Source: an uncultured delta proteobacterium
GTDB lineage: Bacteria > Myxococcota_A > Polyangia > Haliangiales > Haliangiaceae
Direction of reading: 5' to 3'
Assembly (NCBI GenBank): GCA_963743525.1
Contig: CAVUQH010000024.1
Location: 193,763 to 257,762, forward strand
DNA: 64,000 bases
Under the pieces are notes generated by a model. The model saw only the letters and a list, made by a program, of their open reading frames with translations, was not told the origin of the DNA and did not search any database. Both the position numbers and the translations under genes were made by a program. This document shows, one piece after another, positions 1 to 64,000 of this stretch; the first letter of the stretch is position 1; every line of letters begins with the position of its first letter.

Positions 1-31
1 CACTGACTGCCTTCGCGAACATGCCCCGCAG

Positions 32-2638
32 CTACTCGCCAGCGAGCTGACCAAGCTGCTGCGCGGAACGCGCGCCGGCTCTGATGGCATCTGCATCCGG
101 CAGCCAAATGGCGAACGATGCGCCGCCGTTAACGCCATCACCCACGCTTATGCTGCCACCGTGCTCTCGCACGATTCGGCGCGCAACCGACAACCCCAGA
201 CCAGACGTGCTGCCATCGTCTCCGGTCGTGTAGAAGGGATTGAAGATCCGCTCGCGCTCGGCCGCCGGAACGCCGGGTCCATCGTCTTGCAGCTCGAGCC
301 CGATTCCGCCACGATCGTGATCCCACGTGCGAACGTGAACCTGACACTGACCACCGCTGGCTCGCCTTGCATTGATGAAGAGGTTGAGCAGCACTTGCTC
401 AATCTGACCGGGGCGCAAGGAGACGAGGCGAGTCGCCGCCAGCTCCAGCTCGATGGAGATGCCCACACCGCGGACCCCTACCAAGGTGCAAACACGATGC
501 ACTACCTCGTTGATACTTGCCGGCTCCAGGCCACCCGGACCACCGCCTCGCGAGAACCGGCGCAAACCGTCGATGACCGCGCGCACCCGCCGGACTCCCT
601 CCGTGCCCGCTGCGTACGCCTGCTCGATTTCCCCACGCAAGACATCGGCTGCTTCCGCGTCCGAGTCGGGGAGCTCACTCAGCTCGTGGGCAGATTCGCT
701 CATCACGTATAGAGCGTTCTGGAGGAATCCCAGGGGATTGAGGATTTCGTGTGCAGCGCCCTCCGCCAACACCAGCAGCGACCGTTCTCGCTCTTCGATC
801 GCACTGTCGGCGTAGTGCTCCTCGCGCTCCAAGAGCCGCTGAACAGCTGCTCGCAGCTCCGAAGGCTGAAACGGCTTGGTCAGATAGATGTCCGCCCCAC
901 CCTCTCGGCCCTCGACCTTGTCTACTGGCGCCCCCCGCGCCGTCAGCAGAATGACGGGAATCCGCGCGGTATCCTGGCCGGCGCGTAGCTCGCGTACGAG
1001 ATCGAAGCCACTCATGCGCGGCATCATTACATCCGAGATCACCAGGTCTGGGTGCTTGGCTCGTGCCGCATCGAGTCCAGCCTGGCCATCTGCGGCGGTC
1101 ATGACCTCGTACCGTGAGGACAGCAGGGCAGCGAGAAACTGCAGCATGTCGGCACTGTCTTCGACGATGAGCACCCTCTCTGAACGTTCCGGGTTGCGCA
1201 CTCGGGGGGCGAGCCGTCGCTCCGTCGCCGCATCGACATGCAGCAACCGGTACTCATCGCGCTGGCGAAGAGCATGGTGCCACTCGGTCATGCCAGCAGC
1301 AGTAGTTCGGCGTTCATCGCTCACGAGACGCTCGACCTGACGACGTTCGATGGCGTGCTCGGGAACCGCCGGTTCGATGGGCAGAGTGAGCCGAATCGTC
1401 GTCCCCTGCCCTACCTTGCTCTGCGCATCCGTCCGACCACCGTGCAATTCGACGATCTCGCGGGCCAGTGCCAGACCGATTCCCGTACCGCCATGTCTAC
1501 GAGTTCCGGTTGGATCAACCTGATGAAAACGCTCGAAGATGCGAGCCAGGTGCTCTGCAGGAATTCCTTCTCCGGTGTCGATCACCTCGACCACAACCGA
1601 ATCATCGTCCCGCCGGAGGGAGAGCTCGACACTGCCCGCAGGACCCGTGAACTTGACCGCGTTGGCGAGCACGTTGAGCAGAACCCGCTCGATCTGATCC
1701 GGATCACACGTGATCAGTGGAACTTCTCCCGTTTGCGTCTGCGAGACCGAGATGTTCTTGCGAGCTGCGAGCGGTTTGATCCGCTCGACCAGATCCGCCG
1801 CGAGCTCGGCAACGTCGGTTTTCTGTAGACGCAACCGCATGCCCGCTGACTCCAGCCTGGACAACTCGAGCAGATCATCGACCAACCTGAGCAATCGCAG
1901 GGCGTTTCGCCGAGCCAGGCGCAACTGGTTTCGCACGGACTTTTCCAGGTTCTGGTCTTCCAGCAGCGCTTCGACCGGGGCCAGGACGAGCGTCAGAGGC
2001 GTGCGAAGCTCGTGACTGATGTTGGCGAAGAACTGGTTCTTGGCCCGATCGAGATCCTTCAATCGCTGTCGATCGTAGAAGGCTCGCTCCTCCAGGCTGT
2101 AGCGAAAGCCCATCCCTACGACCACGATGCCCAGGGTCGAAGCGACGATCAGCTGATGGGTAACGAAGTAGAAGAGGTTGTGCAGCGAGGCGCCAAACAG
2201 CGCGGGCAGGGCAAACGGCAGGTACACTCCGATTGCGAACACAATCGCGGCTCGACGAGGCGCCAGCGCAACGTAGCCGGCCGTGACGACGGCTAGCAGA
2301 ACGCCGGCGTAGTAAGGCGACCCATAACCCTGCCCGACGAAAACCATCACCTCGATCGACCAGGCAACCGTCGCTGCGGACAACAGGATGGTCGTCATCG
2401 CGTTGCGACGCATGAACTCGCGCGAAATCCGAGACAACACGAGCACGAGAATCGACAGCGCTTGGAGGAACACCCGCAGCGCGAGGAGCAACTCCAGATG
2501 CTCGTGAAACACGAACCGGTCGACGACGCCGAAGATCGGATTCAGAAAGAACAGAACCCCGGCGAACAGCAACACCCCCTGCAGGTTCTTGTCCTGGACC
2601 TCCTGGTCGAAAGACTCGTGCGTAGCTTCCGCTTTCAT
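32..2638 (-). CDS. Hybrid sensor histidine kinase/response regulator: membrane N-terminus, HisKA+HATPase, receiver domain, then a second HisKA-like/HATPase module
   Basis: 868-aa ORF. Hydrophobic N-terminus with about 6 TM segments. H-box 'FFANISHELRTPLT', HATPase G-boxes, receiver 'VLIVEDSADMLQF...DLVISDVMMPRMSGFDLVRELR', and a second kinase-like core '...HEILNPL...GLGLSVARRIVREHGGSISV'. Its start codon overlaps the stop of the upstream gene (atga), so the two are probably co-transcribed. Confidence 0.85.
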   Translation of the reverse strand: MKAEATHESFDQEVQDKNLQGVLLFAGVLFFLNPIFGVVDRFVFHEHLELLLALRVFLQALSILVLVLSRISREFMRRNAMTTILLSAATVAWSIEVMVFVGQGYGSPYYAGVLLAVVTAGYVALAPRRAAIVFAIGVYLPFALPALFGASLHNLFYFVTHQLIVASTLGIVVVGMGFRYSLEERAFYDRQRLKDLDRAKNQFFANISHELRTPLTLVLAPVEALLEDQNLEKSVRNQLRLARRNALRLLRLVDDLLELSRLESAGMRLRLQKTDVAELAADLVERIKPLAARKNISVSQTQTGEVPLITCDPDQIERVLLNVLANAVKFTGPAGSVELSLRRDDDSVVVEVIDTGEGIPAEHLARIFERFHQVDPTGTRRHGGTGIGLALAREIVELHGGRTDAQSKVGQGTTIRLTLPIEPAVPEHAIERRQVERLVSDERRTTAAGMTEWHHALRQRDEYRLLHVDAATERRLAPRVRNPERSERVLIVEDSADMLQFLAALLSSRYEVMTAADGQAGLDAARAKHPDLVISDVMMPRMSGFDLVRELRAGQDTARIPVILLTARGAPVDKVEGREGGADIYLTKPFQPSELRAAVQRLLEREEHYADSAIEERERSLLVLAEGAAHEILNPLGFLQNALYVMSESAHELSELPDSDAEAADVLRGEIEQAYAAGTEGVRRVRAVIDGLRRFSRGGGPGGLEPASINEVVHRVCTLVGVRGVGISIELELAATRLVSLRPGQIEQVLLNLFINARRASGGQCQVHVRTWDHDRGGIGLELQDDGPGVPAAERERIFNPFYTTGDDGSTSGLGLSVARRIVREHGGSISVGDGVNGGASFAIWLPDADAIRAGARSAQQLGQLAGE

Positions 2639-4092
2639 GAGGGTGATTCGATATAGACCAGGTAGGTGTAACCGGTCCGATCCAGCTTGACCTCGACGGA
2701 CGCCGCGTCGAGATGGTCTGCGAATGCCTTCATCTCCTGCTCACTCCGGTACAGCAGGGTCCAGTCGAGCAGGAACTCCGGCAACCAACCAATACCCGGA
2801 TTGTCCGCCATGTTCCCGACAACGAGCGTCCCCCCGGGTCGGAGCTGAGCATACAACATGGAAAAGATCTGGTTGGCGATCGGATCGGCGAGGTAGTCAA
2901 CCAGCCCCGCGCTGTAGACCAGGTCCTGCCGGGGCAAGCCGTCCAGAACCGTGGGGTCCTTCAACAGCTGAGCAAACGCGATGTGCAGACACTCCACACG
3001 CGAGCCGTTGTCGAGTTGGGCGATCAGCGGATAGACCTGATTGTACGCATACGACAATGCCGCTTCGTCCTGATCGATGAGGACCACGTGGAGGGGATGT
3101 GTCGGCGAGTGAGCGCGAAGAAACGTTTCGACCTCCCGCGCCGGCCCAGACCCCAAACTCGCGATTCGCACCGGCTCGTCCCGACTCCTGTGGCTCTGCT
3201 CGGCCTTGGCGACTGCGTGGGCGATTGCCTCCGCCAACATTTCCATCCGCGGGATCACGCACGCGGCCAAAGGGAACCGGGTGATGAGGCGGTGCAGCAG
3301 CTTTCCGTATGCGGTTTCGCCCTCCAGCCGCTGGGCGTAGAAAGCGTTCATCAAGATGAAATCACCGGGGTAACCGAGGGGCTTCTGATAGCCTCGGTAG
3401 CCGGCAACCCCCTCCTGGAACTCTGGGGTGAGGAGGACCTCGGTGAGATGTTTCGTCGCCCGATGTGATGGCGTTCCTGCGATGAGTGTCGATATCAGCT
3501 CTTCTGCCCGGTGCCGGAGTGGCGTCCACTCGGTCTCCAGATGCTCGTAGTAGTGGGACAGCATCTTCTCCGGAATCTCACCGTGGCCATCGGCCCGCGA
3601 GCTCTTCTGGGTCCGTTCGCAGACCGAACGGTAATAGCGGAGCACGAAGAGGATTTCGGCGCACAAGGCTCGATACGCGGTAGGCACGAGTCCTAGCTCG
3701 CGGGATGCTCCATGCTGCAAGTCACGCTGGAGCGACAGCGCATTGTGCTGGTCTACCAGTCGAGGGATGTCCAGGAAGCCCCGTACGAGCCGGACGCCGA
3801 CGACGAAGCCCCGCGGCGCCATCTCCAAGCGCGAGATGACGCCTTCTCCCTGATAGACCTCCGCTGCGTCGAGGCGCAGTGACAACGAGCACGATGCTCC
3901 AATCTCGAACGCATTGTGTTTTGCGAAGAACGAGAGGCCGTTCATGCTCAGGTCGCGAAGCTCTTGCGGCCCGTCGTCCACCAACAAGGTCGCCGGAACG
4001 CGCGTGATCAGATCGCGGGCGCGGTAGCGCCGACTGCGAAAGAAGATCTTCGAGCCCCGGGATCCACTGAGCTCGTCGTAGGCTTGGCTCAT
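2635..4092 (-). CDS. PilZ domain - class I SAM-dependent methyltransferase fusion protein
   Basis: 485-aa ORF. N-terminal PilZ-like segment 'RARDLITRVPATLLVDDG...DLSMNGLSFFA'. C-terminal Rossmann MTase motif 'IASLGSGPAREVETFL...VVLIDQDEAAL'. Start and stop overlap the neighbouring genes, which suggests an operon. Confidence 0.6.
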   Translation of the reverse strand: MSQAYDELSGSRGSKIFFRSRRYRARDLITRVPATLLVDDGPQELRDLSMNGLSFFAKHNAFEIGASCSLSLRLDAAEVYQGEGVISRLEMAPRGFVVGVRLVRGFLDIPRLVDQHNALSLQRDLQHGASRELGLVPTAYRALCAEILFVLRYYRSVCERTQKSSRADGHGEIPEKMLSHYYEHLETEWTPLRHRAEELISTLIAGTPSHRATKHLTEVLLTPEFQEGVAGYRGYQKPLGYPGDFILMNAFYAQRLEGETAYGKLLHRLITRFPLAACVIPRMEMLAEAIAHAVAKAEQSHRSRDEPVRIASLGSGPAREVETFLRAHSPTHPLHVVLIDQDEAALSYAYNQVYPLIAQLDNGSRVECLHIAFAQLLKDPTVLDGLPRQDLVYSAGLVDYLADPIANQIFSMLYAQLRPGGTLVVGNMADNPGIGWLPEFLLDWTLLYRSEQEMKAFADHLDAASVEVKLDRTGYTYLVYIESPS

Positions 4093-4096
4093 GTAG

Positions 4097-4951
4097 CTAG
4101 GCGATCTTCTGGAGGCTGATTCGGTAGAGAACGAAGATGCCGTACTCGTAGCCTTTGATCACGGCCGCGAGGAAGTGCTCCCAGGTAGCCACTCTCTCCT
4201 CCCCAACCAGCGCGACCGCTTCGTCTCGATGCATCTTGAGGCGTCGTAGCCACTCTCGACAGGTCCGAGCGTAGTGGTCCCCGTGTTCCACGACCGTGTC
4301 GGCGCGGAATAGCCGATCCGACGCCTCGACAATCTGTGAGAGACGCGGCATGTCTGACTCGGGAAAGACCTTGGCAACCGCGCTGCTGGCGACGAACTTG
4401 CCGGTGCCGTAGCCCATGGTCTGGACGGTCAACCAACCGCCATCCCGAAGCCACGATCGACACCGCTCGAAGAATGACCGGTAAATGTCGATGCGCTCAT
4501 CGTCGCTGTGGCTGGGTTTGACGAAATGTTCGATCGCGCCCAGCGAGATGATCGCGTCGTAGGGCTCTGCCGGCTCGTGGTCGGTCCAGCTCTCCAGTCG
4601 GCCTTCGACGGCCGGGCTGTTGGCACGCTGTATGTGCTCGATCTGTGCCTGACTCAGGGAAAGCCCCACAGCCTTGCCGACGCCGTGTTCTTCCGTGAGA
4701 GCGCGCAACATGGAACCCCACCCACAGCCCACGTCCAGGACTCTCCCGGCATTGGCGGCTCGCGCCGAGTGGATGTGGTAGGCGAGCTTCCGCCGCTGCG
4801 CATCCTCCAGGGATTCTTCGGAATCGTCCCCCCACAGCGCACACGAGTAGGTCATGCTGCTATCGAGCCAGAGGCTGTAGAACTGGTTGCTTAGGTCATA
4901 GTGAGCTTGAATGGCAGACGCAGAAGCGCCAGGCTGTTGGTCGATCCCCAT
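4097..4951 (-). CDS. Cyclopropane-fatty-acyl-phospholipid synthase family SAM-dependent methyltransferase
   Basis: CFA-synthase/mycolic-acid MTase-like motifs 'VLDVGCGWGSMLRALTEEHG...DAIISLGAIEHF'. ATG at 4951 chosen as start (MGIDQQP...). First gene of a three-gene minus-strand operon. Confidence 0.75.
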   Translation of the reverse strand: MGIDQQPGASASAIQAHYDLSNQFYSLWLDSSMTYSCALWGDDSEESLEDAQRRKLAYHIHSARAANAGRVLDVGCGWGSMLRALTEEHGVGKAVGLSLSQAQIEHIQRANSPAVEGRLESWTDHEPAEPYDAIISLGAIEHFVKPSHSDDERIDIYRSFFERCRSWLRDGGWLTVQTMGYGTGKFVASSAVAKVFPESDMPRLSQIVEASDRLFRADTVVEHGDHYARTCREWLRRLKMHRDEAVALVGEERVATWEHFLAAVIKGYEYGIFVLYRISLQKIA

Positions 4952-5026
4952 GTCGTGAGCTGATCTCCTTCTGGGTCGCGAGTGTGCCTCGCCGCATCCG
5001 CCCCCGACCAAAGCGACCCTTGCTAT

Positions 5027-5085
5027 GGATAGTAGTACAGGTGCTCCATTTTGGTGCACCCCTCCTGTACTCGACCACCCGCATC
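5027..5085. promoter_or_regulatory. Low-GC nested-palindrome element upstream of the CFAS/PilZ-MTase/hybrid-kinase operon
   Basis: 'tagtagtacaggtgctccattttggtgcacccctcctgtactcga': outer inverted repeat GTACAGG...CCTGTAC enclosing the self-complementary GGTGCACC and ggtgc...gcacc. It lies 80-130 nt upstream of start 4951 in an otherwise ~70% GC sequence. Confidence 0.4.
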
Positions 5086-5353
5086 AAGACTTTAACCGTG
5101 GGAGTCGCACATCCGCGCACACGGTCAGCTCCGGACAAAGGAGGCCCGTCGGCGACTTCGCCCACGGGCCTCGGTGTCGAGTAAAAGGAGCTAGGGCTAC
5201 GGAAGAGTGTCGCCGTCCTCCGAGCTGGAGTGACTCTCGATGGAGTCGCTGGCCATTGTCACCGACATGTGTGCCAGTGCTGTCGCGCCATCCGGGAGTG
5301 GGGCCCGGGGCGCAGCGAGTGGTGGCGTGGGCTCGGGCGGCGGGGCCGGCGGA

Positions 5354-6265
5354 TCAGCGGAGGCGAGTGGCGGCTTCGCCGTAGCGCCACAGCAGGCCGC
5401 GGGGGCTGGTCAGGCCGCCGGTGCCGGGGGCGATGAACAGGCCGGCGTAGCTGCCGTCGGGATGGATGCGGTGGATGCCGTTGGCGGCGGCCACGTAGAG
5501 GTCGCCGCTGGGGCCGAAGGTCAGCGCGACCGGGCCGTCGAGGACGCCGGGCTTGTCGAAGAAGACGTCAACCAGGGTGCGGTCGAGGGGGGCGTAGCGG
5601 AGGATGCGCGCGCGGTAGTAGTCGACCACGTAGAGCAGCTGGTCGGGGCCGAAGGTCAGGCCGGTGGCGTCGTCGAGCTCGGCCTGGTCGCCAAAGCGAT
5701 CGATCAGGGTCCCCTCTTCCGGGTTCCACACCTGGATCTGGCCGGGCGCGTTGGGGTCCCACGAGGTGGCGATGAACAGCTCGCCCTCGCTGCCGAAGGC
5801 GAAGCCGTGGGGGCGGCGCACGACGTCGCGGCCGAACGCGCGCACCAGGGTGCCGTCGCCATCGAGGACGACGACGTTCTCGGTGTCGTTGCCCAGGACG
5901 AAGAGCTGGGAGCCGTGGAAGATCGAATCGACCGGCTCTTGCAGCCACCACGGGTCGGCGTAGAAGACGCGCGAGAAGCGGCCCGCGGGCTCGTCGTACT
6001 CGAGGATCTGCCCGTGGCCGAAGTTGGCCACGTACATGTGGCCAAGCGGGTCGAAGCGGACGCTGGACGGCCGGTCGATCGGGCCGGGATCGCTGGTGCC
6101 GTCGGGGACGATCGGGCGAACCTCGCGGCCGGCGGTGTCGAACAGCAGCACGGCGTCGGCGGCGCGATCGCTGACCACCAGGGTGGCGTCGAAGACCGGG
6201 CCCGGGTCGGCGGTACGGCGCACTCGGACCGGCGGGCACGGAACCGGCGCGGGCTCGTCGGCCAT
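5354..6265 (-). CDS. NHL-repeat beta-propeller protein, probable lipoprotein
   Basis: Repeated NHL-like units (e.g. 'LLFDTAGREVRPIV', 'GHMYVANFGHGQILEYD', 'DQLLYVVDYYRARILRY', 'GDLYVAAANGIHRI'). A lipobox-like peptide 'VTSIVAACAALAAGC' is encoded in-frame immediately upstream of the annotated ATG, but there is no canonical start codon there. The true N-terminus is therefore uncertain. Confidence 0.6.
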   Translation of the reverse strand: MADEPAPVPCPPVRVRRTADPGPVFDATLVVSDRAADAVLLFDTAGREVRPIVPDGTSDPGPIDRPSSVRFDPLGHMYVANFGHGQILEYDEPAGRFSRVFYADPWWLQEPVDSIFHGSQLFVLGNDTENVVVLDGDGTLVRAFGRDVVRRPHGFAFGSEGELFIATSWDPNAPGQIQVWNPEEGTLIDRFGDQAELDDATGLTFGPDQLLYVVDYYRARILRYAPLDRTLVDVFFDKPGVLDGPVALTFGPSGDLYVAAANGIHRIHPDGSYAGLFIAPGTGGLTSPRGLLWRYGEAATRLR

Positions 6266-6382
6266 GCATCCAGCGGCCAGGGCGGCGCAGGCGGCGACAA
6301 TCGACGTTACGTAATCTCAGCCCGATCGTCCCATGCCACCCACCTAGCGTAACACGAACGTCACATCGGGACGAAGCGAGCG

Positions 6383-6883
6383 TCACTGCGGCGGACGGCT
6401 GCCGTTGAACTCCTGGCGGTTGACGCAGCCTTCGATCGTCGCGCAGTCGGGGTTGCCGTTGGTCGCCGGGGTGTAGCGGATCTCTCCGGTCAGGAAATCT
6501 CCGTCGGAGTCGGCGTCGAACGTGCTGTTGTAGGTGAAGGTGCAGTTGCCGTTGGTGGCCGAGCGGTTGCCGTAGATGGTCGCCGTGAGATGCGAGCCGT
6601 CAACGTCGCCCTGGTAGACGTGCCCGCCGAGGGCGAGGTCCAGCACCACCGCGGCGCCGCCGCCGACGGTGGCCGACATCGACGACCCCTCCTGGGTGAT
6701 GGTCACCGGGATGTTGCTGGAGGTGTTTCCCACGGTCCAGTTGTCGAAGTTGCAGCCGTTCTCGCGGTTGGTCAGCGCGACGGTGTAGTCGCCGGCGACA
6801 TCCGCCGGGTCGCTGCAGCCAAAGGCGGTGGCGACGAACGAAAGAACGACCAGGGAAAGTCCAAGGCGAGTAGTCGTAGTCAC
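6383..6883 (-). CDS. Small secreted lipoprotein, function unknown
   Basis: GTG start at 6883 gives 'VTTTTRLGLSLVVLSFVATAFGCSDP...' with lipobox FGCS. An AGGA motif lies about 8 nt upstream. The mature part is rich in N, G, T and S. The long ORF upstream of this start is Arg/Ala-rich and looks spurious. Confidence 0.55.
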   Translation of the reverse strand: MTTTTRLGLSLVVLSFVATAFGCSDPADVAGDYTVALTNRENGCNFDNWTVGNTSSNIPVTITQEGSSMSATVGGGAAVVLDLALGGHVYQGDVDGSHLTATIYGNRSATNGNCTFTYNSTFDADSDGDFLTGEIRYTPATNGNPDCATIEGCVNRQEFNGSRPPQ

Positions 6884-7057
6884 GGCTCGAATCCTATCCG
6901 ACGAGGTTGGCTCAGCGCGAAACTTCGGTTTCGTGAGGTGGGATGACCCTAGCGCCGGTGGGAGTCGGCCCCCACCCGCACAGAGCGGGAATTCGCGCAC
7001 AAATGCGGCAAGGCGAGCGTGTAGGTCGTGGCCCCACCCTTGCACTACCGCGCTGCG

Positions 7058-8067
7058 ATGAAAGCGATGCTCAGCGTTGGTTCGATCCTGATCCTCGCCG
7101 GCTGCACGGCCGACCTCGGCGGCGGCGCGGGCGGTGGTGGCGGCGGTGGCGGCGGACCCGACGCGGGCCCGGGCGGTGGCGGCAACGCCGACGCGGCGGT
7201 GTGCGATCAGGTCGAGCCGATCCAGATCATCCCGCCGCAGCCGCCGGACCTCTTGCTGGTGGTCAACAAGTCGGGATCGATGGGCGAGAACCTGGGCAAC
7301 GGTCAGCCCAAGTGGACGGTGATGCAGCAGGCGCTGATCGGCATCGTCAACCAGTACGGCGACGGCATCAACTTCGGGTTGATGACTTTCCCCAGCGACA
7401 ACAAGTGCGGGCCGGGCGCTCTTCGCGCGCCGATCGGCGCCGGCAGCGCTGTCGCGATCAGCGCCGCGCTGCTGACCACCGTCACCGGACGGCGGCACGC
7501 CGACCGACACGACCATCCAGGCGGCGATGTCGTACTACCAGTCGATCCCGACCAACCCCAACGGTCGGTTCGTGCTGCTCGCGACCGACGGCCAGCCCAA
7601 CTGCGGCGACCCCAACGACTCGTCGGTCCCGACCGTCACCCAGTCGATCGCCGCCATCGGCGCGCTCGCCGGCGCCGGGGTCAAGACGTTCGTGCTCGGC
7701 TTCGGCGACGCCGTGGTCAGCGATCCGACGACGCTGCAGGCGATGGCGCAGGCGGGCCAGACCGGGATGTACTACGCGGCGACGTCGCCGGCGCAGCTCG
7801 ACGCCGCCCTCGACGCGATCGCCGGACAGATCTCGGTGCCGCCGTGCACGATCGGACTGGTCACCACTCCCGACGACCCGGCGAAGCTGGGGGTGTTCTT
7901 CGACGGCACCGCGGTGCCGCGCAGTCCCGAGCCACGCCGACGGCTGGGATTACGACCCCGGGACCAACAGCGTGAACCTGTACGGCGACGCCTGCAGTCA
8001 ATTGCAGTCGGGCGCGGTCGGCGCGGTAAAGGTCAACTACGGCTGTGGTGGGCCGCTGGTCCTGTAG
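7058..8067 (+). pseudogene. von Willebrand factor type A (vWA) domain lipoprotein, interrupted by two frameshifts
   Basis: Signal/lipobox 'MKAMLSVGSILILAGCTADLGG' followed by a Gly-rich linker. vWA MIDAS region 'LLLVVNKSGSM' in frame 2, 'PDGGTPTDTTIQAAMSYY...RFVLLATDGQPN' in frame 0, and C-terminus '...AVPSHADGWDYDPGTNSVNLYGDACSQL...' in frame 1. Frame switches are near 7480 and 7930. Confidence 0.6.
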
Positions 8068-8111
8068 CGTCATGTAGGAAAAGGTCCGACCATCCTGGAA
8101 ACCGGTAATGC

Positions 8112-8648
8112 TTGTCACCGACTACAGGCGTGCTATTTGTCCGGAAGACGATGCCGGACGGACGCCGCCAATTCTCCCGGGTCGCAGTCCACATTCCCGC
8201 GCTGCTCGAGCTGCCTGGTCGCGCCAAGTCTGACGGTCGACGGCTGCCAGCGCAGCGCGTCCACGCCAACGTCACGTCGCTGTCGCCGGGTGGACTGCGT
8301 CTCGCGACCAACGAACAGTACGAGCTGCCGCTCGGTGCGTCGGCCCACGTGAAGATGACGCTGACGCTCGACGGCGAGACGCTGTCGCTGCCGGTGGCGC
8401 TGCTGTGGTGCCGGCACAACGACGGCGAGAGCTCCGACTTCGGCGGCCGCTTGCTGCTCGAGATCGCCGACGCCGACATCGCGGCAGTTCTACGCCCGCT
8501 GGATCGTCTCGCGGCTCACGACGCAACCGGCGGCGCTGGCTCGCGGCTGACCGCGTCGCCCAGCGCGGAACCTCCAGCGGCACCAGCGGCGCGTCGAGCG
8601 CGGCGCGGAGGATGTCGCCGAACGAGCCCTCGGCGCCCAGCCGGGTGA
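8112..8648 (+). CDS. PilZ domain-containing protein
   Basis: N-terminal 130 aa resemble a PilZ fold ('RRQFSRVAVHIPALLEL...LSPGGLRLATNEQ...LLWCRH'). The 3' end overlaps the convergent ABC1 kinase gene, so the true stop is uncertain. Confidence 0.45.
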   Translation: MSPTTGVLFVRKTMPDGRRQFSRVAVHIPALLELPGRAKSDGRRLPAQRVHANVTSLSPGGLRLATNEQYELPLGASAHVKMTLTLDGETLSLPVALLWCRHNDGESSDFGGRLLLEIADADIAAVLRPLDRLAAHDATGGAGSRLTASPSAEPPAAPAARRARRGGCRRTSPRRPAG

Positions 8649-9871
8649 GCACCGCGTGCAGCCCCCACTGCAGGCGCGTCTGCCAGATCCACGCCGGCGG
8701 AATCGCCAGGCGCCGGAGGTTGGGGTTGGAGGTACCGTTGATAGCGCGCGCCCTCGCGCAGGTGCTCGGCGGTGAAGCGAAAGTGGGCGCTGCGATACGG
8801 CGCCAGCTGATAGCACAGCATCTCCCAGTGGAGGTCGAAGTCGAAGCGCTTGGGCTTGGGCACCATGCCGGTGGCGAGCACGGCGTCGCGGAACAGCTCG
8901 CGGCGGTCGTCGATGACGATGCGGGTGAGCCTGCGGTCGGCCTCGAGGTAGTCGGGCTCGAACCGGCGCACGCAGCCGAAGTCGAGGAAGACGACGCGGC
9001 CGCGGCCGGGAAAGAGATAGTTGCCCGGGTGCGGATCGGCGTTGATGAGGCCGTGGGCGTACATCGATCGGTACGGGAAGCGGACCAACACCTGCGCCAG
9101 CGCGTTGCGCTCTTCGGCCGACGCGCCGTCGGCGACGTCGTAGAAGCCGATGCCGTCGTGCCACGCCGTGGTCAGCACCGGTCCGCGGGTGCGCTCGGCC
9201 AGCACCTCGGGCACGATCACCGCCGGGTCGCCGGCGAACGCGCGGGCGAACGCCGCCTGGTGGGCGCCCTCGCGCGGGTAGTCGCACTCCTCGACCACCC
9301 GATCGCGCAGCTCGTCGGCCAGCGCCGGACCGTCAACGGCGGTGAAGACCGAGGCCATGCGCGACAGGCGGCGGAGGCGCGAGAAGTCGGCCTCCATCGT
9401 CTTGCGCACCTGCGGGTACTGCACCTTGACCGCGACCCGGCGGCCGGCGACGCGGGCGCGGTAGACCTGACCAATCGACGCGGCCGCGACCGGCCGCGGA
9501 TCGAAGTCGTCGAACAGCGCCTCGACCGGGGCGCCGAACGCCTCCTCGATCACCTGGGCCATGGTGGCGAAGGCGACCGGCCTGGCCCCCTGCTGCAGCG
9601 TGCGCATCGCCGCCTGGGTGCCCTCGGGCAGGGCGCCGTCCATGTACGACAGCACCTGGCCGATCTTCATCGCCAGCCCCTTCATCGAGTCGAGCTCGCG
9701 GGCCATGCGCTCGCCGATCTTCTCCTCGGTCTCGCCCTCCTCGCGCCGCAGCAGGCGCCGCCCGGCCAGACGCGCCGCCGAGCCGGCGATGCGCGCGGTG
9801 GCCGCGGCGCGACGGCCCCAGCCGTGCTTGATCCCCTCGGGGGCGTCGTCGTCGCGACCGTCGTCGGCCAT
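8516..9871 (-). CDS. ABC1/UbiB-family atypical protein kinase
   Basis: ABC1 family signatures 'MKIGQVLSYMDGALPEG', 'AAASIGQVYRARVAGRRVAVKVQYPQV' and 'YAHGLINADPHPGNYLF'. Start placed at ATG 9871 (MADDGRDDD). Confidence 0.8.
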   Translation of the reverse strand: MADDGRDDDAPEGIKHGWGRRAAATARIAGSAARLAGRRLLRREEGETEEKIGERMARELDSMKGLAMKIGQVLSYMDGALPEGTQAAMRTLQQGARPVAFATMAQVIEEAFGAPVEALFDDFDPRPVAAASIGQVYRARVAGRRVAVKVQYPQVRKTMEADFSRLRRLSRMASVFTAVDGPALADELRDRVVEECDYPREGAHQAAFARAFAGDPAVIVPEVLAERTRGPVLTTAWHDGIGFYDVADGASAEERNALAQVLVRFPYRSMYAHGLINADPHPGNYLFPGRGRVVFLDFGCVRRFEPDYLEADRRLTRIVIDDRRELFRDAVLATGMVPKPKRFDFDLHWEMLCYQLAPYRSAHFRFTAEHLREGARYQRYLQPQPPAPGDSAGVDLADAPAVGAARGAHPAGRRGLVRRHPPRRARRAAGAAGGSALGDAVSREPAPPVAS

Positions 9872-9950
9872 GGGCGCATCGTAGGCGCTGTTGCCACCTG
9901 TTTCCATCCCTGAAACCGACCGGAAACAAGCCACTGATACCGTGCTCTCC

Positions 9951-11246
9951 ATGAACGAGCCAGCGCTGGCGGGCCTCCGCATCCACGTCCACGCGGCCGG
10001 CGATCGGGGAATCGACGGCATCCTCCGACTGATCGAAAAGTCGGCGCAGAACGCGCCGCTGGAGGACAAGCTGCAGGCGATGTGCACCGACGCCTCGCGC
10101 ATCGCGGACGTCGCCGTGGTCAGCGTCTACGTGCGCGAGCGCAGCGCCGACGGCGACCAGCTGGTGATGCGCGGCAACGTCGGCTTCCCGTCGGGATCGA
10201 TCGGCGTCGCGCGGCTGCGCATCGGCGAAGGCATCACCGGCTTCGTCGCCGAGTGTCTGCGCCCGGTGTCGGCGGCGGTCGCTCACAGCGACACCCACTA
10301 CAAGCACATCCCCGGGCTGGGCGAGGAGCGCTTCCCCGCCTTCCTCGGCGTGCCGCTGGTCCACGGCGGCGCGTCGGTGGGCGTGCTGGTGTTCCAGCGC
10401 GCCGACTCCGCCGGCTTCGAGCAGGCGGAGGTGACGCTGGCGACCGCGCTGGCGGCGCCGTTCGCGTCGGCGATCGATCTGGAGCGGCGGCGCGAGCGCG
10501 GCGAGCCCAACGGCCGCTCGGTCAGGCTGCGCGGCCTGCCGGTGGTGCAGGGCGCGGCGATGGGCCGCGCGGTCACCCTGCCGTCGCTGACCGCGGCCGA
10601 CGACTCGATCGTGCATCCCAGCCCGCGCATGGCCGCGGCCGGCGGGCTGGAGAGCCTGCAGCGCGACCTGGATCGGGTGCGCAAGCAGCTGCGCAAGCAC
10701 CGCGACCCGTCGGTCGAGCGGGCGCTGGCCAACCTGCAGCTGGTGCTGTCCGATCACCGCTTCCGCGACCGCACTCTCGACGAGGTCGAGCGGCTGGGGC
10801 TGGCCGCCGGGCTCGAGCGGGTGGCCCGCGACTACGCCCGCGTGCCGTACGTCGTCTCCGGAACCGGCGACCTGCAAGAGGTCCTCGACGAGCGCGCCCG
10901 CGAGCTGGAAGATCTGTGCGTGCTGATCATGGCGCGCGCCCGCGACCACCGCTTCCTCGCCCGGGGCAACGTGCTCGCCTGCCCGCGCGTCGGCGCCTTC
11001 ACCGCGCTGGCGGCGGCCGCCCGCGGCATCAAGGCGATCGCCAGCGAAGCGCCGGTAGCGCCCGGCTCGCCCGGCGCCGCGATCGCCAGCGCCTGCGGGA
11101 TTCCGCTGGTCGGCGAGGTCATCGGCTTGCTGGCGTGGATCCGCCAGCGCGACCTGATGGTCATCAACGCCCGCGGCGGCGCCATCGACATCAACCCGTC
11201 GATCGCGCAGGTGACCCGCTTTCGCCAGGGCCAGTTGATCGGCTGA
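9951..11246 (+). CDS. PtsP-like protein (GAF domain + PEP-utilising enzyme N-terminal region), truncated and lacking the phospho-His motif
   Basis: The GAF region matches PtsP closely ('GEERFPAFLGVPLVHGGASVGVLVFQRAD' against E. coli PtsP 'KEERFRAFLGVPIIQRRQLLGVLVVQQRE', recalled from memory). An EI-N-like segment 'RLRGLPVVQGAAMGRAVTL' follows. The protein stops at 451 aa without a PEP-binding barrel. The position expected for 'SHAAI' reads 'GAFTALAAAARG', so the catalytic His is absent. Confidence 0.65.
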   Translation: MNEPALAGLRIHVHAAGDRGIDGILRLIEKSAQNAPLEDKLQAMCTDASRIADVAVVSVYVRERSADGDQLVMRGNVGFPSGSIGVARLRIGEGITGFVAECLRPVSAAVAHSDTHYKHIPGLGEERFPAFLGVPLVHGGASVGVLVFQRADSAGFEQAEVTLATALAAPFASAIDLERRRERGEPNGRSVRLRGLPVVQGAAMGRAVTLPSLTAADDSIVHPSPRMAAAGGLESLQRDLDRVRKQLRKHRDPSVERALANLQLVLSDHRFRDRTLDEVERLGLAAGLERVARDYARVPYVVSGTGDLQEVLDERARELEDLCVLIMARARDHRFLARGNVLACPRVGAFTALAAAARGIKAIASEAPVAPGSPGAAIASACGIPLVGEVIGLLAWIRQRDLMVINARGGAIDINPSIAQVTRFRQGQLIG

Positions 11247-11278
11247 CGGCTGCCCGGCGGGCGCGGTATCCTCGGCCG

Positions 11279-11759
11279 ATGGTGCGATCTCGCCTCGGCC
11301 TGTCCGCGTTCGCGCTGTCGCTGTGCCTCGCCGCAGCGGCACCCGCGCGCGCCGAGCGGCCGCCGCGCCTGAGCGTCGGCGGCGGCGTCGGCTATCCGCA
11401 CATCTTCCACGGCGACCTGTCGCTGTGGGTGATTCCCTACCTCACCGTCGACGCGCGCGCCTGGTCGATGGCGCTGTTGCCGCGCACCGGCGCCGAGGCG
11501 ACCCTGACCGTGCACGTTCCCGATCGGCCGCTTCGCCGCGCTGGCCACCGCCGGTGGCGGCCTCTGGCGAGAGATCCCCGAGTCGAACCTGGGCGTGGCC
11601 ACCCACGCCGAGAACAGCTCCTACGTGCGCGCCGCCGTCGGCGTCGGCTGGCTCAACCGCCTGCTCGATCTGCGCGCCACCGCCGGGGTGACCACGCGCC
11701 CCAGCGGACACAGCATCACCATCATCGTCACGGTGATGACCCGCTTCCCCCGCGGCTAG
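11279..11759 (+). pseudogene. Small outer-membrane beta-barrel-like protein with one frameshift
   Basis: Signal peptide 'MVRSRLGLSAFALSLCLAAAAPARA' then alternating-hydrophobic strands. The frame is lost near 11520. The C-terminus continues in another frame as '...GVGWLNRLLDLRATAGVTTRPSGHSITIIVTVMTRFPRG*'. Confidence 0.45.
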
Positions 11760-13305
11760 CTACGGCGCTTCGACGGCGCCGCTGGTGCACGGGTCGCCGC
11801 GCGACTCGCCGCGCTGGTCGGCGGTCGGGCAGCCGGTGCCCAGAGCCGATGGCCGGGCTGCCGGCGGCGGGCATCAGCGTCGGCGTCGGGCCGCCGTTGT
11901 CGGCCAGCGCGCCCAGCTGGGCGTCGGCGACCAGGGCGCCGGACGCGCACAGCGAGTCGGGATCGTCGGAGCCGCAGCCGGCGCGGTCGACCGGGAACTG
12001 CAGGTTGCCGCCGCCGTCGATCATCATGTCGCGGCAGGTGATCGGGTTGTAGCCGTTGCCCACCTCCTGGCCGGCGAAGACGCTGTTCTTCAGGGTCACC
12101 GCCTGCCCGCCCACGGTCGCCGCGGCAAACGCGACGTCGCCGGGCGCGCGGTTGTTGGCGAAGGTGCAGTTGAGGATCGTGCCGGTCACGCCGTCGGCGA
12201 TCGACATGCCGCCGGCCAGGCTCGACAGCGCGGTGTTGCCGGCCACGGTAGTGTTGGTCATCGTCAGGGTCGAGTTGGGGCCGGCAAACAGGCCGCCGTC
12301 GCTGCGCGCTTCGTTTTCGGCGATGGTCGAGTCGCGGATCTCGATCGTCGCGCCCTGCAGGTAGAGGCCGCCGGCCTTGCTCGGGCTCTGGTCGGGGATC
12401 TTGTTGCCGCGGATCAGCGAGCGGTCGATCAGGTGGGTGCCGACGCCGTTGTTCGATACGCGAAACAGCCCACCGCCGTAGGCGTTGCCCCGGTTGTCGG
12501 AGATCTCCACGCCGCACAGCGCGATGTCCTGGTCAACGCCGTCGATGTAGATGGCGCCGCCGTTGCCGCCGTTACCCGGGTTGCCGCCGCTGCCGGTCGC
12601 CTGGTTGCCGGTGAACACGCTGTTGACCACGGTCAGCTGCGTGTGCAGGATGCCGACCGCGCCGCCGTTGGAGCCGCTGTTGCCGGAGAAGCGGCTGCCG
12701 CTGATGGTGGTCGTACCACCGCCGACGGTGTAGATGGCGCCGCCGGCGACGTCCTGCCCGGTCGCCGGCGCGTGGTCGTCGAGGAAGATCGAGTCGATCA
12801 CCGTGAGCGAGCCGCCGCGCAGGTGAATGGCGCCGCCGCCCTGGTCGGTGTCGTCACCGGTGGCCGGCGACTTGCCGCCGGTAAAGGTCAGCCGCTGCAC
12901 GGTCAGCCGCGGCGTGTCCTTGTCGAAGCTGGACGGCACCGCCAGGATGCGGGTCTTGCCGCCACCGTCCAGGGTGATCACGCCGCCGCCGTCGATCACC
13001 GTGTCGGTGGCGACGTCGAGCTCGGCGGTCACGGAGATCGTCTGCTCGCCGCCGCAGTCGAAGACGATCACCCCGCCGCCGGCAATCGCCGTGGCCAGGG
13101 CCGCCTCGGTGCAGCTCTGCGGCGTGCCGTCGCCGACCACCGCGTCGGGGCTGGAGACGTCCACCAGCGGCGCCGGATCGTCGCAAACCAGCATCGGCGG
13201 GGGCGGCACCGCGGCGTCAACCCCACCGCCTCCGCCGCCGCCGTTGCTGCCGCCGCAGGCGCCGCCCAGCGCCAGCATCAGGACCACCGCGAACACGCCA
13301 CGCAT
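11728..13305 (-). CDS. Secreted right-handed parallel beta-helix (PbH1 / polymorphic membrane protein-like repeat) lipoprotein with a choice-of-anchor-Q-like C-terminus (C-terminal frameshift)
   Basis: Lipoprotein signal 'MRGVFAVVLMLALGGACGG'. Many 'GGAIY/ GGGLF / NxGxxG' beta-helix repeats. The last ~25 aa read correctly only after a -1 shift near 11830, giving 'TGCPTADQRGESRGDPCTSGAVEAP*' (anchor-Q-like 'DQRG' tail). The true stop is at 11760. Confidence 0.7.
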   Translation of the reverse strand: MRGVFAVVLMLALGGACGGSNGGGGGGGVDAAVPPPPMLVCDDPAPLVDVSSPDAVVGDGTPQSCTEAALATAIAGGGVIVFDCGGEQTISVTAELDVATDTVIDGGGVITLDGGGKTRILAVPSSFDKDTPRLTVQRLTFTGGKSPATGDDTDQGGGAIHLRGGSLTVIDSIFLDDHAPATGQDVAGGAIYTVGGGTTTISGSRFSGNSGSNGGAVGILHTQLTVVNSVFTGNQATGSGGNPGNGGNGGAIYIDGVDQDIALCGVEISDNRGNAYGGGLFRVSNNGVGTHLIDRSLIRGNKIPDQSPSKAGGLYLQGATIEIRDSTIAENEARSDGGLFAGPNSTLTMTNTTVAGNTALSSLAGGMSIADGVTGTILNCTFANNRAPGDVAFAAATVGGQAVTLKNSVFAGQEVGNGYNPITCRDMMIDGGGNLQFPVDRAGCGSDDPDSLCASGALVADAQLGALADNGGPTPTLMPAAGSPAIGSGHRLPDRRPARRVARRPVHQRRRRSAVASRGGSGSSP

Positions 13306-13355
13306 GCCCCCAGGATATCAAGATCGGCGCGAACCCGTTACAATGGGCCGATTCC

Positions 13356-14192
13356 ATGCTGATCCTCGACTTCGACGGCACCGTCACCGATGCCGAGCGC
13401 GAAGGCGCGCCGTTCCGCGAGGGCTACCTGGAGGATCTCGCGACCCTCTGTGGCCAGCCCCTCGATGCGGTCGTGGAGCTTGCCGCCCGGGCCGAGCGCG
13501 CCATCCACGACGACCCCGACAACCACGGATGGGTCTACGGTGGGCACATCGTCGCCCCTGCCACGGTCGATCCGTACCTGCGCATGATGCCGGTGGCGCG
13601 GGCAATCTTCGATCAGTTCGGCGTCTTCTCCGACGACGCCGACCGGTCGCGCCTGCTGGACGGCATCCTCTACAAATACAACTACCAGAAGACTCTGGTT
13701 GCCTTCCGCGACGGTGCCTTCGAGCTGCTGTCGGCGCTGGTCGACACCCCCAGCTGGGTCGTCACCAACTCGCACACCGAGCCGGTGCAGGCCAAGATCC
13801 GCACCCTCGAGTCGGAGCGGGGCATGCTCGACTGGTGGCTGCCGCGGGTGCGCGGGCGCGCGCGCAAGTACATCATCGACGACGGCTTCGACGCCATCGC
13901 GCCGACGCTCACCGTCCCCGGGTTGTCGCGGCCGGTGCTGCTGCGCCGGCGCCACTACTACGAGGTGATCGATGCGCTGCTCGCCGAGGCCGGCCAGCGC
14001 TGGGACGACCTATGGGTCCTGGGCGACATCTTCGAGCTCGACCTGGCCATGCCGCTGGCCATGGGTGCGCAGGTGGCGCTGGTCGTCAGTGACTTCACGC
14101 CGGGCTACGAGGTCGACTTCGTCAACCGACACCCGCGCGGTCACCTGGTGACCGACCTCACCGCGATCCCGGCGCTGACCGGCGCCGCCTGA
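13356..14192 (+). CDS. HAD-superfamily hydrolase
   Basis: Motif I 'MLILDFDGTVTD'. Later motifs 'WVVTNSH' and 'LWVLGDIFELD'. Confidence 0.65.
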   Translation: MLILDFDGTVTDAEREGAPFREGYLEDLATLCGQPLDAVVELAARAERAIHDDPDNHGWVYGGHIVAPATVDPYLRMMPVARAIFDQFGVFSDDADRSRLLDGILYKYNYQKTLVAFRDGAFELLSALVDTPSWVVTNSHTEPVQAKIRTLESERGMLDWWLPRVRGRARKYIIDDGFDAIAPTLTVPGLSRPVLLRRRHYYEVIDALLAEAGQRWDDLWVLGDIFELDLAMPLAMGAQVALVVSDFTPGYEVDFVNRHPRGHLVTDLTAIPALTGAA

Positions 14193-15504
14193 CCAGCGCC
14201 AGCAGCACCAGCAGCGCCAGCGCGGCCGCGCTCTCGCCGCCACCGACATCATTGCTGCAGCAGCCCTTGCCGCCGCCACCACCGCCGCCACCGCCGTCCG
14301 GGGTCGGCCCGGCATCGGCGCCGACGCCGGCATCGGGCTGCGGGCAGACCGCGATGGTCGGCGCGATCGGGCAGACGGTGGTGAAGAACTTGTCCTCGCA
14401 GGTGTCGTGCTGGATGGTGCCGCTCGGGCACGACAGCGCCCCGGTGATGTTGTCGAAGCGGAAGATCGGCGTCCAGTTGGTGCCGTCGGGCGAGGTGCCC
14501 AGCGCCATGAAGTCGGGATCCCAGTTGGTGCCGCCGCCGAGCAGGGTGCCGTCCGAGCGCTCGACCGAGCAGGCCAGCTGCGGCGTGGTCTCGTGGGTGG
14601 GGAAGGTCAGGCCGTCGTCGGTGGAGATGTAGACACCGAACGCCCCGCCGACGATCACCTTGGAGCCGTCGCTGGTCACCAGCACCGAGCCGATGCGGTT
14701 GTCGGCATCGAGGACCTTGCTGAAGCTGGTGCCGCCGTTGTCGGTCCGGTACAGCGCCTCGCCGACGCCACCGTCGCGGATCACGGTGATGAAGAAGGTG
14801 TTGGGGTCGTCCGGCCAGACCGCGCGCACTTCGACGCTGGGATCGGAGGCAAAGGTGACGGTGCTGAGATCGACCGGCGACCACGAGTCGCCGCCGTCGT
14901 CCGAGCGGTAGAGCAACGCGCGGGTGATGGTGCCGGCGTCCGGGCTGCCCAGGCCGATGACGTAGCCGGCGGCGTAGACGCGGGTCGCATCCGACGGCGC
15001 CACCGCGATGGTCGTCCACCACGAATATTTGCCCGAGGTCAGCGAGGTCTTGGTGAACGACACGCCGTTGTCGACGCTGCGCCAGACACCGTCGGCCTGA
15101 TCCCACGACCCGGCGGCGTAGACGTGACCGTCGGGGCCGACATCGACGTCGGCGACCACCGGCCCGGTGAGGTCGGGGTGGACCGGGAAGGTGCAGCCGC
15201 CGTCCTTGGACGTGCGCAGGCCGTCGAACGAGCTGGCGTAGAAGGTGCCGTCGGTGCCGATCGCGTACGCAGGATCGAACGTCCCGGTATATCCGAGCGA
15301 GTCCTCGCACACCCAGGCGAAGTGGTTGCCGCCATCGGTGGAGACGCCGAGTCCGAAGGTGAGCCCGAGCAGCACCACCTGGTCGTTGCCCGGCTGGATC
15401 TCGACCGAGATGCTCTGGGGGAAGCGACCGTTGGCCCGCGCGACGCGCGGCACGGCGAGGACGAAGGCGAGGAGGAGGAGGCGACTACGAGCTGATTTCG
15501 ACAC
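14158..15504 (-). CDS. Secreted BNR/sialidase-like beta-propeller protein with MYXO-CTERM-like sorting tail
   Basis: GTG start 15504 gives signal 'VSKSARSRLLLLAFVLAVPRVARA'. Repeated 'S.DGG.SW/F' BNR motifs. C-terminus 'GGGGGGGGKGCCS...ALALLVLLALVRRRR' resembles the MYXO-CTERM sorting domain. Confidence 0.7.
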   Translation of the reverse strand: MSKSARSRLLLLAFVLAVPRVARANGRFPQSISVEIQPGNDQVVLLGLTFGLGVSTDGGNHFAWVCEDSLGYTGTFDPAYAIGTDGTFYASSFDGLRTSKDGGCTFPVHPDLTGPVVADVDVGPDGHVYAAGSWDQADGVWRSVDNGVSFTKTSLTSGKYSWWTTIAVAPSDATRVYAAGYVIGLGSPDAGTITRALLYRSDDGGDSWSPVDLSTVTFASDPSVEVRAVWPDDPNTFFITVIRDGGVGEALYRTDNGGTSFSKVLDADNRIGSVLVTSDGSKVIVGGAFGVYISTDDGLTFPTHETTPQLACSVERSDGTLLGGGTNWDPDFMALGTSPDGTNWTPIFRFDNITGALSCPSGTIQHDTCEDKFFTTVCPIAPTIAVCPQPDAGVGADAGPTPDGGGGGGGGGKGCCSNDVGGGESAAALALLVLLALVRRRRSAPGSR

Positions 15505-18235
15505 GACCCTTGAGATAGTAGCCCTCGTCGGTGCGAACGAGGAAGTCGCGAAGTCCCATCTTGCGAAGCTCCCACAGCGCCGTGTAAACCCGCCGAGCGC
15601 CCGCTTCTGGGCGCATTCGCTCGCCTGGCCAGCCTGCGGCCTGCAGCTCCTCCACCGACAGCGGCGCATCTTGTTGTTCGAGGTAAGCGCGACTGAGGCG
15701 CCGGAGCATCAGTCGGAGCGCGCGACGGCGCTGCAAGCTGACGTAGTCGTTGCCGGGGACGCGGAACCATCGGCCCTGGGCACAGACCTCGAGAGGCAGC
15801 TCGGTTCGGGCCTCTCCCGGGCGTCCGACGCCGGTCTTTTCCAGCTCGCGCAGGCGGCGCTCGACCAGCGCGGCGCTGAGGCGAGCATCGGCGGACCGCT
15901 CCGCGGTGCCCGGAACCGCCATGATCGCGGCCATGCGCCGGCGGATCTCCTCGGTGATGGCGCGCGCTCTCGCGCCCTCGCCCTGCCGCACCGCTTCGTC
16001 GGCGCGGTGCAGATCGAGGTGCAGGGAGCAGAGCTCGACCGCCGCCAGATAGCGAGGGTGTACGCCGTCGAGGGCGGCGGCGGCGGCACGCAGGTTCTCG
16101 TCGCCAGCCGTGACTTCGCCCACATCCGCCTCGATGCTGCCCAGGTAGCCGCGGAACAGTGCCACGGTCACCTCTTCGCCGCCGCCCTGGAGCATCGCGA
16201 TCGCCCGGCGCATGCCGGCGCGCAGCGCGGCGCTGCCGCCCTGCCACTGCTGCATCCGCGCGTAGTAGCCCAGCACCACCCCGTGCACGCGCCAGTCGCC
16301 GGTGGCGCTGGCCATGTCGATGCCCTGCTGGAACAGGGCGATGGCGCGGCGATGATCGCCCTGCTCCTGCGCGATCAACCCCAGGTTGGCCAGCGACGTG
16401 GCGGCGTAGCGAGTGTCTTTGATCTCGGTGTGAATGGCGGCCGCCGATTCGTACAGCGCCGCGGCCTCCTCGAGGCGGCCGGAGTCGTGGAGGATGACCG
16501 CCCGGGTGACGCTGTTGACCGCCTCGAAGCGGCGGTCACCGACCTCGCGTAGCGCCACCAGCGCGCGGTCGAGCTCGGTGCCGGCCTGGTCGAAGCGGTT
16601 GTCCATCATCGATAGGTGGCCCATCCAGCCGAGCACCCGCCCCTCGGCCAGCCGGTCGGCGCACGCGCGGGCGTCGGCCAGTGCGTCTTCGAACAGGGAG
16701 CGGGCGACCTCGGACCCGCCCTGGACCATCCGCACCAGACCCATGCGATAGCGGCTGCGAGCGGCGCCGCTGCGGTAGCCGATCTCCTCGGCCAGCGCCC
16801 GCGCGCGATCGAGGTCGGCGATCGACTGGTCCATTCGCCCGGTTAACCGATGGCCCTCGCCGCGCGACTCCAGCGCGCGAACCAGGAGCTCGGGATCGAT
16901 CGCGCCGCCGTCCGCCGGCAGCGCGTCGGCGGCGGACAGCCCGGCGTCAACCAGCTCGAAGCGGAGGCCGAACGGCCCGTCGCGGGTGAGCAGCGGGTCG
17001 GCGGCCAGCGCCAGCTTCAGCGCGTGGCTGACGTGCTCGGCCTCGCCGGCGCGCGTGAGCGACCAGGCGTGCGCGGCGATCAGGTTCTCCAGCTCCAGCG
17101 CCAGATGCTGGCCGGCGCAGAGCTCGCTGGTGCGATCGAAGCGGGCCGCCCAGGCGCTGGCCTCCGACGCGTAGTAGGCGGCGTGGCGATCCGCGGCGCC
17201 ATCGGCCAGGCCCAGCTCGCCGGCCCGCTCCCACGCGTACTCGCGGACGCTGATGTACATGGTGAAGCGCAGCTCGTCGGGCAAGCCGGGCGCCTCGGCG
17301 GTGCGCAGCAGCGACTTGTCGCGAAGCCCCTGCAGGACGTCGATCAGCCACGGTGCGTCGGGCCCCAGCTCGAGCACCGCCTCGGCGGCAGCGGCGGAGA
17401 AGCCGCCGCGAAAGACCGCCAGCTGCGCCAGCGCCCGCTGCTCGCGCGCGCCCAGCATCTGCCACGACCAGTCGATGGCGCCGCGAATGGTGGCGTGGCG
17501 ATCGTCGCCGCCGCGCGACAGCAGCTTGAACCGCTCGGGCAGATAGCCGACCAGCTGTTGCGAGGTGAGCACGCCCATGCGCGCCGCCGCCAGCTCGATC
17601 GCCAGCGGGTTGCCGTCGAGCTGGCGCACCAGATCGGTGACCGCGGGAATCTCGGACTCGGCGATGGCGTAGTCGTCGCGGGCGATGCGCGCGCGCAGGG
17701 CGAACAGCTGCACCGCATCGGCCTCGGCGAAGGCGACGTCGGCGCCGGGCACCGACAGCGACGGAACCTCGAACACGTGCTCCGTCGCCAGGCCCAGCCG
17801 CTGCCTGGAGGTGATCAGGAAGCCGACCTCGGGCGCCGCGTGCAGCCACCGACCCAGGGTCGCCTCGGCGTGTTCGGCGACCTGCTCGAAGTTGTCCAGG
17901 ACCACCAGCGCCGGTCCCATCGCCGCCAGCACGCCGCCCAGCCAGGCGGTCACGTCGCCGCCGCTGGTGCGCACTTGCAGCGCGCGCGCCAGCGCTCGGC
18001 CGATGTCACTCTGGCCGATCGCCTCCGACAGATCGACGAACCAGGTGCCACCGGGGAACCACTCGCCCAGCTCGCTCATCGCCGCCCGCGCCAGGGTGGT
18101 CTTGCCGATGCCGGGCGCGCCCACCAGCGTGAGCACTCGTTTCTCCAGCATCAGCTCGCTCAGGCGCGCGAGCTCGCGCTCGCGGCCGACCAGCTGGTCG
18201 CGCCGTGGCCGTCCTTCGTCCCCCCGCCTCGTCAT
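15485..18235 (-). CDS. STAND/AAA ATPase - TPR repeat - C-terminal OmpR-type winged-helix (trans_reg_C) regulator
   Basis: Walker A 'LVGAPGIGKTTLA' and Walker B 'LVVLDNFEQV'. Multiple TPR-like helices. C-terminus 'LSVEELQAAGWPGE...RVYTALWELRKMGLRDFLVRTDEGYYL' matches the OmpR/trans_reg_C pattern. Confidence 0.75.
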   Translation of the reverse strand: MTRRGDEGRPRRDQLVGRERELARLSELMLEKRVLTLVGAPGIGKTTLARAAMSELGEWFPGGTWFVDLSEAIGQSDIGRALARALQVRTSGGDVTAWLGGVLAAMGPALVVLDNFEQVAEHAEATLGRWLHAAPEVGFLITSRQRLGLATEHVFEVPSLSVPGADVAFAEADAVQLFALRARIARDDYAIAESEIPAVTDLVRQLDGNPLAIELAAARMGVLTSQQLVGYLPERFKLLSRGGDDRHATIRGAIDWSWQMLGAREQRALAQLAVFRGGFSAAAAEAVLELGPDAPWLIDVLQGLRDKSLLRTAEAPGLPDELRFTMYISVREYAWERAGELGLADGAADRHAAYYASEASAWAARFDRTSELCAGQHLALELENLIAAHAWSLTRAGEAEHVSHALKLALAADPLLTRDGPFGLRFELVDAGLSAADALPADGGAIDPELLVRALESRGEGHRLTGRMDQSIADLDRARALAEEIGYRSGAARSRYRMGLVRMVQGGSEVARSLFEDALADARACADRLAEGRVLGWMGHLSMMDNRFDQAGTELDRALVALREVGDRRFEAVNSVTRAVILHDSGRLEEAAALYESAAAIHTEIKDTRYAATSLANLGLIAQEQGDHRRAIALFQQGIDMASATGDWRVHGVVLGYYARMQQWQGGSAALRAGMRRAIAMLQGGGEEVTVALFRGYLGSIEADVGEVTAGDENLRAAAAALDGVHPRYLAAVELCSLHLDLHRADEAVRQGEGARARAITEEIRRRMAAIMAVPGTAERSADARLSAALVERRLRELEKTGVGRPGEARTELPLEVCAQGRWFRVPGNDYVSLQRRRALRLMLRRLSRAYLEQQDAPLSVEELQAAGWPGERMRPEAGARRVYTALWELRKMGLRDFLVRTDEGYYLKGRVEISS

Positions 18236-18238
18236 CGC

Positions 18239-19858
<1,620 letters not shown>

Positions 19859-19871
19859 CGCCGGTCTCGCC

Positions 19872-20114
19872 TCACCGAGGGGCGGCGCTGAACCGCGCCG
19901 ATGCCCGCTGGCCCGCCTGCTGCACCCAGCCGTCCGAGATCAGCCGTGCGAGCGCGTCGCCCAGGGTGCGATCGCTGACCGGGACCCCCGGGCGGCTGCG
20001 CAGCCCGTCCAGGAGCTGGGCCTTGGTGACCCCCGCCGAGCCGTCGAGCAGATCCATGATGGCGATCTGCAGCGTTCCAGTGAAGCGCGGACGCGCTCGT
20101 CTCTTGAAGCCCAT
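19872..20114 (-). CDS. Small putative winged-helix DNA-binding protein
   Basis: About 80-aa ORF 'MGFKRRARPRFTGTLQIAIMDLLDGSAG..KAQLLDGL...VSDRTLGDALARLISDGWV' between eda and the DUF2254 gene. Weak wHTH-like pattern only. Confidence 0.3.
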   Translation of the reverse strand: MGFKRRARPRFTGTLQIAIMDLLDGSAGVTKAQLLDGLRSRPGVPVSDRTLGDALARLISDGWVQQAGQRASARFSAAPR

Positions 20115-20192
20115 CGCGGCGCTATTGAACCACACAGCGCAGGGCCGCGTAAGGCCGCGACCGGGGCAAAGATGTGCCGCGATTTCACCGCG

Positions 20193-20852
20193 CTAGGCGA
20201 TGAGCGGCGCCTGTGGACGAAGCACCGAGTGGGCCAGGTCGCGCAGCCGCCCGGCCCGCGCCGCCACCGCGTCCCACCGGCCGTGGGCGACGTCGGCCGG
20301 ATCGAACAGCGCGCGCACGAAGCCGGCGGCAAATGCGCCCGCCGCCAGGTAGTCGACGAGATTGTCCTCGCCGACCCCGTTGGTCGGCACGATGCGCAGA
20401 AATGGCATGGGTCCGAGGATGGAACGCACCGCGTCGGGACCGTTCGCTGCAGCAGGGAACAGTTTCACCAGATGTGCGCCGGCTCGATGTGCCCGCCACA
20501 TCTCGGTCGGGGTATGACAACCCGGCACGGCGGTCACCTTCAACCGGACCGCTTCGCCGATCACCTCCTCGTCCATGACCGGTGACACCAGGAACTTTGC
20601 CCCGGCGGCAACCGCGTCGCGGGCATCTCCCGTGGACAACACGGTCCCGGTGCCCACCACGATTCCGGGCCGATCGGCCGTTTCTGCCACCAAATCGAGC
20701 ACGCCAGGAGTTGTCATCGTGAACTCCACCGCGCGAAAGCCGCCGCGAATGGCCGCATCTCGGGCCGATCGCGCCTGTTCTTCGGACGATGCGCGGATGA
20801 TGGCAACGACCCGCTCCGCCCACAAGAAACCCAGGAATTCCTCTGGTGTCAC
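20193..20852 (-). CDS. eda: 2-dehydro-3-deoxyphosphogluconate (KDPG) / 4-hydroxy-2-oxoglutarate aldolase
   Basis: Eda-family motifs 'VVAIIRASS', 'GGFRAVEFTMTTPG', 'VVGTGTVL' and 'FLVSPVMD'. Confidence 0.8.
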   Translation of the reverse strand: MTPEEFLGFLWAERVVAIIRASSEEQARSARDAAIRGGFRAVEFTMTTPGVLDLVAETADRPGIVVGTGTVLSTGDARDAVAAGAKFLVSPVMDEEVIGEAVRLKVTAVPGCHTPTEMWRAHRAGAHLVKLFPAAANGPDAVRSILGPMPFLRIVPTNGVGEDNLVDYLAAGAFAAGFVRALFDPADVAHGRWDAVAARAGRLRDLAHSVLRPQAPLIA

Positions 20853-20918
20853 GTGAGTTATGGTACCTGCTAAACCCGTAGCTGACCCGCGCTACGTGAC
20901 CCCCGCAGGCTCCCCCCC

Positions 20919-21595
<677 letters not shown>

Positions 21596-21599
<4 letters not shown>

Positions 21600-22831
21600 T
21601 CGGCATCGACCGATGGCAGGAGATCTTCGGCGTCCTGCGCCGGAACAAGCTCCGTACGTTCCTCACCAGCCTCAGCGTGTCGTGGGGAATCTTCATGCTG
21701 GTCATCCTGCTCGGCGCCGGCACCGGGCTGGAGAACGCGGTCAAGTACAAGTTCCGCGACGACGCGGTCAACTCGATCTGGATCTGGTCGGGCAAGACCA
21801 CCAAGCCGTACGCCGGCCTGCCGATCGGCCGCAACATCCGCTTCACCAACGACGACTACGAGGCGATCAAGCGCAGCATCCCCGAGATCGATCACATCAC
21901 GTCGCGCTACTACCTGCGCGGGGACGCCTACGTGGTGCGCTACGGCGACCGCACCTCCAGCTTCGACATTCGCGCCACCCACCCGGATCACCGGTATCTC
22001 GAGAACACCATCATGGTGAAGGGGCGATTCCTCGACGATCGGGACCAGGCCGAGCGGCGAAAGGTGACGGTGATCGGCCAGAAGGTCGCCGACTTCCTGT
22101 TCCGCGGCGACGACCCGGTCGGCAAGCGCCTGACCATCGGCGGCATCTCCTACCTGGTCATCGGTGTGTTCGAGGACGAGGGCGGCGAGAACGAGATGCG
22201 CAAGATGTACATCCCGATCTCCACCGCCCAGCAGGCCTACGGCGGTGGCGACACGGTGCACACCATCATGTTCACCCTGGCCAACACCGATCTGGCCGGC
22301 TCCAAGAAGATCGAAAAGCAGGTGCGCCAGATCCTGGCCACCCGCCACAAGTACGACCCAACTGACAAGCGGGCCATCCGCCTGCGCAATCAGTTCGAGG
22401 GTCCGGCCGAGGTCGAGCAGATCTTCTCGATGATCCGCGTCTTCATCTGGGTGGTCGGCATCGGCACCATCGTCGCGGGCATCGTCGGGGTCAGCAACAT
22501 CATGTTGATCTCGGTCAAGGAACGCACGCGAGAGATCGGCCTGCGCAAGGCAGTCGGCGCCACGCCCGGCTCGCTGATCGCCCTGGTCATGCAGGAGTCG
22601 GTCTTCTTGACCTCCCTGGCGGGCTACTGCGGCGTGGTCTTCGGCGTCCTGTGCCTGGAGGTCATGGACCGCATCCTGCCCAAGAACGAGTACTTCATGA
22701 ACCCGCAGGTCGACCTCACCGTGGTGCTGGGTGCGACCGTGCTCCTGGTGTTGTTCGGCGCGCTGGCCGGCTTCGTGCCGGCCCGCCGAGCGGCCAGGGT
22801 CAACCCGATCGTGGCGCTGCGCGAGGAGTAG
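21596..22831 (+). CDS. ABC transporter permease (MacB_PCD + FtsX domain)
   Basis: N-terminal TM, large periplasmic domain, C-terminal FtsX 3-TM module ('ISVKERTREIGLRKAVGA'). Start overlaps the ATPase stop. Confidence 0.85.
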
Positions 22832-22833
22832 CC

Positions 22834-24084
22834 GTGCTCGACTGGGACAAATGGCAAGAGATCATCGCGGTCGCGCGCAAGAACCGCATGCGCACCGCGC
22901 TGACCGTGTTCGGCGTCTTCTGGGGCATGTTGATGTTGCTGGCGATGCTCGGCTTCGGCGACGGGCTGCAGCGCGGAGTCTCGTCCAACATGCGCGGCTT
23001 CGCCACCAACTCGGTCTTCGTCTGGGGCCAGCGCACGTCGCTTCCGTTCGCCGGCCTGCCGCCCGGGCGCCACGTCGAGTACGACAACGACGACGTCGCC
23101 GCGATGCGCTCCAAGATCGACGGCCTGCAGTACCTGGCGCCGCGCAACCAGCTGGGCGGCTTCCGCGACGGCGACAACGTCACCCACGGCAGCAAGACCG
23201 GCAACTTCCAGGTGATGGGCGACTACCCTGACATCATCAACATCCAGTCGGTGCGCTTCGAGAAGGGGCGGTTCATCAACGACCTGGACATCGCCCAGCG
23301 GCGCAAGGTGGCGGTCATCGGCAAGCAGGTCGCCGACCTGCTGTTCGACCGCGGCGACGACCCGGTCGGCCAGTACATCCGCATCCAGGGGGTCTACTTC
23401 CAGGTGGTCGGCGTCTACCGCGCCCGCGCCAAGGGCGACATGGGCGACCGGCAAGAGACCACCATCAACATCCCCTTCACCACCTTCCAGCAGGCGTTCA
23501 ACTTCGGCAACAAGGTCGGCTGGTTCGCCATGACCGGCAAGACCGGCGTCTCGGGTGAGGTGCTGGAGAAGCGCGTGCGCGCGCTGCTGGCCGAGCGGCA
23601 CAAGATCTCGCCCAAGGACGAGCACGCTATCGGCTCGTTCAACGCCCACAAGGAGTTCATGAAGATGACGATGCTGTTCCGCGGCATCAAGATCTTCATG
23701 TGGATCGTCGGCATCATGACGCTGATGGCCGGCGTCATCGGCGTCAGCAACATCATGCTGATCGCGGTCAAGGAACGGACCAAGGAGATCGGCATCCGCA
23801 AGGCGATGGGCGCGACCCCGTGGTCGATCATCTCGCTCGTGGTGCAGGAAGCGATCGTCTTGACCTCACTGGCCGGATATCTGGGCATCATCGCCGGCGT
23901 CGGGCTGCTGGCGCTGGTCGGCTGGGCCATTCCCGACAATCCGGTGTTCGCCAGTCCGCAGATCGACCTCAGCGTGGCGCTGGTTTGCGCCGCGATCCTC
24001 ATCGTGAGCGGTGGCCTGGCGGGAGTCTTCCCCGCCCGCCAGGCCGCCCGCGTCAACCCCGTAGAAGCACTCAGGGCTGAATGA
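22834..24084 (+). CDS. Second ABC transporter permease (MacB_PCD + FtsX domain)
   Basis: Paralogue of the preceding permease ('IAVKERTKEIGIRKAMGA'). GTG start 22834, 2 nt after the previous stop. Confidence 0.85.
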   Translation: MLDWDKWQEIIAVARKNRMRTALTVFGVFWGMLMLLAMLGFGDGLQRGVSSNMRGFATNSVFVWGQRTSLPFAGLPPGRHVEYDNDDVAAMRSKIDGLQYLAPRNQLGGFRDGDNVTHGSKTGNFQVMGDYPDIINIQSVRFEKGRFINDLDIAQRRKVAVIGKQVADLLFDRGDDPVGQYIRIQGVYFQVVGVYRARAKGDMGDRQETTINIPFTTFQQAFNFGNKVGWFAMTGKTGVSGEVLEKRVRALLAERHKISPKDEHAIGSFNAHKEFMKMTMLFRGIKIFMWIVGIMTLMAGVIGVSNIMLIAVKERTKEIGIRKAMGATPWSIISLVVQEAIVLTSLAGYLGIIAGVGLLALVGWAIPDNPVFASPQIDLSVALVCAAILIVSGGLAGVFPARQAARVNPVEALRAE

Positions 24085-25164
24085 TGAAACGCGCAATCCC
24101 CATCGTCATCGGGCTCGGCATCGTCGCCGCGTTCGCCTGGACCCTCCTGTTCCTGTACAAGAAGTCGCAGAGCAAGCCGGTCGTCTACGAGACCGACAGC
24201 CCGACCATCGCCGACATCGTCGACAAGACGGTCGCGACCGGGGCGATCGTTCCGCGCGAAGAGGTCGAGATCAAGCCGCGCGTCTCCGGCGTGATCAAGC
24301 AGCTCGCCGTGCAGCCGGGCGACCCGATCGAGAAGGGCGATCTCGATCGCAGAGATCGAAATCATCCCCGACTCGGTCACCCTCAACCGCGCCGAGGCCA
24401 GCCTCAAGCAGGCCAAGATCAGCTTCGACAACGCCAAGCAGGAGCTCGAGCGGCGCAAGAAGCTGTTCGAGCAGAAGGTCATCTCCGACGTCGAGCTGGC
24501 CCAGTTCCGCCTCGACTACCAGCTGAAGAAGCAGGACCTGGATGCCGCCCAGTCGAACCTGCAGCTGGTCAAGGAAGGCGCGGCCCGCGGCAAGGGCCAC
24601 GCCAACACCGAGGTCCGCTCCACGGTCAAAGGCATGGTCCTGGCGGTCCCGGTCGAGCTGGGCGAGTCGGTCATCGAGTCCAACACCTTCAACGCCGGCA
24701 CCACCGTGGCGTCGATCGCCAACATGAACGACATGATCTTCCAGGGCAACGTCGACGAATCCGAGGTCGGCAAGATCAAGGAAGGCATGGAGCTCGAGAT
24801 CCACATCGGCGCCCTGGAGAAGCAGACCTTCAAGGGCAAGCTCGAGTACATCTCGCCCAAGGGCGTCCTCCAGGACGGCGCCATCCAGTTCGAGATCAAG
24901 GCCAGCATCCAGGTGCCGGAAAAGGTCTTCATCCGCGCCAACTACAGCGCCAACGCCGACATCGTCCTCGACCGCCGCGACAAGGTCCTGGCCATCGACG
25001 AGAGCCTGCTGCAGTTCGACAAGGGCAAGCCGTACGTCGAGGTCGAGACCGCCCCGCAGAAGTTCGAACGCCGCGACGTCAAGACCGGCCTGTCCGACGG
25101 CATCAAGATCGAGATCCTGTCGGGCATCGACAAGAACGCCAAGATCAAGAAGCCGAAGCACTAG
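24081..25164 (+). pseudogene. HlyD/MacA-type periplasmic adaptor (membrane fusion protein), one frameshift
   Basis: N-terminal TM + 'RVSGVIKQLAVQPGDPIEKGDL' in one frame. Continues as 'IAEIEIIPDSV...QAKISFDNAKQELERRKKLFEQKVIS...' and the C-terminal beta-barrel domain in another frame. Switch is near 24345. Confidence 0.7.
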
Positions 25165-25198
25165 CCTCACGTCCGGGTATCCGGTCGCCCTGAGCGAA

Positions 25199-25217
25199 GG
25201 CCGCGCGCAGCGCGGCC
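25199..25217 (+). terminator. GC-rich hairpin downstream of the MacB-HlyD operon
   Basis: ggccgcgc-gca-gcgcggcc (8-bp stem, 3-nt loop) 35 nt after the HlyD stop. No U-tract, as is usual in high-GC genomes. Confidence 0.3.
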
Positions 25218-25619
25218 GTGGTCGAAGGGCGCGGTCTCCGTCGCAACAGCCCAGCGCGAACCCCGTGCCGGGTCGCTCCGCGCTTGCCCAGTCCAGCGCG
25301 GGACGCGCGCTATACGCCGGCGGGCCTGCGGCCCGGCGGCACGTGCGCGCTCGGCGTTCCGTTGGCATCGCGCCGCGAGCGGCGCGAGCACTCCACGACG
25401 CCCGCTACCGCCGGACAGGGCAAGCGCTGCGCTCGTGAACGTGGAGAAGAGCGCGGGATGTCGCCATGAGTGAAGTGGCTATGGGGGCCCACGCCCTGAG
25501 GGGAGTCTCCTCACCTGGCTAGTCGAGTGGCCGGGGGGTTGGCGCACCGAAGTGCGCGGAATCTGGTCGGCGGATCGTGGAACGGAGCTTGCGATGTCTG
25601 GCTGCCGCCGGGCGAAAGG

Positions 25620-26453
25620 ATGGCTTCGTTGTCGACTCGTTGGTTGTTTCTGGTTCTCTCGATGGCGCTCGCGGGCGGCTGCGTGGCCGCGCCGGCGGAC
25701 GCCGGCTCTGATCTGCCGGTGCCCGGGGTTGGCGGCGGCGGCAAGGGTGACTCGCCCTACCCGTTCATCGTCATCGGCGACCAGGACACGTGGCTGAAGA
25801 AGACGACCGACCAGTCGGCGAACCTCGAGCTGGGCAGCGAGAAGTGTCAGCTGACCGCGGGCAGCTACGTCGAGCTGCAGGCCGAGCCCGAGGCGGTGGG
25901 CGACCACTTGCTGGTCAACACGCGGCAGATGTTGCCCGGCTGCAGCTTCAGCGAGGGTTACGTGTTCACGGCGCATGTGGCGGACTCGAGCTTGCCGCTC
26001 GGTGGCAACTGCGCCGCGGACATCTCGGCGCGGCAGTGCGCGTTCCTCGGCACCATCGCCTACTCCGAGGGCACCAACGACCGCTACGATCTGATCTTCG
26101 GCTACCGGACCTTTACCGACTTCTCCGATCACCCGCGGCGGCGGGTCTGCAGCGGCAGCTACTGCTCGGACGCGGCCGGGCGTTACCAGTTCCTGTCGAC
26201 GACGTGGGACGGCGTGCGCGACAAGCTCGACCTGCCCGACTTCACGCCCGCCAGTCAGGACCTGGCAGCACTGGAGCTGATCCGCGGGCGCGGGGTGTAC
26301 GACCTGGACAGCATCGACACCTACGCCGAGTTCACGAATGCCATCGACCACCTGAACCGCGAGTGGGCGTCCCTGCCCGGCAGCCCGTACGGCCAGCCGA
26401 CCCACCCGATGTCGGTCCTGTGGGATGAGTACCAGCGCCAGCTCGGCCAGTAA
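25620..26453 (+). CDS. Secreted phage-lambda-R-like lytic transglycosylase (glycoside hydrolase family 104 lysozyme) with N-terminal lipoprotein-type signal and extra domain
   Basis: Signal 'MASLSTRWLFLVLSMALAGGCVAAP'. C-terminal domain aligns with lambda R as I recall it: 'AYSEGTNDRYDLIFGYRTFTDFSDHP' (lambda 'AWSEGT...YDVIVGGELFTDYSDHP'), 'GRYQFLSTTWDGVRDKLDLPDFTPASQDLAALELI' (lambda 'GRYQLLSRWWDAYRKQLGLKDFSPKSQDAVALQQI') and 'EWASLPGSPYGQ' (lambda 'IWASLPGAGYGQ'). Confidence 0.8.
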   Translation: MASLSTRWLFLVLSMALAGGCVAAPADAGSDLPVPGVGGGGKGDSPYPFIVIGDQDTWLKKTTDQSANLELGSEKCQLTAGSYVELQAEPEAVGDHLLVNTRQMLPGCSFSEGYVFTAHVADSSLPLGGNCAADISARQCAFLGTIAYSEGTNDRYDLIFGYRTFTDFSDHPRRRVCSGSYCSDAAGRYQFLSTTWDGVRDKLDLPDFTPASQDLAALELIRGRGVYDLDSIDTYAEFTNAIDHLNREWASLPGSPYGQPTHPMSVLWDEYQRQLGQ

Positions 26454-26523
26454 CTGGCGGATGGAGCCGCTGCCAGCGGATGCCTGCTTGACCTGAACTA
26501 CAACTGTAGTAGCCTTACGAGGC

Positions 26524-27540
26524 TTGTCGGAGTCACGGCGCCCAACCCCGCGGAGATGGTCCCCGTTCGCGCCTCTGGTGCTGATGGCCACGGCGCTGAG
26601 CGCGTCTCTGGTCCGCTGGTACGTACAGGGCTCGGGCAACCTCTACACCGCGCTGTCCAAGCGCTTCTACGTCCCCGATCCCGACCTGGGCTGGCGGGTG
26701 AGCGCGGAGCACCCGCTGTGGTTGGGGCTGGACGCGTGTGCCGTGATCGTCGCCCTCGCCCTGGTCGTCGTCGCCGTTGCCCTGATCACCCGGCGGCTCG
26801 AGCGAGCGAGCGAGCGACGGCTTCGCCGGCTTCGAGTCGTCTCGTGGACCGTCGCTTCGCTCTCACTCGCGGTCCCCGCGGCGGCGTTTGCCAGTGGCGC
26901 GGGACCGCTGCGCGCCCGCGACACGCTGCCCGCGGGCACGGCCGTCCGGATCGAAGACGGTGTCGCCGGTTCCCTCGATGCGCCGCCAGGTCGCTACGTG
27001 GTGCTGGCCCATCCGGGAACCGCGGTGACCGCGCGCCTGTCCGCCGGCGGCGAGACGTTCGACGCCCGGTTCGCCGAGATCACCGGCTCCTGGCGCGGTA
27101 CGCCGCGCGATCTTCGCCGGCCGATGCACGGCGACATCGCCGTCGCCGCCGCATCCGTGGATACCGGCGTCGGCAAGCGCACCAGGCACGCCCGCGACGG
27201 ATACCTGCACGCGGGGGACTACCCGCGCATCAGCGTCACCTTCGATCGGCTGGCCGCCGTGCGTGCGGACGGTGCGCTCACGATCGCCTTCCGAGCCGCT
27301 GGAACGGTTTCCCTGCTGGGCAGAACCGCTCCGGTGGAGATCACGGGAACGGCGGAGAAGCTCGACTCCGCCGCCCTCGCCCGGCTCGCCGTCACCGGCG
27401 ACGTCTTGCTGGTCCAGGCCGACTTCACGCTGCCGATTCGCGACACCGCTCTCGCGCCCGACGCGGGCGACTTCGACAACCCGCTGATTCCAATCCACGT
27501 GTCGCTGGTGTTGCGTCACGCCAGCGACCCACGACCATGA
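26524..27540 (+). CDS. Membrane-anchored YceI-like domain protein
   Basis: Two predicted TM segments at the N-terminus. C-terminal region resembles YceI ('HARDGYLHAGDYPRISVTF...'). Start could be 26524 or 26584. Confidence 0.5.
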   Translation: MSESRRPTPRRWSPFAPLVLMATALSASLVRWYVQGSGNLYTALSKRFYVPDPDLGWRVSAEHPLWLGLDACAVIVALALVVVAVALITRRLERASERRLRRLRVVSWTVASLSLAVPAAAFASGAGPLRARDTLPAGTAVRIEDGVAGSLDAPPGRYVVLAHPGTAVTARLSAGGETFDARFAEITGSWRGTPRDLRRPMHGDIAVAAASVDTGVGKRTRHARDGYLHAGDYPRISVTFDRLAAVRADGALTIAFRAAGTVSLLGRTAPVEITGTAEKLDSAALARLAVTGDVLLVQADFTLPIRDTALAPDAGDFDNPLIPIHVSLVLRHASDPRP

Positions 27541-27556
27541 CGCGGAGAGAGACCTG

Positions 27557-28204
27557 ATGAACCGACACAACCTGATCGCGCTGGCCTGTGCCCTCGCCGT
27601 CGCACCGGCGTGCAAGAAACAGGAGAACCGGCCGGCACCGGCGGCGACGGAGCGGAACGCCCCCGCCTCGAGCGCAGCCACGCCGCCGCCGGCGGCCGAA
27701 CCGAAGACCGAGGCGGACCACATCGTCGTCCTCGCGCATCACGACCAGCCCAAGCCGAGCGACCCGGTACGGCTCCAGTTCGACCGGTTCCGCGTGGTCG
27801 ACGCCACATTCGATCCGCAAAAGCTCGAGGGCGGCACCGCGACGGTCGAAATCGATCTGTCGAGTCTCCACACCGGCTCGGAAGAGCGCGACGACGACTT
27901 GAAGTCGCCGGCGTATCTGGACGTCGGCAAGTTCGCCACCGCCACGGTCGAGATCGACCACGTGAAACAGAAAGCGGCAACCAGCTACACCGCCGAGGCG
28001 ACGGTGACGGCGCACGGCATGACGAGGACCTATCCGGTGACCTTCGAGCTGCTCGACCACAGCGCCAACAGCATCCGCATCAAAGGCGAGCACACCTTCA
28101 CCCGACTCGACTTCGGCATCGGCGACGATCCAGCAAAGGACCCCGACGAGCAGGTGGGCACCGACGTGACCATCGAGATGCAGCTGACGATCGCGAAGAG
28201 CTGA
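27557..28204 (+). CDS. YceI-family lipoprotein
   Basis: Lipobox 'LACALAVAPACKK'. YceI-like 'LQFDRFRVVDATFDP...GTATVEIDLSSLHTGSEERDDDLKSPAYLDV...'. Confidence 0.75.
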   Translation: MNRHNLIALACALAVAPACKKQENRPAPAATERNAPASSAATPPPAAEPKTEADHIVVLAHHDQPKPSDPVRLQFDRFRVVDATFDPQKLEGGTATVEIDLSSLHTGSEERDDDLKSPAYLDVGKFATATVEIDHVKQKAATSYTAEATVTAHGMTRTYPVTFELLDHSANSIRIKGEHTFTRLDFGIGDDPAKDPDEQVGTDVTIEMQLTIAKS

Positions 28205-28260
28205 AGCCGCGGCGACGGCGGGCTGGTCGGCGGTGCGCAGGTCAGCAGGCGCGGCGCCAC

Positions 28261-29445
28261 TCAGCGCCGGCGTTCTTGCTGGCGCCTGGCGTGCTCGAGA
28301 AGTACGGCCGACGTGGTGACGCCGAGGGTGTCGTCGTCGGCGACGTCGGCGTCGGCCAGCTCGAAGCGGCCCTCGTTCCATCCGAGCAGGTAGTGCAGCC
28401 GCTCACCGGCCAGCAGCTCGTCGGCCTCGGACGGCAGATCTACGCGGACCGGTGCACCCTCGTTGAGATAAACGGTGGCGATGGCGTCGGTGCGAACCAG
28501 GAGGAGGATGCCGGTGCGGCGCTCGGCCTCGGCGAACGCGAGCAGCGTCGCCAGCGAGACGTGGGACAGGCTGCCGCGCAGCGCCTTGGTCGTGGTGGTG
28601 TCGCGCGGATAGGCGTGCGAACGGGTGACGACCCGCCCCACGCGCAGCGACAATTCGTCCTCGTCGAACGGCTTGGCGATGTAGTCGTCGACGCCGAGCC
28701 GGTAGCCCTGCAGGCGCTCCTCGTCGCTGGACAACGAGGTGACGAAGACCACCGGGATGTGCGCCAGCGTCGGCCGCGCGCGCAGCATGCGCACCAGCTG
28801 CCAGCCGTCGAGCACCGGCATCTGCACATCCGACAGGATCACGTCGGGCGTCTGCGCCATGGCTTGCTGCAGCGCCTGCACTCCGTTGTCGGCGGTGACC
28901 ACGGTGTAGCCGCTGTCGCGCATGACCGCGGCCGCGCGCTCGCGGTGCCAGGTGTCGTCGTCGACCACCAGCACGCGGGCCGACTGGCCGGCCGGTGACG
29001 GCGGCAGCTCGAGCTCGGGCGAAACCTCGGCGACGAAGCGGACGATGTCGTCGGCGATTGGAGTGCCGCCGACGTCGAGGAACTGCATACCCATGCCGGC
29101 GGGGCGGTCGTGCCCCTTGGCCGCTTCGTTGTCGAGGACGTAGGCGACGCGAGCAACGGCGAGGAGCTCGCGATCCTCGTCGGGCATGCGCAGGTGCAGA
29201 CGCACCACCGCCCCCATGGGCAGGAACCGCTCGGTTCGAACGAACAGCCCGCCGCGGCTGACGTCGACCGTGTACGCCTCGACCAGCTCGTCCACGGTCT
29301 CGAACGCCACCTTGAACGCCGCCGCCACCCGCGGCTCGGCCCGGCGCCGCGGCGTGGGGCCGGGTGCAGGCGTGTCGGCGGGCCGCTGCTCGTCGGAGTC
29401 GCCGCCGAGCACAGGTTGGGTATCCTCCCGATCTCCCGCGCTCAT
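28261..29445 (-). CDS. PilZ - response-regulator receiver - DUF4388 domain protein
   Basis: PilZ-like 'AYTVDVSRGGLFVRTERFLPMGAVVRLHL'. Receiver 'RVLVVDDD...ILSDVQMPVLDGWQLVRMLRA...FVTSL...KPF'. DUF4388-like C-terminus. Start could be 29445 (ATG) or 29466 (GTG). Confidence 0.7.
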   Translation of the reverse strand: MSAGDREDTQPVLGGDSDEQRPADTPAPGPTPRRRAEPRVAAAFKVAFETVDELVEAYTVDVSRGGLFVRTERFLPMGAVVRLHLRMPDEDRELLAVARVAYVLDNEAAKGHDRPAGMGMQFLDVGGTPIADDIVRFVAEVSPELELPPSPAGQSARVLVVDDDTWHRERAAAVMRDSGYTVVTADNGVQALQQAMAQTPDVILSDVQMPVLDGWQLVRMLRARPTLAHIPVVFVTSLSSDEERLQGYRLGVDDYIAKPFDEDELSLRVGRVVTRSHAYPRDTTTTKALRGSLSHVSLATLLAFAEAERRTGILLLVRTDAIATVYLNEGAPVRVDLPSEADELLAGERLHYLLGWNEGRFELADADVADDDTLGVTTSAVLLEHARRQQERRR

Positions 29446-29514
29446 CGTAACGAGAGATGATAGCACAGCCCCGGCGGGCGGCGGACGGTGCTATCACTGC
29501 AGGGGGACGAGGCG

Positions 29515-32500
29515 ATGGCGTTCGAGGGGTCGGATCGGTTCCGAGTGGTGGGCAAGCTCGGTGAGGGCGGGATGGGCGTGGTCTACGAAGCCGAAGACCG
29601 CGCCCGGGACATGCGGGTGGCGCTCAAGGCGCTGCGCAACGTCGATCCGATCGGCCTGATGCGGTTCAAACAGGAGTTTCGCACCGCCTCGGACCTGGCC
29701 CACCCCAACATCGTCGGCCTGTACGAGCTGTTCGCCGAGGGGGACGACTGGTTCTTCACCATGGAGCTGGTCCCCGGCGACAGCTTCATCGACTACGTTC
29801 GCGGCGGACGGGCGCCCGAGCTGCCGCCGGCCTCCCGACCCAGAGCCTCGCCCGGACCCGAGGGAACCGGGGAGACCGACACCCACACGGCCGACGGCAC
29901 CGACGCCCCGACCCCGCCCGTACCCGGCGTCGTCACGCCCCGGCCGGAGCTGCAGGCTTCGGTCCAGGCCATGGTCGATCTGGGCAGGCTGCGCGGCGCG
30001 CTGGTCCAGCTGGCCAAGGCGCTGCACGCGCTGCACGAGGCCGGCCTGGTCCATCGCGACCTCAAGCCGTCCAACGTCCGGGTCACTCCCGAGGGGCGCG
30101 TGGTGCTGATGGACTTCGGCATCGTCGCTGACCGACGAGCTACGCGACACGGCGCCGCAGGCGCGGTCGGAACGCCGCCGTACATGGCGCCCGAGCAGGC
30201 GCTGGGTGACGGCCCGACCGCCGCAGCCGACTGGTACGCCCTGGGAACCATGCTGTTCCTCGCCCTCACCGGGCACCTGCCGTTCCGCGGAACCCGCAGG
30301 GAGATCCTCGACGCCAAGGCGCGCGCCGAGCCGCCGCCACCCAGCGCGCTGGTCGCCGGGGTCCCCGACGATCTCGATCAGCTGTGCACCCGACTGCTGC
30401 GCCGGCGCGCGCACCGCCGACCGTCGGGCGAGGAAGTGCTGCAGCGACTGGGTGCACAACCAGCCGCGCCGACCGTCGACAGCGCCATCGCGCCGGTCTT
30501 CGTCGGACGCGAGCTGGAGCTGGCGGCGCTGCGCAGTGGCTTCGAGCTCGCGTGCCGCGGGCGCGCGCTGTCGTACGTCATCGAAGGCGAGTCGGGCATG
30601 GGCAAGTCGGCGCTGGCCCGCCGGTTCCTGGACGAGCTCGACCACCACCGTGGCGCCGCGCGGCCGTGCATCCTCACCGGTCGCTGTCACGAGCGCGAGA
30701 GTCTGGCGTACAAGGCGTTCGACGGCATCATCGACGATCTCGCCGCGGTGCTGGTATCGCTGCCGGAGGGGCTACGGGCCGAGCTGATTCCCGACGGCGC
30801 CGTCGCTCTGGCTCGCCTGTTTCCGGTGCTGCGGCGGGTGCCGCGACTTCGCGCCGACGGCGACCGCGCGCCCGCCGACCCACACGAGGAGCGCGCCCGG
30901 GCGGTCGCCGCGCTGACCGCCCTGCTCCACGGCCTGGGCGGCGTGCGCCCGGTGGTGTTGTTCATCGACGACCTGCAGTGGGCCGACCGCGACAGCCTCG
31001 AGGTGCTGGTCGAGCTGCTCGGCAGCACCAACGCGCACCGGCTGTTGTTCCTGACCTCGGTGCGGTCGGAGAACCTGGCCTCGGACCGAGCGCTTCGCCG
31101 GGTCGTCGACGAGCTGGGCACCGACGCAGATCTGCGGCAGCTGGCGCTGGGGCCGCTGTCGATCTCCGAGCAGCGGGAGCTGGTCCATCGCCTCGGCGGT
31201 GGCCGCGGCCCGGCCCCATCGCTGGGCGACGAGCTGTTCACCGAGCTGGCCGAGAGTCCGCTGTTCCTGGTCGAGCTGTTGCGCTACCTGCAGCAGGCCG
31301 GTGGCGAGGCCGGCTCGCTCGACGACCTCGCGCTCGACGACGTGCTCGCGCGGCGGGTCGCCCTGCTCCGCGACGGCGCGCGGCGGGCACTCGAAGTCAT
31401 GGCGCTGGCCGGAGAGCCGCTGCCGCTGGCGGTGCTCGCCGACGCCGCCGAGCTGGGTGCCGACGACACCGAGCGCGCGGTGGCCGAGCTGCGGGTCGAC
31501 TTCCTCGCCCGGGTCGCGCGCAGCGATCGCGAGCCGTGGCTGATGTGCAACCACGACCGCCTGCGTGACGTGGTCGTGCGCGAGCTGCGCCTCGATCGCC
31601 GCCGGACCGCGCAGCGTCGACTGGCCGAAGCGCTGGAGCGTTGGCCCGAGGCGACGCCGGAAAACCTCGCCCGCCACTGGCTCGCCGCCGGCGAGCTGCG
31701 CGAGGCGATCACCTACCTGCGCCGAGCGGCCGACCTCGCCAGCGAGAAGCTGGCCTTCGAGCACGCCGCCGAGCTCCTGGAAGCGGCCGCCGATCTCGAA
31801 GCCGCGCACCGTCCCGGCGGCGGCGCCGATCGCGTGACCGGGCTGCGCCGCCTGGGCGAGGCGATGGTCCTGGCCGGGCGCTGCTACGACGCCGCGCAAG
31901 TGTACGAGCGCGCCGCCGAGCTGGCCGGTGGCGAGGTCGCGTTGGAGCTCCAGCGCTGCGCCGCCGACAATCTGCTGCGCAGCGGCCACGTTGACGAAGG
32001 CCGGGCCAAGCTGTCGCGGGTCCTGGCGCAGCTGGACGCTCCGGTCGCCCGCACCCGCCGCGGTGCGACGCTGTCGTTCCTGGTCCGGCGCGCGCGGCTG
32101 GCGCTGCGCGGTCTGGACTATCTGCCCCGCCGCGTCGCCGAAATCGACCCGCGCGATCTGGCCCGCCTCGACACCATGTACGCCGCATCGGCTGCGCTGG
32201 GCATGGTCGACCACCTGCGCGGTGCCGCCCTGCAGACCCGCCATCTGCACGCCGCCCTCGACGTCGGCGAGGAACGCCGGGTCTCGCGGGCGCTGGCCAT
32301 CGAGGTCGCCTACCTGATCGCCGTCGGCGGCAAGCGCTCACGCCGCGGTCTACAGCTGGCGCGCGACCTGCTCGAGCGAGCCGACCGGCGCAATGATCGA
32401 TTCCTTCGCGGCGTGGTGCTCATGGCCGAGGGCGGCGGCCACCTGTTCGCGGGTCGTCCGGCCGAAGCGACCGGGTCGCTGGCGCGGGCCGAGGATGCGC

Positions 32501-33222
32501 TGACCGGCGTCGCCGAGAACGCCGAATGGGAGCGGGTCACGGCCCGCTACTTCCTCGCCCTGGCGCAACGGCTGGCCGGCGACTACCGGGGCATGGCCGA
32601 GACCACCCGGCGGTCACTGGACATCGCCGACCGGCGCAGCGATCTGTACGCGGGTATCTTCTTCCGCTGCATCCCGTCGACGGCGGTCCATCTGCGCGCC
32701 GACGCGCCGGAAGAGGCGACGCGCGGCCTGGACCGCGCGCTGGACGGCTGGCCGGAGCACCCGTACACCACCGGCCACTACCTCCACGCCTTCTCGCGGA
32801 GCCTGGTCGACCTGTACCTGGGCGACGGCGCCAGTGCCATGCGCAGGCTCGACGACACCCGCCGGCAGATGCGCCAGCTGATGTTCCACCGCATGCCGTG
32901 GATCGTCGGCGAGCTCACCGGGCTGGAGATCCGCGCGGCGATCCTGTCCGGCGATCGGGCCCGGGCCCGCCACGCGGCGACCCGTCTGGCGCGCAGCGGC
33001 ATCCCCTACTTCGGCGCCGTCGCCGGCGCGCTGCTCGCGGCGCTGGCCGACGACCGACTGCGCACCGTCTCCGCGCTGCGCGATGCGGCCGCGCGCTTCG
33101 ACGAGCTGGGCGCGCAACCGATGGCCGCGGCCTGCAACTATCGGCTTGCCGCGCTGGGTGCCGGCGAAGCCGACGGGTGGTTCGTCGCGCAGGGTGTGGT
33201 CAACCCGGCGCGGCTGGTCGCG

Positions 33223-33249
<27 letters not shown>
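29515..33249 (+). CDS. Ser/Thr protein kinase fused to AAA/STAND NTPase and TPR-like repeats
   Basis: Kinase motifs 'GEGGMGVVYEA', 'HRDLKPSNVRV' and 'DFG'. P-loop 'VIEGESGMGKSALARRF'. Long helical repeat C-terminus. GGGGGA Shine-Dalgarno-like sequence 8 nt upstream of ATG 29515. Confidence 0.85.
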
Positions 33250-34239
<990 letters not shown>

Positions 34240-34242
34240 GAA

Positions 34243-35115
34243 TCAGTGACGTGCGCGGCGCGATCCGCGCCCCTGGCGGGCGATGTGCTCGGTGAGGTCG
34301 CGTACCACGCGCACCCGCTTGCCCGGGTGAATGTTCACCGTGAGGCTGGAGTGGATGTTGTACTCGCGGTTGACCAGCGTCACCTTGTGCCGGCCGCCGG
34401 TCAGGCGGATCGCCCGCTGGGGCGTCGTCAGCCCCGTGTCCACGTTGTTGATGACGATGCGGCACGGCGGCTTGGAGTTGATCATGAGCACGCCCTTGTG
34501 ATGGGCGAGGGTCGGCATCTCGGCGCTGGCGTTGCGCGAGGCCCGGGGCGAGCGGCTCGCGGCTCGCCGGTGCAGCTTGGGCACGCCGGCAGCGTGGGCA
34601 TCGGCAGCGGCGCCGCCGTCGTCACCCGCGTTGAGCTCGGCCAGGAGCTGCAGCGCGATCTCGTCGGTCGGGGTCAGATCGTCACCCAGGTCGACCTCGT
34701 AGTCGGCCGGATCGTCGCTGGTCGGCACGGGCTGCGCCGCCGACTCGTCGTCGGGCATGGCGATGACCACCGGCTCGGACGGCTGCTCATCCGCGGACGG
34801 CGCAGCGGCAGCGGATGCAACCGGGGAGCTCCCCGGATCGGGCGTCGGGGCGATGGCCGCCGGGGCGGCCGAGGCCTGTGCGGCCGGCTCGGGCTGGTCC
34901 CACGGGGCAGCCCAGACCAGCAGGATGGTGCCCACCGCGACCGCTGCCGCGGCGACCACTGGGCCCCTCCAGCGCCGGCGGCGGACAGCGGGACGGATCG
35001 GTGGCAGCGGCCGGCGCACAACTTGGGTTTCCACCTTGTGCTCGGCGGTCTGAATCGGAGGCGATTGCGAGTGTATGAACCTCGTGATCGCTGATGATTC
35101 CGTTGTGCTCTGCAT
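34243..35115 (-). CDS. Membrane-anchored Pro/Ala-rich protein with C-terminal PEGA-like domain
   Basis: Single TM 'VVAAAAVAVGTILLVWAA', low-complexity linker, C-terminal 'KPPCRIVINNVDTGLTTPQRAIRLTGGRHKVTLVNREY'. Confidence 0.5.
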   Translation of the reverse strand: MQSTTESSAITRFIHSQSPPIQTAEHKVETQVVRRPLPPIRPAVRRRRWRGPVVAAAAVAVGTILLVWAAPWDQPEPAAQASAAPAAIAPTPDPGSSPVASAAAAPSADEQPSEPVVIAMPDDESAAQPVPTSDDPADYEVDLGDDLTPTDEIALQLLAELNAGDDGGAAADAHAAGVPKLHRRAASRSPRASRNASAEMPTLAHHKGVLMINSKPPCRIVINNVDTGLTTPQRAIRLTGGRHKVTLVNREYNIHSSLTVNIHPGKRVRVVRDLTEHIARQGRGSRRARH

Positions 35116-35236
35116 CCCCGACCGAAGTCCCCCCGGTCGGCCGACACTAGCTCACACGAAAGCGCAGACGCAACCGTGGTTTCATTCACGACGCGCTGCG
35201 CCATCGGGAGCTGCCCGAATCGACGGGAGCAGCCGA

Positions 35237-36109
35237 CTAGTAGCCGGGAGGCCGGGCGTAGGCCCGATCGCCGGGGAACGGATTGGCGCTGTCGCGGCGC
35301 TGGAGCTCATCGGTGGTCCAGCGAGATCCCCGCTCGGCGAACAGCGCCACGCCGACCACGCCGACGTTGCGATCCCCCGAGGTCCGGCCGGCGTACGAGT
35401 CGGCGACCCGGCCGAAGCGGAACGCGGCGACCGCGTCGTCGCTCTGGCGGAAGCCGTCGATCACCAGGTTGGAGTACGGCTCGATGATGTAGCCGCGCTT
35501 GTGCAGGTCGGCGGCGTGACCGTCGATGACGTCGAGGCCGTCGACCGAGGCAACCACCTCGTAGCGACCACCGGTGCGGTTGTCGATGACGATGTTGTAG
35601 CGCTGCCCCTCGGCGCCGACGACCAGGGTGCGACCGGACATTTCGCCGCCGGGAAGCAGCGCGCCGTTCTGATCGACCAGCGCGATCGACACCCCGCCGT
35701 TGGGCGTGTACGCGCGCAGCGGCTGCAGCGGTACCCCGCCGAGGTAGCGCGCCTGGGCGTTGACGCCCTCGGCGTCGTTGTAGTAGACGGTGACCGCGGC
35801 GAACGGCGAGCTGGCGTAGCGTTCGAACGGCTTGCTGCTCACGTGCGAGCTGACCGTCTCGCCCCACACCGTGCCCAACCCGGGGCGCTCGTCCGGTGCC
35901 GGTTGCGGTTCCGTCGCGGCGGTCGACGACGGGCGCGAGTAGCTGTCGCCGCCGGAGGCGGGCGCGCCGTAGTCGGCGCTGGACGGCGGCGGTGCCTGGG
36001 CAAGCGCCGGCTTGCTCGCGCGGAAGGCGTTGCCACCGCCGCAGCCGGACACGACCGCCAGGCCGATAGCGAGGACGAGAGTCGACGTGAAACGAGCTGC
36101 CGTGGACAT
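35237..36109 (-). CDS. Lipoprotein of unknown function
   Basis: ATG 36109 preceded by AAGGAGA. Signal/lipobox 'MSTAARFTSTLVLAIGLAVVSGCGGGN'. The longer upstream ORF extension is Arg-rich and spurious. Confidence 0.6.
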   Translation of the reverse strand: MSTAARFTSTLVLAIGLAVVSGCGGGNAFRASKPALAQAPPPSSADYGAPASGGDSYSRPSSTAATEPQPAPDERPGLGTVWGETVSSHVSSKPFERYASSPFAAVTVYYNDAEGVNAQARYLGGVPLQPLRAYTPNGGVSIALVDQNGALLPGGEMSGRTLVVGAEGQRYNIVIDNRTGGRYEVVASVDGLDVIDGHAADLHKRGYIIEPYSNLVIDGFRQSDDAVAAFRFGRVADSYAGRTSGDRNVGVVGVALFAERGSRWTTDELQRRDSANPFPGDRAYARPPGY

Positions 36110-36153
36110 GAAATCTCCTTGCGTGAGGGGAACGCGCGCGGCGCCGGCAGCTT

Positions 36154-36828
36154 TCACCGGCCCCAGTTGATGCCGAAGTGGAAGAAGAAGCCGACGTTGT
36201 TGCGCGACGGCCGAGTGGCGCGGTCGCACGGTCCACCGCAGGTGGGCATGACGTCGGCGCCCGGCTCCGGAGCGCGGGTCAGATGGACGCGCAACGCCAC
36301 GTACGGGCCGTAGTAGCGCGGATGCGGATCGTCGCGGCCGATGACGCCGTTGAGTTGCCAGCCGACGCCGAGCACCGCGTCGGGACGGGTCAACACGCCG
36401 CCGGCATCCCACGCGATGCGCTGCACGCCGGCTCCGCCCTCGAGCCAGAAGTCACCGCTGAGCGGACCACGACGCCCGCGGTGATCGGGATCACCGGAGG
36501 TGCGCAACAGCGAGTAGCGCGCGACCAGCCCGCCGCGGCTCATGGTGCCGGTGCTGCCCGAGCTGTCGTCGCCGACGCCCAGGTAGTTGTACTCGGCGAG
36601 CAGCACCAGGTCGCCGAAACGGCGGCCGATGTCAACCTGCAGGCCGCGGGTGTAGCGACGTGACGGACCGACGTCCTCGCCGCCGACGATGAAGCCGACG
36701 TCAACCTCGGTGCGCCGATCCGGCGGCGTCGCTTCGACCGCGATCGATGGCGTGGCCCGCGCACCGGTGGCGAGCGCGGACAGGATCAGAGGAATGGAGA
36801 GGCAGGCAAAGCGAGTCCGAGTGCGCAT
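36154..36828 (-). CDS. Putative outer-membrane beta-barrel protein
   Basis: Signal 'MRTRTRFACLSIPLILSALATGARA'. Alternating hydrophobic pattern. Aromatic C-terminus 'FFFHFGINWGR'. Confidence 0.5.
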   Translation of the reverse strand: MRTRTRFACLSIPLILSALATGARATPSIAVEATPPDRRTEVDVGFIVGGEDVGPSRRYTRGLQVDIGRRFGDLVLLAEYNYLGVGDDSSGSTGTMSRGGLVARYSLLRTSGDPDHRGRRGPLSGDFWLEGGAGVQRIAWDAGGVLTRPDAVLGVGWQLNGVIGRDDPHPRYYGPYVALRVHLTRAPEPGADVMPTCGGPCDRATRPSRNNVGFFFHFGINWGR

Positions 36829-36883
36829 GACAGGGGAGCAACGCAACCGCGCCGCCGCCGCTTACACCGCAACTACTCCGGGC

Positions 36884-37384
36884 TCAGCGGTGCAGGTCGA
36901 GGCACGCCTGGGTGAGCGGCACCGCCACCTCGAACGACGCCTCCATGTCGCGCAGGATCGCGCGCTCGAGCCGGCCACCGATCATCGGCAGGCGCATCTC
37001 GATCTCTCCCTCGAAGCGCCGGGACACCCGGCCGGGCTCGATGGCGACCACGCTGTAGGTCGACTCGATACGCGCCCGACCGGTCATCAGCGCCGGGCGG
37101 ATGCTGATCTCGATCCGGTCCTCCGCCTTGTAAAAGGTGCTCTCTTCGTCGTACTCGAGGCCGGCGCGGATCACCGCCCGCATCCACCCGGGAATCTGCC
37201 GTTTCGGCACCACCCGGCAGCGCAAGAGGCGGGTGGTCCCGTCGTCGGTGTCTTCGAGGACCTCGCGCGACTGCAGGCCGAGCGCTTCGTCGAGGCGCGC
37301 CTCGTGCTCCTCGTCGAAGTAGCAGCGCCAGAAGGCCGCCGGGTCGGCGCATTGAAACTCGTGCTCGAACGAAAACGGGGTCAC
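36884..37384 (-). CDS. DUF2505-like (SRPBCC-fold) protein
   Basis: GTG start gives 'VTPFSFEHEFQCADPAAFWRCYFDEEHEARLDEAL...', typical of DUF2505. Confidence 0.5.
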   Translation of the reverse strand: MTPFSFEHEFQCADPAAFWRCYFDEEHEARLDEALGLQSREVLEDTDDGTTRLLRCRVVPKRQIPGWMRAVIRAGLEYDEESTFYKAEDRIEISIRPALMTGRARIESTYSVVAIEPGRVSRRFEGEIEMRLPMIGGRLERAILRDMEASFEVAVPLTQACLDLHR

Positions 37385-37461
37385 GGGCGGACGATGGCAC
37401 AGACCGCGCCGCCGGCCAACCGCGCGTTGACAGCGTCCCGCCGTCGCGCAACCCTCGGGCG

Positions 37462-37926
37462 GTGAAGCTCTACCTGATTCGCCACGCCGACGCGGTCTCG
37501 GCCGGGCCCGGGCTGCCCGACTCGTCACGCTATCTGTCCGCCGACGGTCGCCAGGTCGCGCGCCGCGTCGGCCGGATCCTGCGCGAAGAGGGGGTCGCCT
37601 TCGGCGCCGTGCTCACCAGCCCGCTGGTGCGGGCGGTGCAGACGGCCGAGCTGATGGCCGAAGCGGTGGACTACCTGGGCGAGATCGAGGCCCACGGTGG
37701 GCTGGTTCCCGGCTGCGAGCCGCAGGTGATCGCCGCCGACGCCGCGCGGCGCGGAGTTGACCTGGCGCTGTTCGGCCACGAGCCGAGCATCTCGGCGCTG
37801 GCCGCGTACCTGACCGGGCAGCCGTCGTTCCAGCCGTTCCGCAAGGGACAGGTGGTCCTGGTCGAGGACCGCCGCCCGGTCTGGCGCATCAAGCCGACCG
37901 GTCAGGGGATCGAGCCGCAGTTCTGA
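37462..37926 (+). CDS. sixA: Phosphohistidine phosphatase SixA (histidine phosphatase superfamily)
   Basis: 'MKLYLIRHADAV' RHG motif and 'ALFGHEPSIS'. GTG start. TTGACA hexamer about 38 nt upstream. Confidence 0.75.
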   Translation: MKLYLIRHADAVSAGPGLPDSSRYLSADGRQVARRVGRILREEGVAFGAVLTSPLVRAVQTAELMAEAVDYLGEIEAHGGLVPGCEPQVIAADAARRGVDLALFGHEPSISALAAYLTGQPSFQPFRKGQVVLVEDRRPVWRIKPTGQGIEPQF

Positions 37927-38272
37927 TCAGATGCTGTCGAACGTGACGCCGATCGCGGCGCCGTTGCATGTACTTCTCGAGCTCGCGCCAGGCGTGGTCG
38001 AACGCCTCGCGAATCGCGACGAACAGATCCTCGTGCTCGACCCGCTGGTCGGGGCTGCGATCGACGACCAGCTCGGTGCCCGGGATGCTCAGATCGATGG
38101 TGACTTTGTAGTGATTGCCTTTGCTCTGGCTGCGGTGGGGGGCTTCGATGACGACGCGACAAGAGGTGATGCGCTCCAGCTGGCTGAGCTTGTCCGCCTT
38201 CTCGCGGATGAGCTCGTCGGCCGCGGCACTGGATTCGAGATGCCGGTACGTAATCTGCAGAGGAAGGGTCAT
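37889..38272 (-). CDS. hpf: Ribosome hibernation promoting factor / RaiA-family protein
   Basis: 'MTLPLQITYRHLESSAAADELIREKADKLSQLERITSCRVVIEA...YKVTIDLSIPGTELVVDRSPDQRVEHEDLFVAIREAFD' matches the YfiA/HPF fold pattern. 3' end overlaps sixA convergently. Confidence 0.7.
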   Translation of the reverse strand: MTLPLQITYRHLESSAAADELIREKADKLSQLERITSCRVVIEAPHRSQSKGNHYKVTIDLSIPGTELVVDRSPDQRVEHEDLFVAIREAFDHAWRELEKYMQRRRDRRHVRQHLIRTAARSPDRSA

Positions 38273-38388
38273 ACGAACGGCGCATGCCACCGCCGTGCCA
38301 CATGAGCTTTCGCAGAGTTGCCGACAACCTGGCCCCCGGGTCGCGCAGGTTGTGCGACCCGGGGTCCATCGCCCCGCAAAGGTTGCGC

Positions 38389-40155
38389 CTACCAGGCGTC
38401 GGAGATCAGCAGGTTGAGCTGAATCCGCCGGCGCTTGGGATCCCAGGCGCGGCGCTCCTCGCGGCGAGCCAGCGCGCGCTGTTCGACCAGGGCGTCATGG
38501 TCCATCGCCAGTAGCTCGGCGCGATGGCCCCGCGCGGCCATGGGGTCGCCAGCGGCATCGGCGGCGCGCGCCGCCCACAGCAGCAGCTGGCCGCGGCGCA
38601 GCGGGATGGTCTCGGTCGTCAGACCGGCCTCGAGGTGGGCCTGCGCGGCGGCGAAGTCACCGGTGCGCATGGTCAACACGCCGGCGGGAAACCGGTAGCT
38701 GGGATCGTCGGGCTGCAGCGCGATCGCCTGCTCCAGCTGGGCCAGCGCGCCGCGCCAGTCGTCGACCTGGCGATCGAGTCGGCTGGCTTCGGTGTAACAG
38801 TCGAACGCGCGCTCGGCGGCGTCGGTCGACACCGGCGCGTCGACCCGCTCGAGCTCGCGGCCACCGACGGGACCGTCCCACGCCCAGTTGACGCGAACGT
38901 ACGGCCCGCGCGAGGTCGGCGCCGGACCGACCGATACGTGGATGGCCCGCTCTTCGGGACAGGCGACGATGCTCTTGACCGTCGCCGGCTGCGACACGAT
39001 GGCGCCGCTGCCGCGGGCCGCGTGCGGCGCCGACGGGTCGACGCGATCGTTGAGCGCGTTCTGCAGCGCCTCGACGGTCATGCCGCCCGACGACCGGTGC
39101 TCGGCGACCAGCATCTCCAGCCGCCCCTGCCTCCCGGTCGAGTGCGCGTCCCACGCCGACGACGCGGCGACCTGCCCGACCACCATCTCCGAGTGGCGAT
39201 AGCGGTTGGCGCAGCTCACGTGGTCGCGATCGCCCGGCTCGATCACCGATACCTTGCGCGCGTTGGCCTCGATCGCCACCGCCTTGTGCTCGCGCGCCGA
39301 CGACACGGCGATGCCCCAGGTCGACGCCGACGGGCGCTCGCGCACGATGGCGATCGCCTCGTCGATCGACGTCGCCCGGCGGGCGATGTCGTGGCCGATG
39401 TCGACGATGGCCGCGCCGTCGAAGGTGACGTCGCGGTGAAAGCGCGTGTGCATGGTGACGGTGATGCCGGCCTCGTTGAACGCGGTGACCCCGGGCGTGT
39501 CGGCGCCGCGGGCGGTGACGAAGCCGTAGCGCTCGCCCTCGTCCGGCTCGCAGAAGACCACCGCGGGGACGCGGTCCCACACGCCGATGCCGGGGAAGTC
39601 GAAGTTGCGCGCGTGGCGCAGCTGGCCGTTGTCCGAGGCGCCGTCCCACACCATCAGCGTCGAGCAGGCGGGCACTGCCGCGTCGGCGGCGATGCGGCCG
39701 AACGGCCCCAGGCCGAGGCGGCCGACGATGCCGACGACGTTCTGCAGGACGTCCATCACCGCCAGGTAGCGGCTGTGCTCGGCCGGCAGGCCCAGCTCCT
39801 CCATGAACGCGCGCGAACGCGCCAGGTAGGCGGCCGGCCGCTGGCGCTCGACCCGGCGGAGCAGCGCGTCCTTGAGCCGCGCCGCCGCCTTGCGCACGAT
39901 CCAGCGCGGCCGCGTGTACGAATCGGCGTGCAGGATCATTCGCTCGGGAAGCTCGGTGTAGAAGTTGACCACCTGCTCCCAGCTGCCGAGCTCGCGCAGC
40001 GCGCGGGCGTGTTGCGCGCCCATCTCGGCCTGGCTGCCGCGCAGGCGAATCACCGCCAGCGGCTCGAGTGGTTGCACCTCGCGCGCGGGGCTGGGCGCGC
40101 GGCGCTGGGCGGGGCGAAGCTTGGGAAGTGACATCTGGCTGAGCTGTTGGGTCAT
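38389..40155 (-). CDS. Peptidase C45 / acyl-CoA:6-aminopenicillanic-acid acyltransferase family protein with C-terminal TPR-like region
   Basis: Ntn-hydrolase-like 'VPACSTLMVWDGASDNGQLRHARNFDFP'. C-terminal helical repeats. ATG 40155 (MTQQLSQMSL). The Arg-rich upstream extension is spurious. Confidence 0.6.
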   Translation of the reverse strand: MTQQLSQMSLPKLRPAQRRAPSPAREVQPLEPLAVIRLRGSQAEMGAQHARALRELGSWEQVVNFYTELPERMILHADSYTRPRWIVRKAAARLKDALLRRVERQRPAAYLARSRAFMEELGLPAEHSRYLAVMDVLQNVVGIVGRLGLGPFGRIAADAAVPACSTLMVWDGASDNGQLRHARNFDFPGIGVWDRVPAVVFCEPDEGERYGFVTARGADTPGVTAFNEAGITVTMHTRFHRDVTFDGAAIVDIGHDIARRATSIDEAIAIVRERPSASTWGIAVSSAREHKAVAIEANARKVSVIEPGDRDHVSCANRYRHSEMVVGQVAASSAWDAHSTGRQGRLEMLVAEHRSSGGMTVEALQNALNDRVDPSAPHAARGSGAIVSQPATVKSIVACPEERAIHVSVGPAPTSRGPYVRVNWAWDGPVGGRELERVDAPVSTDAAERAFDCYTEASRLDRQVDDWRGALAQLEQAIALQPDDPSYRFPAGVLTMRTGDFAAAQAHLEAGLTTETIPLRRGQLLLWAARAADAAGDPMAARGHRAELLAMDHDALVEQRALARREERRAWDPKRRRIQLNLLISDAW

Positions 40156-40781
40156 CGGTTCTTCTCCGGTGAAGCCGGTTGGGCGCCGCCGTCGAGCCGC
40201 AGAGGCTCGAGCACGTGTCGGCGCAGTCCTTCGACGACGCGACGCGGGTCGGCGTCGCGGACGATCTTCTGTACGTGAGCGCCGTCGATGACGGCGAAGC
40301 AGAGGTCGACGACGATGGTCGCGTCGCACGGCGCCACGATCCCGTCGGCGATTCCGCGCTCGAGCCGCGCGCGCAGCTCCTCGCGGACCGGGCGGACGAA
40401 CTGGCGAGCGCGGCGGGCAAAGCGCTCCGCTGCCGAGTCGCCGGCGACCGCGAACAGCTGGAACAGCACCATCACCCGGTCGCGGCGCTCGGCGTAGAAA
40501 TCGACGGTCGCCTCGACCAGCGCGGCCAGGGTGTCGATCGGGTGGGCGACCCCGGCCAGCCGGCCGCGGACGAACCGCTCGAGCTCGGTGTCGGTCTCGG
40601 CGACGACAGCGTCGAAGATCTCGCCGAAGTCTTTGAAGTGCCAGTACAGCGTCGGCCGCTTCATCTCCAGGGCCACGGCGATGTCGCTCATCGTCGTCTT
40701 CGCCACCCCGCGGGAGCGGATCACCTCGAAGGCGCGAAGCGCCAGCTCGCGGCGGCGTTCTGTATCGACGGTCCTCGCCAT
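40152..40781 (-). CDS. TetR/AcrR-family transcriptional regulator
   Basis: HTH 'GVAKTTMSDIAVALEMKRPTLYWHFKD'. Operator-like palindromes lie immediately upstream (see regulatory feature). Confidence 0.8.
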   Translation of the reverse strand: MARTVDTERRRELALRAFEVIRSRGVAKTTMSDIAVALEMKRPTLYWHFKDFGEIFDAVVAETDTELERFVRGRLAGVAHPIDTLAALVEATVDFYAERRDRVMVLFQLFAVAGDSAAERFARRARQFVRPVREELRARLERGIADGIVAPCDATIVVDLCFAVIDGAHVQKIVRDADPRRVVEGLRRHVLEPLRLDGGAQPASPEKNR

Positions 40782-40785
40782 AACT

Positions 40786-40860
40786 CGACAGTCTGTCGGT
40801 TTATACGGATTACTCGACAGAGTGTCAACGAATTTCTCGGCCCGAAACCGGGGGTTTCGG
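40786..40860. promoter_or_regulatory. Candidate TetR operator palindromes plus stem-loop in the divergent intergenic region
   Basis: Perfect palindrome cgacagTctgtcg (40786-40798). Related gacagAGtgtc (40815-40826), sharing 'ctcgacag'. Inverted repeat ccgaaacc-ggg-ggtttcgg (40842-40860). Confidence 0.5.
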
Positions 40861-40926
40861 TGGCCGCGGCCAGGGATCCCGGGCCGGCGGTTTCCGTATA
40901 CTGCCTGCCCGGTGCCGGGGGAGCAG

Positions 40927-41475
40927 ATGGCAAAGGAGATGGCCCAGGACAAGGACGAGGCCGCGCTGGTCATCCAGGTCGAGCCGACCAAGGCCAGCTG
41001 CGCCGGCGCCGCCGCGGCGTACCTGCTCCGCTCCATCTCCGCGCGCGCGGGCAGCTACGCCCCGGGCATCGAAGAGAAGATGTTCGACGAGCTCGAGCGT
41101 CTGGCCATCGACTTGCCCGATGTCGAGCGCTGGTTCGCCACCTACAACCAGCAGCTGACCTACCTCGGCTACCGCTTCATGGCCCGCCGGGTCGCGTTTC
41201 GCACCCCGGGCATCGTCGCCTGGGTCAAGGCCGGTGACGGCTTCCGCGGCGCGCTCCTGCCCACCAGCGTGCGGGTTATGCACCCGGACGAAGAGGCACC
41301 GGCCGACCACGCCGTGGCGCTGCTCGCCGGCGGCGACGCGAGCAAACGCAACGGCGTCGTCATGGTCAACCCGTGGCCGGGCGGCGGCGCCATCGACGTG
41401 CCGCCCAACCTCGACGAGGCGCGGCGCTCACTTCGCTGGTCCGGCCTGCTCTTCTTCTGGTCCGGCTACAGCTGA
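40927..41475 (+). CDS. Hypothetical protein divergent from the TetR gene
   Basis: ATG 40927 'MAKEMAQDKDEAALVIQVEPTK...'. 182 aa. No recognisable domain. Probable target of the adjacent TetR. Confidence 0.45.
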   Translation: MAKEMAQDKDEAALVIQVEPTKASCAGAAAAYLLRSISARAGSYAPGIEEKMFDELERLAIDLPDVERWFATYNQQLTYLGYRFMARRVAFRTPGIVAWVKAGDGFRGALLPTSVRVMHPDEEAPADHAVALLAGGDASKRNGVVMVNPWPGGGAIDVPPNLDEARRSLRWSGLLFFWSGYS

Positions 41476-41487
41476 GCCGCGACGCCG

Positions 41488-43164
41488 TCAGCGGCTGAGC
41501 TGCACCCCCGGATCGTTGCCGCCCGGAAGCGCGTGGCCGGGAACCAGCACGCCGTCGTTGCAGCGCAGGTAGAAGCCGCCCGCGTCGTACGTGGCGCCAT
41601 CGACGATGAAGTCAACCGAGCCGCCGGAGATATAGCAGCCGGCCTTGCGGGTCACCACGGTGTCGGGGCTCACGGTGGTGTTGTCGTCGATGAAGTTGGG
41701 CGAGTTCACCGACGGGTTTTGGGTCACGATCATCTCGTCCACCGCGTTGCGATAGATCTGGTTCTGCATCACCACGTTGTAGGTGGCGTGGTCGAGATCG
41801 TCGACACCGCTGCCGTACTGGATGTCCGAGTCGAGGTCGCAGTAGTTGCCCAACCCCGGCGAGTCGCCGTCGCGCGAGCCGAGGTAGACCGCCGGGCGGA
41901 CGATCAAGTCGTCGATGCTCGGGTAGTCGACGTAGATGAACTGGTTGTTGATGATCTGGTTGTACGACGGCGTCTGATGGCGCGCGATGCCCTTCTCACC
42001 GCAGTTGCGATAGAGGAAGATGCCGCCGTTCTCCAGCTCGGCGAAGACGTTGTCGATGATCTTGTTGTGCGCCGACGAGTCAACGTTGATCTGCGGAGCG
42101 TTGGTCTCGGTGTCGATGACGTTGTTCTTGATCAGATTGCCGCTGGTTTCCGCGCCGAGATAGATACTCGCGTTGCCCGAGCTGCCGGTGATGCTCGAGT
42201 TGATCAGCTTGGAGTTGGTGACGCCCGGGCCGAAGTAGAGGGGGATGCGCGAGTAGCCGATGATCTCCATGTTGTCGAGCACGATATTGGTGGGCGCGTC
42301 GTGCTGGATCCGGGAGACGTGGTCGGGCGTGGCGGACGAGTCGTGGTACAGGTCACCGGAGGCGGCCTGCACCATCCCCCAGAAGCGAACCGATCCGCGG
42401 ACCACGCCGTTCTCGATGGTGACGTTCCGCGGGCGCCGGTAATTGGGGAAGCCGGCCGCGTCGTACGTGCCGTCCTGCTTCGACTGGACTTCGACCATGT
42501 CCCGGCCGTTGTTGTAGGTACCGGGGGCACCGTTCAGCGTCGAGTGATTGAGGTCGATGGTGATGTCGTGCACGTCGTCGCCATAGATACGCATCCGTCG
42601 GGTGATGGTGACGTTCGGCTCCAGGTAGACGTTGCAGTCGATGTCAACGTGGCTGTTGGGCGCCTCGGCCGGCTTGACCAGCTCGCGCAGCGTCGCCTCC
42701 GGGCAGGTCGCAGTGGGCGCTGTCCGCGTGCAGATCTGATGTGACGTGCCCTCGGCACCGTCGGAGTTCCGATACGCGATCATGCGGAAGCAGTAGCTCG
42801 TATTCGCCGTCAACCCGCCTGCCGTGTAGTCGCTGGTCGTGTACTCGGAGGTCGACGTGGGTACCTCGTATGCCGTCCAGCTGCCGTCTGGCTGCTGGAC
42901 CTCGAAGCGGTAGCCCGACTCGGCGGTGGTATTGTCCGTCCACAGGAATCCCACGCTGTGGTCGGTCCGCCAGAGCGAATAGAGCGTCGGGGCCGCCAGC
43001 GTCGGCTGGGCGGTGCCGCCGCCGCCGCCGAAGGTTCCGCCGGTCGAGATGCCGCGCACGAACGGCGTGGGCTCCGGGTCGAGCGGCGCGTCGGCCGACA
43101 GGCAGCCGGCCAGCGCGGCGGCGCCGAGGAGGGAGGCGATGAGCGAGGGGAAGTTGGTCAGCAT
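41488..43164 (-). CDS. Secreted lipoprotein: fibronectin-III-like domain + right-handed parallel beta-helix (pectin-lyase-fold) domain
   Basis: Lipobox 'LLGAAALAGCLS'. FN3-like 'LYSLWRTDHSVGFLWTDNTTAESGYRFEVQ'. Repeated 'N.VI.N' beta-helix rungs ('NLIKNNVIDTETNAPQINV', 'NKIIDNVF', 'NQIINNQFIYV'). Confidence 0.7.
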   Translation of the reverse strand: MLTNFPSLIASLLGAAALAGCLSADAPLDPEPTPFVRGISTGGTFGGGGGTAQPTLAAPTLYSLWRTDHSVGFLWTDNTTAESGYRFEVQQPDGSWTAYEVPTSTSEYTTSDYTAGGLTANTSYCFRMIAYRNSDGAEGTSHQICTRTAPTATCPEATLRELVKPAEAPNSHVDIDCNVYLEPNVTITRRMRIYGDDVHDITIDLNHSTLNGAPGTYNNGRDMVEVQSKQDGTYDAAGFPNYRRPRNVTIENGVVRGSVRFWGMVQAASGDLYHDSSATPDHVSRIQHDAPTNIVLDNMEIIGYSRIPLYFGPGVTNSKLINSSITGSSGNASIYLGAETSGNLIKNNVIDTETNAPQINVDSSAHNKIIDNVFAELENGGIFLYRNCGEKGIARHQTPSYNQIINNQFIYVDYPSIDDLIVRPAVYLGSRDGDSPGLGNYCDLDSDIQYGSGVDDLDHATYNVVMQNQIYRNAVDEMIVTQNPSVNSPNFIDDNTTVSPDTVVTRKAGCYISGGSVDFIVDGATYDAGGFYLRCNDGVLVPGHALPGGNDPGVQLSR

Positions 43165-43252
43165 GGTGCGGCCTTGCCGAGCAACCGCCGTGCCGATGCG
43201 CGGGCTCCGAGTTTCGGTTCGTTGCGGTGTCTCATCGACCGTCGCAGCCCGA

Positions 43253-43306
43253 GAGGAGACAGACCGAGGAGACACCTGGCTGTCTCCTCCCGGTGCGCTC
43301 GCACCG
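43253..43306. promoter_or_regulatory. Inverted/direct repeat cluster in the divergent intergenic region (possible 5'UTR hairpin or operator)
   Basis: 10-bp perfect inverted repeat gaggagacag...ctgtctcctc with a 17-nt spacer. 'gaggagaca' occurs twice in direct orientation. Adjacent palindrome cggtgcgCTcgcaccg. Confidence 0.4.
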
Positions 43307-43355
43307 GTTTTCCGCCGTCTTGCGGTTGGCCCGGCCGCTGCAAGGGCGCGCAGGC

Positions 43356-44567
43356 ATGTCACGTCATCCCTCTATCCCCCATCGCTGGGCGGTCCTCGCC
43401 CTCCTCCTGTTCTCCGTTCCCTCGTGCGTGGTCGACGAGGACGACACCATCGGCAGCGCGCAGGCCGAGTCGGTGGTCGTGACGCCGATCGACGTCGGCT
43501 ACGGCCACCTCCGCTATCAGGAAAAGACCTGTGGCAAGCGCTGCGTCAAATACACCAGCGAGGACCTCGAAGGTGGCGTGGTCCACTGGTGCACGCAGTG
43601 GCAGACCGACTGCGGCGCTCGCTCCAGCTACGTGGGTCTGTTCGAAAGCCAGACGAAGGAGGCCGCCGGTACTCTGTTCGAGGAACATCCGCAAGAGAAC
43701 TACCTCGGCTGCGGGCCCAAGGCGGCGCAGAACGTCCTCCGCTTCTACGGCCTCGACATCACCCTCGAGGCCATCCGCAGCGAGATCACGACCTACGACA
43801 TTCCCTTCAGCGATCAGATCGCCACGCTGCCCGAAGACCTGGCGAGCGGCCTCGAACGGATGCTCAACGAGTACGGCGACGGGGACTTCGTCGTCCGCAC
43901 GCACAGCGATCTGGGCAGCAACGCGGTCAAGGCGGCCCTGGCCGACGCCGCTCCGGTGATCATCCTGGCCCACGCCGGAACCCACTACGAGGTGGCCACC
44001 GGCTACTGGGGCGCGTACGGCGCGACCAGCAACTTCCACGTCATCGACTACGTGGGCAAGAGCCGCGAAGAAGACGACCTCGCGCTGGACATGGACTTCG
44101 ACTACTCGATCCCGGGGACGTCGTACCAGGCGGGCACGATCATCACCATCGAGCACAGCAACCCGGTGTGCGGCTGCAAACCCGGTGAGCGCCGGAGCTG
44201 CGGCAGCAACGGCGATGGGCGCCAGTACTGTCCGAGCTCGTGCCAGTGGAGCACCTGTACCTATCCCAACGACGGCCAGGTGCCGTCGCCGCCCAGCATC
44301 CTCCTCGACTACCTCGGCTGCTCGTGGGGCACCAACAGCTTTCTGGCGACCGTGACCGCCAGCGGCGTCGTCGGCGTGACCTCGTTCGACAAGCAGGTCC
44401 GCATCGGCAGCGGAGCGTGGTCGACGCTCACCTCCAGCACCGTGAAGGCCCCGAGCCGCACCAGCGTGTCGGTGCGCGGACGTGCCTGCAACAGCTTCGG
44501 CTGCAGCAGCTATGCGTCGAAGACGTTGACCGGGCCCTACTGCAGCCGCGGCATCCTCGCCAAGTGA
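43356..44567 (+). CDS. Secreted peptidase C39-like (papain-fold) domain protein with Cys-rich C-terminus
   Basis: Signal 'MSRHPSIPHRWAVLALLLFSVPSCV'. 'YLGCGPKAAQNVLRFYG' resembles the C39 Cys-box. His candidate 'AGTHYEVATGYW'. C-terminal Cys-rich region. Confidence 0.6.
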   Translation: MSRHPSIPHRWAVLALLLFSVPSCVVDEDDTIGSAQAESVVVTPIDVGYGHLRYQEKTCGKRCVKYTSEDLEGGVVHWCTQWQTDCGARSSYVGLFESQTKEAAGTLFEEHPQENYLGCGPKAAQNVLRFYGLDITLEAIRSEITTYDIPFSDQIATLPEDLASGLERMLNEYGDGDFVVRTHSDLGSNAVKAALADAAPVIILAHAGTHYEVATGYWGAYGATSNFHVIDYVGKSREEDDLALDMDFDYSIPGTSYQAGTIITIEHSNPVCGCKPGERRSCGSNGDGRQYCPSSCQWSTCTYPNDGQVPSPPSILLDYLGCSWGTNSFLATVTASGVVGVTSFDKQVRIGSGAWSTLTSSTVKAPSRTSVSVRGRACNSFGCSSYASKTLTGPYCSRGILAK

Positions 44568-44571
44568 GCGG

Positions 44572-47500
44572 TCACAGCCCGGTGGCGCGCCGCCACGCCT
44601 CCACCTCTCTCAGTTGCGTCCGGTCCGTGTCGGTCTGGTCGCGGCGACAGGTGGCGGCGGCGGCGGCGATGAGCTGCTGCGCGCGCCGGCGGTCGTGGGT
44701 AGCAGCCCAGACCGCCCTGGCCAGATAGAACTGGGTGCGGCCCAGCCGCCGCGGGGCGACGTTGCCCTGGCGGCGAATCCGCTCCGCCCGCTCGAGGTAC
44801 GGCAGTGCCTCCTGCGGCTTCCCGCGTTCGAGGGCAATCTCGCCCAGCGCGGTCAACGGCCAGGCCAGGTCGGGATGCTCGTGTCCGGTCCGGGCGCGAT
44901 CGGCCGCGTGGACCTTCTCGTAGATCGCCAGCGCGCGGCGCTGGTATTTCACCGCCTCGTCGTAGCGCTTCTGCTTGCGCAGCAGATTGCCCAGGTTGGT
45001 GTAGCTGTCGCCGGCGCTGTTGCCGTGGGGTCCGGGCGCCAGCTCTCGCTCGCGAGCCGACTGCAGGTAGAGATCGATCGCCTGGTCGATCTGGCCGCGG
45101 TCTTCGGCGATCCCGGCCATGTTGTTGAACGTGTTGCCCCGCCGGCTGTGCAGCCCGGTCGGCTCGCGGGCGTAGATCTGCAGCGCGCGCCGGAAGTGAC
45201 GCATCGCCTCGTCTGGGTGGCCAAGCTCGTTTTCCAGCAGGCCGATGTTGTTGTGGGCGCTGGCGACCAGGGGATGGTTCTCGCCCACCACTTGCTCGAG
45301 GATGTGCAGGCGCTCGAGGTTGGCCGGCTGCGCGTCGACCAGCTCGCCCTTCAGGTAGTGGAGGTTGCCGACGACGTTGTAGACGTCCGCAAGCTCGACC
45401 GAGGCCTCGCCCAGCCGATCCTTGGCCAGCGTCAACGCTCGATCGAGAATGGCAGCGGCTTCGTCGAACCGGTGCGCCCTGACCAGGATCCGCGCCAGTT
45501 CGTTCATCGCCCGCAGCCGCACGCGAATCGGCATGACGTGGAGGCGCTCGTCCGCGCCCAGGGCCTCGCGCAGCGCCTTCTCGTCGGGGCGCGACGCCAG
45601 GGCGCGCAGCGTCTCGGGGTGCTCGGCTCCGAGATGGGAGACCAGCAGCTGATAGGCGCGCTCGAAGTAGTCCTCGTAGCCCGGTGTCCGCCGCAGACCA
45701 CCGTCGTACAGCGTGCGACCGAGGTCGAGCATGCTGGCGGCGCGCTCGACCGGATAGGTCGCGGCGTCGCTGTCGTCGACCGCCTGCTGGTACAGGTCGG
45801 CGGCCCGGCTGACGTTGCCCCGGGCGACCTCCAGCTCGCCAAGCGCGCGCAGGCCGCGCACCTTGGCGCGCGGATCCGTGGCGATGTCGATGCGCGCCAG
45901 CAGCAGCTTCTCCCAGTGGTCGGCATCGCCGAAGCGGCCGTTGCGCGCCGACACTGCAACGCGCCCGGCGCTGGCCTCGAGCAGTACCTGCGGGCTCTCC
46001 TGATGGAGCGCGGCCAGGTACGCCGCCTCGAACGCGCTGCTGGCGTCGTCGGCCTCGGCCAGGAGCGACTGCGCGGTGCCCAACTCGAGCTGCAGCCTGG
46101 CCATCAGATACGGCTCGATGTCGGACTCGCGGCCGAGCAGCGCCAGGATGCGCCGCTTCGCCCCCCCGTAGTCGCCGGTCAGTCTCTCGGCCCGCGCTCG
46201 CGCCAGCTGGCCGCGAATGCGCGCACGCTGCGCTGTGGCGACCGGTGTCGCCGGCGGCGGCGAGTCGGCGCGCAGGTTGTTCGGATCGCGGCAGTAATCG
46301 ATCGGCACCAGCTGCTCGACCGCGCCGGCGGCCTTTTGCAGGGTCTGGGCGTCGGCGGAATCGGTCAGCCTCGCCGTCAGGGCGGCGAGCTCGGCCTTTC
46401 GCTCCTCGAGGCACTGGCTGCGCCGGTCGAGGAGCTGGTTGGACTGACTCCCGCGCCAGTAGGTATCGCGACACGACTCGCGATACAGCCCGCGCCAGCG
46501 GCCGACGTAGCGATCGAGCGGCCGGGTGGTGGCGGTGAAGCTCTGCGCGGCAAACGAGGTCCCGGTGGCGCGAAACGCCGCCTGCAGCGCCACCCGTATC
46601 CGCCGGTCCCAGACCCCGTCGAAGGCGTTCGCCGGCGCGACACACGCGGGGCGCGAATCACCGCGCGCCCGATAGCCGACGACCGCGGCGACCGCGCCGA
46701 CCACCAGGGTCGCGACCAGCGCCAGCCGGAGCCGGTGTCTCGACACCCAGCGGCGGGCCAGCTCCCACGCGCTGTAGTCGTGCGCGGAGATCATCTGGCC
46801 GCGGCGGAAGCGCCGCAGCTCCTCGGCAAGCTCTCCGGCGTCGCGATAGCGATCGCCGGGCTCCGGAGCCAGAGCGCGGCGGGCAATGGCGACCAGCTCC
46901 CGCGGCGCCTGTCCGCCCTCGTTGGCCAGGTCGCGCAACGGCTCCTCGGGATCCGGCGCCGACGGGCCGCTGCCCGGGTCGCCGGAGGGTCGCGACCGTC
47001 GGATCGGACCGTCGGCGATCAGATCGCGCAGCATCATGCCCAGGGCATAGACGTCGGTGCGCGCGTCAACCTGCCCGCCGGCGAACTGCTCGGGGGCCAT
47101 GTACGCGGGCGTGCCCATCACCGCACCAGTCTTGGTCAGCTGGTCGTCGCCGCCGTCGGCCGGCTCCACGCTGTCGTCGTCGGCAGCGCCGAGGTCCTTG
47201 GCCAGCCCCCAGTCGATGACCACCGTCTCGCCGAACTCGCCGACGATCACGTTGGCCGGTTTGAGGTCGCGATGGATGATGCGCTTGGAGTGGGCGTAGG
47301 CGACGGCGTCCGCCACCGCGATGACGTGGGGAATCAGCGCCAGTCGCTCCGCCCGAGTCGCCGCCCGCACCAGCTCTTCTTTGAGCGACCGGCCCTCGAC
47401 CATCTTCATGGCGTAGATGGCGCGGCCGTCGGGCCAGGTGCCCGCCTCGTACACCGACACGATGCCCGGGTGATCGAGGCGCGCCGTGATCAGCGCCTCG

Positions 47501-47820
47501 CGCACGAAGCGCGCCTGCGATCGCGGACCGTACGACTGCAGCTCCTTGAGAGCCACCCGCCGCTTCAGCGTGCGGTCGTACGCTTCGAATACCACGCCGA
47601 TGCCGCCGCGGCCGTGAACCCCGCGGATCTCGTAGCGATCCTCGGCTATCGGCGGCAACCCCGCTTCGACGGCGAAGCGGTCGCGGGACTGCCTGGTCGT
47701 CGGGGTCGGGTCGTTCCCGGTCGCCCTGGCCTCGTCGATCGACGTCGCGGTTACCGTTTTCGGTGGGGCCGCGTCCCTATCGTCCCTGCTACCCACTGCC
47801 CGCCGCCCGCACACTAGCAC
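44572..47820 (-). CDS. Ser/Thr protein kinase with large TPR-repeat C-terminal region
   Basis: 'GRGGIGVVFEAYD', 'HRDLKPANVIV', 'DWG' and 'GTPAYMAPE', followed by a TM-like segment and many TPR units. Confidence 0.85.
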   Translation of the reverse strand: MLVCGRRAVGSRDDRDAAPPKTVTATSIDEARATGNDPTPTTRQSRDRFAVEAGLPPIAEDRYEIRGVHGRGGIGVVFEAYDRTLKRRVALKELQSYGPRSQARFVREALITARLDHPGIVSVYEAGTWPDGRAIYAMKMVEGRSLKEELVRAATRAERLALIPHVIAVADAVAYAHSKRIIHRDLKPANVIVGEFGETVVIDWGLAKDLGAADDDSVEPADGGDDQLTKTGAVMGTPAYMAPEQFAGGQVDARTDVYALGMMLRDLIADGPIRRSRPSGDPGSGPSAPDPEEPLRDLANEGGQAPRELVAIARRALAPEPGDRYRDAGELAEELRRFRRGQMISAHDYSAWELARRWVSRHRLRLALVATLVVGAVAAVVGYRARGDSRPACVAPANAFDGVWDRRIRVALQAAFRATGTSFAAQSFTATTRPLDRYVGRWRGLYRESCRDTYWRGSQSNQLLDRRSQCLEERKAELAALTARLTDSADAQTLQKAAGAVEQLVPIDYCRDPNNLRADSPPPATPVATAQRARIRGQLARARAERLTGDYGGAKRRILALLGRESDIEPYLMARLQLELGTAQSLLAEADDASSAFEAAYLAALHQESPQVLLEASAGRVAVSARNGRFGDADHWEKLLLARIDIATDPRAKVRGLRALGELEVARGNVSRAADLYQQAVDDSDAATYPVERAASMLDLGRTLYDGGLRRTPGYEDYFERAYQLLVSHLGAEHPETLRALASRPDEKALREALGADERLHVMPIRVRLRAMNELARILVRAHRFDEAAAILDRALTLAKDRLGEASVELADVYNVVGNLHYLKGELVDAQPANLERLHILEQVVGENHPLVASAHNNIGLLENELGHPDEAMRHFRRALQIYAREPTGLHSRRGNTFNNMAGIAEDRGQIDQAIDLYLQSARERELAPGPHGNSAGDSYTNLGNLLRKQKRYDEAVKYQRRALAIYEKVHAADRARTGHEHPDLAWPLTALGEIALERGKPQEALPYLERAERIRRQGNVAPRRLGRTQFYLARAVWAATHDRRRAQQLIAAAAATCRRDQTDTDRTQLREVEAWRRATGL

Positions 47821-47835
47821 GGGCCGCGAGCGAGG

Positions 47836-48192
47836 CTACTCGTCGGCTGGTGCGTAGGTCTTGTCGCTGCCGCGAAGCTCCGCCGCATGCGAAGCACCGC
47901 CTTGCGGCCGAAGCCCCCATCGAACCAGGCTCAAGGCGGGGAAATGGGTCATCCCGGTGTCTCTGGTACGCCTTCTGGTCGGAAACAGCTTGGCCAACGC
48001 GTGAAAGGAACCCGACGAGACCACGGCATGACCGGATTCCACGAAGTAGTTGCTGTAGAGCGCGGAGTACGGGTCAACTTCCCAATCGATGCCGACGACC
48101 GCCTCGCGCCGTAGTCCTGCCTTCTTCACCGCGCTACCCAGGTTCTCGACCACGTAGAAGCGGTCAACATGTTTCTTCGCCGGGATGGCCAT
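47836..48192 (-). CDS. Hypothetical small protein
   Basis: ATG 48192 'MAIPAKKHVDRFYVVENLGSAVKKAGL...'. No recognisable domain. 5' end overlaps the upstream gene's 3' end by about 50 nt, so the coordinates are uncertain. Confidence 0.3.
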   Translation of the reverse strand: MAIPAKKHVDRFYVVENLGSAVKKAGLRREAVVGIDWEVDPYSALYSNYFVESGHAVVSSGSFHALAKLFPTRRRTRDTGMTHFPALSLVRWGLRPQGGASHAAELRGSDKTYAPADE

Positions 48193-48245
48193 GGCGGACT
48201 TGCCCGACTGGCGATGGGGCGGCTCGGTCCACGTCACGCTGCGAC

Positions 48246-51200
48246 TCAGCGATCGTTCTCGGCCGCGGCCTCCTCGCCGGGGCTGCAGTCGTCGCCCCAG
48301 GTCGCGAGGCAGCGCGCCGCCGCCCGACCGAGCTGCGGCCGAGCCACCGCCGACAGCGAGATCGGCGCCAGCTTGCGCTGCTGGAGCAGCGGCGCGAGCG
48401 GCTTGATCTGCTGAGCAACTACCGCGTCGAGCTGCTTGTGCACGTCGTCGAGCTCGCGACGCAAGACCTCGACCCGCGCCACCTGGTATGCGGCCGGACG
48501 GCCCTCCCACTGGTTGAGCGCGCTGTAGACCTGGGCCAGGTGCTCGCGAATGCGCTCCTCGCCGGTGATCGCGCCGCCCTCCTTGGTGGCGACGATCTTG
48601 CGCTTCGCCTGGTCGAGCGCGGCGACCGCCGCGCGCAGTCGGTTGCCGAGGAAGTCGATCACGGACATGCCGCGGGCGCGAGCCGCGGTCGTTGCCCGGA
48701 TCGAGTCGATCCGGGCGACCAGCTTGCTCATGTCACCGAACAGCGCGTACGCCTTCATGATTGCCTTGAACTGCGCCTTGCGGTCCGCGATCGTGTACTT
48801 GAAGCGGCGGTCGAGCCCGATGTGCAGCTTGCGCTCGACCACGTCGGCGCCATTGGTCAGTCGCACGGTGTAGACGCCGGGTAGGACCCGGGGCCCCAGC
48901 GCCGCCTGGAACGCCACCTGCGCGGCACGAGGCACCTGCGGGGGCTTCAACTGCATCGACCAGGCGACGCGGTTGATGCCGCGGCGCTTGGTCGGGGTAA
49001 CCGTATCCACCACCTTGCCGTGCGAGTCGAGGATCTCCAGCTTGATGTCGCCATAGACGTGCCGGCCTCGCAGGTAGTACGTGATCACAGCGCCGCGCTG
49101 CGGATTGTCGCCGACGAACACCGCATCGCCATTCACCCAGCCGCCGCTGTCCGGCATGCGCTCCTGCGTCGGCAGCGACGGCAGCAGCGCGGTGCCCACC
49201 TGCAGCGATTTGGGCGTGAGCGCACGCAGCGGTGAGATGTCGTCGATGATCCAGATGCCGCGGCCGTGCGTGCCGATGACCAGGTCGTTCTCGCGCGCCT
49301 GGATGGCCAGGTCGCGCACCGGGACGTTGGGGAAGCCGCCGCCCTTGAACTGCGCCCACGAGCTGCCGCCGTCGATCGAGATCCACAGGCCGAACTCGGT
49401 GCCGAGGAACAACAGTCGCGGGTTGACGAGGTCCTCGCGGATGACATGAGCCCAGCCGCGCACGCCCTGCGCCGGAGAGACCAGACGCTTCCATGTCTTG
49501 CCGTAGTCGGTGGTCTCGTAGACCCACGGGTTCATGTCGCCGAAGGTGTGGCGATCGAACGCCACGTACGCGGTGCCCGCCTGATAGCGACTGGCTTCGA
49601 TCCAGCTCACCCACGAGCTCGGCGGCAGTCCGGTGACGTGGCTGACCACGTTGGTCCACGTGCGTCCGCCGTTGCGGGTCAGCTGCAGGTTACCGTCGTC
49701 GGTACCAGCCCAGATCACGTTGGCGTTCTTGGGCGACTCGGCCACCGAGAAGATGGTCGTGTGCATCTCGGCCTCGGAGTTGTCGACGGTGATTCCGCCG
49801 GACTGCTCCTGCTTCTGCTTGGCCGGATCGTTGGTGGTGAGATCGGGCGAGATCCGCTTCCACGTGTAGCCCCGGTCGCGCGACTGGAACAAGAACTGAG
49901 CACCGAGGTAGAGCGTGCCCTTGCGGGTCGGAGAGACTGCGATCGGCGCATTCCAGTTGAACCGCAGCTTCTCGTGGTAGCCGGCCGTCGGCCGGATGTC
50001 GCGGACGGTCAGGGTCTTCAGGTCGACGCGGCCGATCCAGCCACCCTGCGCCTCGGTGTAGATCGCGTCGTGATCGGTCGGGTCGACGATCGCCCAGAAA
50101 CCGTCACCACCGTAGAGGTTCTCCCACCGCGAGTTGGTGATGCCACCCGGATACGACGACGGCCCGACCCAGACCGAGTTGTCTTGCAGGCCGCCGTAGA
50201 CGTTGTACGGATCCTTGTTGTCGACGCTGACGTGATAGAACTGCGAAATAGGCAGGTTGTTGGCCTTCCACCAGCGGTTGCCGCCGTCGTAGCTGAGCCA
50301 CAACCCACCGTCGTCACCGCCGACGATGTGCTTGGAGTTCTTCGGATCGATCCACACGTCGTGCCAGTCGCCGTGGGCGCCGCCGCCGGTGTTGGAGAAG
50401 CTCTTGCCACCGTCCTCGCTGACGATCAGGCTCAGGTCCGGCTTGAACACGCGCTCGGGATTGGTCGGATCGACGATCAGCCGGCCGAAGTAGAACGGCC
50501 GCCAGACCATCATCTGGCTCTTGTCGCGCTCGGCCCAGGTCTGGCCGCCGTCGTCAGACCGGTACAGCGCCGAGTCCTTGCTCTCGATGAGCGCGTAGAC
50601 CACGCTGCCTTTCGACGGCGCGTACTCGACCTCGACCCGACCCCACGGGCCCTTGGGCAGACCCTTGTTGGAGCCGGCCGACATCCTGGTCCAGTGCTTG
50701 CCGCCATCACCGCTGCGGTACATGCCGCTGCCCGACGGAGCGTCGGGACCGTCGCCACCGGAGCGGAACGTCCAGCCCTTGCGGCGGAAGTCCCACATGC
50801 CGGCGATCAGCGCCTTCGAGTTGCGCGGGTCCATGGTCAGCCCCGAGCAGCCGGTCAACTGGTTCGGGCCGCGCAGAACCAGCGACCAGTGCTTGCCGCC
50901 GTCGGTGGTCCTGTAGACACCGCGGTCGGGGCTATCGCTCCACAGCTTGCCCGGCACGCACGCGTAGACGGTGTTGCCGTCGTGCGGGTCAACCAGGATG
51001 CGCACGATGCGCTCCGAGTTGGGCAGCCCCATGTGGTTCCAGGTCTCGCCGCCATCGATCGATTTGTAGATGCCGTTACCGATCGACACCGTGTTGCGCG
51101 TCCACGGCTCGCCGGTGCCGGCCCACACGGTCTGGTGGTGACTCGGATCGATCGCGATTGCGCCGACCGACTGCACCGGCTGTTCGTCGAACACCGGTTT

Positions 51201-52211
51201 GAAGGTGGTGCCACCGTCGAGCGAGCGCCACAGGCCGCCCGACGCCGAGCCGACGTACAGCGTGGTCTTGCCGCCGTCAACGACGCCCGCGACCGCGTCG
51301 ACCCGGCCGCTCATGGCCGCCGAGCCGATGTTGCGAGCGCCCAGACCCGAGATCGCTCCCGCGTCGAACACCGGCGGGGTCACCGGCGCGGGCGGCCCCT
51401 CCACCGACGGCGTGTTGGCCTTGCTCGCCGGACCCGCCACCACCGCGGGCGCGACTTTCGCGTTCGCGCCCGGGAAGTGGAACAGGTCGTCGGCGAGTGG
51501 CACGTTGACCTCGACTCGATCGAACGTCATCTTCATCCGCCGCGGCTTGCCGTGCTCGCCGTTGGCCATCGAGAACGGCATCCACACGCCGGCAACCTTC
51601 TTGTAGCTGCCCAGATCGGTTTCCTGGACCTGCTGGACGCCGCGGACCTCGCGCACGGTGGTGATGCGAATCTCCAGCATCGAGGTCGGGTCGAGATAGA
51701 CGTACTCGATGTCGCCGTCCTTGCGCGTGATGCGCAGCTTGATCGCTGCGGTACCGTCAACGTCTTCGGTGCCGAGCTGCTCGATCCGCTCGCCGTGCGC
51801 GCTCGCGGCGATGAGCGGCGGATCGATCTCCGACTGCTGGACGAGCTCCTTGGCGTCGTCCGCCGACATCCGCTCGGCCGTGCGCCGCCCCTGGGTCGGA
51901 TCGAGCTGCCAGCCCTGTTTGCCGTCGTAAGCCTGGATCTGGGTCATGCCCTGCAGCGTCGCTTCGACCCGAACCATCTGCGGTCGTTTCTGCGCGAGGG
52001 CCAGACCGAGCTCGAAATGGTAGCCGCCGTTGCCGAACTCGATCTTTCCGGTGCGCCGCAGCGTCTTGATCGCGGCGAGTGCGGCGGTGCCGCCATGGGC
52101 ACGAGCATTGCGCGCGACGAGGTCGGCGACGCTGTCGGCGTGCGCGGGTGCGGCGGCAGCGACGAGCGTGGCGAGAGTGAAGAACGTGACGAGACGAATC
52201 GTGCTTCGCAT
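48246..52211 (-). CDS. Large secreted sortilin/VPS10-like BNR-repeat (glycosyl-hydrolase-like) protein
   Basis: Signal 'MRSTIRLVTFFTLATLVAAAAPAHA'. More than 10 BNR motifs ('SxDGGxTW'): 'SLDGGTTF', 'SIDGGETW', 'TTDGGKHW', 'SGDGGKHW', 'SDDGGQTW', 'SEDGGKSF', 'SYDGGNRW', 'TRNGGRTW', 'TTDYGKTW', 'SIDGGSSW'. About 1320 aa. Confidence 0.8.
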   Translation of the reverse strand: MRSTIRLVTFFTLATLVAAAAPAHADSVADLVARNARAHGGTAALAAIKTLRRTGKIEFGNGGYHFELGLALAQKRPQMVRVEATLQGMTQIQAYDGKQGWQLDPTQGRRTAERMSADDAKELVQQSEIDPPLIAASAHGERIEQLGTEDVDGTAAIKLRITRKDGDIEYVYLDPTSMLEIRITTVREVRGVQQVQETDLGSYKKVAGVWMPFSMANGEHGKPRRMKMTFDRVEVNVPLADDLFHFPGANAKVAPAVVAGPASKANTPSVEGPPAPVTPPVFDAGAISGLGARNIGSAAMSGRVDAVAGVVDGGKTTLYVGSASGGLWRSLDGGTTFKPVFDEQPVQSVGAIAIDPSHHQTVWAGTGEPWTRNTVSIGNGIYKSIDGGETWNHMGLPNSERIVRILVDPHDGNTVYACVPGKLWSDSPDRGVYRTTDGGKHWSLVLRGPNQLTGCSGLTMDPRNSKALIAGMWDFRRKGWTFRSGGDGPDAPSGSGMYRSGDGGKHWTRMSAGSNKGLPKGPWGRVEVEYAPSKGSVVYALIESKDSALYRSDDGGQTWAERDKSQMMVWRPFYFGRLIVDPTNPERVFKPDLSLIVSEDGGKSFSNTGGGAHGDWHDVWIDPKNSKHIVGGDDGGLWLSYDGGNRWWKANNLPISQFYHVSVDNKDPYNVYGGLQDNSVWVGPSSYPGGITNSRWENLYGGDGFWAIVDPTDHDAIYTEAQGGWIGRVDLKTLTVRDIRPTAGYHEKLRFNWNAPIAVSPTRKGTLYLGAQFLFQSRDRGYTWKRISPDLTTNDPAKQKQEQSGGITVDNSEAEMHTTIFSVAESPKNANVIWAGTDDGNLQLTRNGGRTWTNVVSHVTGLPPSSWVSWIEASRYQAGTAYVAFDRHTFGDMNPWVYETTDYGKTWKRLVSPAQGVRGWAHVIREDLVNPRLLFLGTEFGLWISIDGGSSWAQFKGGGFPNVPVRDLAIQARENDLVIGTHGRGIWIIDDISPLRALTPKSLQVGTALLPSLPTQERMPDSGGWVNGDAVFVGDNPQRGAVITYYLRGRHVYGDIKLEILDSHGKVVDTVTPTKRRGINRVAWSMQLKPPQVPRAAQVAFQAALGPRVLPGVYTVRLTNGADVVERKLHIGLDRRFKYTIADRKAQFKAIMKAYALFGDMSKLVARIDSIRATTAARARGMSVIDFLGNRLRAAVAALDQAKRKIVATKEGGAITGEERIREHLAQVYSALNQWEGRPAAYQVARVEVLRRELDDVHKQLDAVVAQQIKPLAPLLQQRKLAPISLSAVARPQLGRAAARCLATWGDDCSPGEEAAAENDR

Positions 52212-52293
52212 TGGGGGGCCTCCGAACGCGCGCAGTATGGATCGGTCGAGTCTTTCGCGCGAGGCCCCAGGGCTGTCCCGGCCTGGCAAATGC

Positions 52294-52866
52294 TCAGGAG
52301 GGGTCTGACCAGCGATCGTTGCGCAACGCGGTGAGCACGTGATCCTGCCAGCGGCCGGCGATCCGCAAGTAGTCGCGCGCGTAGCCCTCGGCGACGAAGC
52401 CCAACCGCGCCAGCAATACCGCGCTGCGCGTGTTGCCGGGCAGGTAGTTGGCCATGATCCGGTGCAGATGGAGCTCGTCGAAGGCGTAGGTGATCGCCCG
52501 CCGCAGCGCCTCGGACATGAGGCCCTGCCCTTCGTGCTCGCCGTCGATGGCGTAGCCGAGGTAGCAGGCGTGGAACACCCCGCGGACGACGTTCGAGAAC
52601 TGGACGAAGCCGATCACCCGCGCGGGATCTCGCCTGGCAAAGAGGAACAGGCGATACGCGCGATCGTCGCGCCACATCGCCTCCATCTCTTCGATGCGGG
52701 TCCGCCAGAGCTCGTCGGTGAGAAAATCGGCGGGACGCACCGGATCCGTGGGCCGAAACCGCTCCGCGTTGTCCTCGAAGAAACGAATGATCGCCGGGAC
52801 GTCGTCCGTCCTACCCGGCCGCAAGACCAGCCGCTCGGTCTCCAGCTCGATCAAGTCGTGCGCCAT
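52294..52866 (-). CDS. GNAT-family N-acetyltransferase (RimJ/RimL-like)
   Basis: 'LETERLVLRPGRTDD...IGFVQF...YLGYAIDGEHEGQGLMSEALRRAITYAFDELHLHRI'. Confidence 0.8.
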   Translation of the reverse strand: MAHDLIELETERLVLRPGRTDDVPAIIRFFEDNAERFRPTDPVRPADFLTDELWRTRIEEMEAMWRDDRAYRLFLFARRDPARVIGFVQFSNVVRGVFHACYLGYAIDGEHEGQGLMSEALRRAITYAFDELHLHRIMANYLPGNTRSAVLLARLGFVAEGYARDYLRIAGRWQDHVLTALRNDRWSDPS

Positions 52867-52888
52867 CTTCCTGCCCCCGATCTCCAGG

Positions 52889-54232
52889 CTACTCGTCAGC
52901 GCACGACAGCTGGGCAATCGCCTGCTCGTGGCGCTCGAACGCCTTGCGACCGGCCTCCTGCAGATCGATGGGCAGGTCGTTGGTCGCCAGCGAATGGGTC
53001 GCCAACCCCGATGCGATCTCGGCCGAGGTGTCGGCGTTGCGGGTGTGTGCTTCGGCGTCCTCGTGGCTGCATTTGTCCAGCTTGCGAAAGCTCCAGTACG
53101 CGCTCTCGGCCTGCTTCAGCGACTGGCAGCTGTACGCGATGCAGTACTGCCCTTTGCGACAGTCGTCGGCGCGGGTGCACAGCTTCTTGGGCGGCTTGGC
53201 CGCTGCCCCCTTGGCGGCCGCTTCGTGCCACATTTCGCCAACCATCGCCCGAGGCTCCTCGGGCGCCTTCAGGTCGTGCAGCACGGCCCAGGCGTGGGCG
53301 GCGCATTCGGCCATGGTCCCCTCTTGCAGCGCGTTCTCGGTGATGAGCGACGGCTCGCTGGCCGAGCGGTCGAGATAGTCAGTGTCGAGCGCGGTCTGGG
53401 CCGGGATGGCGAACGCCTTGCCGATCAACGCCTCGGCATTCGCGACCTTCATCTTGGCCAGCGCGGTCAGCGCCAGGCAGCGCAACTGGTAGTAGGGAGA
53501 CCCGCCGGCCATGGTCTCGAGTCGCCCGACCAGCTTGGCGTCGTCGGCCGGCCAGGAGACTCCGTTGCGGGTGAACTTCTGCAGCCCCCACGCCTGGACC
53601 ACCGGGCACTCTTCGTCATCGAGGGCGGCCATCGTCGCCTGCAACACCTCCGGCTGGGGCGAGTCGTGGCGGACCAGCACGTGGCGCGCCTGTACGCGCA
53701 CCAGGCAACTGTCGTCGGTCAGCAGTTTCTGCAGCTCCGACATCACCGGCTTGCGATCCTCCATCCAAAAGATGTTGGCGGCGGCATTGCGCAGCTGATC
53801 CGACGGATGAACGAGCGCCCGTCGCATCGCGACCAGGAAGCCTTCGTGGGACGAGCCCATCTCCTTCCACATGTCCAGGCCGTACTCGGCGATGCGAAAG
53901 TCCCGCTCGGCCAGGAGGGCGTTGGCCAGCGCGACGTCGTTCGCGTTCTTGGCCACGAGCGCCTTCATCGCGTCGTGTCCGTGGAACCGGGTCAACTGGT
54001 CGTCGCTCACGATCTGGGCTTCGATCGGCTCGAGCGCCGCCTGCAGCGCGGGCGGCAGGGCGGCAGCGGGCTCGGTCGCCTTCACCGCGGCGTCGGCAGG
54101 CTGCTGGGCGACAGGCGCCTTCGCCGTGCTGGCCTGCGCTTGCTCTTTCGCCTGCGGCTTCGACTTGCAGGCACCGGCGAAGGAGGCGAGCAGGAGCAAC
54201 CCGACCGCGGCCGAGATTGGACGGTTGTTCAT
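52889..54232 (-). CDS. Lipoprotein with HEAT/armadillo-like helical repeats
   Basis: Lipobox 'LLLASFAGACKS' then a helical repeat domain. A diverged copy of its last ~40 codons occurs again at 60590-60720. Confidence 0.55.
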   Translation of the reverse strand: MNNRPISAAVGLLLLASFAGACKSKPQAKEQAQASTAKAPVAQQPADAAVKATEPAAALPPALQAALEPIEAQIVSDDQLTRFHGHDAMKALVAKNANDVALANALLAERDFRIAEYGLDMWKEMGSSHEGFLVAMRRALVHPSDQLRNAAANIFWMEDRKPVMSELQKLLTDDSCLVRVQARHVLVRHDSPQPEVLQATMAALDDEECPVVQAWGLQKFTRNGVSWPADDAKLVGRLETMAGGSPYYQLRCLALTALAKMKVANAEALIGKAFAIPAQTALDTDYLDRSASEPSLITENALQEGTMAECAAHAWAVLHDLKAPEEPRAMVGEMWHEAAAKGAAAKPPKKLCTRADDCRKGQYCIAYSCQSLKQAESAYWSFRKLDKCSHEDAEAHTRNADTSAEIASGLATHSLATNDLPIDLQEAGRKAFERHEQAIAQLSCADE

Positions 54233-54421
54233 GCGCGCGACCAGGCTACCCCGAACCGCCACCTGCCAGGGAGCGGATTGGCCTTTCTCCTGGCATCCGT
54301 TGCCGGGGTCTCGGCCAGCAAGCGCCCGCGACGCACAGACAGCGGTCGATCGTTCATGCGAATCGTTGGCGCGCGCCGGCGCGCCTACGGTCCTCGTCCC
54401 CCTAACCAATAGGAGAAGACG

Positions 54422-56619
54422 ATGACGTTCGCTCGAAACGCAACTCTGGCCGCGGCTGCGGTCGCCGGCATTGCCGCCACCGCCGGTTGTGGTGGCGCCT
54501 GGCCGCCGGCCTGTGGCAGCGAGGTGGTCAACGCCGACACCTGGCAGGTGACCTGCGGCTGTGTCAACGAGACCGGTTATACCGCCGCTGCAACCTGGAA
54601 CTTCTGCTACGACGGCGCGACGGCCCCCGGGGCTACCCAGGCCATCCTCGAATGCAACGCGGCGGCTACCGACCTGACCCTGCGCGGCGGCCTGGGCGTC
54701 TCGTGCGGCCCCCTCTCCGGAGGAGGCTTGACCCAGGTCGGAACCGACAACTGCCCGACCACGGTTGGCGTCGCCTGCGAGGATCTGAGCTCGGCCTCCG
54801 GCGCCCTACTCGACGCGTCGGCACAGCCGCTCCACGGCTGGCAAAACCCGCGCGCGACCTACGCCGGACACATCGACACCAGCCGCTCGTACGTCGAGAT
54901 CACCGTCGATGGCGCGGTGGCCAGCCCGGCACTGTCCGGTGACATCTACGTGACCGGCGGCGACTGCCCCGGCGCCGACTGCGCGATGCAGGTCGAACGG
55001 GCTGGAGCTGTGGGGCGATCCGTTCACCCTCCACGGCGCGACCGTCAGCGAGCTCGCGCTGACCGATTGGGGCCCGTGGAGCGGGCAGAAGCTCGCCGAC
55101 GACAGCTACAAGTTCTCGGCCGCTGACGCCTCGGTCAAGCTGTCGGCCGCCATCGACGGCGACCGTGGCGCCATCGTCGGCGTGCCAATCGGCGTCCCCG
55201 GCGGGCGGTTCTACACCTCGGCGACGCCGCTCCCCGGCGGCGGCACCGCGCCGGCCGGCTACATGACCATCGAGGGCACCTTCAGCTTCGCCGACGGACA
55301 GGCCCGCGTCTTCCTGGTCTTCATCTTCGGCAACGGCGCGCCGACCGTGAACGTGCAGTCCCGCTACGTGACCTGCGACGTCGTCGGCGCCCCGCAATGT
55401 GGCTGGGTCTTCGACGGCTCGTGGAGCCGCGCCTTCGACGGCGGCCCGGTGTCCGAGTACCACTGGTACGACGCCAGCGGAACTCTCCTGGGCAACGGCC
55501 CGACCCTGGCGCCGCCGGCCGGCGTGGACTACCCAATCTGGCTCAGCGTGGTCAACAGCGCCGGGTTCGTCGGCTCGACCTCGGTGGGTGAAGCCGCCGG
55601 GCCGCAGCGCTCGGGTGACCACGGCTGGGTCTGGGCCAACCAGACCACCGCCGCGTCGTATACCCCGGCGACCGGATACCAGTACAACAGCACCGGCGCG
55701 AGCAACAGCGTGACCCGGTCGTCGGCTGGCCGTTACACGGTTCGGTTCGCCGGCCTGGGAGGCAGCGGCGGCAACGTCCAGGTGACGGCCTACGGCTCCG
55801 ACGCGGCCTACTGCAAGAGCGCCGGCTGGTGGACCAGCGGCAGCGATCTGCTGGCCAACGTCCGCTGTTTCTCCGCCGCCGGCCAGCCGGTGGACTCGCG
55901 CTTCAACGCCCTCTTCTACCGCGAGCAGATCTCCGGCGGATCCGGTGCCACCACCGCGTACCTGTGGGCCAACGCGTCAACCTCCGCCGACTACACGCCG
56001 GCGTCGGGCTACTCGTACAACGACACCGGCGCGAGCAACCGCGTCCGCCGAAGCGGCACCGGCAACTACACCGTCGAGCTGCCGGGCCTCACCGACAGCA
56101 ACGCCAGCGTTCAGGTGACCGCCTACGGCACCAACGCCGACCGCTGCCAGGCCGCCGGCTGGTACACCCTGGCTGGACAGCACCTACGTCGCGGTCCGCT
56201 GCAGCGACGCCAACGGGCAGCCGGCCGACGCGCCGTTCAACCTCAGCTACACCGCCGGCGGAATCCCCGGGCTGGGCAGCGGCGGCAGCGACAACGCCGG
56301 GGCCTATGCCTGGGCCAGCTCGCCGACCTCGGCCAGCTACGTCCCACCGTCGTCGTACGCCAACAACGACCTCGGCGGCACCCTCGGCATCCGCCGCAGC
56401 GCCACCGGCGTCTACCGGCTGGACGTCCCGCACGACGCGCCGATCAGCCGCGACACCGTGCTGGTCACCGCCTATGGCACCGACGGCAGCTACTGCAAGT
56501 CCGGTGGCTGGGGTCGTGGCTCGACCCAGACCACTCTGACGATCCGTTGCTTCGACAGCAGCGGCGCGCCCAGCGACCGGCGGTTCAACGCCAGCTACCT
56601 GACGTCGAACAACCTGTAG
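54422..56619 (+). pseudogene. Secreted lipoprotein with a novel ~110-aa tandem repeat (at least 3 copies); two frameshifts
   Basis: Lipobox 'AVAGIAATAGCGG'. Repeats carry W-x-N...YTP/YVP...G-x-Y-x-V...VQVTAYG...C...GW...RCF..G.P.D..FN..Y. Frame changes near 55000 and 56170. Terminates at 56619 ('...RFNASYLTSNNL*'). Confidence 0.55.
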
Positions 56620-56679
56620 GCATCACTCGGACAGCGTCGCCACGCCCGCCAACTCGGGTGGGCGTGGCGGCGCGTCAGT

Positions 56680-59600
56680 TCAGGGCGTCACCGTGTTGGC
56701 AGCGCCGGGCGTGAGGGTCGCGGTCAGCTTCCAGTCGGTGGCGGCGTCATCGCTGTCGCTGCCGTTGGGATCGCGGACGAGAGAGTGAATGTCGTCCGTG
56801 CCCGGATCGATGATCGTCGCGCTGAGCGCCGTGCCCTCGACCAGCGACACCGCGGCCGAGAAGCCGGTGATGCTGGCCGCGGTGATCGACCCGCCGTAGC
56901 TGAGCGCATCGACCAGCGTGTTGCTGCTGCTGTTGATCAGCGCCACGCCGTCGGGATTCCCGTTCTGGATGAAGTCGCCGGTGGCGTCGATGGTCAGGAC
57001 TCCGCCGGGAACTGCCCCGGTGACCGTGGCATTGCCGATGACCAGGTAGCCGCCGTCGGCCAGCGACGCGCCGGCGTCCGACAGGGCGAAGCGCGCGTAC
57101 TCGGCGTTGTTGTTGCCGTTGACCAGCACCACCGCCAGGTCGGTGAGCGACACCGCCACACCGGTGCCGTTGTAGATCTCGATGAACGAGTTGGCGTCGG
57201 TGCCGCTCTGGTTGTAGTCGATCTCGTTGATCACCAGGTGGTCGGGACCGGTCTGGACGTTCACGGTCCGTGGACTTCATCGAGGCGCCCAGGGTCGCCG
57301 TCACCGTGCCCGGCGGTGAGCGTGTTGCCGTCGGTGTAGTCGAACGTCGCCTCGAGCTGATCCGCGGCCACCACGACGTTGGCCGGCACGCTTCCGGCGC
57401 CCGACGGCGCGACCGCCAGCGTCACGGTGGAGCCGCCGCTCGGCGCGGGAATGTCGAGCGTCACCGTGAGCGTGACCATGCCTCCCGGCACCACAGCAGC
57501 GGGATTCGGCGTCACGCTCACCAGCGCTGGCGTCTCCGCGGCGTCAACCACGCGCACGTGGGCCGTCGGCATCGTCGAGCCGAGGGTCGCGAGTCAGGGT
57601 GACGTCGGCGGACTGGGCCAGCCCGTTGACCAGCACCGGGGCGCTGGTCTGCCCGGCCAACACGGTCACGCCGCCGCCGACCACGGTCAGCGCGTTCGAG
57701 TCCGACGAGGCGATCGACACGAACGTGTCGGTCGACGGCGCCGTCACCAGGGTCACGGTCAGCGGCTGCGGGATCGTCGCCACCCCGGTGTCGCCGACCC
57801 GGGTGTAGGACTGCGCCGGGCCGAAGCTGGCGATGGTCGCCGCCCCGGCGACGTAGTCACCGGCCATCCGAGGCTCGAGCTTCGAGTTGTTGTTGCGGTA
57901 GGCGACGATGCCGGTGATCGACGCGAAGTTCTGATTGACCAGCGGGAACGGCGTGATCAGGTAGAGCAGGTCGTCTACGCGCAGCATCGAGTCGACCACG
58001 AACTCGTTGGTCGGCGCCGAGTCGCCCGGCCCCGGCGTCGGCGCCACGTCGGCGACGGTGGCGTTGGTGATGGTCACCAGCACACCCTCGAGCGCCGCCG
58101 CCCGCGACCCGCCGGTGGTGATGTCGGCCGCGCTGACCGAGATCGGCGCAGGCGGCGTGTCGCCCGACGACGTCACCGACACCACCGCGCTGCCCAGCTG
58201 GATCTCGCCGTAGTAGTCGGCCGGGACCGCGCTGGTGATGTCAACGCGGTCGCCGACGGCCACGGTGTTGGCCGGGGCGTAGACGAAGATGCCGGAGTTG
58301 TCCGCGCCGGCGTAGCCGGTGTCGGTCTCCTTGACCTGCAAGAAGAAGCCGTCGGCGTAGCGCCCGGTGACCAGCGCGTTGGACAGCGCAATGGTCGTGC
58401 CCAGCGGCGTCACGCCACTCTTGATGTCGTAGATGGTGGTCGGGCAGCCGGCGCCACCGGGGTTGCTGGCGTTGGGACACGCGTCGCAGGCGTCGCCGGT
58501 CATGTCGCCGTCACTGTCGGCCTGGTCGGGGTTGTAGACCCCGGGACAGTTGTCGGCACTATCGGTGACGCCGTCGGCGTCGGCATCCGACGGGTTGAAC
58601 GACGGACAGGTGGTGGTGTCGGCCGCCGTCGGGCAGACATCACAAGCGTCGCCCACGCCGTCGCTGTCGAAGTCGGCCTGCACGCCGTCATCCAGCGGGC
58701 GGATCGGGTTGAACACGTCGGGGCAGTTGTCCGAAGCGTCGGGGATGCCGTCGCCGTCGGCGTCGGTCGCGGTCACCTGCCCGGTGTAGACGGTGGAGCC
58801 GTTGACCGCCTGCGGCCGGCTGGGCACGCAGGTCGGCTCGTTGTCCGGCGTCCCGCAGAAGAAGGCGCCGTAGATCGAGCCGACGGAAGTCTGCAGCGCG
58901 GACAGCGACTTGCCGATCTCGCTCTGCAGGCAGACCCGCATGCCCGTGCCGCACACATCGATGGTGTCGCAGGTGTCGGTGGTCAGCCCGGCGATCACCG
59001 CGTCCTCGCCGTACAGCGGCTTGCCGCCGCGCATGACCAGCGCGACGTCCTGCGGGTCGGCGGCGACCACGGCGCGGAAGCCGTCGTTGGTCGAACTCGT
59101 CGAAGATCGAGATGTCCGCGACCTTGCCCGGAGCGAGCAGACCGATGACGGCCCCGTCGCCGGCGATCTGCGCGGCGTTTACGGTGACCATTCGCCACAG
59201 CTGCTGATCGTTGAAGTAGCCGTTCAGATAGGTGGAGTTGAAGCCGTCGGCGCAGCGCAGCTCGCGCAGCGCGTTGATCGAGCCGCTCGGGGTCCAGTCG
59301 GTGCCCAGGGCGATGAGCACGCCCGCGCGCGCCGCCACCGTGACCTCGGCGGTGTTGCCGTACAGGGTGATGTTCGAGCGCGGCGACCAGATCAGCCCGG
59401 TGCCGTCGTGGGCCATCAGCTCGTAGTCGGGCGGCTCGAGGCCGACCGCGTGGATGAAGGCGCTCTGCTTCTGCGTCAGGTCGTGGGCGACGCCCGGGGC
59501 CGTGGTGTCGAACGTGGTCGAGCTGGTGCACAGGAACTCGTTGCGCGTCACCTTGTCGATGCCCTCGGCCACGTGCGGCACGTACGAGTCATCCATGGCG

Positions 59601-60454
59601 ATGGTGTCCTCGGTGTCGGGGTTCGAGCCGTAGTTGCAGTCGCCGTCGCGCTGGGTGCCGCCCGAGTCGTCGAGCGGGAAGGTCGAGTAGTCGACCGCCT
59701 TCTGCCCCAGACCTTCTTCGGCACTGGCGACATCGAGGTTGCGCAGCAGGCCCTTGCCGCTGCCCGAGCCGATCAGCGAGGTCGTGCCGCCCATCAGCTG
59801 GCGCAGCTCGCCCCAGTCCTTCTCGTCGGCGGTGGCGCTGCCGGCGGCCGAGATCTTGGTGTGGCCGCGGATGCCCTTGCGCCAGTCGTGGCGCTGCTCG
59901 TAGCGCTCGCCGGTGTCGTTGTACGGGCTGTTCTGCGTGTAGGTGATGTGATCGTGGGCGTTGATCAGCCCCGGCGACACCGCGCCCTTGGGACAGGTGA
60001 TGACCGTCGCGCCGGGAGCCATCGCCGCGCAGTCGCAGCCGACGCACATGATCGCGCCGGTGCCGTCCACGGCCACCTGGCCGCCGCGGTAGATCTTGCC
60101 CGGCGTCAGGATGTCGCCCTTGATCAGCTGGCTGGTGCCGCCCGCGGTCACCTCGCAGACTCCCGACGACAGCGGCGTCAGCGTCTCGCACTGCACCTCT
60201 TCGGCGGTGGTCAGCGTGCAGTCCGGCTCGCAGCCATCGCCGGGCACGAAGTTGCCGTCGTCGCACTGCTCGGGCGCCGTCACGACGCCGTCGCCACAGC
60301 CCATCACACCGGCGTCGCCGCCACCGGCATCGCCGCCACCACCGCCGTCCGGTCCACCCGGACCGGCGTCCGGGTTGTTGTGGTGAGAGCCGCCGCAGCC
60401 AACGGCCACGACGGACAGGGAGAACAGAGCAACGGCAACGCGAAGAAGCTTCAT
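56680..60454 (-). pseudogene. Giant secreted lipoprotein: amidohydrolase domain - thrombospondin type-3 (Ca-binding) repeats - lamin-tail domain; at least 3 frameshifts
   Basis: Lipobox 'LFSLSVVAVGCGG'. Metal-dependent hydrolase 'GLINAHDHITYT'. TSP3 repeats '[15 protein letters not shown]', '[13 protein letters not shown]', '[28 protein letters not shown]'. LTD 'LVINEIDYNQSGTDANSFIEIYN'. Frame switches near 59100, 57580 and 57262. Confidence 0.6.
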
Positions 60455-60589
60455 AGCGTCCCGGTTGTTTAGTACAGGAGGGGGCCGAAGGTCACGCTCT
60501 TTCCCCACGATGTGGGCGTAGTCGTGACAGATGGCACCTGCCGAAATGCCACCGTTCCACTCCTGTGGCATTCAGCAGGGCGGGCCTGC

Positions 60590-60720
60590 GGGCCGGCGCA
60601 CGACAGCTGGGCAATGGCCCGGGCGCGGCGCTCATCGGCCTCTGGGTTGGCTTCCTCGCACTCGATGCTCAGGTCGTTGCCCGCCCTGCGCCCAGCCCTG
60701 AACGTTGTTGCCGCACGATC
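60590..60720 (-). pseudogene. Remnant (about 40 codons) of a paralogue of the 3' end of the HEAT-like lipoprotein gene
   Basis: Nucleotide similarity to 52900-52990: identical 20-mer gcgcacgacagctgggcaat, then about 70% identity. Encodes '...GNDLSIECEEANPEADERRARAIAQLSCAG' against '...TNDLPIDLQEAGRKAFERHEQAIAQLSCADE*'. Confidence 0.4.
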
Positions 60721-60750
60721 CCCGAAGGGCGTAGTTTCCGGGCTTCGGTC

Positions 60751-61749
60751 GTGAGTCGCCGCAGAAGAAAACGCAGAGCCCCGCGGGACGAGCGTGTCGA
60801 GCAGGCGGCCAGGCGGGCGGCGGCCGCGTACAAGAGAAGCCGGCGGGCACTGAAGAGCGGCGACTTCGATGCTGCTCTCGCGGCGGTTCGCGAGGCACTC
60901 GAGCTCGAACCGGCGTCTCCCTACGGACACAACCTCGCCGGTTGGGTCCTGCTGCAACGGCCGAATCCGACCGAGGCCGAGCTCGAGCAGGCTGTCGGCT
61001 ACTTCCGGGCCGCGATCGAGCTCGATCCCCGCGACGTGGTACCCACCGTGAACCTTGCCAACGCCCTGATTGCCCAGGGACGCGACGGCGAAGCGATCGC
61101 CATGATGGAGTCGCACGTCGCCACGCATTCGTTCGCCGCAGACGCGCTGAACTGGCTGGGCTGGTACTGGGGGTTTCGCCGCGGCGAGACCGATCGCGCC
61201 ATCGAGCTTCTCGAGCAAGCCGTCCGGATCCGTCCGTGGAAGGCCCTGCCCTGGGTGAACCTCGGCACCTTGCGCAAACAGAACGGTGCCTACGAGGACG
61301 CCTATGTCGCCTACCAGATCGCCCTGACCTGTTCGGACCTCGAGGACGAACAGCCAGTCGAGGACAGCGCCCGCGCCCTCGAGGAACAGATGATCGAGCG
61401 CGGCGAGGAGCCACCGATCGTCATCCGCAACGAGCTCGGCGAGCTCCTGGGCCCCGAGCTCGTCGCCGTGGCCAGAGCCTGTCGCGCGGGACGCTTCGAC
61501 GACGCCATCGCCGCCCTCGAACGGTTGGGCAGCGAGAACGGCAACTACCTGGTCGATGCCATCGGCATTGCTCACGACGGGGCCAGGGCCGCGCGCCAGC
61601 AGGGCGCGATGATTCAGGCGAGACGGTTGCTCGAGCTGGTCATACGCGGCTACGAGCTGTATGCATCGGGCGCCACCAGCGGCGCCGAGGGCCTGGGTCG
61701 CATGCACGACGTCGAGCGGATGCGCCAACTCCTGGCCGACTGGAGCTGA
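60751..61749 (+). CDS. TPR-repeat protein
   Basis: TPR units 'GDFDAALAAVREALELEPASPYGHNLAGWVL', 'AVGYFRAAIELDPRDVVPTVNLANALIAQGR' and others. Start uncertain (GTG 60751 chosen). The upstream part of the ORF overlaps the gene remnant. Confidence 0.5.
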   Translation: MSRRRRKRRAPRDERVEQAARRAAAAYKRSRRALKSGDFDAALAAVREALELEPASPYGHNLAGWVLLQRPNPTEAELEQAVGYFRAAIELDPRDVVPTVNLANALIAQGRDGEAIAMMESHVATHSFAADALNWLGWYWGFRRGETDRAIELLEQAVRIRPWKALPWVNLGTLRKQNGAYEDAYVAYQIALTCSDLEDEQPVEDSARALEEQMIERGEEPPIVIRNELGELLGPELVAVARACRAGRFDDAIAALERLGSENGNYLVDAIGIAHDGARAARQQGAMIQARRLLELVIRGYELYASGATSGAEGLGRMHDVERMRQLLADWS

Positions 61750-61885
61750 GTCGTCCCCGCCCGCTCACCGGGCGAGGCGGGAGGCCTTGCGCACCAGCGT
61801 TCGGCGAAACCCGGCCGCGAGCCGGGGTTTCAGGCCCATGCGGCGGATTGGAGCACCGCGATTCGCCGCCGGCAAGCGTTCGCGA

Positions 61886-64000
61886 TCAGTTCGCGACGGT
61901 GCCGAGGTCGACGAAGGCGCCGTCGTTCATGACCACGAACGGCCGGCTCTCGATGTTCAGGCCGCCCTTGCCGTCGTGGTGCAGGATCTCCAGCTCGCCC
62001 ATGCCGTAGCCCATCGGCCCGCGCGAGTAGTAGTGGATGCGCAGGTGGTACGGGCCGGCCTTGGGCGTGCCGTCGATGGTGAAGCACTCGGGGCCGTAGC
62101 CGGTGGTGACGTCGGCGTACAGCTCGCCGCCGGTCGCCAGCTTCATGTTCTGGAAGAAGGCGTGGTTGCCTTTGGCGTCGTAGATGTGGAAGTCGACGTC
62201 GTTGGCGTCGGTCTCCCACGACAGGACGAAGCGGGTCGACCGCTCGGTCGACAGCGGTGGCCTTGTGAGCGGCCAGGCGCTTCAGCACCTCGGCGCGGCG
62301 CGCGGGCTCGCGGGCGATCCAGGCGGCGCCGACGATGCCCAGGTCTTCGCGCAGGATGCGCACGCCGCCGGCGAAGCGGCCGTCGGGGTAGCTGCGCTCG
62401 AGGCCGTGCTCGAGGGCGGCAAAGGCGTCGGCCAGACGGCCGGCGCGAACCAGGTCGTAGGCCAACTGGCGATGCACGGTGAGATGGTCGGGGCGCTGCA
62501 CCTCGGCCTTGCCCAGCGAGTCGATGGCCAGCGCCAGCGATGTCGGCTCGGCGCTGAGCCGCTCGAGCCGCTGGGCGGCGAAGCGGCGCAGGTCGGCGCG
62601 CGACGGGAACAGGTCGATGATCGAGGCGTAGGCGCGCGCGGCCAGCGCGGCGTCGCCGCGCGCCTCCAGCGCCTGGCCGAGGGCGACCAGCGCCATGACG
62701 TCGCCCGGGTCCTCGCTGCGCCAGGCCAGCGCGTCGACCACGGCGCCGTCGATGTGACCGCTGTCGATCATCTTGCTCACCGCGGCGAAATGTCCGGTCA
62801 GCGGCGGCGGGCCGCTCTCTTCCTCGTCATCACCGGTGGCCTCTTCGTTCGCGGCGATGCTCGGCGACGCGGCGCTCGGCGCGGCGGCGCCGTTGGCGAC
62901 GGTGCCGTCGACGATCACGCCCTGAGAGGTGCCCTCGGGATCGAGGACGGGCGCCCGGTCGGCCATCGTGATCCGGGAGGCAGAGGTGCGCTGTGCGGCC
63001 CCGGCCCGGTGGCTCCGGGTCGGCGCGGGCCGGCGCTCGGCCGGCGGCATCGGCTCCGGTGCCGCCGGAGGCGGCGGCGGCTGATCGACCACCGGCGCGG
63101 CCGTGGTGTCTTCGGGCTTGGCCGGCTCGAGCTCCTTCTTCTCGACCTCGTCGAGCTCCCCATCGTCGTCGTCATCGGCTGACACGCGTCCGACCTTGTT
63201 GCCCGTCTCGGGCTCTTTCTGTTTGAACTTGCCGTCGAGCGTCTTGGTCGTGTCCTTGCCCTTGTCGTTCTTGGCCGGCGGCGTGGCGATGATCATCGCG
63301 TCGGCGCGCTTCGCCAGCGTCACGCCGCGCGGCCCGACGGTGAGGATGTCGGCCAGCGCCTTGCGGTCGATACCGAAACGCTCGTAGTCGGCGGCGGTCT
63401 CCAGCACCAGCAGGGCGGTGAAGTCCGACAGCACGCGGTGGCGGGTCAACAGCTCGACGATGCGCGCCTTCAGCTGCTTCTTGCGCGCGTCGTCGGTGGT
63501 CGCCGCGCGCTCGGCGGTGAGACCGGCAATGCGCGCGGTGGCCATGGCGCGCTCGACCAGCGGCCGCTCGGCGCGGGCCAGCGGCACGGTCACGTCGCGG
63601 CTGATCGCGCCACCCAGGTGCACGGTCAGGCTGGCCGCGGCCTTGGGCAGCTCGGCGTAGACCAGGAACTGGTCGCCGGGCTGCACGCCGTCCAGGCGGC
63701 GCGGCCAGACGAAGTCGGCGCCGGCCACGCTGACGTCGATGCCGCTGACGGTGGTCTGGTTGATGCGCCGGGCCAGCTCGCGCGGCTCGAGCCCGCCGTC
63801 GAGGACCACGCCGTCGTGGGCGGCGGCGCCGCGGGCCAGCTGGCCGGCGGTGTCGTCGTCGCGAATGCCGCCGACCAGGACCACGTCGATGCGGTCGACG
63901 GGCAGCGCGCGCGCGGCCGCGATCAGCGCGGCGCCGTCGTCGTCACCGGCGGTGACGACGGCATCGGAGATGATGATGGCGCGCTCGCGCCTGGGCCGCG
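61886..64000 (-). pseudogene. Large vWA-domain protein (VIT/vWA-like N-terminus running off the window, Pro-rich linker, TPR-like region, conserved C-terminal domain); one frameshift; 5' partial
   Basis: vWA end '...IIISDAVVTAGDDDGAALIAAARALPVDRIDVVLVGGIRDDDTAG' continues past 64000. C-terminal domain '...MKLATGGELYADVTTGYGPECFTIDGTPKAGPYHLRIHYYSRGPMGYGMGELEILHHDGKG...' is in a different frame. Switch near 62240. Confidence 0.5.

Follow-up and report, generated by a model that had tools for sequence, protein, structure and literature searches.

The window (the whole 64-kb stretch of DNA that was analysed) carries on its forward strand a gene at 9951-11246 (ORF 9891/9951-11246) for a protein of 431 aa plus stop, in which the ATG at 9951 is the start position that agrees with the homologues. 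Domain, profile and structure matches place this gene among His-less derivatives of PtsP (EI-Ntr) that lack the C-terminal PEP-binding/dimerisation domain (EIC, PF02896): its product comprises a PtsP-type N-terminal GAF sensor and an EIN module with both alpha/beta and alpha-helical subdomains, and is referred to here as the GAF-EIN protein. Divergent from it, on the reverse strand (8516-9907), lies a gene for an ABC1/UbiB-family atypical kinase of 463 aa (ATG 9907) or 451 aa (ATG 9871) with an ABC1 kinase-like domain (Pfam ABC1 PF03109, E 6e-57). It scores 185 bits against the UbiB equivalog TIGR01982, below the cut-off of 487; the product is a member of the ABC1 family, though not demonstrably UbiB itself. 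The divergent intergenic region (9908-9950) measures 43 nt, or 79 nt if the ABC1 start is at 9871; no sigma-70-like consensus site was found in it, and a promoter/terminator scan gave no information. An ORF with a signal peptide and without a Pfam match starts at 11279, 33 nt past the GAF-EIN stop codon.

The GAF-EIN protein begins with a family-specific N-terminal extension (9951-10004, aa 1-18) with the conserved motif V13-H14-x-x-G17-D18, which has no counterpart in E. coli PtsP and was modelled by AlphaFold2 with a pLDDT below 50. The PtsP-type GAF domain and a long linker helix follow (10005-10496, aa 19-182; Pfam GAF/GAF_2). The domain matches Pfam GAF_2 with E 9e-12, and the GAF domains of PtsP are its best PDB matches in sequence (3trc, E 3e-17; 3ci6, 7e-13) as well as the best fold matches for the region, in agreement with the original prediction that this domain is strongly PtsP-like. 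The first segment of the EIN alpha/beta subdomain (10503-10595, aa 185-215) aligns to EI residues 1-25, with strands at 191-209 in the AlphaFold2 model. The alpha-helical subdomain (10623-10943, aa 225-331, with helices over this range in the model) corresponds to the part of EI and EI-Ntr on which HPr or NPr docks. It matches Pfam PEP-utilisers_N weakly (E 2e-4, 22 bits against a cut-off of 24.4), and contains a PtsP-like 'LSDHRFRDR', a family-specific 'ARDYARVPY' with a 10-aa insertion, and Cys323. The second alpha/beta segment, the former His domain (10968-11243, aa 340-431), combines a variable active-site loop with the conserved, family-specific Trp396.

Along its whole length the protein is collinear with the N-terminal half of PtsP. 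It aligns to residues 7-408 of the 748 residues of E. coli PtsP (hhalign probability 99.5%), matches only positions 8-403 of the NCBIfam PRK11061 profile, and with 80.8 bits does not reach the equivalog cut-off of 583. The AlphaFold2 model (pLDDT 89) has GAF plus EIN topology, with an uncertain orientation of the domains to each other (pTM 0.63). In Foldseek searches it matched the EI and EIN-Ntr structures 2wqd, 5t12 and 5t1o with E 1e-9 to 1e-11, and the matches included PtsP GAF domains, full-length EI, EIN-Ntr with and without NPr, and also 1zym. With PtsP (EI-Ntr; E. coli b2829; PRK11061; COG3605) it shares the GAF signature ('GEGITG', 'IPGLGEE-F-AFLGVP' and 'GVLV-Q'), the long linker helix, both EIN subdomains, and an EI-Ntr-type alpha subdomain in both charge and the 'LSDxR(L/F)R' motif: the net charge of this subdomain is about -2 in the GAF-EIN family and in PtsP but -14 in EI, and Arg270 is common to the family and PtsP, whereas EI has Glu at this position. 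It differs from PtsP in the added VH..GD extension and alpha-subdomain insertion, in its invariant Cys323 and Trp396, in having neither the linker to EIC nor the PEP-binding TIM barrel of EIC (340 residues absent), and in the gene being unlinked to glnA, rppH, lysC or any PTS gene.

The GAF-EIN protein extends no further than the position matching PtsP residue 408, where the EIN domain ends, in line with the original prediction that it ends after the EI N-terminal domain. When E. coli EI, EIC and the C-terminal half of PtsP were used as tblastn queries, matches were confined to the GAF-EIN part, and no EIC-like sequence was found in any frame in the window or in 80 related loci; a frameshifted or split gene, with a PEP-binding domain continuing downstream in another frame, was therefore rejected. 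The proximity of the next ORF had been offered as an argument that no C-terminal frame is missing. The ORF does start where it was placed, but it carries little weight as evidence, being unconserved in a 93%-identical relative and apparently frameshifted; the real evidence for truncation is the length of about 430 aa throughout the family.

The second loss concerns the active site. In MAFFT and hhalign alignments the residue opposite EI His189 and PtsP His356 is Pro374 (codon CCC, 11070-11072, forward strand), and the counterpart of the PtsP motif 'NSHAAIM' is 'GSPGAAI' (within 'GSPGAAIA'). The loss of the phosphorylatable His was thus predicted correctly, but at the wrong position: the dipeptide 'AF', which had been read as the His site, is part of 'GAFTAL' (aa 348-353), an earlier segment that lies opposite 'LSATTL' of PtsP. 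Among 120 close homologues the His column holds mainly Leu (39), Ala (35) and Pro (31) and never His, and a His was seen in only one of about 70 truncated representatives at 50% identity (P0176, 'SH'). Across the family the loop around the canonical active site differs in sequence as well as in length, which indicates relaxed constraint at this site. Because both the His and EIC have been lost, the GAF-EIN protein cannot autophosphorylate from PEP or relay phosphoryl groups through the canonical site.

Taken in isolation, a PtsP homologue that ends after EIN and lacks the His resembles a broken gene, and family members are annotated 'PtsP' by IMG. It therefore had to be considered whether it is what is left of a normal full-length ptsP in decay, a truncated pseudogene, or an artefact produced by the assembly or by a frameshift. 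However, the same architecture and the same loss recur in over 200 homologues some 430 aa long, which come from independent assemblies and form about 70 clusters at 50% identity. We defined this family by the presence of GAF and EIN, a length of about 380-480 aa and the absence of His at the EI-His189 column, with Arg270, Tyr295, Cys323 and Trp396 as marker residues; the window protein falls within this definition and carries all four. Lengths range from 379 to 479 aa in 120 homologues. These share 41-96% identity with the window protein across 95% or more of its length, and in an exhaustive homology search with the GAF-EIN protein the first full-length PtsP appeared only at 205 bits. Tyr295, Cys323 and Trp396 are invariant and family-specific. 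The GAF domain with the linker is the family's most conserved region (mean pairwise identity 57%). Relative to the 93%-identical relative (dS 0.25), dN/dS is 0.15 overall, 0.27 for GAF, 0.09 for EIN and 0.05 for the alpha subdomain; by this measure constraint is stronger on the EIN-like half of the protein than on the GAF domain. These values, together with the family-wide conservation, led us to reject a pseudogene; the lack of any EIC relic in the window and the 80 related loci and the confident model also speak against decay, and we regard a remnant or artefact as scarcely credible. The term 'degenerate' used in the original prediction is therefore misleading, since it suggests decay. Rather, the loss of the His and of EIC is ancestral to a large family and has been kept by purifying selection.

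All of the 80 best genome matches came from MAGs of uncultured myxobacteria or deltaproteobacteria, for the most part labelled Polyangia, and a second homology search, started from a Polyangiales member, returned no cultured carrier. Literature searches yielded no account of a PtsP family that is truncated and without the His; the family, conserved among uncultured Polyangia myxobacteria, is uncharacterised.

When the ORFs of 81 loci (the window and 80 related loci) were clustered all against all, no neighbour proved to be conserved across the family, and the gene neighbourhood thus gives no hint of function. A conserved operon partner was rejected on the same grounds, as even the most widespread neighbour occurred in no more than 19 loci; those that recur reflect synteny within a subclade, e.g., ImuB/DnaE2-like genes in some Kofleriaceae. 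This bears on the ABC1 gene, which could form a sensor-kinase pair with the GAF-EIN gene under one common regulatory region, given that the two start codons lie 43-79 nt apart on opposite strands and that the 93%-identical relative has the same arrangement. Adjacency to ABC1 is, however, restricted to the window and this closest relative (L003/L008): it is absent from the more distant contexts L004, L005, L006, L090, L091 and L092, the only ABC1 neighbours that formed a cluster were those of the window and L008, and the upstream neighbours in other lineages all differ (VWA protein, flavoprotein, sigma factor, amino-acid permease). The original prediction was thus right about the presence of a divergent ABC1-type kinase, but with so narrow a distribution the adjacency offers no functional clue. 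A partnership, rejected by this comparison of contexts, is highly improbable, and the ABC1 kinase is a neighbour only, outside the GAF-EIN system.

No HPr, NPr, EIIA-Ntr, EIIA-Glc or RapZ gene was found in the window, and none of the related loci had PTS genes near the GAF-EIN gene; likewise, NPr/HPr and EIIA-Ntr were absent from the window and from about 1.1 Mb of related loci, and EI and full-length ptsP/ptsI from the window, the 80 related loci and about 1.2 Mb of related DNA. In one related locus (L038) rpoN lies about 5 kb upstream, separated from the GAF-EIN gene by RibD_C, dehydrogenase, PTPS and glycosyltransferase genes; neither ptsN/ptsO nor NPr, HPr, EI or full-length PtsP was found downstream of this rpoN, and a link to the rpoN-ptsN-ptsO operon was rejected, as the intervening genes are not PTS genes. 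These absences matter for the idea that the GAF-EIN protein regulates a full-length PtsP/EI encoded elsewhere, restraining the nitrogen PTS in a dominant-negative manner by forming mixed oligomers via GAF and the linker helix or by competing for the phosphocarrier. GAF and the linker are indeed the most PtsP-like and most conserved parts, the alpha subdomain has the charge of the EI-Ntr type, and according to reviews the nitrogen PTS is general in delta-proteobacteria, M. xanthus having PTS proteins. Against this stand the lack of a full-length ptsP or ptsI in about 1.2 Mb of related DNA and of ptsN or ptsO after the rpoN of L038, and the absence from the GAF-EIN protein of EIC, the domain through which EI dimerises. 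Such a brake appears rather unlikely.

An EIN module without EIC has precedents. The isolated EIN and EIN-Ntr domains (1zym, 2eza, 5t12, 5t1o) have the same two-subdomain fold (Foldseek E 1e-9 to 1e-8; target-normalised TM-score 0.52-0.64), but they are laboratory fragments of full-length enzymes that retain the active His, whereas in the GAF-EIN protein the EIN-only state is that of a natural gene product in which the His is absent. In DhaM and in multiphosphoryl-transfer proteins, EIN-like relay domains also occur without an attached EIC; these keep the phosphorylatable His and are phosphorelay fusions with HPr-like and EIIA-like domains, and the GAF-EIN protein has neither. DhaM could nevertheless serve as a model for a GAF-EIN protein that still takes part in phosphotransfer, being phosphorylated in trans by another EI or a kinase at a non-canonical residue such as His14 or a conserved Cys. 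His14, within the flexible N-terminal segment, occurs in 112/120 close members, and of the Cys residues Cys323 is invariant and Cys45 almost so. Yet His14 is less conserved among diverse representatives (47/77), the variability of the canonical loop indicates relaxed constraint there, the neighbourhood contains no conserved PTS or kinase partner, and Cys323 stands in place of a helix-packing Gly of EI/PtsP and is, judging from the alignment, therefore probably buried. We consider phosphorylation in trans distinctly unlikely.

A functional analogy, and no more than an analogy, is provided by Crh of Bacillus, an HPr paralogue without His15 that is conserved and purely regulatory through protein binding, while still being regulated via phosphorylation of Ser46. 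Like the GAF-EIN protein, Crh is a PTS paralogue that has lost its phosphorylatable His and is yet conserved; it differs in having the HPr fold, comes from another phylum and is not homologous to the EIN module.

Binding, not phosphotransfer, is the most likely mode of signalling for the GAF-EIN protein. Our preferred reading, held as somewhat more probable than not, is that of an EI-Ntr derivative without catalytic activity that binds a partner under the control of a metabolite. The possibility raised in the original prediction, that of a GAF sensor without phosphotransfer and perhaps a regulatory pseudo-enzyme, gains support from the same loss occurring family-wide under purifying selection, and a regulatory pseudo-enzyme is probable. 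The GAF domain of PtsP binds glutamine and 2-oxoglutarate (review PMC13104625), and by analogy the GAF domain here may still bind a small metabolite, perhaps one of these two. Ligand bound to GAF would then alter the binding of the EIN-like module to a protein partner, and the output would therefore be binding or sequestration, not phosphotransfer. The partner face may be the alpha subdomain, which has the EI-Ntr-type charge, has kept 'LSDxRFRxR' and has gained 'ARDYARVPY' with its insertion. The most economical candidate for the partner would be a phosphocarrier of the NPr/HPr type, in which case the GAF-EIN protein would act as a decoy or adaptor gated by a metabolite; a new partner specific to the lineage is about as possible. 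The invariant Tyr295, Cys323 and Trp396 point to a function that was probably retained but altered. The 10-residue insertion and the Arg293/Tyr295 motif lie in the region that in EI makes contact with HPr (EIN:HPr complex), and could equally abolish binding of a phosphocarrier. More tentatively, the family may represent a new output of a PtsP-type nitrogen/carbon sensor, in which GAF would read glutamine and 2-oxoglutarate, or another metabolite, and the His-less EIN would bind and control a non-PTS target or sequester NPr/HPr without phosphoryl transfer; a redox or metal input might come in addition from the conserved His14, Cys45 and Cys323. This we regard as possible but doubtful.

For several bacteria it has been suggested that PtsP has roles that do not depend on phosphorylation, but these are hard to separate from effects of the phosphorelay. 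The GAF-EIN family is a natural and widely conserved version of PtsP that is unable to transfer phosphate and whose EIN half is under strong purifying selection, and thus offers a clean system in which to ask what roles the EIN scaffold has besides phosphotransfer and what a PtsP-type GAF domain senses in myxobacteria. If the tentative reading of a new sensor output is correct, the Enzyme I scaffold can be a pure allosteric adaptor, possibly in lineages otherwise without a PTS. In public pipelines GAF-EIN proteins are labelled 'PTS enzyme I (PtsP)' or even 'phosphocarrier protein kinase/phosphorylase', so that a working PTS may be inferred in error when the metabolism of Polyangia MAGs is reconstructed.

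Two divergent genes lie within positions 8516-11246 of the window, which has a G+C content of about 70%. The forward-strand gene, likely real, spans 9951-11246 (inside an open reading frame, ORF, of 9891-11246; homologue N-termini correspond to the ATG at 9951) and encodes the GAF-EIN protein of 431 aa, a GAF sensor joined to the N-terminal (EIN) module of Enzyme I (EI); the ABC1 kinase gene on the reverse strand starts at ATG 9907 or 9871 (inside the ORF 8516-10102), so that the two start codons are 43-79 nt apart. The original prediction of a strongly PtsP-like GAF domain (PtsP is EI-Ntr, the Enzyme I of the nitrogen-related PTS) and of a protein ending after the EI N-terminal domain was borne out. 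Pfam showed the presence of GAF_2 (E 9e-12) and GAF (E 2e-11), with PEP-utilisers_N below threshold (E 2e-4; 22 bits vs a cut-off of 24.4), and the sole NCBIfam match was the PtsP equivalog PRK11061, covering model positions 8-403 of 748 with 81 bits vs a cut-off of 583. The closest solved structures by sequence were the PtsP GAF domains of Coxiella (3trc, E 3e-17) and Acinetobacter (3ci6, E 7e-13), and a profile of 59 family members aligned with residues 7-408 of E. coli PtsP (probability 99.5%). An AlphaFold2 model computed from the 59-member alignment was confident (mean pLDDT 89.3, pTM 0.63) and predicted a GAF domain (aa 19-150), a long helix (aa 158-182) and a two-part alpha/beta subdomain (aa 191-209 and 341-430) enclosing a helical subdomain (aa 225-331), an arrangement that, as modelled, is the EIN topology. 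Foldseek retrieved from the PDB, all with probability 1.00, PtsP GAF domains, full-length EI (2wqd, 2hwg) and EIN-Ntr (5t12, 5t1o), the last including the free and the NPr-bound form.

The phosphorylatable histidine is replaced in this protein. MAFFT paired the E. coli segments 'RTSH189TSIMARSLELP' (EI) and 'ANSH356AAIMVRALGIP' (PtsP) with PGSPGAAIASACGIP of the window, and Pro374 (codon 11070-11072) occupied the place of the histidine. The His position had been read as 'AF', which was right in that no His is present but wrong in the residue, because this 'AF' is part of 'GAFTAL' (aa 348-353), which pairs with PtsP 'LSATTL' about 25 residues upstream of the His site. A search of 5.8 billion proteins gave 604 matches, and among the best 120 of these the EI-His189 column contained Leu (39), Ala (35), Pro (31), Gly (4) or another residue, but never His; three of the 120 had a His within two residues of the column, where the alignment is ambiguous. 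The next helix (AAIARAAGIPVV) is conserved but the loop ahead of it varies in sequence and length, as would be expected of a retained fold with a catalytic loop freed from constraint. Of about 70 diverse representatives of 50%-identity clusters, only P0176 (468 aa, from a 1969-nt contig of an IMG metagenome; sequence VASHIVELARLVGLPIV) shows 'SH' at the EI-His189 position. This sole truncated representative with 'SH' may stand midway between PtsP and the His-less family, with the His still in place.

Truncation and His loss are common to a large family and not peculiar to a single gene, as the 120 best members and about 70 clusters revealed. The best 120 of the 604 homologues are 379-479 aa long (median 431), share 41-96% identity and align over 87% or more of the query. 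When 1.84 billion cluster representatives were searched exhaustively with a profile, about 70 clusters (50% identity) of this length were recovered, aligned full-length at 600 to about 210 bits, and the first canonical full-length PtsP (P0259, 762 aa, its gene beside glutamine synthetase) appeared only at 205 bits. These family data are the strong evidence for truncation. A tblastn search of the whole window with EI, EIC (the C-terminal PEP-binding domain) and the C-terminal half of PtsP matched only the GAF-EIN part, with no PEP-binding domain in any frame, alternative downstream frames included. The gene 33 nt downstream had also been taken to argue against a missing C-terminal frame; an ORF does start there (11279-11755, forward strand), but it is weak evidence, because its frame is stop-free to 12052 and runs into the convergent beta-helix gene, it shows an apparent frameshift, Pfam recognises nothing in it, and the region lacks conservation in L008, the 93%-identical relative, where short direct repeats take its place. 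The ORF has a clear signal peptide (MVRSRLGLSAFALSLCLAAAAPARA) and a beta-barrel-like sequence, and an OMP-like C-terminus ('...HSITIIVTVMTRF') follows in the +1 frame from about 11500; the whole resembles a gene for a small outer-membrane protein, apparently frameshifted near that position.

Compared with L008, its closest relative (93% amino-acid identity, dS 0.25), the gene has a dN/dS of 0.15 (Nei-Gojobori); region by region, the values are 0.27 (GAF), 0.09 (EIN part) and 0.05 (helical subdomain). These low ratios indicate strong purifying selection on the His-less module and rule out a pseudogene; that the gene is a pseudogene or an artefact has, in our judgement, next to no probability. 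A scan of GTDB (one genome per species) found a relative of the gene in 470 genomes, of which the best 80 were all MAGs labelled Kofleriaceae, Haliangiales, Polyangiales, Sandaracinaceae, Polyangia, Myxococcales or delta-proteobacteria; these 80 loci come from differently named isolates or bins, so that none of the genomes gave evidence of a second copy. Further cluster look-ups, and another homology search with a Polyangiales member as query, yielded environmental sequences only and no cultured carrier. Family proteins are named 'GAF domain-containing protein' (NCBI) or 'phosphotransferase system enzyme I (PtsP)' (IMG), and one is named 'phosphocarrier protein kinase/phosphorylase'; the last two names are over-annotations. 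Although homologous to PtsP, the GAF-EIN protein lacks three of its defining features (the His, the EIC domain and a score above the curated cut-off) and should therefore be called neither PtsP nor Enzyme I.

GAF is the most conserved region of the family (57% mean pairwise identity vs 39-47% in the EIN parts) and keeps the blocks 'GEGITG', 'PGLGEE-FPAFLGVP' and 'GVLVLQR' common to PtsP GAF domains. Since the GAF domain of PtsP has glutamine and 2-oxoglutarate as ligands and controls autophosphorylation (review PMC13104625), small-molecule sensing would be the natural inference for the family domain. In the EIN module, the EI-wide Asp82 and Arg126 are retained as Asp268 and Arg315. The helical subdomain, the HPr/NPr docking element of EI and EI-Ntr, resembles EI-Ntr rather than sugar EI in sequence: it carries a net charge near -2 in family members (-6 to +3), of -2 in PtsP and of -14 in EI; the family motif 'LSDxRFRxR' parallels 'LSDTRLRRE' of PtsP, the EI counterpart being 'LEDEELEQE'; and Arg270 (118/120 members) is Arg in PtsP and Glu in EI. 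Family-specific features are the conserved motif 'VARDYARVPY' (Arg293; Tyr295 in 119/120) and, after it, some 10 inserted residues between helices three and four, Trp396 in the alpha/beta subdomain (117/120), and Cys323 (window 10917-10919) in the helical subdomain, invariant in the family and Gly in EI and PtsP. Cys45 of the GAF domain (window 10083-10085), another family-specific feature, is nearly invariant, and the two cysteines might form a redox or metal site. The N-terminal extension (aa 1-18, window 9951-10004), also family-specific, carries a V-H-x-x-G-D motif with His14 in 112/120 members, has no equivalent in E. coli PtsP and is of low AlphaFold2 confidence; non-canonical phosphorylation, e.g., at His14, seems to us improbable.

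Together these data show an EIN scaffold that is folded and under selection, with a catalytic loop free to drift and a conserved, remodelled surface, a combination easier to reconcile with a binding module than with an enzyme. The proposed regulatory pseudo-enzyme is supported, and extends from one gene to a large conserved family, known to date from uncultured myxobacterial MAGs, that has lost catalysis. We favour, with moderate confidence, a non-catalytic, metabolite-gated adaptor derived from EI-Ntr; we infer that a metabolite at the GAF domain would gate the EIN-derived part, and that the output would be binding to a partner protein rather than phosphotransfer. The partner might be an NPr/HPr-type phosphocarrier, in which case the protein would act as a decoy or by sequestration, or else a new target specific to the lineage. 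In function, the closest analogue is Crh of Bacillus, a His15-less HPr paralogue acting only as a regulator; in architecture, it is the EIN-like relay domain of DhaM, which also lacks EIC but, unlike the GAF-EIN protein, keeps its His. No description of a His-less GAF-EIN family turned up in full-text literature searches. The family is well defined and provides a clean setting in which to test Enzyme-I function independent of phosphotransfer.

No HPr, NPr, EIIA-Ntr, EIIA-Glc, RapZ or EIC gene occurred within 6 kb of the family gene in any locus examined, and rpoN was nearby in one locus only (L038, a Polyangia MAG), with unrelated genes in between. After rpoN, L038 (58-1221, 1984-5078) has RibD_C, zinc-dehydrogenase, PTPS and glycosyltransferase genes in place of hpf-ptsN-rapZ-ptsO, the typical proteobacterial arrangement, a hint that such lineages may lack the usual nitrogen-PTS operon or carry it elsewhere. 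That the protein is a dominant-negative regulator of a full-length PtsP from another part of the genome is a possibility to which we give a small but real weight. The divergent ABC1 kinase gene adjoins the family gene in the 93%-identical relative too but in none of the examined members at 40-50% identity, where the upstream neighbours encode a VWA protein, a flavoprotein, an unannotated protein, an ECF sigma factor, a RibD_C protein or an amino-acid permease. The arrangement is thus real but fails as a functional clue, and a functional pairing with the kinase is very improbable. All-against-all ORF clustering of 81 loci placed each neighbour in 19 loci at most, and the window belongs to none of these most-shared sets; shared neighbours look like synteny within subclades, e.g., pentapeptide-repeat and ImuB-like genes in Kofleriaceae, and not like a functional link. 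In the Kofleriaceae locus L079, the family gene lies between a pentapeptide-repeat protein gene (4880-5758, forward) and a convergent ImuB-like gene (7208-8740, reverse), both identified by eye from translations without a domain search; neighbour clusters like these are shared by at most about 19 of the 81 loci. The family gene behaves as a stand-alone unit with an incidental ABC1 pairing; apart from this neighbour and the one residue assignment, the original prediction was largely real in architecture and His loss. At its 3' end, the ABC1 kinase gene is overlapped by a convergent PilZ-domain ORF (8112-8648, forward strand; Pfam E 1e-7), and the close relative L003 was called with the same layout (its PilZ gene, of 100 aa, shares about 58 nt with the ABC1 gene).
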